Assembly (NCBI RefSeq): GCF_026210795.1
Contig: NC_089433.1
Coordinates: 4,588,001-4,652,000 of the forward strand
Direction: 5' to 3'
Source of the DNA: Rhizophagus irregularis
Lineage: Eukaryota
Length of the DNA: 64,000 bases
The notes under the pieces were generated by a model. The model saw only the letters and a program-made list of their open reading frames with translations. It ran no database searches and had not been told where the DNA came from. A program made the translations under genes and the position numbers. Numbering within the stretch: the first letter of the stretch is position 1; each line of letters starts with the position of its first letter. Positions 1 to 64,000 of the stretch are shown piece by piece.

Positions 1-420
1 TATTATTACTTAGTATCATTATAATATTTACATATAATTTAAGCTAAACTAACTAAATTCTTTATTTAAAAAATTATTTTGTAATTTCCTTTAGATTGTA
101 AGTTATAATTTACTATTTATTTAATTCTATTATTACTTATTATAATAATATTTACATATAATTTAAACTAACTAAATTCTTTATTTAAAAAAATTATTTT
201 ATAGATGGTAAGTTATTTATTTAATTCTATTATTACTTATTGTTATAATATTTACATTTAATTGAAACTAACTATTTAATTTCCTTTAGATGGTAAGTTA
301 TTTATTTAATTCTATTATTACTTATTGTGATAATATTTACATATAATTTAAACTAACTAAATTTTTATTTAAAAATTATTTAATAATATAGCTTGTAAGT
401 TATTTGTAATTTTATTGTTA
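1..420 (+). repeat. Tandem ~85-110 bp units, each an intron plus a 3-nt micro-exon
   Basis: Recurrent unit gtaagttatttatttaattctattattacttat...tttacatataatttaaactaactaaa...tag+NNN, about 4 copies, each containing a CTAAC branch-point-like motif. Confidence 0.85.
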
Positions 421-1999
421 TATATTTTATATTTATTTGTTAACTGTATTCTTTCATTTAAAATTTCTATTACTTTAGTTGGTAAGTTGTGAAATATAGC
501 TTATTATTATTATATATATTTGTACAAGAACTAAGACATATATTATCTTAAATTCCAATTTAAATTTTAGAGTGAGTGTTAATTTTAATCTTAAATTTTG
601 TGTCAATTTTATTATGAACTTTAATTATTTAAATTTATAGATTTGGAAAAAGTGGAAATACAATTATAGATAAATTTATCCTTGAAAAAAGATTAAAATG
701 GATTCCTTATAATAAATTTAAAAATGTTGAATATCTTAATGAAGGAGGATTTGGTACTATATACAAAGCTATTTGGTTAAAAAATAATGAAGATAATAAA
801 GAAGTAATTCTTAAATGTCATAATAATTTAAATGAAAATTTAAATGAATTTTTAAATGAAGTATGATAGTATATTATTTATTTTTTTCAATTTGAATTAT
901 AATTTACTTATATTAATATATTATTATTTTTTATAGTGGAAATATCATGAAAGATGTTTAGATTCAATTGAAATTATTTATTTTTATGGATTTACAAAAG
1001 ATCCAGATACTTTAAAATATATGGTAGTAATAGATTATGCAAACAAAGGTAATTTAAGAGGAAACTTAACAAGAATAATCAAAAATAATTGGGATCAAAA
1101 ATTATATATGTTGTGTGAAATTATTTCTGGACTTAATAGTATACATGAACAAAATCTTATTCATTGTGATTTTCATGATGGTAATATTTTAAATCATAAT
1201 GAGGATAAAATTTATGTTAGTGATTTAGGATTATGTCAGCCTGTAAAATCATTTTTGAAAGAGTATAATATTTATGGTGTTGTACCATTTATGGCACCTG
1301 AAGTTTTAAGAGGCAAATCTTATACTCCAGCTAGTGATATATATAGTTTTTCTATGATTATGTGGGAATTTACATCTGGTACGCCACCATTTAACAATAG
1401 AGCACACGATATTCAACTTAGTTTAAGTATTTGTAAAGGTGAACGTCCTGAAATTATTGAAAATACTCCACAATGTTATGTAGATTTAATGAAAAAATGT
1501 TGGGATGAAGATCCATTAAACAGGCCATCTTCTAAGGAAGTTTTAAAAACTATTATAAAATGGATTGGTCTTCCTTCTAACAAGAAAATTAAAGATATTG
1601 ATAAAGAATTAAAATGTAATATTATGGAATTTATAAATGCACCAATTGGGCATAACATTCTTACTACTGAATCTCATCCACAGGCTTGTTATACAAGTCG
1701 CATACTTGATTTTACTAGTAAAAAATTGAATGAAATTCTTGAAAGTGAAGATTTGAATAGTTGTATAATTAAAGATTTGAAGTCATTAGGTATGTAATAT
1801 AGTATATATAAAAATTAATCTTGCAAATCATTTTTGTGAAATTAATTTATTATTTAATATTAAAACAGATAAAAATACTAGTAAAAAATTGAATGAAATT
1901 CTTGAAAGTGAAGATTCACAAACTTATTATGCAAGCCATTCTTCTACTGGCATAACTGAAGAGTTGGATGATTGTATAATCAAAGATACAAGTAATTAG
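95..1999 (+). CDS. TKL-type Ser/Thr/Tyr protein kinase, 5'-partial, with N-terminal micro-exons
   Basis: Exon 641-860 reads FGKSGNTIIDKFI...EGGFGTIYKA...VILK. Exon 937-1789 has HCDFHDGN, SDLG, MAPE and SDIYSF. A probable duplicated terminal exon lies at 1869-1999. GT-AG introns preserve frame. Putative upstream micro-exons: 95-97, 205-207, 290-292, 392-394, 479-481 and 571. The start lies left of the window. Confidence 0.9.
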
Positions 2000-2204
2000 G
2001 TATGTAATATAATATGATATAAAATAAACTAATTTTGCAAATTATATACATGTAATTAATTTTATTTACTTTAATTATTCAGATATTAAAATAGATAAAA
2101 ATCAACCAATTATTTATGTTTTAAAAAAGGTTTATAGTTTTTTTAAGTTATATTTGACATCATGCATTTAACAAAAATTGCTCATTATTTTATTCTTTTT
2201 AGAT

Positions 2205-2520
2205 TTATTTAAACACTAAGGCCAGAGTAGTAAAATATTTTAAAGATTCTTAGTTTGTAATTTAAATAATTCCTTTTATTTATATTTTATCCAAATATTA
2301 AATATATGAATTCTCTTAAAATTATTTAAACACTAGGACTAGAGTAGTAATTATTTTACAAATTTCTTAGCTTGTAATTTAAATAATTCCCTTTTTTTAT
2401 ATTTTATCCAAATATTAAATATATGGATTCTCTTCTTAGAACTATTTAAATACTAGGACTAGAGTAGTAAATATTTTACAAATTTCTTAGTTTGTAATTT
2501 AAATAAATCTTTTTTTTATA
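2205..2520. repeat. Tandem ~120 bp repeat, about 3 copies
   Basis: tttaaacacta(a/g)g..agagtagtaa..attttacaaatttcttag.ttgtaatttaaataa recurs at about 2209, 2325 and 2445. Confidence 0.8.
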
Positions 2521-3089
2521 AATTATTAAATAATAGGGTATATAAACCCATTTCTAATGCATAAATTGAAAATGAATAATGTAAAATTTTTATACTTATT
2601 TCAATAGCTGGTTGGATTTAATTTGTATTGTTGACTTTATTTTTAATATTATTTAAATATTTTGATTAATATAGGAATTACATTAAGGATATCTGGGTTA
2701 TTTTTTTTGATAATTCAAAGCCTGCTTACTTTATTCTATTTTGATGTATAAGTACATTTATATATGCTAAAATGAATATATATTTAATTGAAAAGAACTT
2801 TTTCCACTGATCACTTGTCCATAAATTTTAGGAAAAACTGATGAAACAAAAAGCGGAAGAGTTCATATGTAAAGTTATTTCTTGAGCCAGACAAATATTA
2901 TTAACTTCTTTAAATTCATTTTGAGACTAGATTCACACAAAGTTAATAGGAAAAATTCTTTTGGACCTGTTACAACATTTTTTCTTTTTTAACCTATACG
3001 GAGGCTTGAGACCTTGTAAAAGTTAGAGGACTTGTTTTACAACAATACGAATTGGCTTAAAGGAACAGAAATGGTATCACATAGTACAA

Positions 3090-3270
3090 CCCAGTAAAAA
3101 GTCCTGTACTGAATTCATATTAGGTTTGTATTGAATTTATACGTGAGCCCGTTTGGTACGAAAAATTGGACCATAAATAGGATAAAATTAAAATAAATAT
3201 GGCCAAATTTTATACCGAATGGGCTCATTTCATAATTGGCCTATATTTGGTACAAGAACTTTTTACTGGG
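3090..3270. mobile_element. MITE (non-autonomous DNA transposon) with CCC...GGG termini and a 3-bp TSD
   Basis: TIR CCCAGTAAAAAG...CTTTTTACTGGG, internal imperfect palindrome, CAA on both flanks (3087-3089 and 3271-3273). Confidence 0.8.
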
Positions 3271-4411
3271 CAAGTAAAGCTCTTTCCTTTGTTTTATCAG
3301 CTTGTTAGAAACTTTTACTCTTTGACCTTGGGTTTCTTGAGAATTTTAGGTCAAGTTTAGCATGGTGGTGGAAGGAAATAAAAATTTTTTGAGGAACCAA
3401 TGAAATTGGAAATCAATTGCATCATCTTGCCGGCGTAACTACATAGTCAAGTAATAGTAGTAAAAATATTTCAGGGACTAAGCAAGGTGACGTCAGATGG
3501 GATAATAAAGCAGGGTCGAATTTAGTTTTGGAGCTATTAGTTGTTATTTATTGTATATACATGTAACACTGTAACACATTCTAAGATTAGATTTATTAGA
3601 TTTGCTGCTAAATTTTCATCATTACTACTCTTGGGCATATTTAGTATCTATTGGGTTAGTAGTTTGGTGTAGAATTTCTTGGGCTAAATCCTGTTTTAGT
3701 TAAAGTTAAGACTTAAGACCGGGTTAGAATCCCTGGTAGTATTTGTTTTTCATTAAATGGTACACTAAATAAATGTTTAGTGTTAAATAGGAATGCAATA
3801 ATCCATTCTTTTATAAAAACATAAACAGAAGGAGTAAGAATTCCAGATCAAGTTAAAATAGATTTGCAATCATTTTTCTCTAATGTGGAATGAAAGATGA
3901 AACGAAAGATGATGATCGCAGCAATGTTAGTAATAATATCATAATTTAATAAAAGTCATAAATATATTACTCCAAGGAAATTCAAATATAATCATATTGA
4001 GGAAATTTTAAAGGGAGGAATTCTATTAGTAAAAAACTCTATTAACAAATTTGATAAGCTTTTTTTTGAAATTTCTATATTGCAATCATTGGTTGAATTT
4101 AAAGTGTAAAAATACCAAGTTCGAAAATTAAATATTTTGTATGACAATTAATAAATGATTGATTAATCATATGGCCGATTTGTCTCTTATCACTAATTAA
4201 TTTTTAGTGATAAATATAAATTATAATCAACATGCCGATCAAAATAACCTGAAAAAAGTGATAATAACAGATTATGCACAATGACATACATGACGATTTC
4301 ATATTTAAACCAATTGTTGGTATCTTGAAACTAGTTTCTCGCAACTTTGAAACCTGTCAGGAATTGGTCTGTAATTGGTTTTATTTGGAAGGAACTATTT
4401 TATTTTGGAAA

Positions 4412-6980
4412 ATGGTAAGTAGTATATTAAAAATTTATTATACTCACTTAACGAACCTTTTTTGCTTTAAAACAATAAAAATGGCTGGAACAACCGTACG
4501 TGTTCTCATTGCTGAAAGTAATTTTTTTTTCAATAATTTTTTTTAATGTAGGAAAGTTCAATAACACCCTTTTATCAATAGCTACGTTTTCTAATTGTGT
4601 TTTCATACATGATTATCCAAGAAGTTCTAAAATTGAAGCACATTTTCAATCAAATGAACGATTATATATTTCATATTACAATATTATTTCTCTGGGAACC
4701 TATCCTTCCACACCGAAATTGACACAAAAATCTAAAAACAACGCATCTCAATATCCAATACCCGACGATTATATAGTTGAAACAGAGTTTTCTGAAAGAA
4801 GTCTTATATGCAAAACTAAATATATTTCAGTTTCAAAGGTAGTATGCTATACAATTAATTGGAAGATTGGTCATGCAGAGTGGAGTGTTAGTAGTACCCA
4901 ATCTTCAACAGCTGTTGTTAATACATTTTTACAGGTATTTAACTCATATTTATATTAGATAAATTTTAATAACATACAATTAATTTTAATATTATATTTA
5001 ATAGAAAATTAACTCAACTAAATCATCTGGGCCTCAGTTATTTGGATTTGATATTGAGCCACTATATCATGCTTGTTTACAAATTGGGTTTTGACCTGCT
5101 ACTGCTGTTACAACAGAAGTTAATAACTGAAAAAGACCACTTGAAGATATCACTTCCTGTTCACAGCAAAATAAAAGATTTAACAGTTTTGGAAGGGATG
5201 TGCAAAAAGCAGTTGATGAATTGATTGTTAAACATAAGCTGACAAATTTATCTGGAGAGCCAATTTTATATTTACAGCATATTGGATTTGATTGCAAAAA
5301 GAATCAAGTTTGCATCAACTTCAAAGATTTGAATTCTATAACAATTCAAACAAAACTTGATGCTATTGTACATGTGTGTGATGAAGCACTTTTAAGTCGT
5401 GATGGATATCGGCATTTAGCAGCAGATGTACCATCACTTTTTTGTGAATATTTAGTTGCTGATCACTGAAATAAGATAAATAAATTAATAAATACTCAGA
5501 TACATGTGGAAATTTTTAATATAGAAGATATTGATCAATTTAATAGTGATAATATATAATTCTGATGAACGTGCTAGTGATGCTTTAGTAAATAATTATA
5601 AAGTAGGAAATGGGCTTATCGGTCACTTTCAACTTTACTTAAAATATTAATACCTGTTTGGAAAGGAAGAGAAAATCCTGTAATAATCCAGGAGATATTC
5701 TTCATATAAAACTTGGTGGAGATGGTCGTAATGTTGGGAGAAAACAAAATCATGTAATGGTTACTTTTTTGTTTATTAAATGAAAAGGATGATATACTTA
5801 AACCAAACTATCAATATAGGTATATTTTTTGTGTATTGTTAAATTAATTGTAATTTTAATAAAAAATAAAATAAAATTCATTACTGTTTTAGTATATATC
5901 TTTACATAGGTAAAGAAAAATATGAGACATTGGATAAAGTTGGCAAAATATTTGCCTTACAGTTGGCTGATTTAAAGGAGAATGGAATAATTGATGATGA
6001 TGGCGTTCACTGGCCTATTAAATTTTATTTTTCTGGTGATTGGAAGTTTACCTATATTATTTTGGGTCTAAATGCACCTAATTCTGAATATTTTTGTCTA
6101 TTCTGTGAATGTGATGCTAAATCCCGGCATAATATGGATCTTTTTTGGATGCCTACTGGAAATACTAAAGGTTAAAATTTTTTTCTAAATTGTTAATTGG
6201 TAAAAAAAAAATAATATGTAAGTAATCATTATAATTACATTAATTAGGGGGGAAAAGGGCATCTTTGTTTCCTGTGATTGATTTACTTAATTATATTTCT
6301 GATGAGCTTCATATCTTATTATGGATATCTGATATATTGATGGAATGTCTATTTAGAGATCTATTTAAGAAAAATGATTTTGAACAAAATTTTAAAGAAA
6401 AAATTGAAAAAAAATGAATGACATTAAAATACTACAATATTTTCCTGTAAGTGAATTTATACCTGGAGTACATGGAGTGGATATTAAAAATTTGTGGTGT
6501 AAATTTTATCAGTTGTATGAGGTTTTAAGAAAACCATCTCACACTGAAGCAGAAATTTTAAAATTTGAGGAAGATGCAAAAAATTGGCCAAATGAATTCT
6601 GCAACAGCAATTCTGGGACTTTATAGGAAGGATGATGTCACACCTTACATGCATATGCTTACAATGCATGTCCCTTATTTTATGTGTCGATTAAAGAAAA
6701 AAGGACTTTTGCTTAGATTATTTTCAACAAGTAGCATTGAAAAAAAAAATCACGATCAGGTATGATATAAAATTTTGCATAAATGTTTTCATTAACTTAT
6801 TATTCGTTTATTACTTATTAGGTTAGATTGTTTTTTAGAGGAACAACTATGGGAGGTGGTAAAAAAACTTCCTGTTGCTTATGATATACTAGTATTTAAA
6901 AATTGGCAAATCTTTTATTTGATCCTAATGAAATAACATGTAGAAAAATTAATATTTATAATGGTGAAAATACAATCTAA
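4412..6980 (+). pseudogene. RAG1/Transib-like DDE transposase, intron-containing, disrupted
   Basis: Motifs in order: KLGGDGRNV (~5721), FSGDWKF..LGLNAPNSEYFCLFCEC, SDELHILL (~6301), TPYMHMLTMHVP, FSTSSIEKKNH. Multiple stops and frameshifts. Confidence 0.75.
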
Positions 6981-7137
6981 ATTATGTTTTACATACAAAA
7001 CTTCTAATTTATAATTTATTTATTTCTGGAATTCTGGTTGAAATCCAAAAAAAAATTCTATTAAAATATCTATAAATTATTTATTGATATCTTTTGATTT
7101 AATTCTTGAAGGGAAGCGTGGTAAAATAAGTCTATAT

Positions 7138-10100
7138 TAGTGTTCCAATCTGTGGATCATCCGTCATCCGTCAATAACTGTGATCTGAATCTGAATGGAT
7201 AAATTTAGTTCATCCGATGAGTGATCTGATGGATGATCCGTCTAACTAAATTTAGTTACTATGATCAAAGTTTAAAATAAAATTTTTTTTCAAATATATA
7301 ATTTTAATTTTAACGCTCCTTTTAAAAATGAGACTAATCGCTACATAAAACTCTTAACCAATGAAGACTTAAGAGCTGAAAATGAAAATTTGATTATTTT
7401 ATTAGAACTTTTCCCGTATTCTTTATTTTATTCACGAATTTTGTAGTTGTTTTCTTTCCTGATTTGCAAGCCTAATTACCCAGAACCTCCTAACTAAGCC
7501 GTTTGCTGAGAGAACAACTACATTTTACTTATAATAAGAAAGTTATTTAGGAAGAACATTTGAACTTTTCTTTTCTTTTCTTTTTTAGGAATGGGGTTTT
7601 CAACTTGATCTTGGTAAGTGTCGATGATGCTTCATGTTTCTCCTTTCAGGAATGACAATAACATTCCTCCTTTCTTTTTTTCAAAAGGAATGGATTCTGT
7701 CTAGACTGAAACAATTTAGGTAAATATTAGAGGGATTTCTTGTTTCTTCTTAATTTTTTTTCTTTCTAGGAACGGCATTGACTGTTCCTTCCCTTTTTTA
7801 GGAGCGGATTCAGCTCAGGCTTCTTAGAATGGCCTTAGGTAATATTGGAAGGTTTTTTTTAATCTTTTCTTTCCAGGAATGGTATTGACCGTTCCTTCTT
7901 TAATTTTTTTTTTAGGAATGGCATTAATTATCCCTTCTATCTTGTGACTTGGACTTTAACGTTATTAAGATTCTTGACTAGATTCACCATGAATTGAATT
8001 TAAGTGTTTGCCATTTCGTTTTAAAAATATTAACTTTTTGAAAAAATTAGGACACGTCCTAGTTCTTTTTGCAGTTAATATATTGCCAGCATTAGAGAAT
8101 AGTCTTTTGCTTGCAGTTGAACATGCATAAACTGCTAAGTATTTCTTAGCAAGACAAGTCAAGATTGGAAACTTTTCTTTTCACTTATATCACCATGCAA
8201 ATGGATCACCTTCTAAATCAATTTCCTCTAATTGTAAATAACCAATCTCATCATCAGCCAGAATAATTTTCTTCTTTAAGTCTGCAAAAATAGTATATGC
8301 TTTTTTGTTTTTTTTCCTATTATCATCTACATTTATAGGTAATAATAAATCATCATTTGAACCTTGAAACTTTAATTCTTTATATTTCTTTTCCAACAAA
8401 TCTTTAGCTGCATAACGTTCTGAATCAGAAACAAAGCTAAGATCTTTCATTCTTGGATCAAGTAAAGTGGGAAGAAGTTTATCAAGTGATGTAAGATCAT
8501 TCCAATAATAATTCATCACTGTGAAAAGACTGAGTTTAATTTGATCAATTAGACCATAACAATTAACAGGATTATTAATCTGAGTTCTTTTATTATTAGT
8601 CAGCAATTGTCATTCATTATTCTCTATTCCAGCTTGCAGTTATTCATTTTCTTCTACTGCCATATCTTCATCAAATGCCGTATCGTTATCACCAAAATTA
8701 ATATTAATTTTTTCAGCTGCTGCAACACCACATGATGTTGAAGGATGAAACCTCTTTTTGATGTTAATTAATATAGGATTCATCATTGAATGGGTACAAT
8801 AACTACTTCCTCCTAGAAGTTCTGTGGCTTCTGCATAAGGTTTTAATACTGGAATCAAATCCTGAATTAAATCCCATTCATCTGAAGTTAACATAATACT
8901 ATTTAACCTTTTTTCGAATCTAAATCATTTTTTGTAGTAAGAGTATTAATCAACATAATAATATGATTTTTAAGTTTCAAAAGCCTCTGCCAAGCTAAAT
9001 ATGATGAATTCCATCGTGTTGGTGAATCAGATATAACATGAAGATATTCAGATATCTTTTCAGGATTCTATATTATATACAAAATTTTAATATAATTTTT
9101 TGAATATTAAAAAAAAAAATAATAAAATTATGACAAAATACTTGCAATATATTCCTTTCTAAGATCATTATTCAAATCTGGAAATTTTTTCTGGATATCT
9201 TCTAAACGCTCACTCTGCTTTGAATGCAAAAAAAATTGATAAGACATTTTACACGTGCTATTAATACCTCTGCGGATTTCATACCCTTCCCAACAACCAA
9301 CTGTAGTATATAAGCTGTGCATCTTAGACAATTGACATTTTTCATATCTAGAATTGCTTTTTTGACATTAGAACTGTTATCTGTTGTTGCAGTAAATACC
9401 AATTCACGAATTTTCCATTCCTTCAATATTTCCTCAAGCGTTTCAAGAATATGTTGAGAGGTATGTGGATACTTTACGTAGGCTATATCCAAAGTATATT
9501 CGTGTAATTCAAATGAATTATTAATAAATAAACAAGTAATTCCAAAAAAGCCTTAGCGGTTCTTAACAGTCCAAAGATCCAAAGTCAAGGATACCAATTT
9601 GGCTTGAACTCTAATAGTTTGTTGCAATTTTGAAAAGGAAAAATTAAATGCATTGTGAATAATACCCTTTACAGTTTCTGGACAAGGCATAACAAAGGTA
9701 GGATTTAGTTGATTAATCAATTGGCAGAATTTTAGATTTGCAACAACGCTAATCAGTTGGATATCATCAACTATCCAATCAACAAGATATTGCCAGCATT
9801 CCTCTTGATTTTTTGCTGAATAATGTTTATGACTCTTTGTAACTTGATTATCTGGATCTTTAACAAACCTTATTGTTTTTACCATCTTTAGTGATATCAT
9901 GCTTATTTCTTAAATGATTTATCGCATTACCAGTAGACCCACTACTATTAATGTATATTTTTCTACATGGTGTTTGATTGGAAGCATCAATAACTTTACA
10001 GACAATTACTTGACGTGTTACACCTTTTATTTCTTGTGTCTCTTCATCCCAATAAGTCAATAAGTCCAAACCTAGCTAGTTTTTTTTTGCTGTTCTTAGA

Positions 10101-11562
10101 GTTGGTCTCATCATCATTAAGTAATGGTGCATTATTGGGACTTTCAGTTTCGTTAGGTATTGGTATAGGTATTCATTTTGGCTAAAAGTATTTCGTCAAG
10201 TTTGATTTAATGATTATCATTTATAAGATAGTTCACATGACCTAAAGTATGATCTTTTCTTGTTAAAGACGATACAAAAATATCACATGATAGTAACGAC
10301 AATAAAGATAATTTATCTTTTGCTGATTTGATCTTTATTCTTAAATAGAACAGTTCAATTTTCTTTATATATTATTTACAATCAAAGTAATTTATTTTAA
10401 TTTTTTTGTGTTTGATTTAACAAAGCAAGTCCTAGAATGTAAGAGTAGTTAATATTATTGATCATTCTTAAAATGAAAGAACTTCGAAAAAAAAGGAAAA
10501 CAATACCTAAATTGCTAAACCAGCCAAAAGAACCTAAGCTGAACCCATTTTTAAAGGAAAAAAGACGACATGATTAATACTTAACACCAAAGAAAAGTCA
10601 TCAAAAGAGTCTCTGGACTTACTAGATCATCTAAGATCATCTAAGATCATCTAAGACAAAACAAAGGTGGCCAAACTATTTTCAACAAAATAAAAGGAAT
10701 AGTTGAATTCATTCCTAAAAAAAAAAGAAAGGAGTGGTTAATGCCATCTCAGAAAGAAAAAAAAAATAAAAGAAGCAAAAAACTTACCTAAGATCATTCT
10801 AAGAAGTTCAAGCCTAACCCATTCCTAGAAAGAAAAAAATATCAAAACCAAATCCATTCCTTAAAAAAAGAAAGAAAAATTGGTTAATTTCATTCCAAGA
10901 AAAATCTCTGTCCTGACACTTAAATTCGCCCATGCCTTAAAAAAGTGAAGAAAAACAAAACTTAAAAGAAACACGAAATCTCTCCAACACTTACTCCAAG
11001 GAGCCTAAGCCGTCAAGCTGAAGAACCCATTCCTAAAAAAAGTAAGAAGGAACGGTTAATGCCATCCCTAGAAAGAAAAAAAAATCTTAAAAAAAAACAA
11101 AAACCTACCTAAAGTCGTTCTAACCTAGCCGAAACTATTCCTAATAAAAAAAAAGGAACAGTTAATTCTGTTCCTAGAAACTAGAAAAAAGGAAAACTTT
11201 CTATATATATATACCTAAAATCATTCCCATCATGTCGTTACCGTTTCTAAAAATTAAAAGAGAACAGTTAATATCGTTCATAAAAAAAGAAATACCAAAA
11301 AAAAAGAAAAAATTAACCTGAAATAAGTCTAACGGCGGTATAAGCCGCTGTTCCCTAGTTGTTCCATTACAAAAAAAAAAAAAAGGTTTAAAAAAAAAAA
11401 AAAAAAATTTTCTTAAAAACCTATTTAAGACGATCGGATTTGACAGATGATCTGATTTCATCCGATCCATCAATAAAATGCCCATCCGATCTATCTAATT
11501 TATCCGACGGATGACGGATATCCAAATTTGGAACGGATAATCAGTTGACGGATGGAACTCTA
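7138..11562 (-). mobile_element. hAT-superfamily DNA transposon, full length, decayed
   Basis: TIRs TAGTGTTCCA / TGGAACTCTA; perfect 8-bp TSD GTCTATAT (7130-7137 and 11563-11570); subterminal TCATCCG/CGGATG repeats at both ends. Confidence 0.93.
7965..10176 (-). pseudogene. hAT transposase (BED finger, DDE, hATC dimerisation domain), disrupted
   Basis: BED-like C..C...STGNAINHLRNKH; SLTLDLWT; TTDNSSN; SPTRWNSSY; LLDPR; LAKKYLAVYACSTASKRLFS. Broken into many short ORFs. Confidence 0.9.
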
Positions 11563-14500
11563 GTCTATATTGCGATTGATTATTTGTTTTAGTAATAGTA
11601 GGTATTGCAGAGTGAGCAGAAGTGTGATTTTCATTTGTTACTTCATTTCTAATAAAGAAAAAAATCAAACTATTAATTCTTCAAAACTATAAAAGATTTG
11701 TATGTGAAATTCTGAACCTTACCCATTATAAACTCTCATGAATCCGTTATAAATGTGCAGATAACTGTCCCACACTGAAAGATTCGGTTGTTTTCAACCA
11801 ATTCATTCTGTGCCTAACTAAAAGAAACTTCATAAATTTCCTCACTATTCACAAATAGTAAATATCCCGTTGTTTTTGTTTTGGGATCTTGTTGGCAATT
11901 CCAGTATTCATAGTTTAAAATTTGCTTTAATCTACCTTTCCCCACCTCACCTTTAAATGTACAACGATATTTTCACAGTGCTGAATTATACCTAAAAGAA
12001 GGTTCATTTTGAAATAAATGAACAAATACATTCTCAGGAAAGACACTTATTGAGAGTCGTTTGGATCCTACAGAATGTCTATTGAAACCAAGACGTTTTT
12101 TAATTAAGACTATAAACGCATCTTGGTAAGATACAAGCTGCTCAAAAGTAGGCTGGTGGAGTGAATGGAGATGATGTATAGTTTTATTGTTTTTATGCTT
12201 AGTTCTATCATGAGTTAAAAGTTGTTTTCGTGAAGAAAAAGTTTTTTGGCAAAGGTAACATTTAAGGATACAGTAAACGCGTGATTGTGCCGCAGCGTGA
12301 ATTTTATTTAGTTGTGATTGGTAAACACAATGTGATATGTATAATAGTTAAACTGGTAATGATCGACCGTCGATCATTTCGCAGGTGATATAACTGAAGT
12401 GAGCCAAATCGGCCATATGTTTTTATTTATAACTTAAATCAAGGAATTTCTTTTTTCATCTGAATTTTTTGATACTGGTGAATTAAATGAATTAGGACGC
12501 CAATTAAATAATGTCGAGATGCATAATTTAAATTCTTTCTTTTGATCCAAATTTTTTTTGATCTAAATACGCTCCATTAAATTTTAAGAATAATAATATT
12601 TCTAATCCCAAAAATGACAAAATTATTTTGAAATGAAGGAGGATGATCTTTTTCACGGTAACTTATTGGAATTAGAATAACTAGAAGTGTTAAAGATAAT
12701 AATATGTAAAAAGGTTTCCTTTCCAAATTGGTTTAAATGTAAGTGATATGAATAATAATAATGGATATAAATAGTACTGAAAAATAGGTAATTTTGGTGG
12801 AAATTCTTTCCATGTTGATAAAGGTGAATTAAAAATGTTTTATTGAGAACCTAATAACATTTTAGTAATAAATGTTATTTGTCTATTTTCTATTGATGTA
12901 AATATATTGAAAAAAATTAATAATATGATTTTGTTTTCTAAGTTATTTTTAGAAAATGAAAAAAAAAAATGAAAAACTCTTTGAATTTATATACTTTTTT
13001 CTTCTTGTTTTTCAGAACAATGAAAATCATTATTATAACAATGATATTACGATAGACAAGAAAGCTTACTAAAAGGTCTTTACTAATTTTAAATTTCAAT
13101 ACCTTATGAGTCATTGTTGGTCTCTTGGTACGATGTGTAAATAAATTTCTTTGATAGGGCATTATATAAATTCGTTCTTCTTTAGGGAGAATAATTGGAA
13201 GAACTCTAACACAATGTAAAGCGCACAAATGATCCTTCACAAAAGGTTTAATAGCAGATTCTTCCGTGTATCTTATATAAGCATGTTGGAATCATACTCA
13301 TTCGCAAATAACATACGATTCACTTATAGAATTAAAGAATAAAAAAAAATTATATGTGGAGAGAGTTTACAAATTTTCAATAAGAATACGTCATATAATT
13401 AAAGCATGAACTAAGCCAGCTTGAAGCTGGCTTGAACTTTTCAAGCCAAGACAAGCCAAGTCAAGAAATAAATTACTTTTAGAAAAATACATTTTTATAA
13501 ATCAAAAATTTCAAATCAGTGAATTGATCGCTAATGCATGTGACATTAAAAATTATCTGCGCTAAAAGTGATGTGTACTATGTATACGAATTTGTACTAA
13601 ATTTACAAGATTTGATCGTACAGGTGCACTATCACTGAATACATTTGTACAAATTTAACCGTCAGGTCAGGGGCTGATTGAAATCATTAAGCTATTATAA
13701 GCTTGTTTCCAGAATTTTTTTTAAAATTTTTTAATTTAAACAATTACGCAATTCTGGCCCTGAAGTGGTGCGTTCTTTAGTCTAAAAAAGAGTTATAAAT
13801 AGAAAATACAAAGAATTGTAGGAGCATCGAAATCACATTGCATGTAATTGTTTCATACAATAAAATTCTAAGAACAGATTTTTTTATAGTTTTATATCAT
13901 TATAAAAATATTTAAATAAATAGAACAATGAAATTTCCAATAATATGTATGAAACATGCCAAGAAGTTATTCTATAAAATTTTACAACGAATTTATCTCA
14001 CATAAAATACATCATAAGAACATGAAAAAAAATTTTTTTTAATGTGTTTACTTGATTCTAACAGGTTCTAACTTCTAAACGAAATTTTATTAATAGTACT
14101 TTTTAAAAAACATTTAATATTAATATTAATTCTTATTGGTGTTTTATAATTGACCATTATTTAAATAAATTTTTTTACTTTATTTTTTTTAAAAAAAAAA
14201 CAAATCATTATTTATTTATTTTTAAAAAAACAATTTTAAAGATAACAAGATAAAATTGTGGCATAATGTTACATTCTAGTTGCTGTTGAAATAAAAGTTG
14301 TGATGGAAACTACAATCAAAAATATGCAGTAATTTTCTTATAACTTTTCATATTTTCATAAATTTTTAATTTATAATGTTTAGTTGATTGGATTCATAAA
14401 TAAACAACATTCATGCAGCAAATTTATTATTAAAACATGAAAACATCTTAAAACATTAAGCGGAATGAACAAATTTTAATTAACAAAAAATTTAAGATAA

Positions 14501-14859
14501 TGAAATTTTATTTATAAACAACATTTAATCCATTTGAAATACTAAAACTAGAGATCTGGTAATCATTATTCAGATTTAAATCCAAATATCAAAAGAAACC
14601 AGATATAATAAATCAAGGAAACCGGATTTATCATATCTAACTAAAACTAATTTGCATCTGATGGATGTGGTCGGTTGTATTTTTGTAACTCGTCATCATA
14701 TCTTCGTTCGCGTATTAATTTTGCCTTATTTGACAAATGTGTATCGAGAAGAAACAATAAAATATAAAAATTAAATCTAGCGACTTGATTTTATATCTAA
14801 ATACAGTATATGTTTCTTTCAGATTCATGTTTAACTTTTTTAATTAGTTAATCTTCTAA

Positions 14860-15090
14860 TATTTATAACAGAATATTTAAATTGTCAATAAATCAGATTT
14901 CTCTTAGGTTTGTTGGTGCAAATCTTTTTAACAGTTATCAACAAATCAGATTTTTTTCAGATTTGTTGATGCAAATATTTTTAACGGAATACTTAGATCA
15001 ACAACAAATCAGATTTCTTTTCATGGTGCAAATATTTCTAACAGAATATTTAAATCAACCAATTGGATTTCTCTTAAATTTGCTGACACT
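14860..15090. repeat. Degenerate ~55-70 bp tandem repeat, about 4 copies
   Basis: Recurrent taacagaatatttaaat..aacaaatcagattt..t.ttgttggtgcaaata unit. Confidence 0.65.
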
Positions 15091-15679
15091 GGTCTTTTCC
15101 GTATATGCACTTTATTTGTGCTGAATATCTGCCGATTATCTTTCTTCTGCCATCCTCTAATGATCAGGATGAAAAGAGAGGTCATTGCATTTGTTAGATT
15201 TATCTCAAATAGTCTGGTATGTTTTCCACAATGCCAGTATTTGAAATTATGATCAATACTAATTACACAGCTCTGAAAAGTTCCTGGAGTATGTGTAAGG
15301 CCAAAAGGATAGGTCAAAACAATGATAGGCACTCTACTGATGGACAATTTTCATAATAATTAATTACTTTGAGATCACCACCACCATTTGATATTGCTTT
15401 TAATGTAACATAGTCTATTTTATTCAATTGTTGTTCCATAAAAAAAACAAAAATCGGCCGCCACTAAAGTTCTTAAGTTAAAAGTAACTCTTAAAATATT
15501 GTATGTTCAAATGATAAATATATAAAGAATACATTTCTAGATGAATAAGTGATTGTTTCGTCTTCAAAATCATCTGTCCATTTAAAATATCTTAAATTTT
15601 ATTGAACAAATATGCCAATCCATAGTTAAATCGTGTGCATTTATTAATAATTATAATACAATTATAATTATAATATAAG

Positions 15680-15990
15680 GCTATTTGATAATCCATAAAA
15701 GTATTGTTGAATTGCATATCAATTCATAAAGAAATCCAAGATAAACTTTGGGTTTAATAAATATTTTACTTTGACACATTTTTTTTAACAAAGTGTTATA
15801 AAATTCTTCTTGTAAAAAGAATTGATTAATTACTATTATATCCCCAAGGGTTCTTCCATAAAATTGGGATTGCAATAGCTTATGGTTGAAGATAACAAAT
15901 AATACAAGAATGACTATTAGATAATGCAGTTGAATCTCGAAAGTGTTCAATAAGATGTATATAATGTACAAGATGGTCTTATAATGCTTT
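15680..15990 (-). pseudogene. F-box-like gene remnant
   Basis: Minus strand reads ...IEHFRDSTALSNSHSCIICYLQP*AIAIPILWKNPW, resembling the SC.lV...aIPILW.nPW F-box ending common in these fungi. In-frame stops are present. Confidence 0.45.
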
Positions 15991-18900
15991 ATTAACCATT
16001 GGACATGAAAATAAAGCATTGGAATTCTTTGAATATAAAATAATTTTATTTATGTTCAGTGTTAAAAAGTCAAAAAATGAAACCAGTAAAAAATATTTTT
16101 TAATAAAGGGAAAAAATTTTTTAAGGGGAAAGGGGCTCAGTGGTAAATTTATAGGAAAATAAGAAAATGTCAGGATCATCAATTTACATTGTTGTACAGG
16201 TTCTTTCTAATACATTGAGATGTACCAAATATGCATCTCTAGTAATGATTTGCTGAGTTGCTATAATTGTTAAATGTAAATTTTTTTTTTTTCCTAAAAT
16301 AAAATACTATGATATTATTTAGGTTTTTGTTTTGTAAAATTAATAAGTATATAAATATTTCATTATTTCAACAATTAAGTATTTTATTAGATGTTACAGA
16401 TGAACAATAAATTGTAATTTGTGTAGCTTATCGTGCATTATTGACGTCTCACAATAAGCATTTAATTTCTAGCGTGATCAGTTATTTATAAATATGGTAA
16501 ATAATTTATTTATAAACAGAATGAATACAAATAAGACACGGAATTTTTATAAACAATAATAATTTATATAAGATACATAATTATTTGGAATAATTTTTCT
16601 CTAAAATTTGATTATGTATAGATTTTTCTAATATAAATTGTATTGTGTTAATATTTAATATAATCAAATATTCAAAATATTCAAAAGCAACATTTATTTA
16701 TACTGTATGATTTAATAATGAAATAAATTTTGTAAAGACTGTAATGAATTTAAAAAAAATTTCTAATTTACAAAATAAAAATTATCTTAAACTTTATAGA
16801 AATTTTTATGACTATCACAAAATTTTTGTTATACTGTATATATATATAAAAAATATATTTATATGGATGGTTCCAAAAAATGTTATTATCTATATTTTCT
16901 ACTAAAACCTGTTATTTTATTATTATTATTATACTTTTTTGTTATATAGTTGATATTGTCATAAATTTTTTCCAAAAAAAATTACTTTCAATTTTGGCAT
17001 TTTCTGGACAAAATTTAAGTTTGTTTTGACTTTTCCATGGGACAAATGGGACAAATCTTGTTTGACTGATGTCGCTTTAACACTTTCCAGAATCAAATCC
17101 GATTTCTACTTTGACCTTTCCAGAACCAAATTTTGTTTTGCTAGCCTTTCCGGGACTAAATCTTGTTTGACTGCCGTCTCTCAGACCAAATTTTGGCTGG
17201 AATCTGCTTTTTGGACTATAAATAAATGTTGAATTTTCAACTCATTATTTAAGATATTTGCTTAAAAATATGAATTTAATTTAAAAATATCCATACCAAT
17301 TTTTTTTTCATTGATTATTAATGAATTATACGTATAACAAGTGTATATAAAGTATATTGTATATCTTTTTAGAAAAAAATTTTAAAAAGTGAGAAGAAAA
17401 TTGATAGTTAGAAAAAAAAAAATTTTTTGAGCTTATTTATATTTACATTCTACATATAAAGTCAAATACTTTTTGAATTTCTTTGTTTTGCTAATTAAAT
17501 CTACAATAATATTATCTAAATGTATAACAAAAGGACAAAGGATATAAGAAATTCCTTGTTGAATATTTTGTAATAATAATAAATGTTATTAATAGATATG
17601 TCATGATTGTTGTATGTTAAACTTATTAATAATCAGAATTGAATCTTTATATTATTATCCTTTAACAATAATGAAATTGAGAATTTTTTAATGCAACTTA
17701 ATTTATTAACATATTCAAGATACAAGAATTGTCTGCGTAATTTATACTTTTTATTACAAGATTAAGGTAGTCAACAATACGGCTAATATATTGTGGATAT
17801 GACCGATATTTTTAATCTATTTTAACAATCATCCCTGATCGTCTAAATTATTTCAGGGGATTTACAGATGAAATTATGTAGTGTTTTAATATACGCGTAA
17901 AACATTAATATATTAAATGTATCATATTGATTTTTTAAAGAGTAATAGCAAAATTTTATTATTACTAAATTTTAAAGCTCGAAGTTTTGCTTAAAGTCCC
18001 AAATCTTACAATTTTACTACGCGTTAAAAACTTTTAATAAATGGTAAAATAGTTACTTATTATATTAAATATGAGATCCTTTTCTTATATCATAAGCCCA
18101 TTAAAACTTCAAATCGGGCAACTATATATTATAAGTTTGAATGTGAGCCGCGTTTGATGTTGAATTTTATTATTTCTAGACAGTTTTTTTCTTTGGACGA
18201 AAACTAGTAGTATTCATAGTCGAAGCAGTTCATTTCTGTAAGGTTGTTATTTCCACCATCATATAAAAAAATTTTTAATTTTCTCTAATTAACTATCGGA
18301 CTATAATGATCATATTGTTGAAACTGATTAAAGGATATTTAGGATATCTATAATTAAAAATTGTAATCATCCAATTTGATGATAAAATTCCTTAAAAAAC
18401 GTCAACGATTCTCTCATTTTACGATATATACTTACAGCATTAGTTATGATTTATAATCAATATAATTATACATTTTAGTTTATATAATTAAAATTTTACT
18501 ATAACTAATAACTTGTGTTAGAGTATGGGAAAATTGTCTTTTTATTGGTGTTAATTATAAACAAATAAATACAACAATAAAATAAAATAATTTTTTTTGA
18601 AGAAATAAAAAATTTTTTGGTTTAAGGCTTCAAAAGTCTTTTTTTTCAGTTTAAAAAAAAAAACCGAAAAAAAAATTAAACTTTCAGTCTATAACGATAA
18701 AGAAAAATTTCAGTCTAAGAACCGAAAAAAGATATTCTTAAATAAATTTCTTGGTTTATACTTTATATGGAGTCGAAAAAAAAAATGATAAAAATATTAA
18801 AAAAAAAAATAGTAAAAAAAAAGCCTTAACCGGATGGATAGCTTTGGCGAATGGCCAAAAAATCAAAAATGAAATATGATTGATAAGACAAATTAAACTT

Positions 18901-19828
18901 TTTTTCATTAAGACTTACACACAGCCAAGTGAGCCAATCAAATTATTCTAACTATAATAAATACGGAATAGATCAGGCGCAAACATATCATGCGTTTCCA
19001 TGTTACAAAATTCAAATTACAACAAAATTACAACGAGACAGAATTTTTATATTTAATTGGAGTCGTGACAAACGTGACGATCGACAGTCAACTCATAAGC
19101 TCAATAAATTTATAAATTTTATAGTTGTGACGTTAGCCTCTTCTGGAATTTAAAAAAAGTAATATGCCAAGAGGAGTAAAAACATCTTTAGTAGCGCAAC
19201 TTTTAATATTAAATGCAAAATCGTTTATTATACTAGTGGCTAAAATAACGATTATAAAAATAATATCAGAAAATTTTAATTTTTAAGAAATCAAAACAAT
19301 GGAAAAATTATCACAATTAATTTATTAAATAAGCGTGGTATATATTCAAATGAAACTAGGCCAGGCAGCAATACTGAAAAAGATAACAATCGAGGTTGCA
19401 TAGAATTGGCCAAAATGATTTATAGATCTTTTTTTTTTTTTAATGCCAGCCAGAGTTTTGTGCCACCTTAAAATCATTCACTGACATTATGCATCTCCGG
19501 CCAGAATTAGGATACGTAGTAAATGTGTGCCGATCACTTGTTACCCTCTTTATGTATTGCTCGGGGTCCTAACACAACATTAGATTGGCAACATGCCCAG
19601 TTTTAGAATTCACTTTTGGATATGTGTAGCCGCACCTGCATCAATTGCAACACGTATGCATCAATGAGCTGCAGGCTACTGTGCATGCATCTAATTCATT
19701 ATTTACAATGAAATAAAATATTCCCAGAATTCAAAAAAAAAAAAAAAAAATTCCCAGAATTAATAACGGTAAAAAAAATTTTTTTCAACAAATAAATAAA
19801 ATTTTACCATTATTACTTAAATGACAAA

Positions 19829-22800
19829 ATGACATTGGTAAAAGAATGGATTGAAGAAAAGATAAAGAATGAGTATATTCGTTATTTTGAACACGATAAA
19901 TTTAGTTATATCGAAGAAATTGATGAAGGATCTTTTGGTGAAGTGATAAAAGCAAAATTGGCTAATATAGGATTTGTCGCACTAAAAATTATTGTTAAAA
20001 AAAATTCAAAAGAGAAACTTAGAGATGTAAACAATGAGTTTGTCAAGGAGGTAGGAATCGTAATTTTATGTTGTTGGTAGAGTATTAATAGCTTGGTATA
20101 TAAATATAAATTAAGTTTATTTTTATTTTTAGTTAAAACTCCTTCGTGAGATTGATCATCATCCAAACATCAATCGTATTCTGGGAATAACAAAAGGTTT
20201 AGTTTTTTTTTTTGGAATAATTCATTTATAAAGTTCAATATAACTTATTTATGTTCATAATTATTAGATTCTAAGTCTTATATTTTGGTTCTGGAATATG
20301 CCAATGAAGGAAATTTAAGAGATTATTTAGAAAATAATTTTGCTTCCTTGGAATGGAATTATAAAATTCAAATGGCGTTAGATATTACTAGTGGATTGAA
20401 TTTTTTACACTCCAAAGAAATAATCCATAGAGACTTGGTAAGGCGTATTAATTTTGTTTTATGATTTTGTGATTTTGTCTCTGATGATAAATTTAATAAA
20501 TAATGTCATTTATTTTTTAGCACTCAAAAAATATATTAGTGAATAATGGAAGATTATTGATTGCAGACTTTGGATTATCTAAAAAGTTGGCAGAAGTCTC
20601 AACTAATTCAATTGGTAATAAAAAGGGGATTACTCAATATATTGATCCACAATGTTTTAAGAATATAAAGTATAAGAAAGATAAGAAGTCCGATATCTAT
20701 AGTTTAGGTGTTTTATTATGGGAAATTTCAAGTGGGCGTATTCCTTTTTTTGGCTGTACACTACTTGAATATCACATTAAAAATGGAGGTAGAGAAGATC
20801 CCATTGAAGGCACACCTCCAAAGTATGAAAAACTTTATCAAGAATGTTGGGATGACAAACCAGAATTAAGACCTGATATTGAAAAAGTACATGAAATTTT
20901 AGGTCAATTAAATACTGAGAATTCTTCTGATCTACAATCTTCACTTAACAAAAGTAATTCGGAAGGTGATGACTTATATATATCTGATTATCCAAGAGGT
21001 AAGTTTATATACTAATTAATTAATTACATGGTCTCAATACTAAATATTACCGAACTTAATTATTTTAATCAACTAGAAAAAGTTAAAAATCTTCTGATAA
21101 TTGGCGGTACTTTGAGCGGTAAATCATTGTTATCCAACATATTGTGTGATATTGAAAACGGATGTACAAGTAACGAGACCAAAGATTTATCGAAAAAAGA
21201 TTTCGAATGGAATGGAACGAAATATCACGTGATTGAAATTGTAATTTGGTCTATTGAAAAAGTTATTTATAATAAAATAACAGATTTGATGCCAGAAGGG
21301 ATAAGCCAATTCTTATTTTTGGTTGATGAAAGCTTTACAACAAGAGAAGAAATAATGTTTGAGTTATTTAAAAAAATTATTTTCGAAACCGGTATTCTTC
21401 AATATGTTACTATTATTCAAAACAAGCGTGAAAGGGATCAAAAATATGTGTTTGAAAATAAAATAATTGCTGAAATAGTTAAGTCATGCAATGGTGTAGA
21501 TAATTTCTCAATAGATATTGATAAAGAAGAAAACAACAATGATTATGAAGGACAAAATATTATTGATAGAAATGTAAAGAAAGAGATAAGAAATAAATTA
21601 CTAAATTACTTGGAAGAAAATTTTCAGGAAAAATATTACAAATTAGAAAAATGGGATGATATATATAGTAAGATTGCTAATTACGCTAAATCAGATATGA
21701 GTTTTGTTGAAGTGGAAAAAGCTGATATCACAAGTAAGTTAATTTAATTAACTAAATTGATTAACATTAGAACTAATAATTCCTATGCTATTAATCAGAT
21801 ATGACTTCAGATATTTTCAAGAATTTATTTAACTATATTGACAGTGAATCAAAAAAAAGAGATCAACAATGGTTTAATGAAAAATATTCAGAAGCGGAAG
21901 TTATGGATATTACTGATAACAGACGCTTAAATCTTACTGATTCTTTAAAAATAGAAGGTTTTGAAAATTTAAAAAGAATTAGAATAAAGAAATTTAAATT
22001 AATTAGTTTGGAAATAAGAAATTGTTCTCAACTTAATGAGATTAACTTAGTAGAGCTTCCTATACTTACGAGTTTATCTGTAACTGGCTGTTCAAACCTA
22101 ACCATGATAACTGAGTTAACCAGTTTGAAAATTAGTGATTGCTCTCAACTTAATAAGGTTTACTTTTCAAATCTTCCTAAAATTAAGAGTTTATCTGTAA
22201 TTAACTGTTCAAAATTAACCAATTTTAATTGTTCATCAACTGAATTAGCTAGTTTGAAAATAAGTAATTGTCCTCAGGTTGATTTATCAAAACTTCCTAA
22301 AATTATTAGTTTAAATCTAATTTATTGTTCAAATCTAACCACACTTGATTTTTCATCAAATGAATTAACCAGTTTGAAAATAATTAATTGTTCTCAACTT
22401 AATAAGATTGACTTGTCAAGAATTTCTAGAATTATGAATTTATCTATTATTAGCTTTTCAACCCTAATTACATTTGATAATTTATCAACTGGCTTAACCA
22501 GTCTGAAAATAAGTGATCATAGCTTGTCAAAGTTCACCAAACTTGAAAGTTTATCTATAACTGAATGTACGCTTGCAACTAAGTTAACAAATTTGAAAAT
22601 AATTGGTTATTCTCAACTTAATAAGGCTGACTCATCAAATCTTTCTAAAACTATGAGTTTATCTGTAATTTACTGTTCAAATATAACCATGCTTGATTGT
22701 TCATTAACTGAGTTAACTAGTTTGGAAATAAGTGATTTTTCTAATAATATTGACTTATCAAAACTCACCAAACTTAACAGTTTATCTTTAACTAAAATTT

Positions 22801-24026
22801 TAAATCTACTCACGTTTGATTTTTCATCAATTACATTAACCAGTTTGAAAATAAGTAATTGTTCTCAACTTAACAAGGTTAACTTGTCAAAATTTCCTAA
22901 ACTTACAAGTTTATCTGTAACTAATTGTCAAAAATTAACGAACCTTGATTGTTCATCAACTGAGTTAATTAGATTAAAAATAAGTTGTTGTTCACAAATT
23001 TATAATATTGACTTGTCAAAGCTTTCCAAGCTTGAGGGTTTATCTGTAACTGAATGTTCAAATCTAACTACTCTTAATATTTCATCAATTGGATTAACTA
23101 GTTTGAAAATAAGTGATTGCTCCCAACTTGAAGGGATAGATTTGTCAGAATTTCCTAATCTTATGAATTTATCTGTAACTAATTGTCAAAATTTGCCCAA
23201 TCTTGATTGTTCATCAATTAAGGCATTAGGTCAAAAACATGAATTTCCTAATTATTTTTTCACCAATAGTCCAGGAAGAAAAAATTTATTAATAATTGGC
23301 ACCATTCATTCTGGTAAATCTGCATTAGCTAACGTAATATGTAAAACTAAGTTTTTTGAAGAAAATGGATGTAATTCAAAAGATTTTCAAGAATATGATT
23401 TTGTTTGGAATAATACAAATTATCATGTGGTTGATATTAGAGTTAATTTAATTGAAAATGAAATTTTATATAAGATAGGACAAGTAATATATTCAATGCC
23501 GGAAGGGATAAGCCAAATTTTATTTGTAGTTGACCATAGATTAACGGCAGAAGAAATAAAAAAACTTAGTGAAATTGAAGAAGAAATTTTAAAAATCGAA
23601 ATTTGCAAAATTACTACTATTGTCAGAACTAAATTTGAAGACTTTAAAAGTAAAGATGAGTGCAAAAAAGATGAAGAAAATCTCTATAGTTTAAACAAAA
23701 AAATATTTATCAAAAATATATTTACTAATAAACCTCCAATCATTCATGTAGACAATCCATCAGCACATATTTATGTTTATGATAGTGATGATGATGCTAC
23801 AGTAAATTACATTGGTAGAGGAAGAAGAGAAAAGTCAAGAACTATACTCCTAGAACATTTGAATAAAGTATGTTCAGAAAAATACAAATTAAATATGTGG
23901 GATAAGTTGTATGAGTCTAATATGTCAATAGATAATTTAGATAAACAGAAATTAATAAAATCATATTTAAAATTATATGATCCTGACGTTGTTAAAATTA
24001 TCAAAAAACTAGTAAATGGGGAATAA
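19829..24026 (+). CDS. Multidomain protein: TKL kinase - AIG1/GIMAP-like GTPase - LRR array - AIG1/GIMAP-like GTPase (1272 aa predicted)
   Basis: Exons 19829-20050, 20133-20196, 20268-20437, 20521-20998, 21077-21733 and 21799-24026 join by GT-AG introns into 3819 nt in one frame. Kinase motifs EGSFGEV, VALK, HRDLHSKN, ADFG. P-loops GGTLSGKS and GTIHSGKS, each followed by MPEGISQ.LF.VD. LxxLxIxxCxxL repeats lie between them. Confidence 0.88.
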
Positions 24027-24859
24027 ACGTGTTAAGAGGATTTTACCAATGGTATGTTTGTTAAGTATGTGTTGATTATTTTTTATACAATATTGGGATT
24101 ATTTATTTTATATAATATTGGGATTATTTTTTATACAATATTGGGTGGTTATTTTTTTGTTAACATACGGATTGTTTATATGACAAATATTAATAACCAA
24201 TAAAATTTTAAGATTTCATATGAAGTTTTTTTGACTTATATAAGGGATAAAGTCTTTAAATAAATTTATCCTTTTAAGTTATTACAAAAATTTATATTTA
24301 CAGAAAATGATGTGATATCAATAACTATGGCACAAAAAGTATATACATAAATTATTATTCGAATATACATTTTTGTATATTCAAATTACATGTAATGGTA
24401 ACTTTTATATATTCACATATGACGTGTATAAAGTAGTTATTTCTGAATATACAATAGTTACTATTTGAATATTTCTATTCAAATATACAAAATCAACATA
24501 ATAATCATTTTTATAAATCTACCAATTTTTATGGACAATCCAAAAACCATTTGTGATTTTATAAATTTGGATGACAATTTTTATGATGGTTTTTGTATAT
24601 TCAAATGACATCTTTTGTATGTTTAACTAACAATACTTGTACATTCTATGACTGCTTTTGTATATTTAAATGTTTGTTATGTATAAATGTACAAAGTTAT
24701 CATTTGAATATATAAAAATTGTTATTATGATACTGTATATCTATTGTAGCATCAGATTAACAGTATAGGATATTAATTTTACAATTAGTTAGAACATTTA
24801 TTTTTATATTTATTTAGTTATTATATAGTTATATTATATTATTATAATTAGTTATATTT

Positions 24860-25750
24860 ATAGTGGAATGGAAAACAAGAAGCATCGTTTGGATTAATGG
24901 CGTAAGAATTTTAGAAATTTTACCGACTATGATTTTATTAGAAATTTCGAACATAGTAGATGTATACGCTGTAAAAGAATGTTGACTCATATATGGATTT
25001 GTAGCGCAAAACCTGGTTACTATTGGCCAAATCATTAATCAAGCAAAAAAGAAAGTGAAGCTTCACATTGAAATTAATTGTGCTGCGAGGTTATTTGTTA
25101 TTTTAAATGAGCGCTCAAAAGTTATTTTTAATGATCGTATATTTCATGACTCAATTATATTTGGGAATTAATGATGAAATGTTAAAGAAATGAAATATTT
25201 GGGAGGAAGTAAAGGTATTACAAAGCAAATGAATCGATCGAGTAAAGAAGATCTTACTTTGATTCTGTCATCTCGAATTAGCCCTATAAAAAAAGAAAAT
25301 TCGGAATTTGTCCTGAAAAGTATGGAAAATGTCCAGAAATTTTCCGTGCGTCCGGAAAACATTTGGAAACGGTCACGTTTTGGAACACTTTCCGGACGCA
25401 CAAATTCCAGACATTTTCTTGACACTCCAGAATTTGTCCAGAATTTGTCCAGAATCAAGCGTCCGGAAAATGTTCCAAAACATGACCGTTTCCGAATGTT
25501 TTCCGGACGCACGGAAAGTTTCTGGACATTTTCCATACTTTTCAGGACAAATTCCGAATTTTCTTTTTTTATAGGGTAGTCAACAACGATGGTTAGAATA
25601 TAGTGAGGATCGGAATGAACGTATGAATTAGGGTATTTAGAGAAGCTAATTACTCTAGAAATTTTTCTTTATTTGATTTGTAGTCTAGTTAAATAGGTTA
25701 TTTTAATAGATGGGTTACTTTATTGATTATTAGTATTGTAAGAAATTTGA
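24860..25750 (+). mobile_element. Non-LTR retrotransposon (LINE) ORF2 3' remnant
   Basis: RILEILPTMILL, then in a shifted frame RCIRCKRMLTHIWIC (CCHC-type C-terminal finger). Degenerate, with approximate boundaries. Confidence 0.5.
25282..25576. mobile_element. 295-bp palindromic MITE, copy 1
   Basis: Near-complete foldback CCCTATAAAAAAAGAAAATTCGGAA...TTTTCTTTTTTTATAGGG; TSD TAG (25279-25281 and 25577-25579); close homologue at 59679-59973. Confidence 0.93.
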
Positions 25751-26543
25751 TACAAATCTAATTAATACTGTACAATATAGACGTAAAACATCTAAAGATA
25801 ATTTTTTCGCCTAATAACTCCTTTAAGTTTTATTTATTATTTATTCACATGATTTTGTTATTTAATATTCATTTAGGATAGGAAGGGTTTGGGGCTTTTG
25901 GCGTTGGTAGGTCATGACGGTGATAACTTTTCATTTTGCTGGAGCTGAATCAGTGAATGTTATTCTTTGTACTTCGAAATTATTTACTTATAAACTGAGG
26001 TTTTACGAAAAAAAAATATGCCGAGACTGATGACGTCTTATAACTTTCTTGAATAATTATGTATGAAATTAATTTCAGAATTATTTCCATATATGAATTG
26101 GCTATGATGGCTTTTTTAGCTCAAAATTTGTACAATTTGGTTGTTTCTTACAATATAATATCTCCATATTTCATCTATTATACAAAACTTATGTTACATA
26201 AAATCAATTAATCACAATAAGATGGAATTTTCGTTTAGTAAAGTTTAACCGTACAAATTTGGGATAGTTTTACTATCAACTGTAACCATGTTAAGGATGA
26301 ATTAATAAGCCGAGCCAGAAAAATAAGGATTGTATGCATAACATGCTATTAAATAAGCGATTAGCATAAAAATTAATTTATTTTTGAGTTCTTATTGCAT
26401 CATCGAGGAATATGTGCCAAAAAAAAATATTACAGTAATGTGAAAAATAAATACAAAAAAGTTTGGAGTACGATTATCATATGACACAGTATGATATACA
26501 TATGATGTCGACTACAACCCAAAAAAAAGAACTACCCCAAGAG

Positions 26544-27390
26544 CACTCCAAAAAATTCTGCGTAAATCATGTGATCATCACATATCACATGATTGAGATT
26601 AAAGAATTATGTAATTTATACAAAAAAAATTCTGATATTCAAAAAAATTAAAGTATTTTATTATGAAACTTTTAAAGAAAAACTTTATTACTCTATTACT
26701 TTTAAAAAAGAAAATATTTCATAAATTTATTAATTTACTGCCTATCTACAAAATAAATCACTTCTGTTTATTATGATCTTTCCAAGTGCGTGGATTTGTA
26801 ATCTGTCTTTCATACTTATTATTAATTTCTTTTTTTGCAAATTATTCCATTCCCTTTTAAATCTTTTCACCATGAAAGTTTTTCCCAACCACATAAATAT
26901 TTATTATATTGTTGTTGATGATGTGGAATTAAACGAGTAAGAAGAATATAAATTACCAAATCAAGACATGGTCGAATAAATTTTTGAAACATTGCAATTA
27001 AAATCTACTCTACTAGTTAAATCATTTTCTAAATATTCATTAGTGTTGATTTCTAAAATTCTTTCAAATAGTTGTTTTGACATTTCTTCTAGAGTTAAAA
27101 GTTCTACCTCTGTGTTAGATTGATTAGATTGTTTATATTGCAAAGTAGCTTTATGATGACATATATTACAAGTTTTAATTTGCTGAGTATTTTCATTAAT
27201 GAAAGCTTCTAGAGGTATTTTTTTTTTGACATTTTTTACATTTTTGTAAATTACCAGTAGTTACAATATCCATATTGAAAGTGGAAAAGCGAAACTTTAA
27301 TTAATTATTATTTATGTAAATTACGTAACTCTTTAATCTCAATCATGTGATATGTGATGATCACATGATTTACGCAGAATTTTTGAGGTG
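26544..27390. mobile_element. Non-autonomous DNA transposon with ~60-bp TIRs (CAC...GTG ends) and an internally deleted coding remnant
   Basis: CACTCCAAAAAATTCTGCGTAAATCATGTGATCATCACATATCACATGATTGAGATTAAAGA has a near-perfect inverse at ~27330-27390. The minus strand carries fragments TCNICHHK...LTLEEMSKQLF and ...TNPRTWKDHN. Confidence 0.8.
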
Positions 27391-30300
27391 GTTATTAAAA
27401 AAAAGTGGCAGACACGTGACTGCATTTTATTCATCACAACCGTCACACCCACCGTGTTTCCACTTTTTATATGAGGGACTTTGTTTTCGAGTAAGTAAAA
27501 CTTATTCGTCACACCTTATTCATCACAGTCTATTTTCACGTGTTAGTGCATAACTCCGTAATGCGGGCCAAAAGTCACGTATCTGTCACTTTTTTTTTGC
27601 CATGGCTAGGGTACCTTATAAAGTCCTATTCTTCGCTCGCAACGGAAAAAAAATAAATTGCTCTTCTGAGTTTCTTCATTCTGTAATCGTAAAAAATAAA
27701 AAAAAATCAAACTTATATAATAGCAATCATAGTATGCAGTATGTTCCGCTTTTTTTAAAAAATAATTTATGATTATATATGCTTAAATTCTCTCTTGCTT
27801 CCATTGTATACAGTAAAAAGACAAGGAATTGAAAAAACGAAAATACTGTTAATAGTTTACCTTTGGTCAGTCAAACTAACATAAATAGAGTTATCTAGTA
27901 TATACAAGAAATCCCGTTCTACGTCCTCATGTAATCCCTTTCCTCAAATATTACTCTAAACAATTAAAATTCAAGGACGTGAGGTGACATGACGGGATTT
28001 ATTGTATATATTAGATAATTTCTTTGATTAAATCAAAAAAAAGGTAAATATTATTGATTTTACGATAAATTATTAAATTTTATTGATATCTTTTTTATAA
28101 ATTAGATATTAGATAGTAAAGAAATGATGATTAACAGCATTTGCGGTATATACGATTCTTATCACAAGGTATTTTTTATTAATCTCAGTTTATTATATAT
28201 AAAATTCTTTTGTTAAATCTAGATATCGATTATAGTGGTATCCGTCAAAGTACGAACTACTGGTGAATCATTTCGTTCTTTTTTTTCTTTTACGAAGTAT
28301 GAACCAATTTGTAATTTTTTTTTGTTAATTTTATAATTTGTAATAAAATTATATTCATTGTTAGTATTTTTTTTTTCGAAATAATACGCGCGTTCGAAGA
28401 TTTGCATCGATTTTCGAGGAAATAAAATCAACATTTGACCCGAATTATATTTTTAAATTCATTATTCATTTGTATACATGTTTAGTTATCTTTGGCAAAA
28501 CTTTCAAAACTTAAAATGCCAGTCAAAATCTTATTTAAACAAGGAAAAAATATTATATATATTTATTTTTAAGAAATAAAAGAAATAAAGAATTTATTAC
28601 AGGCAGAAAAAGCATCTTGCACTCGATTTAATATTATAAAGTGGTATAGTTAAAGTAGCAAAAAGTAGACGAATATTTAATATAAATGATAAGAAAAGAC
28701 GAAAAATGAATAAAAGCGAAAGAAACTTTTCGAAGATATTACAAAGATATCACACGCGCGAAAAAATTAAATAAATTAAGATTAAACGAACAATTATCCA
28801 AAAGTAATAAAAAGATAAAAAAATTCGTTAACCTATTAAAACTATTATTCCAAGTTGCAAAAAAAATATGGCAAATTTCAAAAACCTTAATTTTTTTTTT
28901 TTATAAAAAAAGAAATAAACCTTAATTGGCGGAGGCCGGGATTTCCACCACCGAGGAAAGTGGCGCACAGACCATGTTGTTAACTGAAAATGGCTATGCC
29001 TCAATTACCTCGATGGTTCCATAGAATATTATTTGATTTATGTATGGCAAGATAATCATGAACACGGGTTGTAATATACGATAATGGATAATACGCGAAG
29101 TTTATAATACACGATAAATATTAGTGGCGGTTGTGGCGGTTATATCGGTTTTGTCGATTGTGATAATTTAAAGATGATGATTTTGATAATTTAAGGGAGT
29201 ATTTAAGGGAAGTTAAAAATGCCGATAATATTTGTGGGTGAAAAATTATAAAAAATAATAAATATAATAGGCACAAATATTATCGACATAAAAGGAAAAG
29301 ATAATTGAAGGAATGTCATTTTTCGAATTGAATGATTATTTTAACCAATAATTTCATTAGTTATTTTTTTTTTTTTTTGTATTTTGGAATTTTGGAAATT
29401 AATAAAAATTGAGCATCTTTTTATAACAATTCTTTCTTACGAGTACGTAATACAACATATCACGCCATAAATAGTATTTTTGGGGTAAAGAAAAAAAAAT
29501 TATAAATCTTTTTTATGAAAATTGATATTAGATATCTATAACTTCATACTACAACTTCATATCACGCCAAATGTCCAAATTTAAATTGATAAGAATCAGT
29601 ACTTTTTTTAGGTTGAGTATTTTGTAATTGATTCAACAAATAAGTTGAAATTTTTTCTTGTTTTTTTTTTGTTTTAAGGAAATAATTTTTAATTATTTTA
29701 CAAATAAAAATAATAAAAATAAGAATTTAACGTGAACTTTACTTCGATATCGAGAAAATGAAAATAATTGACGATTAATTTTTATAAACAAAACCAATTT
29801 AAGCAATTGATTTACAAATACTTGTAATGAATATCAAATTTGATTTTCCCATTTGGAGTTTAAAAAGGTATATTTTAGACTGATTTAGACATTCCTTTCC
29901 GTTATTCCGAAAAAGCCCATATTTTTTGATTGATAAAATAAATGTTCTTAACCAAAATTATTCAACGGATGTATTCCCGCGATATAAACGGTATTTTTAA
30001 AGTTTAATATATATTTTTTAAGGAATAATTAATTTGTACGTTTTTATTTTTCATGAACTGATTCGAATTGAATGAAATATAAATTTGGTACTTTTCTTCC
30101 GTATATCCCGTTTCCGGTGGGAAAAAATTTCCGAAAGGTACGTAATAAGAGGGTTTAAATGAGATTTCTTTTTTTAAGAATCAGGTTCAATTTATTTATA
30201 GTTGAGTAACTATTTTGGTCATGCTAAAAAAAAAAATTGATGAATCAAATGGGTAGTCATCTTTTATATATAAATATATATTTTTTTAATAACAAATTAT

Positions 30301-32513
30301 TAAGAATACATATTAACAAATTTGAATTCATTATGTGGCGAAGTTTAATAATTAAGCAGTCTAAACCGCGTTTTCCATTGTGAAATAATATCATTTTTAA
30401 AATACTTTTTAATTAAAAAACTTTGCCATATTTCTTTTGAATTATCGATTAATCCCAATAGTAAGTACACTTAATTGAAAAATTCATTTGGTGATCATGA
30501 CTCCTGACAATTGGAGTAACACGAGTGCACGTGCTAATCTGATTATTAATTTCATGGGGGAGTTTGGTTTTTTTCTCCAGGGGAAAAAAACCCTAATGTT
30601 TCCCCTTCCCATGAAATAAATGGTAATCCCTTGGAGTGTGTCACTCATTAAATATTAACTAAAATAAGTAAACGAAGATGGTCATTTATAAACTCAGCAA
30701 TTTTTAAAAATTAGTATGAAGGTGATCATGAGTGACACTTAGTGCGACAGGGGATTATGCGTTTTTATATCCATCACGATTTTATGTATTTGACGCTTTT
30801 TTTTAAGTTAATTGGTTTTCTATTAGGTGCGAAATTAAACAGAACTAACTGGAACAGAACGCCAAAAAGAATCTTGATTTTAAGAGAATTATTGTAGTGT
30901 AGTAATATTATAAAACAAATGTTTCTTGAAACTTTCAAATCACCACAATATAATATTTTTAATTTTAATAACAATTTATGTGGCAACAAATTTATGTATA
31001 GTATGATACCTGAATCTAATAATACAATTGTACAATTGGTTCAGCTACTGGACAAATAATTGAAATAACAATTTAATCTTCGAACGAATTAGAGATAAAG
31101 TTCAACAGAAAAAAAAATTCGGGTTGGAACAAAGGAATATCAAAACAATATAAACAATATTCAGATTCATCACCGACAGATTAAAGACAATACTACTTTG
31201 TGAACAGGATGAATAGATCAAAATAATGAAATTATTTGACCTGACAGTGCTTATACATAGAAAATAATATATTGGTTTTATATGACACGTCAACGAGGAG
31301 TATTGATTCAATTTCGATTGTTATTCAATCAACCGCAAAAAATCAAGAAGGAACTCCTACGACTTCTTCTTCGATATACGTTATTCCCTACGATCACGAA
31401 ACAAAAAGAGATCAGGAACGGGCAAATGTTCTAGTCGTTGGAAGCCATGAGTCGTTGAACTATAATAAGTAGATTGGGCACTCACCTGATTATTTATGAG
31501 TATTATCGTAATCATGTTGATATGCGCCAGAGTTTCAGAGATTTTGGCATATTCTTTGTCCGTGATTCTTAAAGATCAAATGGAGATTGATATGGATTAA
31601 TCCCTTATTTATTTCAATAATTTTGTTTATAGTTTCGGTATGTATGCATTTTTTTTTTTTTGCTTCTTTTTCATATAAAATTTTATAGTAAAAATCCGAT
31701 ATTTTTCCGTGAATTTTATAGTTGAAATATACACACATATGTATTTTATCTTAAACGCGAATGGGTACGAAATTTTCTTTGTTTAAATTGTAAAGTTGAT
31801 TTTATTTAAATAAACTTTGATTAAATAATTTAAAAAATTTAAGAAAAAAAATATTATTCTACTGATGGAGAAGCAAAAAGGTCAAATAAAATTTGAATAT
31901 TTTATTTTATTTGTTTATTTATTTTATTTCAAAATCCAACAATTTTTTAAAATTACTCACTCTCAAAAGATTCAAAAAATAAAGAAATAATTCTTCAAGT
32001 TTTAATATCAAGGAGTATTAATGATATTTTAAGATATTCCGATTTTCTTTTTTATTAATCTGAATCGCTATAAAATCTAAAAAATATATATCAACACATG
32101 TTATACCTTTTTTTTTTCAAAAAAAAAATCTAAAAAATATGTATCATCGCATGCTATTGCGTAGAAACTACTACAGAATTAAAGATACCAAAATTTTTTT
32201 CCAAATAAAACCTCTCGAACAATGCTTAGCGCCAATATTGTTTATAGACTAGATCTCGCATTCATGGGAAATCACTCAAAAGATAGTTTGTTAAATATGC
32301 TCTATATGTCGAATAGATTACTACGATTTTTGCATTGAGATTTAGAATCTTGATCTAGGAGAATTAGAATCTAATAAGTGTAAAATGTAATCGCTCATTC
32401 CATCGACAAAAATAGCAATTTTGTCGTGTAGCAATAAATGACCAAAATCTGATGGAAAAATGTAATCCAGGATTCAGGTAATGATACATGCAAATTTCGT
32501 AATTTTTGACCTC

Positions 32514-34200
32514 TTATCGACGGCAATATGATGCATTTGATCTTCCGTGAGATTCCACCATCTTTGGGAACGGAGATGAAACTTTAGAATACCCGAAATA
32601 ACGTTGCAGTGTGCGCGATCTTGTAATTAAGGAGTGACTTTTACATCCATCAGAAAGTGGTTTCGTAAGTACAAAGCCGTGACTTATCCCCAATAAATAA
32701 TTCAATATATATTTATTGACCTTATTCACAACGATATGTGTTCTTTTGACTCTCCATGAGATTCCATCATTTTTGAAACTATTAAAGAATACCCGAATAA
32801 TGCCTATTTGTTGCAGAGTTCGCGATCTGTAATTAAGAAGTCGACAAATAGGTCATAAGGACAAAGCCGGGACTCATCCTGATATCGGCCAATAAATATT
32901 GGCTAGAAACATACAACTAAAGTGTATACATAGTTATGTTGGTGATTCTGTGGTTCATAACATCAAATTTGGATGACGACTTGCTGTAACCAAGCCATAT
33001 GAAAGTAATATTCTGGAATAGATCTTTAACAGACATAAAGTATCATCTCCTAGATTAACATTATTATATAGTAAAGGATTTATATCAATAGTATTCGAAT
33101 TTCTAGAATCACCTTTTAATAACAATTATAGTAGTGATATTATACAGATTTTCATACGTCAATTCTTTCCAATATGATGACCATCCACTGTATAATGAAT
33201 TTCTAACCTCAAAGGTTTCCTCTGCAAACAGATCATATTTAAATAGGGGATCGACTTCATTCGAAGTACACCAATCTTGCCACATCCTTTAGTTTGGTAC
33301 CTAGTCCGGAAATATTGCAAATTGAATGCAAAGGGATGTACTGAACAAGGTGCTCCTGCATTTGGACTGAATTAGAATCGGAAGAGGAAGACATGGACTC
33401 AAATTGTCCCTTTTAACGAAACTCCCAATCATAGGTGGAATGCGGCTCGCTGCCACTACCTTTGAAAGAGCGTGTAAATATCTAAAAAAAAAAGCATAAT
33501 ACATTAAAAATTAAAATTCGAAAAAATTTAAATGTAAAACATTTTCGATTAAAATAAAATAGTCTCTGATTTAAACGCCACAAATTCAAATAATAGATTT
33601 ACCATAATTTTCTTCAAGTCCTAGAAAAGGGCATAACACCTACATGTGTTCATTGTATAACTCAATTATGAATTGAATGGATAACAGCATTTTTGAATAG
33701 ATGGATCTCAAAAGGCCAGTTATGCACAAACCCATAAAGCAAAACGATATATGCCAAGGAAAATTGTTTGGACTTGTTATGATAATTTGTCATCAAGACG
33801 CGATAAGAAATCATCAACTCCACCTAAATAAAATCAATATATAAAAGTTATTAAAATTCATGCTTAGAAATTAGATAAAGTGTAAAAAATAAACAAGTAT
33901 GATCAACGTACCAATAAAGATTCAACAAGAAAATGTTCTTTTAGAAACTGTACACTAGTAATGTCGATACACAACAAATACGAAGTTTGAAATTGCATCA
34001 AGATTCACCTATATAAACTTTTTTAAAAAAAATCCAAAGTAGGTTACCTACCAATATAAAAAAATAAATAAATCCATAAAAAAACGACTAAAATAAATAA
34101 GTTTGATAAAAAGAAATGCCGAATTACCGAATATTAACCCCTACTCATTCTTTGATGAATAAAGAAAAAGAAGCCGCGAAGAAAAATGATAATACTCTTA
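32514..34200 (-). pseudogene. Decayed multi-exon gene of unknown product
   Basis: Locally higher-GC coding-like blocks separated by AT-rich intron-like gaps with minus-strand GT/AG signals; many stops; a degenerate internal duplication (~32545-32690 vs ~32755-32880). Confidence 0.35.
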
Positions 34201-35448
34201 TCATTTGCTATAATTATTTATTCGCTTAATCATTATTGATCTCGTTATCTACATCAGCTTGTCTAATCGTTCTTTCAAAGAAATATGACAATATCTTCAG
34301 AAATTATGCGTCTGCCGAGACTCGAAATATGGATTTGAAGCTGTTAAAGTTAATAGGTTATTAAAATTCTTCAAATATTATGCAATGTTTCAAATCTTTA
34401 CGATTGATAAGAAAAGGCATTTAAATATAAGACTATGCAGCATAGCGACACTAACTTTATTATACTATACGCTCTCGTTGATAATTAAAGCTCTTACTTT
34501 GTTAACTGTTCATTTTCTGGAAGAAAAATTTTCGACAGTGATGAGGATGAGGATGAGGCGACGATCGTCGATCGTTTATAATAAAACTGGAATTAAAATA
34601 TTTACACGTGTTTTTTCCTTTTTAAAAAATGCATTATTTTTTTCCGAAGAAAAATTTCTGGATATTTACCGTAGTGCTGAAAATAGAAATCGGCCAAGGA
34701 AGATTGAAGAAAATATTTTACCGGACTTTTCCGGATGTAAAATTTTATTTAGCAAATGCAAAATTACACCACATGTACATAAAATAAAAATAAGTAAATA
34801 AAACAAATGCTAAATTATTTCTTTTATTAAAAAGTGCCAACAGTTGCAAGGTGGACAAAATTTTTTTTTTTTTTGATGTACAATAAATTTGATATCATTT
34901 CTGTAACTCGCCATTTATCATTGCCATAAAAAGTTCCAAAAGAAATTCATTTGTTTTAAAAGAGTTCCTTTTGTAGGGGTGGTAACAGAGCCATTTTCTT
35001 GATGTAAAATTGATGTTTCGTTCTAGTAATGCAATAAACAAAGTCAATTTACTGTAAATCGGTCGAATCATTGATATAAAGATTGAATTATGTTACTTTA
35101 ACTTTCTATACCGTATATACATTGCTTCCAGAGGTAAAATACTAATTGTTATTCCATCAGGAAAGGTTAATCCTTGCCCTCGAACACGTTGGTACATAGA
35201 AAATTATTGTGCATTTCCATACGAATAATCTAGAGTCTTGAGGACGTGAGATACATCTACTGAAAATTTGGTTGAAATGACATCTTCTATTTCTTGACTG
35301 CTTTTGCCGGTTAATTGGACTCCTACGAACACAGAATTACTTAGAGAGTAACAAGGATGTTTAGTTATTTTTCGCTTCTTGAGACCTAAATTTAGGACAA
35401 AAAAAAAATGTAAAGTGTAAGAAATATAATCATGTCGCAAAAATGTAA

Positions 35449-35876
35449 AGAGTGGGCATGAGCGTGAGCTGAGCGCGAGCTTGAGCATGAGCTGAGCGTG
35501 AGCTGAGCATGAGCTTGAGCATGAACTTGAGCATGAGCTGAGCATGACTTGAGCATGAGCTTAGCGTGAGCTGAGCATGAGCTTGAGCATGAGCTTGAGC
35601 GTGAGCTGAGCATGAGCTTGAGCATGAGCTGAGCGCGAGCTGAGCATGAGCTTGAGCGTGAGCGAGCTAGGCGTGAGCTAAAGCGTGAGCTGAGCGTGGG
35701 CTAGGCGTGAGCTAAAGCGTGAGCTGAGCGTGAGCTAAGCGTGAGCTAAAGTGTGAGCTGGGCGTGAGCTAAGCGTGAGCTAAAGTTTGAGCTGAGCGTG
35801 AGCTAAGCGTGAGCTAAAGCGTGAGCTGAGCGTAGGCTAGGCGTGAGCTAAAGCGTGGGCTGAGCATGAGCACTCT
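35449..35876. repeat. GC-rich minisatellite of 10-12 bp units (GAGCTTGAGCAT / GAGCTAAGCGT), possibly a repeat-filled MITE
   Basis: Directly visible tandem units, bounded by inverted AGAGTG...CACTCT. Confidence 0.85.
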
Positions 35877-37976
35877 CAAGAATCCATTTCTATGTTGAAA
35901 ACAGATTCCTCCTCCAGATTCAGAACATAAAGACATTTCTTCACTTACTTCCTTCCATAATTATATTTTGGAACTTGAGAGATACGTGTAAAAATATTTA
36001 TGTGTAAGGAAAGTATCATTCTTATAAATATCAAGTGTTAAAAGTCTGAAAGTTTTTTTTTACGTGAACGGTGCCCTCAATAAATATCGTACGCGAGTCG
36101 TACGCGTATCACAATTGACATATACATGATGTACATGATGACGTTTTTACTCGTACGACTGCGGCGGAGTGCGGACCATTATACATTTATACATGAGTGA
36201 TGAATGATAATCTTTTGATCTTTTACATTTTCCCCACTTTTATTCATATTACTTATTATAGATTTTATTTAATAAATTCTAATAAATACATTAAATGGTA
36301 AGTAGCTTTAAAAATGAAGATTTAAAAAAATATACAATTTATTTTCCTAGAAAAGTGAACAAAGAGAGAGTTTTCTTTTAATTTGTTATTAATATATTTT
36401 TTTTTGATAGACTACTTACTTATCTCTTTATGTGATTTTAAAAAAGCATACAGATTCATAGACGTATATTCAAAGTCTTCAAACCCTTCGCCTACTACAC
36501 ATCAAAGGAAACAGTTTGTTTATTTTTATTTTATGTGTAATGGTTGTGTGTGTGAAATTTTACTATCACGGATAGAAGGAAAGGATACAAAATTTTTAAT
36601 TATTATTAGGAAGGAGTGAGTGACATAATTATTGATAATTTATCATTAAAAAGGAGTTGGAAACATAGGATACGAAATTTCTTTGATATTTTATTATCGA
36701 GAAGATATAGGAAACATATGATAAGAATTTTCTTTGATATTCTATTATTGGGAAGGTGTGATGAAGACAAATATAGTATCATTATTTATTTACCTTGGGG
36801 AGGGTTTAATAAAGCAGTATCCGATGCATACCTTGCGTAGAATTATGTTACACTTCGGTGAAATTTTTAGATATGGGTATAGATATGAATTTTTTTTTTT
36901 GATATTAAATGGAATTTCAAAGATCAATGAGTATAATTAGAACAAATTTCAAACGAAAATCAATAATCATCTTAAATTAACATACTACTATATAACTCAT
37001 TTTTATTTAAAGATTGAACGCGAATTATAACATAAATAAAGCTAAAAAAAAAATGGAAATATTTTTATACAGTATCAAAATAGAATTTAATATTATTTTA
37101 TGTAGTACATTTTCTTTGAGATCCGATCATAAAAACGACACCGGCGACACCGCCACCTCTGTACAGCAACATCATCACCTCATGATTCTGGAACATCACC
37201 ACTTCACGATCCTCGCACTTCCACTTATGATTCTGGTTCATGATCTGAGATAACATCCATCATTATTTCGTAATTCTGAAAGAACATCTCAAGCCCAGAG
37301 AAATAAAATACAGAAAATATATTGTCTATAAATCCATCACAAAATCATAATGCAGCAATCTGGAAATAAGAATATATTACATTAGCAACAAATTTATTTT
37401 TCTTAGTAAAACATTACAGAGTATAAAACGATTATCTGTCAATAAACCTGACAAAATTGAAGAGATATGAGATATGAAGACTGTATGCAAGGGAAATTCT
37501 CTTCATTAAGGAATTTTCATAATCCTGACCGGCACGGACAACTAATGCGTATTTTAAATATACATAATTAAAGGATGTGGCAACAATTAAAAATAAAATT
37601 GACCTTTATTACAACACAACATTTGCAATTAATACATAAGGTTAATTTCTTCTAATATATTAAAAAATGTTATATAACGTTGTAACATACGTGACATTGC
37701 GCAGAATTCAATAAATACAACTCAACTCTAGATTCCTTGTAATTAAAATGACAAATTAATTAATTCACTATTATTTCGCTACGGACTTTAAATTTTTTTT
37801 TTTTAAAAAAAAATATTGAATCTCGAATAATTTAACAAATTACGAACTTTACAGTATAATCATCGATCGATTCGATTTTACCAATGATATATGTACTTTA
37901 TATTTCTATCTTCGTTCCAGTTAAAAAATCGGTACAAACTCTAAGCTTCGGAAGAAGTTTGGTTTTATGAGGAAAG

Positions 37977-38309
37977 AAGGGATGGTCGTAACAAAACGAG
38001 ACAAGCTAGCAATAAAAAATTTGAACATCCATATTTTTTTAAGTGCAAGACCGATAAATAATCGTCAACTAATATAAAATTAATTTTTATAAATCGTTGA
38101 ATAAATAATACATATATTATATATTACATCTAGGATCCGAACCGACACAATTGAGAAAACGAGTCAAACCGAATAACCGGTTCGGTACCATAATCGGTTT
38201 TTGTCATTTCGGTCCAGATCTGAGTAAGTTTATATCAAAACTTATTTATGTACCAAACCTAATGAAACGAACCGACTCAAGTCGCTAAACCGAACTTTTT
38301 CCATCCCTA
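37977..38309. mobile_element. hAT-like MITE remnant
   Basis: AGGGATGG...CCATCCCT(A) ends resembling Ac-type TIRs, with multiple AACCG/CGGTT subterminal motifs. No TSD. Confidence 0.45.
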
Positions 38310-38931
38310 AAAACCTATGAACCAACCCTTTCTATATTTTATAGAATGTATATCAAATGTTCAGAAAAACAAAATCGTTTTTGTAAGTAAATCAGCCTTC
38401 TGATTGTGGTAAGTTACACATATTTCATATTATTTCAACATCCCTGATTCCAATGGGGACGATATAATAAATAAAACAATGAAAAAGCCCTTGTTCTCCT
38501 AAACGATATATAAATATGCATATTATCAAATGATTTATTATGGTAACAATTATTTCATCTCGCAAATCATAGCTACTAGACTTTATTAGAATGTGATGGA
38601 AAAAATGATGATGCAATTGATGCATGCAAGGAAACCGAAGAGATCAAAATCAGAAAAACAATGGACAAAAGATTTGATATATAAGGAATAGGATTTTTTT
38701 TTATTGTTCATTATTGTATTTCAATATCTAATCATTATTTTTTATAATATGCTTTTTTAAAAAACTTCTCATAAGATAAAACTGTACATTATTTTTTATT
38801 TTTCTTTTTATTTCCTTTTCTACTTTTATAACTTTTTAAAAAAAAAAATCCGCCGAGAACTGAATCTTTCTTATAACCCTTATAACCTAAATTTTACCAA
38901 ATAACAAAAATATATACTTATATATACAAAT

Positions 38932-39876
38932 ATGAAAATTTTATACGAAATTAAAATTGTAATTTTTAAATACGTTGAAAATCCAATTTCACTTGCTCTC
39001 GCTAACCGTGCTTGGTATACTATTTTCCATGATCCGCACGCGAGATCTGAATGGCTCCTTAATAAGTATGGGAGAGCACATGCATTATTTCATGCAGTTA
39101 GGCTTGGACGCAATTTCCTCACGTTAGATGTTATAAAATGCTTAATGGCTAAAAAAGCAATTTTATCACGTTACTTTGTTCAAAGACTTATGTTACAATG
39201 TGGAGGTTGTGATGGGAGATTGTTGGAACTTAGAAATACTCTTAACGTAAGCCAAGAAGATTTCAAAAGATTAAATTCTTCCCAAAAGCACCATTGGGGC
39301 TATGACCTATCTGTAGATGTTTTCATATATATTTTGGAAGAAGCAATCAAGTTATATGAATCAGATGTATATATAAAAGGGAATGACTTTGATCTCCTTC
39401 ATTTACTAACAGCCAGTTCTTCCATGATAAGCCTCTCATCTGAAAGAATACAAGTTGACATTGAACAAATAAAGGATTTAATATTAAACAAAAAATTAAT
39501 ACCATTCCCTCCATCAACAAGAGAACATGGTTATGAAAACGTACATCAATTAAATATCCTAGCTCGTGCCATCGTGTTATATCCTGATCTCGTAAATTTA
39601 TGGAAACAAATCGGTTATCATGAAATATGTAAAGATACGAATAGCCTTGTGATTCGGGGCGTATATTTGCTTTTATTTCCATCTAATACCGATCAGCGCA
39701 ACTGGGTGTGCCCAGATGAGAATGTAATATTTAAAAAATTAAAAATATTTATTGATCTTGGATTTAAACTTGACAACCAAAGCATAAGGGCGGTGATTTA
39801 CCTATTTAGAGATAGGATATCAGAAATAGGTGAAGTTATTTTAAAATCTTTTTATTTAATCTGTAAAGATAAATAA
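38932..39876 (+). CDS. Uncharacterised 314-aa protein of a Glomeromycota-expanded family (F-box-like N-terminus)
   Basis: Open single-exon ORF; N-terminus ILYEIKIVIFKYVENPISLALANRAW...DPHARSEWLLNKYGRAHALFHAVRLG, a pattern I recognise from AM-fungal hypothetical proteins. Confidence 0.75.
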   Translation: MKILYEIKIVIFKYVENPISLALANRAWYTIFHDPHARSEWLLNKYGRAHALFHAVRLGRNFLTLDVIKCLMAKKAILSRYFVQRLMLQCGGCDGRLLELRNTLNVSQEDFKRLNSSQKHHWGYDLSVDVFIYILEEAIKLYESDVYIKGNDFDLLHLLTASSSMISLSSERIQVDIEQIKDLILNKKLIPFPPSTREHGYENVHQLNILARAIVLYPDLVNLWKQIGYHEICKDTNSLVIRGVYLLLFPSNTDQRNWVCPDENVIFKKLKIFIDLGFKLDNQSIRAVIYLFRDRISEIGEVILKSFYLICKDK

Positions 39877-40959
39877 TAATATGTTGTATATAATTTTTAT
39901 TTTAAATGGCTTATTATAGTTTTAAATTTATATTTAAGTTTTATAGTTTAAAATTTTTATTTTAAAGTTTTATATAATTTTAAATTTTATTTTAAAGTTT
40001 TATAGTTTTAAATTTTTATTTTATTTCTAAGTTTTATAAATGTTTTAGGATTTTGTTATCTAAATAAAAATTATAAATATCGGATCATTTTTTAAATGAT
40101 AAATTTTATATTTTTATTAATCAAGTCCTTGGTATATAGAAATGTGCGTAAATTTAGAATTTAGCATTATCGCGCGTTCAAAAAAATAAAAATTAAGTAT
40201 AGAACCTTATACTAGCCAAAACCTTTTTTCACTCCACGTGACTTATTGTCTTGAGTGTTTATTTAAACCACGTTGACGGCTCCGCAAATGATCATCTCAT
40301 CTTTTTACTGCTAACTCTCCATAAATGCACCCTCTAAACTATAAACTCACTCCTTTATTGAACCCAACCCTAAGAAGAGAGTTGCTAATTCAAGAACACT
40401 AATTTGTGTAAAGGTTAGCTTCGCTGTGTTTCATGAAATATTCAATTTTAGACTAAAACGTTCCTAATTGTTGTTTAAAGAAATATGCGATAACTTTGGA
40501 AATTACGTCCACTATAAATTCAGAAGTTAGGAACATGGGGTTTAAATCTATTTGGGTTTCTTTACAGTTGTATTCTATAAAGATCATAAAGGTTTGAATT
40601 ATTATAGTATTTGAAAAAATTTTATTCACAAGTTTAACGCATTAATATTTTATTTTAGGTTGCAAAATATTAAATCAAAGTAATCAATTGCGTCGATATA
40701 GGTTTGGTTTATAAATTTTTTTTTTTTAAAAAAAAAGAAAAGACTTTTAATGTAACTATCATTTCAGTACGTAGTGCCGGTTATTTTCCTTATGATTAGA
40801 TAAGGAAGAAAACATAAGTCAAAATTTCACAATCTCCTATGCATTTTGTACTTGAATTAGAATTTTCTATTACTATATTTGAATCTCACATACGTTTCAT
40901 TTTGTTTTTTTTATAATGTTATATTTTTTATTTATTTATTTTGATTTTGATTTTATCAA

Positions 40960-42110
40960 AATCTGGCTTACGCATTTAGTTGCTATTCGACTTCTGGGTC
41001 GTTCTGGGTCGTTCTGGTTCGCAAGAATGGAACATTCATCTTATTTGTAAAAACAAGCAAGAGGTAAGTCCGATATTTAACTGCATTTTTCAATAACATA
41101 AAATTATGAAATTAATCAATATTTGCTATTCTTTAGCAAAGTCTTGATTTAATAACAATATTTTATACCAATAAGAGTTAGGATAAACCGTTTATTCCTC
41201 CTCTTTGCTAATAATGGCGCAACTTGTCAGAGAGACGTTCTCTATTATTTTCACCAAATTATGTGAACTCGTATATTTTGTAAAAGAATCCGGTGTTGTA
41301 TAGATGCAGTATGAAGTACCTTTCATATGATTACAATGATCCTTTTGATCACAAGTGAGAAAGCATCAAGAGTACCGAGAGCAGCAGCATCAGTAGCAGC
41401 AACACCGAGATAAGGTTAAACTTTTTAATCAAAACTCATGACTCTTCGATCTTAAAAGCATCTGATCCATTAGCAATACCACCGCAACCGAAAGCTAAAA
41501 GAATTGATATTAATAATGTAGTGACTAATGAAGGTGATTTACTGGATATGAACAATGCAGTAAGAACAATATAATAACAGCATTTACTATTGTTGCGATG
41601 CTTATAATATTTTTGGATGTTATGAAGGTAGAGTTATATTAGGATTAAATAATATATTGTTTCATTGAAATTAATTAAATTTATTTTAATGCAGGTCGTG
41701 CAAATTTGGTTGGGCTGATATTAGATACCTCAATATTTTATATCGTAAGTTAAATTATGTTTGGATAAGTTATTTTAATTTCAAATTAATCGTAATTTTT
41801 TTTATTGCTTTAATATTAGGTTGATTGGTGCCTCGCGTTGTAAGTCATTTGAACGTAACGAGAAATTTTGAATCGATGCTTTAATTGTCTGTTAAGATGA
41901 TTTTTAACTGGAACAGTTATTTGAGATCTGAGTGGCCTGTGTTATTAGATGAAATTCATTAAGTAAAGATTTTTGCGAAGTTTGCCAGAAATTAATATTA
42001 ATTTACATTATATATTAAATTTATAGGAAGGATTACTGTCGATTACAGCAATTCATTGCACAAAATGAAGTTATGAAGGTGCTTTTGATACTAAAATTAT
42101 AGATAGAAAT
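40960..42110 (+). pseudogene. 6-phosphofructokinase pseudogene (N-terminal part, introns retained)
   Basis: KAKRIDINNVVTNEGDLLDMNNAVRT (cf. KRIAVMTSGGDSPGMNAAVR), CDAYNIFGCYEG, WADIRY, LIGASRCKSF, IDALIVC, LTG, RSEWPVLLDE appear in the expected order, with stops and frameshifts. Confidence 0.75.
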
Positions 42111-45100
42111 TGTGGTTGGCTCCTATAGACAATAGGATATATATAATTTATATAATATTCAATAAAATATTTGATAAAAATATATATTTAAAAAAATATG
42201 ACACACTTAAACCATTAAGAGCGTTATTTTTTATTATTTGTAAAGGAGATAATAATTAATCATTATCTGAGTTGATAAATAAACTCAAAATGCTGTAAAT
42301 ATATTTCCATCTAATTATCAAAATTATTTGTCTTTTTTAAAAAAACACAACCGGTCAAAATATGTGCATCAACATTATTGGTCTTTAACAAATGACTAAA
42401 ATACTTAGCAGCTTCAGCGACAATTAACAACTCATTTCATAAATACGTTAAAGAAAATCATTGTGAACGAAAATATACTGTAACATAGAATTCAAAACTT
42501 TTAAACATTAAAACATCAAATATAAAATTCACAAGCTTTCTTAGTATCAAATGCTTTGATCTTCCCTGTTTGAGTAACATAAGACCATACATCAATTAAT
42601 CGGATAATTCGTGCCGAATAGTCTTACTTTAATGATGGACCAATACAAAAATGATAACCATAATTATGTTTCATTGAGATTTCACTTTCACGTTAGGTCG
42701 AATAAAATGCTATTAACTTGATCCAAAAGTAAAATTAATAAATAAAATATAAAGAATTAACACGTTAAACCAATTAAAAAAGAGTAAACCTTAACAATTG
42801 CAGAATGGTCATACAAGGACTTAGAAAGTTTTCGCCAATGTCCAAAGAAGTAGTTCCCCATGCTGTTGCCTTTAATTTTGATCAGGAAAAGTTATAGTAA
42901 AGGAATACGCAATTCCTCTACGCAAATATTTTTTCATGAATATATAAGCTCAAATAACATCATTATACCAATGATATCTCTTTCTCTCAATTTCTTTATT
43001 CCATTCTTCAAATAATTTAATTCGGTGAAAGATATATCCAGGGAGAAGGCTAACGAAAAAAGTTTAGCTATTTAACCATAAATTATTCTCTCAAAATAAA
43101 ACAAATAGAATATTCATTATAAGAAATTTTCTTTTGAACTTAGTTTTTTTTATGCGTGTGATTTATATGTTAACAAGCTGCGGATTAAAGGATTTTGTAG
43201 CAATCTTACAAAATATATGTGTATATGTCAGACTGTATTATAATTGATCATTTTGATGTAACGTTCCTATACATTATCCATTAAAAAACGGATATCTGGA
43301 TATCCGGATGAACGAATACAAACTACTTTTTACATTTCAAAAAATACAAAAACAAGGATTCTCATATTCTTGTATTTTCATGTATTCACTTATTGTATTT
43401 AATTTCTTTTTTAACAAAATTTGTGTAATAATATGACATCTTTAACCTTAAATTTTCCATTATCATTCATCCATTGCAATTAATTGCGCCAATAATTCTC
43501 AACTCTTTTTGTTATCATTTTTATTATCTCTATCGAAATTGTAAACTTATTCTTAGTCTTTGTTTTGGTTCAATCTTTTGAAAATTTCTTACCCAAAAAA
43601 TTTACTTGCGTCTTTTCTTTTTTCATTTTAAAAGAATGTGATGGAAAAAATAAAACACGTTATTTCAATTTCAGATTAAAAATCTGACTAAGAGAAATAC
43701 ACAGTTTGTTAGTAACTTTAATTAACGCCTAGCACTTTTATATTTGTTAGTTTTTCACGTTCTTACTATATTTTAAAGTTAATATTATGATATGCTACGA
43801 TTTCTGCAATATGCTAAATATGCTACAAACAAATCTTCGAACAAAAAAGATGGAAATTCCCTAAAACAACGAATAACTTGTTTAAACAAGTTTATTGTCC
43901 AATAAAAAATAATTACATTATTTCTCGAACAAATTAACGTAAAAAATTTTTTATTACAGTTCAATTATTTTTAGATAAAAATATGATTTTTGAGTTTGTA
44001 TATTTTGGTTAAATTCAAGCTTTTTTTTAAAAAAAAATTGAATAATTCTTTCCTCCAACCTTTCAAACATTGGATCATTCTGATATTTTTTTTTCTGTTA
44101 TAGATTATTCACAGTTTTGGCAATTATCATCAGTATTTTATTGCCACGTATTATTTTTCAAAACAAAAAGTTACCTGTAACTAACATTGTATAAACAAAA
44201 CATTCAGTAATATTTCGTCATAAAAATTTTAAAGGATTCAAATTGAGGCGCACTGACACCTTCACATGCTCGTATTACTGTGCCTTTTCTATTAAAAAAA
44301 TGTAATAATTATTAATATAAATTAAACCAAAGATGCTTTTGTATAAAAAAAGTCTGTCTAGATTCTTGATTGTGGTTTATTTTGCAGTTGAGGCTTTAGT
44401 GCATTCAGGCTGACATACATCAGCCATTAATTAACTAAGCGCGAAGTTCGCTAAACGCGTGATATTCTCCTTTATATAGAATTCTGATGTTAAAAGCACA
44501 AATATTTGAATTGCGCATTTTTCTTTTCTATTTAAGCAATTAAGACTTTCGGGCCGACAAAACAATCAGCCATTAATTAAATAATGACTCGCGTCAGATG
44601 ACGGTCTTAGTCATCCGAGGTGCGTCAACTGACACGATCTACAGCAAAAATTTGAAAGAAAATCGCCGGATATTGGCTTAGTGATCACTGCGTAATGCGC
44701 AGGTTGAAGTTTTCCGTAAATACAAACAAATATTTATGTGTACCACTTTTTTTTCAAATTCCACTGTTTTTTATAAATTCTCCCCTAAGACTTCCTTGAG
44801 ACTCCTCTTGAAACTCTTTCACAAATTCTTTTTCACACCATATTTTAATACTTTCAAAGATATTGATAACTGATAAATATGGTTTAACATATTCATATCT
44901 AATTCATCATTATTAAATATTACAAAAAAGTTTTAATGTTTAGAAAGTAGAAGAACAAAGAGGAATTACATAAAAAGAAAATTTCCCACTTCTTGAAAGA
45001 ACAAACAATTGGCAAAATTATGCCTAATTAAGATAAATTTTTATTAATTTTTTTATTTAATAAATAAAATGAATGAAAGTTCGTAAATAATAAATAACTT

Positions 45101-45159
45101 TTGTTCTGTCAATGTATAACATTTTTTTATTAAAAAAAAGTTATAGTATTTTTATTATA

Positions 45160-45850
45160 GAGAATTTTGTGTTAGCTGAAGAGATTAGCTTTTATTATAT
45201 AGAGTATTTTACATTTGGACATGTTGACAATTTACTGTAGGACTTCATGCATCTTCTCCTGTTGAAAGCATTAATGTTTGGATTAAAAGCTATAATTTTA
45301 ATTCCAATATTTCCTTATGTGAGTTTAGTGATGTAATATATAAAAGGCAAAGACAAAATATTCGTTTAGTTTACGTAAAAGACGAATATGAAGATAAAAT
45401 TAGCAAATGTTAATATTATTGAATTAAAATCTGATAAAATCATTAATATTGTCCTATTACTTTAAAACGGATGAATCAGAGTTATATTATATTTCAACGA
45501 GTTGGTATCTTTTTTTTTACACCATTATGAAGGATACATCTTTTTTAGAAATCTTGAAAAAAAAAAGATTTTATGGACATGTATGTGAATGTAAATCCAG
45601 GCGGAGCAAGTCATATTCAGCCAAACGATAAAGTCACATTCTATAAACTAAATATACAGGAGAAGCCTCGGAGTGAAATTACAAATTCCTTTTGGAATGA
45701 GGTATAAGACTACTGTTATCTGATAATATACTATTCTCAAGATAATGTACTCATATTTAATTACTGGATAAATGATTATAACTAAAACAAAATACCAGAT
45801 TTTGATTTTTACTATTTTTACTCTAAAGCAGCATTACCAACAGCAGCAAA
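45160..45850 (+). mobile_element. MULE/FAR1-like transposase fragment
   Basis: FTVGLHASSPVESINVWIKSYNFNSNISLCEF matches the MULE catalytic-Glu region (T/S..VES.N..IK). The surrounding sequence is decayed. Confidence 0.55.
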
Positions 45851-48269
45851 TGTCACTAAGGATATAATTCAAAGTTTAGAAAATTAAATTTTAAAATAAT
45901 TATTTTTTCTATATTTAGATCTTTTATTATTTAGATAAAAATGCACATTTCCTTAAATTTTTTATTATTCTTTAAATAATAATGTCTTAATTAATTGAAC
46001 AATTCATAACCTACACAGCTTAAGCTTATTTTATGCTTTATGATTTAATATTGTAAAAACTTATATTCCACTTTCAAAATGACTTGCCGACGTTCTAATA
46101 CTTCTCGCCAAAAATCTAAGGTTCGCAAACTCGATCGAAGGTGTATAGATAATTTAAATCTCTGAGGATTACTATGAGAAACTTATGGTTTTTAACTCAT
46201 TGTAATACTTAATAATGATGAATTAGATGACTTTACAACTACTACAGGATACAGTTTATACTTTAAATTGATGGTTAATTAGTAGAAAAAATTAGAATGT
46301 GTTAATAGAAGACCATTATAGCAGAAGCTTTGGAAGGCTCAAAAAAAAAATAAACTTAAAGTCTTATTGCTGTCAGACATGTGTGCTTATTGCGCTGAAA
46401 AAGGACATTGGGTCGAAGTCTGTCCCCATCTTCTTGATAGTCAGCAAAAATCTATGTTTTAATCGCTGGAGTACAGATGAAATCCAAGAAATAGATATAT
46501 AATTATTAAGATTTGCAATTAAAATAAGATATTCAAAACTTCATATTACATTATTTTGTTTATACCAATTACTGACCAAAAAATGTTTAGCTGTAGTATG
46601 GCTGGATACTAAAGTTAAAATGTCTAAGATTAATACCGCTTCTGGTTTATAATTTCGTATATACCCTTTTATTATTATATTCTAATTTCTTGTATACATC
46701 TGAAGAGTCTGATCTTGAACATCTGATCTCAAGGATGAGAAAGAAACTAAATCTGAAGCGGATGGGTGATCAAACATTTTCAACATTATTTAGAACTTAA
46801 GCCATTTATAGTTGTTACTGACAATGCCACTTTAAAATGGCTGATATGATGTGAAGGCCATTTGTCTCTTCATCTGAATTCCAACATATAAATGGGACCT
46901 GGATAGAAATTAAGGGATTGATGCCATAAGGTTTTTTAATTGTTAATATATTTTGGAAGAAGAATACCGTAATTATACATATTATAGAATAATAGTTAAA
47001 CATTTTCAAAATAATATAAAAAAAGAATACTAAATTACTAAAAAATGAACTAATATTGGATTATCATAAGTAAAAGTAAAACATAGAATGGCTTGAGGAT
47101 ATTATGACTTATTGGCAAAATATTATCACTAAAAATTGCTTTCATTATTATTTATTCACTATTTATGAAAATCTAGTTAAATCTCACTCTCAGTCTCTCA
47201 CTCACTCCTGTTAATATTATTGATTTTTAACATATCTAATTCACCACTATTAAATATTATAATAACTTCACATTTAAGGTTAATTAGTAAAAAAGCATTA
47301 CTTTTTTTATTATAATATCTGAGATAAATTCTTATAATTACTATATTCTTCTTCCAAAGTATATTATTAAATAATTGTAAGATTATTTCGAAATAGTATA
47401 TTACATTAATTCAATTAACAGAATGGGATTGAGAAATCTACAAAATTGCTTCTATAGAAAGTAATATCCTGGTGTATTTGAAATTTGGATCACTGATGAG
47501 CAAATGGGTTAACAAAAACTTTGATGGATTTAAGAGAGCTTATAGATTTTGGAAAAGAAGATAAAAAAATGAAAGACTTTTTTTATTAAACTTTCTTTAT
47601 AATTTACTTGGTTTTTAATGAACTATTTAATTTACAATTAACAAGCTCAAACAAAAATTAGCAATAGATAAATAGGGTTTTATGATTAGAATGGTTTTTT
47701 ATAATGCAACTTAAAATTCCTTATTGCATTATTTTTATTTATACCAAAAAAGTGTATAATAGTCATAATTGTTTCTAAAAGGACTATTCTTTCTCTGTTA
47801 ATAACATCCAATATTTTTACTATTTCCATTATTATTAATATGGTTGCTTGTCACTCTCACATTTCTAAAAAAATCAAAGGACTGCATTAAGAACAATGAA
47901 TGATGACTGTAAAATTTCTAAAAAGTAGTTAGGTTCATGGAAGTATTTCTTTAAAATATTAAAAAATCTTTATGGAGTTTTAAATTTTATAAAGTATTTA
48001 AAGACTAAAAAGAACAGAAATTTAATGAAAAATATTCCTTTATTTTATATTAAAGGCGAAGATCCTATTAATAATAAAAATGAGGATGAAGAAGGCAAAT
48101 ATCAATCTATCAAAATTCAAACAATTGGATAATGGTTTTATTGAATTAAATAGTCATAAATATGGCTAATGTCAGCTAAATTTCTTAATTTTATAAGACT
48201 TTTCACAGACTTATTTAGGAAATTTTGACTGAATAAAGACATTTGTACTCAGTTTAAAAAGTGAATAGG

Positions 48270-50120
48270 AAATGGTGCATTTATATTTTGTTAGAAATAA
48301 TAATTCAGTCATTAATTTGACAAAACTTACTGTGGTAGTCTGGTAGTAGATTCATTAACCAGAGAATTCAAAGGAAAAAGTTATAGTCACCAAATTGGAG
48401 CTTTTCAAATTTTATGAATTTAAATTCTATTTATTAGTTTTTTAATTGATTTCAAAAATCAAAACTGCTTTTAATTATTGATATTTTAATTTTCTTACAT
48501 CACATTTTTATGGAGTAACTAAACGTATAAGCCTGCCTTTCTTGAAGTAAAACTAAATAAAATAGATATTGTTAAAGCTTACAAGTTAAAATACATTAAA
48601 AGAAATTTGAAACAGAACTTTAGAATCAATAATAAAAGAAAATAGTTGATGCATTCAGATGCATCATATATCCATTATAAGTATCTTGTGCAATCATTTT
48701 ATAAAACACGTTGTTATAGAGCACAAATTCCTTTAAAAAGAAAAGACATGGATGACTAGTTTTTTAGATTTCTTATTTACCATTTATGAAATAGTTAATT
48801 TTTTGAATTAAAATTTTAATTAAAAAATAATTTTTATATATTATAGATTTGCATTTCTGAAAATATCAAAAAATAGATAAATTAATTAACAAACTTTCAA
48901 AAAAAAAGCAAGATTCTGCTTGAGCACAGCAGAAAGACAGAGCATAGCGAGTAAGGTTTGGAGTTATTGGAGAACGAATGGGAAAGAAGCCTGACATCAT
49001 GGGAATGATGAAGCAAGAGGAAAAGGTTGGTGACTTAAATATACATATTCTTTTTTTTTTTAGTATTAACTCAAAAAATATTTTTTTTCTTAAAGGGCTC
49101 AAATAATCAACATTGAAGATAAATAATTTAACAACTTCAGATTTAAGTTCTATTTTTTAAAAAAATTTTGTATTTTTTTTGAATATTTTTTATTTTTTAA
49201 ATAGTGCATTTATATTTTGTCAGAAATGATGATTCAGTTATTAATTTAACAAAACTTACTGTAGTGGATTCATGCCTCATGATTATAAAATATATTTAAA
49301 TGGAAAATTAATATTCAAAATATTTATTAAGAAACATATTGAGGATTTAGATATGTTGGTTTTAAAGGATAATTATAATTTTACATTTTTGTTAAAAATG
49401 TCTGATTTGTTTTGGGTTAGTTAAATTATTTAAAACATATAAAATAGTTAATATAGTTACAATACAGAACTTATTAATGAATTAATTAGGAAGTTATTAT
49501 TAGGCTTTAAGATATTAATATGGGAGCCTAGAAATGAATTACAAATAAGAAAAGAGAAAAAGCATAATATCAGTAACAAAGATAAAATAAAGAAGTCAAG
49601 TGGAATAAAATCGTACATAGAAAATGCTGAGGCACTTCATAGTAGAGAAGCCTGAGAAGGTGAATGGAATAAATGGAATGATATTTCTTTCCATTGTGGT
49701 GGGCATTGGTCAAACTTTTAGGCGGATCTTGACGGTCACCTAGAAATTTTGGTTGCATCAATTATTGATAATGATACAGCCATGATATAGGTGATAGATC
49801 AACTTTTTCTTTGGAGGAGTAGTCTTGTCTCATATGAAATAAGAAAAAAACAAACTTTTATAAGATCTAAAAATAAGCATATTATTGGTTGAATGTATGT
49901 AAGTTAGCAATGTTATAATATGACAAGGCCACATCTATAAAAATAAATAAAAAAAAAATATTCAAAATATTTAATTAAAAACAGTAGCTGTGGCAAAGTA
50001 AAAATTCTCATTACTAAAGCTTTCATACACTACTTGGTCTTTTAGTATTAATTCAAAAAAATATTTTTTTTCCAAATAATCAACACTAAAGATAAATAAT
50101 TCAGAAAATTCAAATTTATG
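48270..50120 (+). pseudogene. Fragmented, locally duplicated gene or TE remnants (GKKPDIM motif)
   Basis: ...GVIGERMGKKPDIMGMMKQEEK followed by a GT donor at ~49025; duplicated blocks ~48276-48340 vs ~49204-49270 and ~49060-49145 vs ~50043-50120. Confidence 0.35.
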
Positions 50121-52432
50121 TATATTTTTATATTTTTATAATTTTTTATATTTTTATTTTTTTTTATATTTTTATATTTTTTATATTTTTTAAGAGTTTA
50201 TTCATTACCTCATTATATGATTATTATTTTAGTTAAAATTTGAAAACTTTTTTTGTAAATACTTTGTAAATCTTTTAAAAATATTTTATTTACATAATGA
50301 AAATAATAAATATCAGGAAATTTTTATTTGAAAATACAATATTATAAATACAATTATGGGAACAGAAAAGTCTCACAAAATTTTTATGGATTTTAACATT
50401 ATAAGAATTTTAGCATTAAGTAATAAGTTAATCAAGAATGCTAAAGGAAATAATGTGTTATAGGATTGTTTTGAAAAACATGAGATACATTAGAAACTTC
50501 TTTATAGGCTTTTCATCTTCTCAGTGTAAAAAGATTAGCACTGTATTAGAAGATATCTTGCAACTCGTATTGACAAAGCTGAAGTAGACAGAGTAGTGGG
50601 TGTTACTAATTTCACATTTTCTGTTACACTCCCACAGCCCATAGCAGATAGCTTTTTATTATTTTTATTATTTTCTTTTTAGTTTTCCACATAACTATTT
50701 TTTGTTTGGTATAATTTCCCACCTTACCTCCCCTATTCCTACTAACTTTTTTCTTTATCTTTAGTTTACTATATCAGATATTAGATACCGTATGACTAGA
50801 GAATGGTGCCAAGTTATAATAGATTTAGACAATGTATAAACGATAGATAGTTTTATTATTAGTTTAAAGATGGCAATTTTATAGTGTAATTTAAGCAATA
50901 CTGGCCAGAAATTGGAAATAATCAGACAATAAATTTTATTATTGAAAAAAGTTTCTGGAAATTATTATTATTTTTTGCAATAAATTTACTGTGCATGCAT
51001 ATACTTGCTAGCTAGTTCACAGCATAGTTTTAACACTTTAGTTAATCAGGCAGCAATAAATGCTGTGAATTGAAAAAACTAAGAAGTTATATACCAAATC
51101 CAGAATTTGTAAAATTTTCTTATAACAAATTTTAAAGAAATATTTAAAATTTAGAATGCCTAAGAAATTTCTTCCAAATATTAATAACTTATTATTATAT
51201 GGATAAAGTTTAATCACTACATATCTTCAGTAGAAATGAAAACATATTGAAAGAAAACTAACAGTCAAAAACTAATCATGGCATTCGAAGCAAAACTAAT
51301 CGATGCTTTGAAATAATAAAATAATAAAAATGTTGATATAAAAATATAATTATTAGGGACTTAGGGTATTAATTTACATGATCGGCAGTAATAGTAATAT
51401 AGTATTACAGATGACACAAATTTCGAAAAAAAAAAAATTTTTTTTTTTACTTGTTTCGACTTGAGAGATCTCTTTCGTTATAGACAAAGATAAGCAAAAA
51501 TTTTTACTTCATACAATAAAATAAAATAAATAATTGTTAAAATACAAATTATCGATCTATACCGATATAAAGGAGTGACATTGTTTATTGTGTTCCAAAG
51601 TACATTTCGAGCTCTATAATGTGGTACTGATTGCTTTTATAAAAGTTTAATTTATTTAAGTAAAATCTCTTGACTTCACTTAATCAAAATAAAATCAGCT
51701 TATCTGAAATCCGCAATAACCATCTCATTAAATAATGCCACCATAAAAAATAACGATTAAAAATAAATAAAATAAATTCAATTTTGAGGATATTTACAAA
51801 TTCTTTAACTTAAAATACTGTTTCTTATAAAATGTACAATTTAAATATTTTAGCATTTGAAATTTTAAAGTATTATACTTTATAACTTATGAGTATCATT
51901 AATATTTTTAAAGCCTTAATATATATCATTTTTAATAAATTATAAACTAATCTTTGCACATTTTTTACAATACAACGTACATTAGAGATAACGTATTCGC
52001 CAAAATTTACAAATAAAAGAAATTGGCACCCATACATTTCCTCATCTATTATTTTAATGAACGTATTGACTAAATTATAATCAATGAAGACACCAAATTA
52101 AGCAAATAAAACGTTTATACAAGAAATTAAAGACCGTGAAAGTTAGAAAGCATCACTTTAGACTAAAGGCCTTGAGATAGTTGCAATAGTTATGGCTTGT
52201 GAAATTTAATAGAACAGAAATAATTCATCTAAAAAAGTGAAGTGTAAGATAATTAAAACTAATATTGTTGAATATATAGAGAAAAATCCATTAAAATGCT
52301 TTCTATATATCTGAATTATTCTTCAACTCTACAAATAGTTACTGGAAGAATGTAATATAAAATAATATAAACGACTTAAGAAACTTATATTTGTATATTT
52401 TCGATTTTTTATAATTACATGTAAAATTAATT

Positions 52433-53982
52433 TTATTCTCTCTCTTTAATTTGAAATACTTCATAGTCTTCTATTGAAAATTCATTTCCGGTATCTCTGA
52501 TCTTTTTTTCATAAAAGAACTTTTGATACCGAATATTATAATTTACAAACTCACCAGTAGCTCTTATAATAATGTCTGTGCCAAAACATGGACCACGTTT
52601 AGCGCCATAATTCAATGCATGTTCTGTATCTTTAATATTACTAATAATTGCACTTTTAATATCCTTTTCTTTAAAAGAAAAAACAAAACTATGTTTTGTT
52701 TTTCCCCAATTATCTGAAGAGCTCCACATTATCGGATTATAACCACCAATAATTTCTTCTGTTCCTTCTACTTTAATAAAGGTAATGGTATTATACTTAT
52801 CATCACATAATTCATGAAATTTTTTAGGTGTAAATCCATCTCGGCTTCCTCTTAATAATAATTGAAATTTATACGGTAAATATAATTCTCTTAAATGATC
52901 AAATCTGCTATTGTTAATAACTGTTTTATCAATCCATTTCAAAATAGTTGAGGCAATTTCTAAAGTAACAATTTTTGTATCAATAATGCTCTCAATTCTA
53001 ATATTTCTAGGAAATAAAATGCTGTCATTTGGTTCACTTTTAGGATCCAAATGAGATTTTAATAAATCTTCATAAAGTTGATGATTTAAGAGTCTTTTAT
53101 AGGGACGAACTTTTTCTAAAAAATCTTTGGATGATAAACTAAAAAATCTAATTAATGATAAACAATGTTGTAAAACATTTTTCATTGCTTTGAAATCATC
53201 ATTCGACCAAGTATTAGGATCTGGAATAAGTGTATGATTTTGTGCGAGACCCCATTTTAATACATGTTCCCAAACCTCAATTTCTTTCATTTGTAAATCA
53301 TCTCTTTTAATAAGTTGAACTAAAGATTTTTCAGGAAGAGAGGTGAAATCAAGTGATTTAAATATTTTCTCTGGAGATTTTACCATAAAATCCGTACAAA
53401 ATTGTTGAAGTTCTAATAAAGAATTTGATTGAAAGCTTGTTCTATGAATAAGTTCAAAATGTTGTTCCATCCATTCGGTTTTATTTTCAATTAAATATTT
53501 TTGTAAATAATCAACTAATTCTTGAAGTAGAAGCTCATCCGCAGCTAATAATAGATTGAGAATCTCCGAAGTGTCTTGTCCATTCAATGAAATAATACCA
53601 CCATAAATATACCTATACAAAAAATTTGAATTTCGAATTTGAAAAATTTGAAATAATTTGAATATTTAAAAATTTGGGATTATGTTATTACATATAAATT
53701 TATTGTATACAAAGTTACAAACTCTTACTTTAAAATAATCTGAAAGATTTCAGGCGATATGTTTGATAATTTAATATGAGCCAAAGAATTATCCCTATTT
53801 TTTTTATTAGAAGCCAAAGTTCGTCGTAAATATGGAGAACGGTAACACAAAATATTCATATGAGCACGAAAGATTTTTACATTAGGATCCTCTCCAACTT
53901 CAATTGTTATATCGTAATATTCATCATCATCTAATAATTCAATATAGTTTTTACTTAATTTTGAAAAAAATTGGGTAGACAT
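52433..53982 (-). CDS. BTB/POZ-BACK-TLDc protein (477 aa predicted)
   Basis: Exons 53982-53729 and 53612-52433 join in frame. Motifs YDITIEVGEDPNVKIFRAHMNILCYRSPY, YIYGG, EIEVWEHVLKWG, LLLRGSRDGF, IIGGYNP, YEVFQI. Confidence 0.92.
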
Positions 53983-55496
53983 TTTGTCTTTTTTTTTTTT
54001 AAAAAAAAGCGGTTCAATTTAAATGTTGTACTCCGTACCTCGTTTCACAATGAGATTTAAATTTATTGCGTCATTGATGATCATCTCTTAAGAATCTACA
54101 TTTTTTATCATACATTACCAAGTACTGTTAGAAAGTCTGAAGAATTTGGTTAACTGATTTGAGCTCTGATGGAAATATCTTATTCTTAACCGTTGATAAT
54201 CAATAGTATTGTAGAGCTTGTGCCCGTCATAAAGACGTTTGCCACCACAAGCTACAAAATAAACCTTTATTTAATTTGATAAAAATTATAACAGTTCCCG
54301 AGTTTCAAAATAAAAATAAGAGTTAATAATAAAATGAAAAATTCAAGAAAGAAAATTAATTCTCAATAACTTCAAAACAAAAATTCTAAATTCTATTTTT
54401 ATAATCAGATCGCATTAATAAATAAACAATTTCTAAATTCTAAAGTTTAATCACGAGCCTGTAGAGGGTAAACAAATTTATCACAATAAAATATAAATAA
54501 CCAATAAAAACCCAGAATAGTTTTACGTCATTACGGACGCAGTACATTTAAAACTGTCTGTTTTTTACTCTAAAATATAATACTACGCCCCAAAATTAAT
54601 AATTTCACAATATAATAATATTTCGACCGATTATTGAGCTCAAATTTAATTATTTAATTTTTTAAAAATTAAAAAATTTAATATCACTATTAATAATAAC
54701 TAATCATATTACCAAAAAAAATAATAATAAGCATTTACATGAACATAAATTAATCTTGAAGATTGCGAGTCATATTTTTCGATTTCATTTAGTTGGTGAA
54801 ACCTTAATACAAAATATACAATAAATATATTCAGTATCGATAAAAGTCCTATTTTAAACCTTGCATCTTTTTGCAAGGCAAAGATTATTTTTAAATATTT
54901 ACAAATACAGTAACAGAAGAAATATACTTTTATTACAAATTTCTTAATCTTTATTTAAATCGATAAATAAAAATTTATACGTGGTAAAAGACCGTTAAAG
55001 TTAGGAATCATTAAACTTCCCCTGTGTTAAATCCCGAAATTTAGCCGGCATTATGACGTTATAAGGAATTAACCATTGTGGATTGTACACCGAAAAATCA
55101 GTATAGTAAAATAATATGGAGAAATATTATTTCAGAAGCAATCATTTATTTCTTATGAAATTTAATTATTGAAATGATTATAAGGTATTCAAAATAAAAA
55201 AATGCAAAGGTTAATTCAAGTCAATACTACTAAGAAAAAATATGGAAACAATAATATTTAAGATTATTTTATGAAAAAATATAATAAATATAAAATAATT
55301 TTGTACAATTCTTTTTAAATACGCTCTAAATTGTTGATATGTTGCATTAATTTAATACAATTTAATAATAAAGTATTGCACCCAAGAAATTATAACCATG
55401 TACACATTTGCATTTTTTTTTTGCAAAATAATTTGTCATTTTCGAACAAAATCCAATATCAAATTATTTCAATTTTCAATATATAGATACTACACT

Positions 55497-55725
55497 CATT
55501 TCCTTGTGATTTGATGTACTTTATAATCCAGACTCACTACTAGCACTTATTAATGATAATGTCATCGCCAAAATATGGACCATATCTATGGCAATAATAC
55601 ACAGCGTAAAATGTATTTCTTATATTACTAACAATTGCATTTTCAACATTATTATCTTTAAAAGAAAAAATAAAGCTGTCTTTAGTTATTCCCCACGAAT
55701 TAGAAGAATTCCATATAATCGGAAT
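55497..55725 (-). pseudogene. Isolated TLDc-domain fragment
   Basis: PIIWNSSNSWGITKDSFIFSFKDNNVENAIVSNI...YGPYFGDDII...DYKVHQI, paralogous to the C-terminus of the 52433-53982 gene. No upstream part. Confidence 0.75.
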
Positions 55726-57084
55726 TTTTTTTTGTTAATGTAAACTGTTAATGTTTGTTAAGGTTACGAAAAGTAAGTCGGTTTATAAATCAACCAATTT
55801 AGGAAAATTTGAATAAGGCTTTTCTTGGCTTGTGTCATTTGTGTAATATAGATTTAAATGTGAGCTATACAGTCTATACACGTAAAGCATTGTATTCTTT
55901 ATTCGTGATATGATTGTTAATATCACAAAGTTTTTTTTTCAAAAAAAAAAAAGTTTTTTTTTTCATACGCCAACGAAAAAAATACAAATACTTATATTCT
56001 TTATATATAACATTTTACTAATCAAATTTTATTATTATTGTTATTTTTATTGTAATATTGTATAATAATTTAATTTTAAACAATTTTATTAATTGTCTTA
56101 CTAAGATGTATCTAATGATAGTAATTCCATATCTCTATGATTGAAAGGCATAAAGAAAATTAGCCAAATATCAACAAGATGAAAAAAAAAAATTAGCCGT
56201 CTAATCTTTTTTCCGTTTAGAAACTCTTTCTTCATCTCATTGGTGTTCCAAAATTGGTACTCGTTACAATTAAATGTAATACAAACAAAGATCTTTTATC
56301 TCGATTATTCTCAACAAATCAAAAAAATATATATATAATAGCGGGTGCAGTTTTTGTATAAGAATAAATGTCCCTATATATTTCAGGTTTACCATTTTTT
56401 TCAATAATATTTTTCTAGAAATTTCTTTCAATTAATACTAAATATTACAATGCGGTTAACATACAGTAAATATGCAAGATTAGCCAAATTTAGGCAACGG
56501 AACGTGTTAAATTAACACGTTTCGCTTTTATAGGGATTGATGACCTAACTATGGATGAAAAATTCTTAGATTATACGCAAATCAAAACTTTACTCTGTCT
56601 AATTTCACTATGATGGCGACGCATCTGTGTACCCTACCCCTATATATATATATTTCTGAGTCCTGTGCTTATAATGATAAAAAAATAATATTATAATATT
56701 TATAAAGTCATTTGTTATATAATATTTCGGTTATATGAACCGTCATTCTGTCGGCAAAACATTTGTCGGCGACAGGGAAATTTTATGAGTAGAAAATCTA
56801 ATATGCGAACATCTGAAATCATATGGAAATTCTGTTTCGCATTCGATTTAATAACGAAACCCTTTCCTTTAATAATGAAAGAACACGCATGCACCGTTTA
56901 TTTCTTTACACGTCATGCCCGATATGGCAAAAGTATGAATCTTGATAAGACAAGTGGTAGTAAAGAGCATAATATAAATACACGTTAAGTTACGGCACTT
57001 TTTTCAAAAAAAAAAAAATTTTATTCAAAAAAAACAAAGAAATTTCTCTATAAAAAAAGAAGTGAAAACTATTAAAAAGGCAAA

Positions 57085-57790
57085 ATGAAGTTCAATATCT
57101 TCCTTCTCTTTTTGGTTATCTTCTCTGTTACCGCTTTAGCTGTACCAGTTGAATTGAATCATTATTGTAAGTATTTCCATTGTGGTTACTAAAATAATTA
57201 AATGTTAATTTTTTATTTCATTTTAATTAATAAATAGGTGATTATTGTAAGTATTACTCCTGTTCATTTCCGGTTGGTACAAGCTAAATCGAATCAACCA
57301 ACCGGACTGGAAATGAACCGGCCTATTATATTACACTCGATGTTATTATTAACTGAAAATATTAAACTTTAATTTTCCATTTACTTAATTTTAATTAAAT
57401 AATGTATAGACTGTAAGTATTCATCATTGTTGTTATTATTTTATGGTACCTATTTTTGAAAATACTAACTAATAAATTAATAAATAGGCTGTAAGTATCG
57501 GCTTTATATATAATAGTTATTACTGTATTATGTTTTTAAAATATTTAAAATTTAAAATATTTTACCTTTAAAATATATATATATATATACACATTAAATA
57601 CTAGGCTGGGGTAAGTTATTATATTTGATGTTTATTGTTTTAAAACAAATATTAACTTTTTTATCTTTCCTTTTATTTTTAAATAATAGAATGTAAGTGT
57701 TAACATTATTATTACACACAATGTTATTGTTCTTACAAAAATATTAATAAATGCCAATTTTTCTTTTATCACTTAAATAACAAATAGTTT
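57085..57790 (+). CDS. Micro-exon gene encoding a small secreted Cys/aromatic-rich peptide (3' end uncertain)
   Basis: Exon 1 (57085-57166) encodes MKFNIFLLFLVIFSVTALAVPVELNHY. Micro-exons follow at 57238-57246, 57410-57412, 57488-57490, 57605-57610, 57690-57692 and 57788-57790, each flanked by TAG and GTAAGT. Spliced product: MKFNIFLLFLVIFSVTALAVPVELNHYCDYYCCWEF... Confidence 0.8.
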
Positions 57791-57866
57791 GTAAGTATCT
57801 TCATTACCATTAGTATTACAAAAATATAAAAATTTTTTATTTTTTCTTATTAAAACACTAATAAAT

Positions 57867-59664
57867 ATGGAGTCATACCGAGGGCAAGAGGAGTTCGAGG
57901 AACATCTCTTAAAAGAAGTCAAGTCTTTTGTGGGCAAAAATTTTACAAAAGCCAACTCTAGGCATAAAGACGAGTTAGAGGATATTTTCGACAAAATATT
58001 TTTCAGGACGCTAAAAACACATAGGCTACTAGTGGAAATAAGTAATATTACTGGCATAAAAGGTGAAACCATAGAAATAATAGCCAGGAGTATACTGAGG
58101 TTCGCATATAGAGAACATGATAATGATGTCAAAAGAATTGGAAACCAGAATATTCGCCTTCGTTCATGGCTGCGGCAGGCGCAGCAAAAACCTTCAACAC
58201 ATGATACACATCTAGATAAAGAAATAGAATGCGAGTTAAAAACACCAATCAAAAACGTCTCGAAACAAAGAAAAACGCCAAAAAATAAAAAACGTGAAAA
58301 AAAATTAGTTAAGGAAATTGTGCTCCCAACAAAAGTCGATCAGTTATCGATCCAAAAAAATTCTGGGGCTCAAAGTACAACATCACGTGACATATTATTT
58401 TACGACATACCATCAAGATATAGTGAGGAAGAGGTGGTCAATGCCATAAAACAGTTAGGCGAGGTACATAGAATTAGGATCAAAAAACATTACAAATACC
58501 AATCAGTAAGAGCGGACATATCATTATTGGAAGACTATGAGAACTCCTTCTTGAAAGGAGCGTGGAAGGAGAAAGTTTTAATAGGAAGCAACGAAAAAAA
58601 TAAAAAAATCATTGACATTCGTTGGTTCAAAGGAGACAGGACAGTTAAAGATATAAAAGAAAAATGCAAATGGAAAGCTTACAAAGTAATTCGGATGAAT
58701 TACTACCAAGATATAGCGAGAAAAAATTATACTTTTGAGTATGGAAAAATAGCTCGTTTTGGAAATAAAGACAGTTTTCTTGGCATACTTTAAAAATGAA
58801 GATCAGTCGAATAGTGCAATCACTCTGGACGGTGGAATCACAGATCAAGCCTGGATTATTCACGGAAAGCGTCAAGATGGTGTGCCAAAGAAGTCTTCAA
58901 AAGAGGATCTTCCAAAGGCCCTTATCAGTACGGTTCCGAATAATAAAAAAGAAGAGCAGATGACAACAATCATTATGCCAACAACTATTAAAGATATAAC
59001 CACGGAAGAGGTAGTTGATACCGTTAATAAATATAGGAAAAACCTGCTAAATGAAAAGCAAGTTAAAATGATATCGCCTCCACTAAAAGATTACACTTCT
59101 ATGGATAATGTGGTTAGAATCATAGAAGAGTATAGAGAAGAGATAATGGTTGAACATGGAAAGGTGGCATTCAATAATACAATAATGATTGAATCATCAA
59201 AAGAAGATAGTGCTGCTGAGAATATAAGAGTCGGAGACACGAAAAATAATAATAAAGCTAAGGGTGCTTTAACTAAAAACGTTGTCAACGACAAAAAAGA
59301 TAAGTCAGTGTGCACCAAACATGGCGAAAAGATAGTTACCCCAGTGGAATTACATGAATACACCAAAGTCAACGCTGATTGTACTAAAAGACTACCAAAG
59401 AAAAGTGAGTATCCATTTACTCTTTCAAATCGTAATCCATTTGATATAGGTAAAGGTAGTGATTTTACATCATCATCGGATGATGAAGAACACATAAAAG
59501 AAGTCAAGAAGCGTATAAAGAAAAAACAAGGAACGCGCAGTGACGTGGAATACGAAGAGTCGGAAGACGGTTTCAGAGAAGTTAAAAAAGAAAGAAGACC
59601 TTGGGCCGGGAAGCCTGGAAGCAGGATGGGCCGAAAAAAGAAAAAGGGTCAAAACAAAAAGTAG
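57867..59664 (+). pseudogene. LINE ORF1-like RRM protein with a single +1 frameshift
   Basis: RDILFYDIPSRYSEEEVVNAIKQLGEVHRIRIKKHYKYQSVRADI is RRM-like. ORFs 57867-58793 and 58759-59664 fuse (FGNKTVFLAYF) if one A is removed at GGAAATAAAGACA (~58767). Basic C-terminus. Confidence 0.7.
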
Positions 59665-59678
59665 ACTAGGTTTGTTAG

Positions 59679-59973
59679 CCCTATAAAAAAAGAAAATTCG
59701 GAATTTGTCCTGAAAAGTATGGAAAATGTCCGGAAATTTTCCATGCATCCGGAAAACATTCAGAAACGGTCACGTTTTGGAACACTTTCTGGACGCACAA
59801 ATTCCAGACATTTTCTTGACACTTCAGAATTTGTCCAGAATTTGTCCAGAATCGAGCGTCCGGAAAATGTTCCAAAACGTGACCATTTCCGAATGTTTTC
59901 TGGACGCACGGAAAATTTCCAGACATTTTCCATACTTTTCAAGACAAATTTTGAATTTTCTTTTTTTATAGGG
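59679..59973. mobile_element. 295-bp palindromic MITE, copy 2
   Basis: Same length and termini as 25282-25576; TSD TAG (59676-59678 and 59974-59976). Confidence 0.93.
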
Positions 59974-60602
59974 TAGTGTAGAATAATGAGATATACCCAT
60001 GTATGTAAATATTTTTAGATAGGTTGGTGTAGGGGTTAAAGGTGTTGATCGGGGACGGTAGTTGCCTTGACATGGAGAGAATGAGTAGTTTTTAGATTGC
60101 TCATTTTCAATGGGTATATTGAGGTTATTCTACTGCTTATGTTTGTACTAGTACGCGAAATACTAACATAGGTTTTTTTAATCAATAAATATGCATTTGT
60201 CATTGGAAAAAAAAAAGAATAACGAATATTACAGAGCGCCGAGTGAGGCAGTAATATGGTCGATTCCTTTTCAATTCTTAATAATTGTTAATAAAGACAC
60301 ACAGTTTCTTGCTGATTCCTAACTATACATTTTATTATTTATTGTTTATTATTTTTTTAGTTATATACACTTTATTTATTTTCGAGTTTATTAGTTTATT
60401 GATATACTGATCAATACTTTGTCGATCATTTGTCGATCACACACCATAAACTTATATTTATTTCATATACCCTTATCGAATATTATCCTACAATTATTAT
60501 CGATTTCTCATTGATATATTATTACATTACGTTAATAATTGATATTTTATTTCTGTTACTACCTGACGAATCGTATAAAATCAGTAGTGACACTAGCATC
60601 GT

Positions 60603-60897
60603 TAGATCACGTGATAATTGCCAAAACGTCCAAATTTTCTTAAATTAAAAATCCCGACTGGAACACATTTGTGACATTATCTCGCCATCTAGGATCGATG
60701 GATGCGGAGATGTATTTAAAAACAAGTTTTGGACATTTTGGCAATTACCTCGTGATCTATTGGGGCTAGAAGTGCGTGCTGACCACCATTAGATTTCTCT
60801 TGATGAAACGAATCCAATGAGTCTTTATTCATCAAATTTAAGTCACTGGATGACGAGATAATCACAAGTGTCCGGATAATTTTGGCTACCCTCTGTA
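60603..60897. mobile_element. Tc1/mariner-like non-autonomous remnant
   Basis: Internal inverted repeat TAGATCACGTGATAATTGCCAAAACGTCCAAA / TTTGGACATTTTGGCAATTACCTCGTGATCTA; right end TTTTGGCTACCCTCTG followed by TA. The left TIR is not found. Confidence 0.45.
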
Positions 60898-61986
60898 TTA
60901 AAGCTAAAACAATATCAGAATTTTTACAATTTGTACAAATACATTTTTAAGATTCAGTGAGATTGAATTGGATTAATTTGGGGTTAACTGTTAATGATTA
61001 TGATTATTATCTAGTATTGCTTTTATAATGTTATTTTTAATATTATTACTATACTTATTATAATAAATTAATCGAAATAACTTCATTAGAATACACCACT
61101 GGTGCTCAACAACATAGTATGTGTTTTCACAAAAATTATGGCCTAAATCAAAGAAGTTTTTCTAATTAAAATTGCTTAACACCCTCAAAAATGGCCAGAA
61201 AAAGGTTTAATTAGTACTATTATTATTATTTTTTTTATGTTACAAATATTGCAAAATAAAAAAAAAATTTTGAAAAACTTAGGAAAATATAAACAAAGTA
61301 TATGCTTGTAGCTAAGGTTGGCTTCTCAACTGTTTTTTAAATAGTTGCAAAATTACAACTATATATAATACTTGTTGTGAATTATGGATTGTGATTAGTA
61401 AGGCCTAGTTGCGGTCACATCTCTAGCTGAAACATTAAGTACTATAATGTGAAATATAATTATTACATTAATAGTATCAGTTTAACCACATTATTAATAA
61501 TATAGATTAAAAAGTTAGGGCAACAAATAAAAAAAAATGCATATATCATATAACTATGGTATTTAACACCATGTTGTGAAATATAATTTTGATTTGAAAT
61601 TTCAATAATTACAGTTTTAAAGTTGTTGTTTGGATGTATTTTTAAGTAAAAATAGTTTAAAATAATTCATAATATTGTTGGCATGAATATCTTTATTATA
61701 GTATTAAGTCCGAAGTGGTGGTTAGGTTCAGTTTCTAAGATGAGGAATATCATCAAGCGTAGAATTATATAGGTCTTCGTTACATTTCAGACTAAAAAGT
61801 AAAAGAAGAATGGATTTTCATAAAATGCTGCGCATTTCATGACTTGCATCACGTACACAGTTGTACAGTCGTACAGTACATTAAATAAATTTCAATGTTG
61901 TACAGGATGCAGTAACCATTATATAAGGTTTAAATTTTACAAATTTGGGTTAATTCCTTTTTATTTTCTTTTCGTAAATTATAAAA

Positions 61987-63481
61987 ATGAATGATAATAA
62001 ATTTTTACCAAAATTATCACAAAATTTACTTGAAATATTAAATGATGAAAAATATTATGATATTACTATTGAAGTTGGTAATGACCCTTATGTAAAGATT
62101 TTTCGTGCGCACATGGTCATTTTACATTATCGTTCAACTTATTTGCAAAGAATTTTGTCAACTAGTAATATGGAAAATGATGGAACTTTAACACATATTA
62201 AATTACCGAACATATCACCTGAAATATTTCAAATAATTTTAAGGTAAATAATTTTATAAAACAGATTATATTCATGATAATTCTTTTTATTCATAATATA
62301 ATATTTTTTTATATTTTAGGTATATTTATGGTGGAAAACTTTCTTTAGAAGAATATGATACTCTGGATATAATTAAAATCTTGGTTTCTTCTAACGAACT
62401 TAATCTTCAAGAATTAACCACGTATTTACAATTTTATTTGATTGAAAATAAAACAGATTGGATGGAAGAAAATTTTAGTTTAATATATCAAACAAGTTTT
62501 GAAAATGATTCTTTCTTGGAACTTCGCAAATATTGTATTGATTTAATTTCTAAAGAACCAAATAAGATATTTAATTCCATAAATTTTTCTTCAATTTCAG
62601 AAAATCTTTTGTTTACAATTATTCAAAGTGATAACCTTCAAATGAGTGAAATTCAAATTTGGGAAAATGTTCTTAGGTGGGGAATCGCTCAAAATCTGGA
62701 TCTTCCTTCTGATTTTACAGACTATTCTCAAAATGATTTTAATAATTTAAAGAATACCTTACAACGGTTTATTCCATTTATTAAATTCTACAATTTAACT
62801 TCTAAAGAATTTTTAGAAAAAGTATTCCCCTATGAAAAAATATTTCCAGAAGATTTATATAGAGATTTATTAAGAGTTTATTTAAGTCTTTCAGATCCTA
62901 ATAGCAAACCAAGTAATAATACAAAACTTGGTATAACTAAAGAAAGTAAAAGAACAGTGGACTCAAAAATTATAACTTATCAACATGTTGAATTAATTTC
63001 AAAATGGATCGATAGATTAGAAATTACTGACAAGTTAATTTCTTCATATGAATTCAGATTATTGTATCGTGCATCTCGTGGTGGATATTCACATAAAAGA
63101 TTTCATGAAATTTGTGACAATCAACCTCGCACTGTAACACTTGTTAAAGTAAAGGATAGTAACGAAATTCTCGGAGGATATAATCCACTTGAATGGAAAT
63201 CGGATGAAGGTTTCAGCACTACTAAAGATAGTTTTATATTTTCCTTTAGCAATGAAGAAATTGAAAATTATATTTTAAGTCGTGTAATTATTGAAAAGAG
63301 TGCTATCTACAATAGTCCTAATACGGGACTATCATTTGGTGAAAGTGATCTTAAGTGGAAAATATGGCTTGGACTATGGCTTGGTAATTGTAAAAAATCT
63401 ACTTATGAAAACCCGATTAGAAAAATCGAGGGAAAATTTGCTGCAGAAGAATTTGAAGTATTTCAGATTGTACTTGATTGA
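61987..63481 (+). CDS. BTB/POZ-BACK-TLDc protein (472 aa predicted)
   Basis: Exons 61987-62243 and 62320-63481 join in frame, with the same intron position as the 52433-53982 paralogue. Motifs YDITIEVGNDPYVKIFRAH, YIYGG, LLYRASRGG, ILGGYNP, FEVFQI. Confidence 0.92.
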
Positions 63482-64000
63482 TGATTTAATTAAAATTTTT
63501 AGTAATCTATTTCAAAATAAAGTATTTATACGTATACAGTAGTTTTTAATTAGTTTTAGGTAGTATTATATGATTACTTTCAACAATTTTACTATACTCA
63601 TTTTTTACGAAACTATTTGGGAATCTAAAGATTGAGAAAGGCAATAAAAAGTAAAGTTCGTCCAGTCTAGTAAAAAATGATTATTTTTAAAAACAAATTA
63701 TTAACATACTATCTCGGTAGAACGTATTGAAAATTTAATTTTTTACGCTCAAATTTCTGTAAACTGAAACAATCTTTTCATAACAAAAGATGGGTTTTCA
63801 ATACAAATTAATACTTCGAAATATATATATCGGGAGAAATTAAAATTTTTTACTAATAGCTCTATGCAGGGTTATTAATAAGGTCATTTAATTATATCTT
63901 TTTGACCAAAATAACTAACCTGTTTTTCATTTCCTAATGGCTTCAATATATTTTTTTCGACTGATACACTATTTTACATAATTATACTTTTTAAATTACT

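What the first reader, a model, noticed from the sequence alone, without database searches (positions are those of the whole stretch)
1..860. Second micro-exon array (five 3-nt exons plus a 1-nt exon) spliced in frame onto a TKL kinase
Seen: TAG-ATT-GTAAGT (95-97), TAG-ATG-GTAAGT (205-207, 290-292), TAG-CTT-GTAAGT (392-394), TAG-TTG-GTAAGT (479-481) and TAG-A-GTGAGT (571), then the kinase exon at 641, which needs phase 2. Reading the 3-nt exons in phase 1 gives x-Y-D-A-F, the 1-nt exon completes GAA (E) from three exons, and the frame runs into FGKSGNTIIDKFI without a stop. Phase and Y/D/F bias match the secreted-peptide array at 57 kb. Inference: the kinase has a variable, single-residue-modular N-terminal segment. 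A functional link between the two loci (for example receptor and ligand, or a shared splicing programme) is speculative.
Basis: partly seen in the sequence, partly recalled or inferred. Interest (0 to 1): 0.82.

Follow-up and report, generated by a model that had tools for sequence, protein, structure and literature searches.

The report
Single-codon exon array on mycorrhizal kinases
A kinase gene of an arbuscular mycorrhizal fungus (Rhizophagus) begins with a row of three-base exons and one single-base exon, and RNA reads from close sister genes carry the same joined bases, so this kinase family likely has a variable, aspartate-rich front end that the gene annotations examined miss.

Summary
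There are five 3-nt exons and one 1-nt exon, each flanked by TAG and GTRAGT; 2000 shuffles gave a mean of 0.047 such sites and a maximum of 2.

PolyA reads from one study (two samples) support splicing. In three runs, 283, 352 and 410 reads have about 40 unplaced bases before position 641, and their consensus ends in the predicted 13 joined bases. The reads are mostly 88-95% alike, so they come from paralogues, not this locus.

The introns of units 1-4 are recent tandem copies. The 1-nt exon is needed for frame. Metagenome relatives keep it (3 of 3 with an upstream flank).

The host gene is a Rhizophagus TKL-type kinase with intact catalytic motifs. None of 102 anchored public models carries the D/Y-rich tract; seven appear to read 21-43 triplets in the wrong frame. 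Paralogue first exons are acidic and lack a signal peptide or TM segment.

Skipping within one gene is untested. A link to the 57-kb peptide array is unsupported.

Closest precedent: Tuber nank codon-sized microexons. Verdict: new variant of a known kind; interest 0.7.

The parts
1..94 (+). Cut intron of the repeat unit; the array continues beyond the window's left edge
   Evidence: 85.7% identical to unit 98-207 over 83 nt; ACTAAC 47 nt before AG
95..97 (+). 3-nt exon ATT, phase 1
   Evidence: paralogue RNA consensus has ATA at this rank (AGA)
205..207 (+). 3-nt exon ATG, phase 1
   Evidence: matches paralogue RNA consensus
290..292 (+). 3-nt exon ATG, phase 1
   Evidence: matches paralogue RNA consensus
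392..394 (+). 3-nt exon CTT, phase 1
   Evidence: matches paralogue RNA consensus
479..481 (+). 3-nt exon TTG, phase 1; its final G prevents a TAA stop at the next junction
   Evidence: same TTG exon in L002; RNA consensus
571..571 (+). 1-nt exon A, adaptor from phase 1 to phase 2; supplies the middle base of GAA (Glu), a codon built from three exons
   Evidence: stop at residue 15 without it; same 1-nt exon in L001, L002, L003; RNA consensus
98..391 (+). Three recently duplicated introns (98-204, 208-289, 293-391) forming the tandem intron+triplet unit
   Evidence: about 93% identity over 61-90 nt; pairwise z 14.6-19.1; alignment
641..860 (+). Kinase exon: SGN..ID.FI helix, Gly-rich loop (EGGFG), VILK lysine, alpha-C
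   Evidence: helix and strands predicted on homologue P0001
937..1789 (+). Kinase exon: catalytic HCDFHDGN, DLG, APE, C-lobe and tail
   Evidence: Pfam PF07714 E 1.7e-33; 860->937 joint in RNA
1869..1999 (+). Likely last coding exon, a partial repeat of the tail, ending in a stop at its 3' end
   Evidence: RNA depth about 10-28 per direction at 1821-1960 from paralogues; this joint was not among the joints listed

Best explanation
The six tiny exons are the 3' end of a tandem array of 'short intron + one triplet' units that is likely spliced, mostly constitutively, between an acidic first exon and a cytoplasmic TKL kinase, giving a D/Y/H/N/W-rich tract whose length and sequence likely diversify between paralogues by unit duplication, loss and point change. 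Shown in the sequence: the exons, the duplicated introns, and the need for the 1-nt exon and for a non-T base before it. Shown in paralogue RNA: the joined bases, and chains of exon-like sequence next to retained array introns. Inferred: (1) this locus is spliced like its paralogues; (2) the first exon is an acidic EEFEGSGS-type repeat ending in phase 1; (3) full arrays hold tens of triplets; (4) because every exon is phase 1, each residue is set by the last base of one exon and the first two of the next, so a few triplet types (ATN, GGN, CTN/TTN) give Y/H/N/D, W/R/G and F/A-type residues; (5) the tract is a disordered, fast-evolving module for partner specificity or regulation, placed just before the kinase N-lobe, where more distant relatives carry a CxxC..CxxC motif.
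For:: 6 sites against shuffle mean 0.047; 283, 352 and 410 reads with loose ends before 641 (median 39-43 nt), consensus ending ATG-ATG-CTT-TTG-A in all three runs, and ATN-type triplets further up. Chance of a 13-nt match is about 4e-8, and that string is not contiguous anywhere in the window. (95% likeness): the same tail in 6 reads; 6+12 reads (X22) and 10+10 reads (X23) join an array intron start to 48-78 nt of exon-like sequence, as expected of partly spliced RNA; 3 reads carry 9 letters between two array introns; the 1-nt exon is in L001, L002 and L003, TTG is in L002 and ATT in L003; of 102 anchored models, 31 end in [CRSG]K just before the kinase exon (background dipeptide rate 1.5%), which is what a phase-1 GTAAGT donor cut at its +4 GT would give; 15 start exactly at the exon; 7 of 18 such models with 15 or more upstream residues are 85-100% I/M/G/L/V/R (background 32%), i.e. 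triplets read in phase 0; shifting P0043 to phase 1 allows E-E-F-D-E-E-S-E-F-E, the register of the acidic first exon, while phase 2 forces stops. CxxC..CxxC upstream in 28 of 46 distant relatives, 0 of 18 near ones.
Against: The RNA is not from this locus: position 680 differs in 233 of 234 and 197 of 200 X21 reads, and most reads are 88-95% alike. It comes from one study and two samples. The second study (X24) and the contig run X7 listed no loose end at 641, though coverage there was 0-4 and only six loose ends per run are shown. Consensus agreement is only 0.57-0.72, which could also reflect skipping. The DNA behind the mis-framed models was not seen, so their triplets being exons is inferred. 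The 5' end of this gene lies outside the window. No experiment bears on what the tract does.
Confidence: 0.6

Rival explanations
1. The array is a combinatorial splicing cassette: each gene makes many isoforms by skipping single-codon exons, as reported for the Tuber nank genes, giving a somatically diversified kinase repertoire for non-self or partner recognition.
For: All array exons but one are symmetric 3-nt exons; 91 of 128 tested subset and first-base combinations stay stop-free. Loose-end agreement is low, 0.57-0.59 at 88% likeness and 0.72 at 95%. Precedent in Tuber (passages in PMC4986451 and PMC3689799). The closest solved folds are RIPK2, RIPK1 and BRAF kinase domains.
Against: The last 13 bases are the same in the consensus of all three runs. 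Low agreement further up is expected from a mixture of paralogues. Dropping TTG creates TAA whenever the last kept exon ends in T; 37 of 128 combinations have a stop. Donors are near-optimal GTAAGT. RIPK-like fold is general TKL similarity (23-27% identity).
Confidence: 0.25
2. The array is a neutral by-product: a spliceable intron+triplet minisatellite expands and contracts by unequal exchange, and the tract is only a tolerated linker, selected merely to stay in frame and stop-free.
For: Units 1-4 are young near-identical copies. L003 holds a degenerate unit. The unit is highly repeated in the DNA-like run X1, where head-to-tail units enclose different letters (table 5c). The triplet alphabet is narrow, as copying from few founders would give.
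Against: The TTG and 1-nt exons are kept while their introns have diverged. Tens of extra introns per gene must be spliced without error. An unrelated phase-1 array exists in a secreted-peptide gene in the same window, which suggests that the layout is reused.
Confidence: 0.25
3. The reads come from paralogues that encode the D-rich tract in an ordinary exon, and the array at this locus is not spliced (pseudogene or dead copy).
For: No read was shown to come from this locus. One distant kinase, P0275, has an in-frame D/Y-rich N-terminus in its model.
Against: An ordinary exon should appear in some annotations, yet 0 of 102 anchored near models has such a tract. Relatives L001-L003 have the tiny exons. 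Partly spliced reads exist. This locus has intact splice signals, an open frame and intact catalytic motifs.
Confidence: 0.07
4. The kinase is a receptor whose variable N-terminal tract pairs with the microexon-encoded secreted peptide at 57 kb.
For: Both arrays are phase 1 with GTAAGT donors and give Y/D/F-rich peptides.
Against: No intron homology. They lie 56 kb apart. The paralogue acidic first exons (P0011, P0035, P0044, P0058, P0064, P0098, P0139) have best 15-residue hydropathy of at most 0.21, so no signal or TM segment. The tract would be cytoplasmic and the peptide secreted.
Confidence: 0.03

Closest known systems
[quoted passage not shown] 2012; seen only through citing passages in PMC4986451 and PMC3689799; the paper itself is not held)
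   Same: Expanded paralogous signalling-type family in a mycorrhizal fungus, carrying arrays of single-codon exons.
   Different: The host gene here is a TKL kinase, not NACHT-ANK. The lineage is Glomeromycotina, not Ascomycota. The array ends in an obligatory 1-nt phase adaptor. Alternative splicing is reported for nank and is untested here. The exon phase in nank could not be checked.
Schistosoma mansoni micro-exon genes, MEG (passages of PMC10526429)
   Same: Runs of very short exons, mostly multiples of three, hard to annotate, linked to protein variation.
   Different: MEG exons are mostly 15 nt with introns of 0.1-5 kb and encode secreted proteins with a signal peptide. Here exons are 3 nt or 1 nt, introns 69-107 nt, and the product is likely a cytoplasmic kinase. 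The 57-kb gene in this window is the closer MEG analogue.
1-nt microexons of plant APC11 and VPS55 (passages of PMC8831610)
   Same: A single-base exon with a GTRAGT donor, missed by annotation, whose omission gives wrong or short N-termini.
   Different: Those are isolated exons in conserved genes. Here the 1-nt exon closes a tandem array of triplet exons.
Expanded tyrosine-kinase-like genes of Rhizophagus irregularis (expansion stated in a passage of PMC4219462, citing Tisserant et al. 2013)
   Same: PF07714 kinase domain; the named best homologues are R. irregularis, R. diaphanus and R. clarus proteins at up to 90% identity over the 73-aa exon.
   Different: Public models of this subfamily lack the true N-terminus. 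More distant relatives often have a CxxC..CxxC motif where this subfamily has the microexon tract.

Membership tests
TKL / PK_Tyr_Ser-Thr protein kinase | Kinase domain above the Pfam cut-off | tested here: met
   PF07714 116.5 bits against cut-off 23.1; PF00069 110.4 bits. Homologue model matches RIPK2, BRAF and RIPK1.
TKL / PK_Tyr_Ser-Thr protein kinase | Catalytic motifs (Gly loop, beta-3 Lys, catalytic Asp/Asn, DFG-type, APE) | tested here: met
   EGGFG, VILK, HCDFHDGN, DLG, APE in the joined translation; same variants are the commonest among homologues. Motif names are from general knowledge.
TKL / PK_Tyr_Ser-Thr protein kinase | Catalytic activity | not testable with these tools
   Needs an assay.
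Tuber nank-type codon-sized microexon genes | Array of multiple codon-sized exons that are spliced | tested here: met
   Five in the window; spliced tail in paralogue RNA; 21-43 units inferred from models.
Tuber nank-type codon-sized microexon genes | NACHT-ankyrin host gene | tested here: not met
   Only kinase families match the two large exons; the part left of the window was not seen.
Tuber nank-type codon-sized microexon genes | Alternative splicing of the microexons within one gene | tested here: inconclusive
   Agreement 0.57-0.72 cannot separate skipping from a paralogue mixture.
Schistosoma MEG | Secreted protein with signal peptide, mostly encoded by short exons | tested here: not met
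   Most coding sequence is in two large kinase exons; paralogue first exons are hydrophilic.
Schistosoma MEG | Long introns (0.1-5 kb) between exons of mostly 15 nt | tested here: not met
   Introns 69-107 nt, exons 1-3 nt.
Receptor (transmembrane) kinase | Signal peptide or TM segment upstream of the kinase | tested here: inconclusive
   Absent from seven paralogue acidic first exons; this gene's own 5' end is outside the window.

The most novel reading that the evidence does not exclude
Rhizophagus runs a hidden diversification system on an expanded kinase family. Arrays of tens of phase-1 single-codon exons, closed by an obligatory 1-nt exon, let duplication and exon skipping rewrite an N-terminal recognition tract one residue at a time, each residue being set by a pair of neighbouring exons. 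This would give coenocytic AM fungi a variable intracellular non-self sensing repertoire of RIPK-like kinases, convergent with Tuber nank genes, and the same layout is reused on secreted peptides.
Probability: 0.2. Interest if true: 0.88.

Novelty: new variant of a known kind. Interest (0 to 1): 0.7.

Why it matters
Rhizophagus irregularis is the model AM fungus, and the role of its expanded TKL kinases is open. If this holds, a subfamily of those kinases is mis-annotated at the N-terminus in all the near models examined, and its most variable part has been invisible. Correct models would make testable whether the tract varies between paralogues, strains and nuclei, and whether it sets partner specificity. 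It is also an extreme case for splicing: consecutive 3-nt exons and a codon assembled from three exons. It suggests that single-codon exon arrays arose separately in two mycorrhizal lineages on different signalling genes.

Tried and rejected
No genome is held for the window, so the array could not be extended leftwards and paralogue arrays could not be read whole. The run search listed no holder on record as RNA; this blank is no evidence either way. Metagenome scan: 5 short loci, none reaching the 5' end. Prokaryote-genome and viral-contig scans, tried for stray fungal contigs, found nothing. A search with the N-terminal 112 residues of P0058 returned only itself. Searches for correctly framed models found none among the near homologues (one search listed 120 of 192 hits), and none among the close matches from 150 representatives. 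Cluster look-up of 10 proteins added none. Laying at 95% likeness did not isolate this locus. Rejected: a start at or after 641; chance occurrence; common origin with the 57-kb array; SP7-type effector structure, which is repeats with one conserved intron before the first repeat (section 6 of PMC11333574). Literature: nothing on such arrays in AM fungi in the listings for microexon + Rhizophagus, micro-exon + arbuscular mycorrhizal + kinase (13), Rhizophagus irregularis + tyrosine kinase-like + expansion + exons (16), arbuscular mycorrhizal fungi + mini-exons (51), Rhizophagus + very short exons + kinase (63). One search timed out (36). The library lacks most subscription journals, Iotti 2012 included, and no supplements were read, so a prior mention cannot be excluded.

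Full report
Observation. In 2000 dinucleotide shuffles of 1-640 the mean count of such sites was 0.047 and the maximum 2, against 6 seen. The same scan of the whole window found one other plus-strand cluster of this kind, at 57.2-57.8 kb. The introns are 69-107 nt and 9-18% GC; four of seven have ACTAAC 23-47 nt before the acceptor, and five of seven have no other AG.

Host gene. Exons 641-860 and 937-1789 encode a kinase (PF07714, E 1.7e-33) with EGGFG, VILK, HCDFHDGN, DLG and APE. A probable last exon, 1869-1999, ends in a stop. All 120 listed hits of the first search (of 192 found) are named Rhizophagus proteins; the second search added 81 short hits, Rhizophagus or unnamed. A model of homologue P0001 (pLDDT 86) has a helix at residues 7-15 before the N-lobe and matches RIPK2, BRAF and RIPK1 domains at 23-27% identity, which is general TKL likeness. 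The first in-frame Met after 641 is residue 102, past the Gly loop and catalytic Lys, and reading back into the intron meets stops. The gene therefore needs upstream exons.

RNA evidence. Three polyA raw-read runs (X21-X23; two samples, one study; about a quarter of each read) were laid on 1-2100 at 88% likeness. The 860->937 intron is confirmed. At 641, 283, 352 and 410 reads have unplaced 5' parts of median 39-43 nt. In all three runs the consensus ends ATG-ATG-CTT-TTG-A, the predicted join of exons 205 to 571; the next triplet is ATA against ATT here, and further triplets are ATG, ATA, ATC or GTG, reading as D, N, H or G in phase 1. A 13-nt match has a chance of about 4e-8 and the string is not contiguous in the window. 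At 95% likeness six X22 reads gave the same tail. Groups of 6-12 reads in X22 and X23 joined the start of an array intron to 48-78 nt of exon-like sequence, and three reads held nine letters between two array introns; these look like partly spliced molecules. Limits: the reads are from paralogues (680 C>T in 233 of 234 and 197 of 200 X21 reads); agreement is 0.57-0.72; and X24 (second study) and X7 listed no loose end at 641, at depth 0-4 and with six ends shown per run.

Conservation and origin. Of five metagenome loci, three have sequence upstream of a matching kinase exon, and all three carry the 1-nt exon; L002 also has TTG before it, and L003 has ATT plus a degenerate unit. L004 is cut within the exon and L005 is a distant match without such sites. 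Introns 98-204, 208-289 and 293-391 are about 93% alike over 61-90 nt, the cut unit at 1-94 86% (z 14.6-19.1), while the last three introns are diverged. The array thus has an old fixed 3' end and a young, duplicating upstream part. Without the 1-nt exon the frame stops at residue 15. Without TTG, a preceding exon ending in T makes TAA; 91 of 128 tested combinations were stop-free.

What annotations show. Of 201 near homologues, 102 had a recognisable start of the 641-type exon (99 did not and were set aside). Of these, 15 begin exactly there, 18 read through the intron, 31 end in C/R/S/G-K just before it (background 1.5%), 38 have other leaders, and none has a D/Y/H/N/W-rich leader. The x-K ending is what results when a phase-1 GTAAGT donor is cut at its +4 GT to reach phase 2 (inference; all six donors here have that GT). 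Seven of 18 such models with long leaders (P0020 = PKY50234.1, P0030, P0040 = POG77171.1, P0043, P0053 = PKC64656.1, P0057, P0058 = POG70100.1; accessions) have 21-43 residues that are 85-100% I/M/G/L/V/R over the last 20. These are the residues that ATN, GGN and CTN/TTN triplets give in phase 0, and P0020 ends M-L-L like this locus. Shifting P0043 to phase 1 allows the E-E-F register of the acidic first exon seen in P0011, P0035, P0058 and P0098, whereas phase 2 forces stops. Those first exons are net acidic and hydrophilic. I did not see the DNA behind these models. Among distant relatives, 28 of 46 have CxxC..CxxC just before the same SGN..ID.FI motif, against 0 of 18 near ones.

How it most likely works. 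Shown: signals, frame logic, family-level splicing, unit duplication. Inferred: acidic exon 1 (phase 1), then tens of triplets, TTG, A, kinase. The product would be a cytoplasmic kinase with a disordered D/Y/H/N/W/G/R tract beside the N-lobe, diversified between paralogues by gain, loss and change of units. A role in partner specificity or regulation is my best guess (0.6 for the whole account; about 0.9 for splicing alone). Skipping within one gene (0.25) and a neutral linker (0.25) remain open and are not exclusive of each other.

The 57-kb array. It translates in phase 1 as a signal-peptide-like leader followed by a short C/D/Y/W-rich stretch. Its introns are unrelated to the kinase array. 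It was not tested with RNA. It shows that the layout occurs twice, not that the genes interact.

Comparison and novelty. Codon-sized microexon arrays are known from the Tuber nank family (citing passages only); Schistosoma MEGs and plant 1-nt exons are further precedents (passages). Five searches found no report for AM fungi or kinases, in a library that lacks most subscription journals. An earlier AI note on another fungal genome describes a similar 3-nt array; it is unchecked and is not support. This works like the nank arrays in layout but is not a member of that family. Verdict: real; new variant of a known kind; interest 0.7.

Noticed in passing
window:57085-57790 (+): Separate phase-1 microexon gene: an 82-nt first exon with a signal-peptide-like leader, then exons of 9, 3, 3, 6, 3 and 3 nt giving a C/D/Y/W/E/F-rich peptide. 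Some of its introns resemble each other (z up to 7.9) but not the kinase-array introns. No further microexon was found downstream by a relaxed scan. Not tested with RNA.
   Followed up: partly
window:57850-59700: A-rich, higher-GC, ORF-like stretch directly after the last microexon of the 57-kb gene, with similar sequence facing inwards near 59700-59960; possibly a mobile-element insertion interrupting that gene (read by eye).
   Followed up: no
window:20267-21045 (+): A second, distant kinase gene (26-47% identity); no GTRAGT-type microexon sites were found near it.
   Followed up: partly
window:2210-2520: Three tandem copies of a ~120-nt AT-rich unit downstream of the kinase; similar motifs recur downstream of the kinase in L001 and L003.
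   Followed up: no
window:10600-11250 (-): Several repeated AG...GT-bounded short segments in a T-rich stretch on the minus strand; may be the reverse view of plus-strand repeats.
   Followed up: no
P0058, P0072 N-termini: Some paralogue models start M-G-Q-C-I-C or M-G-Q-Y-I-G, which recalls N-myristoylation/palmitoylation signals (recalled, not tested); this would anchor the kinase to a membrane without a TM segment.
   Followed up: no
P0275: A distant unnamed kinase (42% identity) whose model has an in-frame D/Y-rich N-terminus before the SGN motif; gene structure unknown.
   Followed up: no
L003:31-244: Array with an ATT exon, a unit whose splice signals look degraded or duplicated, and the 1-nt exon; suggests that units can decay.
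   Followed up: partly

Follow-up and report, generated by a model that had tools for sequence, protein, structure and literature searches.

In the 64,000-nucleotide stretch of DNA analyzed here (hereafter, the window), the forward strand carries at 57085..57166 an exon that opens with a start codon, encodes a predicted 19-residue signal peptide and eight more codons, and closes on a single phase-1 base (82 nt, or 27 codons plus one base). Downstream lies an array of codon-sized exons, four of 3 nt, one of 6 nt, and one of 9 nt, all on the same strand. Micro-exon 1 (57238..57246) has 9 nt between a TAG acceptor and a GTAAGT donor, and is followed by micro-exons 2 (57410..57412) and 3 (57488..57490) with 3 nt each, micro-exon 4 (57605..57610) with 6 nt, and micro-exons 5 (57690..57692) and 6 (57788..57790), again with 3 nt each. 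Introns 1 to 6 measure 71, 163, 75, 114, 79, and 95 nt, their GC content is 14–29%, and internal AG dinucleotides are absent from four of the six and occur once in each of the other two. All seven donors read GTAAGT and all six acceptors TAG. With every exon included, the gene reads as 36 codons with cysteines at positions 28, 32, and 33, and the micro-exons supply 27 of the 109 known coding bases and 27 of the 52 in the predicted mature part. A sequence-only reading of this locus had put forward these coordinates, exon sizes, splice sites, introns, and the 36-codon translation, all of which we reproduced.

This micro-exon anatomy is real and lies far above chance. The earlier reading had asked for a null model, on the grounds that such motif clusters might be common in DNA of this composition; they are not. 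Between 57085 and 57860, YAG-N(3/6/9)-GTAAGT occurs at six sites, whereas 5000 dinucleotide shuffles average 0.009 and never exceed one, and the GTAAGT hexamer occurs seven times, whereas dinucleotide shuffles average 0.21 and never exceed three. Over the whole window, the first of these motifs is found 13 times (mean 1.6 and maximum seven in 150 shuffles), and a three-donor pattern matches three times, compared to none in 100 shuffles.

Exon 1 had been described as signal-peptide-like, and its composition agrees: it has a hydrophobic core, with a Kyte-Doolittle 7-residue mean of up to 3.7, and alanines at –3 and –1 before residue 20. Our call follows this rule of thumb rather than SignalP. 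The first eight residues of the exon also occur in a predicted signal peptide in supplement 1 of a secretome paper on arbuscular mycorrhizal (AM) fungi (PMC5293756). It had further been proposed that any subset of the micro-exons could be skipped without a frameshift. The reading frame is indeed kept throughout, but 16 of the 64 possible subsets, those in which micro-exon 4 is skipped while micro-exon 5 is kept, run into a stop codon; the other 48 are stop-free and distinct.

A Rhizophagus relative and transcripts over the locus

When the 35-residue read-through of exon 1 was compared with 1.84 billion representative proteins, two matches were returned. One of them, the repeat protein P0001, matches in part and in a chance-like manner, and we did not retain it as a family member. 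The other, P0002, is a hypothetical protein of Rhizophagus irregularis that is 66% identical to the 57085 read-through over the alignment, and its gene model starts with the same exon 1 and continues directly into the adjoining intron. The attribution of the DNA to an AM fungus is borne out by P0002 and by the homologues of a kinase encoded in the window (see below), all of which belong to Rhizophagus. Protein searches with P0002 and with alignment A1, at lengths of up to 88 aa, returned P0002 only. There was no Pfam match for the P0002 family and no usable match for the 35-residue read-through in the ESM Atlas, no relatives of the 57085 family turned up in the viral and prokaryotic collections, and the family’s motifs are absent from the five supplements of PMC5293756. 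A 24-nt stretch of intron 2 (57346–57369) recurs in the intron retained in the P0002 model, a hint that intron units are shared or duplicated among family members.

The sequence-only reading had proposed that the spliced sense product be sought in RNA. Across eight of 24 listed runs (three raw RNA runs and five contig sets), over a stretch that holds no control gene, no sense mRNA of the 57085 copy was found, and the spliced RNA that matched this copy exactly was antisense only, in two runs (X10 and X13). The exon-1 bin had zero depth in the 24–30% covered of each of the raw RNA runs X21, X22, and X24, again with no control gene for comparison, and the reads over 56999–57045 in the raw RNA runs were poly-A junk. 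None of the five contig sets held a contig identical to sense exon 1 of this copy, and X12 held nothing on the gene. The X10 contig matches the minus strand of 57123..57434 with no differences and a CT..AC joint; its intron (57189–57257) overlaps micro-exon 1, and it has no long open reading frame (ORF). The X13 contig, likewise without differences and with a CT..AC joint, matches the minus strand of 57680..58239, running from an insertion described below into the array, with its intron near 57956–58051. An X5 contig spans 57354–57902 unspliced. Long ORFs are lacking from the X10 and X13 antisense pieces except for the shadow of the insertion’s ORF, and the antisense RNA was rejected on this ground as the protein-coding one.

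A single related contig bears on the splicing of the sense strand. This contig, from run X14 (333 nt, depth 6.5), aligns without gaps to 57091–57151, where 55 of 61 bases agree and six differ, and it extends for 271 bases past the exon-1 match, of which 30 are visible. Read by hand, it stays in frame past the junction, lacks GTAAGT where the donor would be, and encodes cysteine at codons 28 and 32. Eight of the 15 bases past the junction equal those of joined micro-exons 1–3, as against four of 15 for intron 1, and over the two triplets of micro-exons 2 and 3, five of six bases agree with the prediction. This is one contig from a run that is only guessed to be RNA, and the X14 gene could itself be without these introns. 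Most simply, the contig represents spliced mRNA from a paralogue or orthologue, with the first three micro-exons serially included. This related contig, RNA-like and intron-free in the same cysteine register, supports serial splicing in the family of the 57085 gene, and the description of the micro-exons as genuine splice units is likewise supported.

The 3′ end of the gene and a probable insertion

Micro-exon 6 is followed by a perfect GTAAGT donor, and the start of the seventh intron (57791..57866, forward strand) resembles intron 6 (repeat D6, 73% over 40 nt). An AG scan found no YAG acceptor where the sister introns carry one. At that expected position, 57867, begins a 308-codon ORF (57867–58793) that overlaps a second ORF on the same, forward strand (58753–59664). 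These overlapping ORFs, a nested element, a polyA signal (60184–60189), and an A-run (60207–60216) delineate a probable transposon-like insertion at 57867..60217 on the forward strand, the right end of which is uncertain. The nested element is a 300-nt inverted repeat at 59675–59977 with a second copy at 25278–25580 (94%, 118-nt inverted arms). Reads from related elements skip 59674–59973, where the nested element is missing, and diverged copies of the insertion DNA are transcribed. The insertion ORF has no Pfam match and no relatives found in viral contigs, and its leads in the ESM Atlas all fall below 0.9, one scoring 0.86; with no Pfam match and only this weak Atlas lead, we infer the transposon-like character of the element. 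Just beyond it, a 36-nt hairpin-like motif at 60222–60257 is common to several unrelated high-depth contigs in X5, X10, and X12, and for that reason looks like repeat DNA.

Because there is no YAG for donor 7 and the DNA enters the ORF at 57867, neither a last exon nor a stop codon could be assigned to the 57085 gene. The array was also considered as a part of the downstream BTB gene, which was rejected since that gene has its own start near 61988. With its seventh donor lacking a normal acceptor and running into the transposon-like insertion, the peptide obtained by full inclusion is probably incomplete, and its odd number of cysteines (three) suggests that a last exon has been lost. We rank truncation or silencing of the 57085 copy above intactness as the probable state, on the basis of the missing acceptor, the odd cysteines, the multi-copy ORF at the acceptor position, and the antisense spliced transcripts of X10 and X13. 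A last exon might also lie at a distance, on the far side of the insertion. The earlier proposal that this copy makes the 36-codon peptide fares poorly against the lack of a 3′ exon, the probable insertion, and spliced RNA that is antisense only.

A second array and arrays ahead of kinase exons

At the other end of the window, a second phase-1 array occupies 95..570 of the forward strand, with 3-nt exons at 95, 205, 290, 392, and 479 and a 1-nt exon at 570. Its introns are near-identical, and its gene starts upstream of the window. By a phase check, it would join in frame to Tyr/Ser-Thr kinase exons at 641–860 and 937–1797 on the forward strand (PF07714, E=1.7e-33), which match Rhizophagus kinases at up to 90%.

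We searched 4 of the 64 parts of a metagenome collection with a pattern of two consecutive 3-nt exons, which matched 111 stretches (approximately 1900 estimated overall), many of them plain tandem repeats. Eight of 109 loci were picked by eye for a GC content of at most 0.22 and AM-like introns. Three of these eight AT-rich loci match Rhizophagus kinases at 48–58% directly after the array, and five gave no match at 1e-5. No signal-peptide exon was seen in the AT-rich loci, upstream exons being visible in L006, L011, L021, and L074. In L006 (minus strand), L070 (90–1632), and L020 (33–332), up to 17–18 triplet exons stand directly before Rhizophagus-like kinase exons, and the phase-1 products of these arrays are rich in Trp, Tyr, and Asp. 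Judged from the DNA, this type of array is not unique to the 57085 gene and also serves non-secreted kinase genes.

Flanking exons fix phase 1 independently: in L006, L020, L070, and the window kinase (by way of its 1-nt exon) it is the kinase exon downstream of the array that does so, and in L011, L021, and L074 the exon upstream. When the 11 AT-rich arrays, including the window’s two, are read with full inclusion, none of the 64 junctions creates a stop in phase 1, as against 11 in phase 2. Phases 0 and 2 were rejected for the AM-type arrays on account of these phase-2 stops and of the flanking exons that set phase 1. Pairs of non-adjacent exons in the AT-rich arrays create stops in 12 of 300 cases, and the serial order of exons showed no significant advantage over shuffled order (P=0.17). 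The arrays together encode 67 phase-1 residues, the 57085 gene’s own eight included, among which Trp, Tyr, and Phe account for 22, compared to 12.6% in three ORFs of the window (p=1.4e-5), and Trp alone for nine, compared to 1.8% in the same ORFs (p=3.9e-6). Inspection by eye found Ile/Gly/Leu/Met-rich N-termini in approximately 7 of 120 Rhizophagus kinase models (P0022, P0032, P0042, P0045, P0055, P0059, and P0060); these N-termini look like triplets read in phase 0, a probable mis-annotation.

Proposed serial inclusion and its alternatives

We lean, with slightly better than even confidence, toward the view that Rhizophagus has a small family of Cys-rich peptides, predicted to be secreted, in which serially joined phase-1 micro-exons would make up the mature part. 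The 57085 copy would be a member whose last intron probably received a transposon-like insertion that truncated the gene. In such genes, exon 1 would give the signal peptide and stop one base into a codon, and each 3-nt exon would complete one codon and open the next. The product would have a C-x3-C-C core, be rich in Tyr, Trp, and Phe, and presumably be exported and disulfide-bonded. An intron-plus-triplet unit could be duplicated, lost, or mutated with the frame unchanged, and because these units are frame-neutral, the array might serve mainly as an evolutionary dial that adjusts a recognition surface one residue at a time. Such one-residue changes would suit a fast-evolving surface that recognizes plant, microbe, or self. 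Exon skipping could be a minor extra beside serial inclusion, and in the kinase genes of AM fungi the same intron-plus-triplet unit would likewise build the segment that precedes the kinase domain. For the 57085 copy, we infer secretion, a role in recognition, and loss of function. A bolder proposal, which we hold only tentatively, is that a split-codon module found throughout the AM-fungal lineage would place hypervariable Trp/Tyr/Asp-rich recognition segments on secreted Cys-rich peptides and in front of many kinases of the expanded family, where they would be reshuffled by combinatorial splicing in the manner of antibody loops and be missed or mis-framed by annotation.

Alternatively, the micro-exons might be skipped in many combinations to yield dozens of secreted peptide variants, an idea that we find possible but doubtful. 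Each exon is a multiple of three in one common phase, the 48 stop-free subsets are all distinct, and few of the non-adjacent pairs in AT-rich arrays (12/300) create stops, although this scarcity may simply reflect preferred amino acids. Alternative splicing of such a design is reported for Tuber (PMC10197012, PMC4986451, PMC13449251) and for the micro-exon genes (MEGs) of schistosomes (PMC4350168). However, no skip isoform was seen, and the X14 contig fits inclusion of all of micro-exons 1–3. Moreover, the remaining 16 of 64 subsets are nonsense, and skipping a phase-1 triplet would also alter the adjacent residue and would break the cysteine spacing.

That the 57085 copy is intact and expressed, with intron 7 either spanning the insertion or taking a weak acceptor inside it and the peptide ending at or soon after micro-exon 6, seems unlikely to us. 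Candidate acceptors are at hand: the AG at 60216–60217 would bring a phase-1 stop right after micro-exon 6, and the GAGs at 57872 and 57882 lead into open frames, all without read support. With seven perfect donors, six perfect acceptors, and an open frame, the copy also shows no decay. Against this, its other introns are only 71–163 nt long, and the sequence at 60222–60257 looks like repeat DNA. Sense exon-1 reads were also absent from the three raw runs and identical contigs from the five contig sets, a weak point given a stretch with no control gene.

Less probable still, the arrays could have arisen neutrally as intron units duplicated in tandem within AT-rich DNA, being tolerated because they keep the frame and encoding residues without a special role. 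Adjacent introns are alike (repeats D2 and D6, and the near-identical introns of the 95–570 array), as this would require, and plain tandem repeats make up many of the metagenome matches. Yet where the introns are alike the triplets differ, the phase-1 products are stop-free with Trp at 9/67 against 1.8% (p=3.9e-6), and the cysteine register is kept in the diverged X14 member. We give very little credence to the splice motifs being unused, with the 35-residue intron-retained ORF as the true product or the locus as a non-coding antisense unit: the sole database model, P0002, is a read-through and the sole exact-match spliced RNA is antisense, but chance does not account for seven perfect donors spaced as introns would be, the donor motif is missing from the X14 contig, and the antisense pieces have no long ORF except the shadow of the insertion’s ORF.

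Relation to known micro-exon genes and kinases

The 57085 gene had been presented as undescribed in fungi and likened to MEGs alone. Codon-sized arrays have in fact already been described in Tuber melanosporum, where, according to three later sources (PMC10197012, PMC4986451, PMC13449251, citing Iotti et al., 2012), the nank (NACHT-ankyrin) genes carry alternatively spliced codon-sized micro-exons that were proposed to vary a recognition surface. In both fungi, short canonical introns separate a series of 3-nt exons. The Tuber genes encode NACHT and ankyrin domains, whereas the arrays described here belong to a predicted secreted-peptide gene and to Tyr/Ser-Thr kinases; no NACHT or ankyrin ORF adjoins the 57085 array, the neighbors of which are BTB/BACK-TLDc genes and the transposon-like ORF. 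Codons are split in phase 1 here, whereas the NACHT-linked arrays that we fetched, L027 and L044, are clean in phase 0. The Tuber genes have tens of micro-exons in contrast to six in the 57085 gene, and alternative splicing is known for them, whereas the 57085 array is known from DNA sequence.

Schistosome MEGs combine a signal peptide with symmetric micro-exons, have exons of 3–81 bp and introns of up to 5 kb, and are restricted to platyhelminths, according to PMC4350168 (see also PMC10526429). Like them, the 57085 gene opens with a signal-peptide exon and encodes the mature product in tiny symmetric exons, secretion being predicted in our case. Unlike MEGs, it is fungal, with micro-exons of 3–9 nt and introns of 71–163 nt, and whereas most coding bases of MEGs lie in small symmetric exons, only 27 of 109 known bases do so here. 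No sequence similarity of the 57085 gene to MEGs was found, its only credible homologue being the Rhizophagus protein. The gene is built like both Tuber nank genes and MEGs and, as its sequence reads, is a member of neither, with no NACHT, no flatworm homology, and only a quarter of its known coding bases in micro-exons.

Rhizophagus has an expanded family of Tyr/Ser-Thr kinases (PF07714; PMC8647823), and exons of such kinases directly follow the second array of the window and the arrays in L006, L020, and L070. The available portion of that account makes no mention of micro-exons, nor does that of a long-read annotation paper (PMC10234402). No description of micro-exons in Rhizophagus or Glomeromycota was found in the literature within reach, which excludes subscription papers and preprint supplements. 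Codon-sized arrays as such were already known, and what is new against that literature is their split-codon, phase-1 form in an AM fungus, on both a predicted secreted-peptide gene and kinases.

A very large number of kinase genes in AM fungi lack an explanation, and the small secreted proteins of these fungi have been poorly catalogued. If the arrays encode variable kinase front ends and a hidden peptide family, gene models would be wrong at the region likeliest to confer specificity, and secreted micro-exon peptides would be missing from effector lists, as the absence of the motifs from the PMC5293756 supplements illustrates. This would open the question of how a largely clonal symbiont diversifies its recognition proteins. 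The 57085 copy itself may no longer be functional, or may be silenced.

Among 22 hand-picked loci of higher GC content, no stops occur in phase 0, and 31 stops occur at 299 junctions in phase 1. In L044 (2427–4955) and L027 (3365–5974), 20–33 phase-0 codon exons lie downstream of NACHT ORFs. The sequences of these loci suggest that the Tuber-type phase-0 design is widespread in uncultured fungi. Arrays of 20–33 phase-0 codon exons were likewise noted in the higher-GC contigs L043, L045, L073, L075, and L088. L014/L015 (15–3180) holds 45 identical 3-nt units with intron-like spacers of approximately 69 nt, and is either a tandem repeat or a poly-residue exon array. On a quick look, many of the ten pattern matches in viral contigs had stop-codon or repeated triplets.
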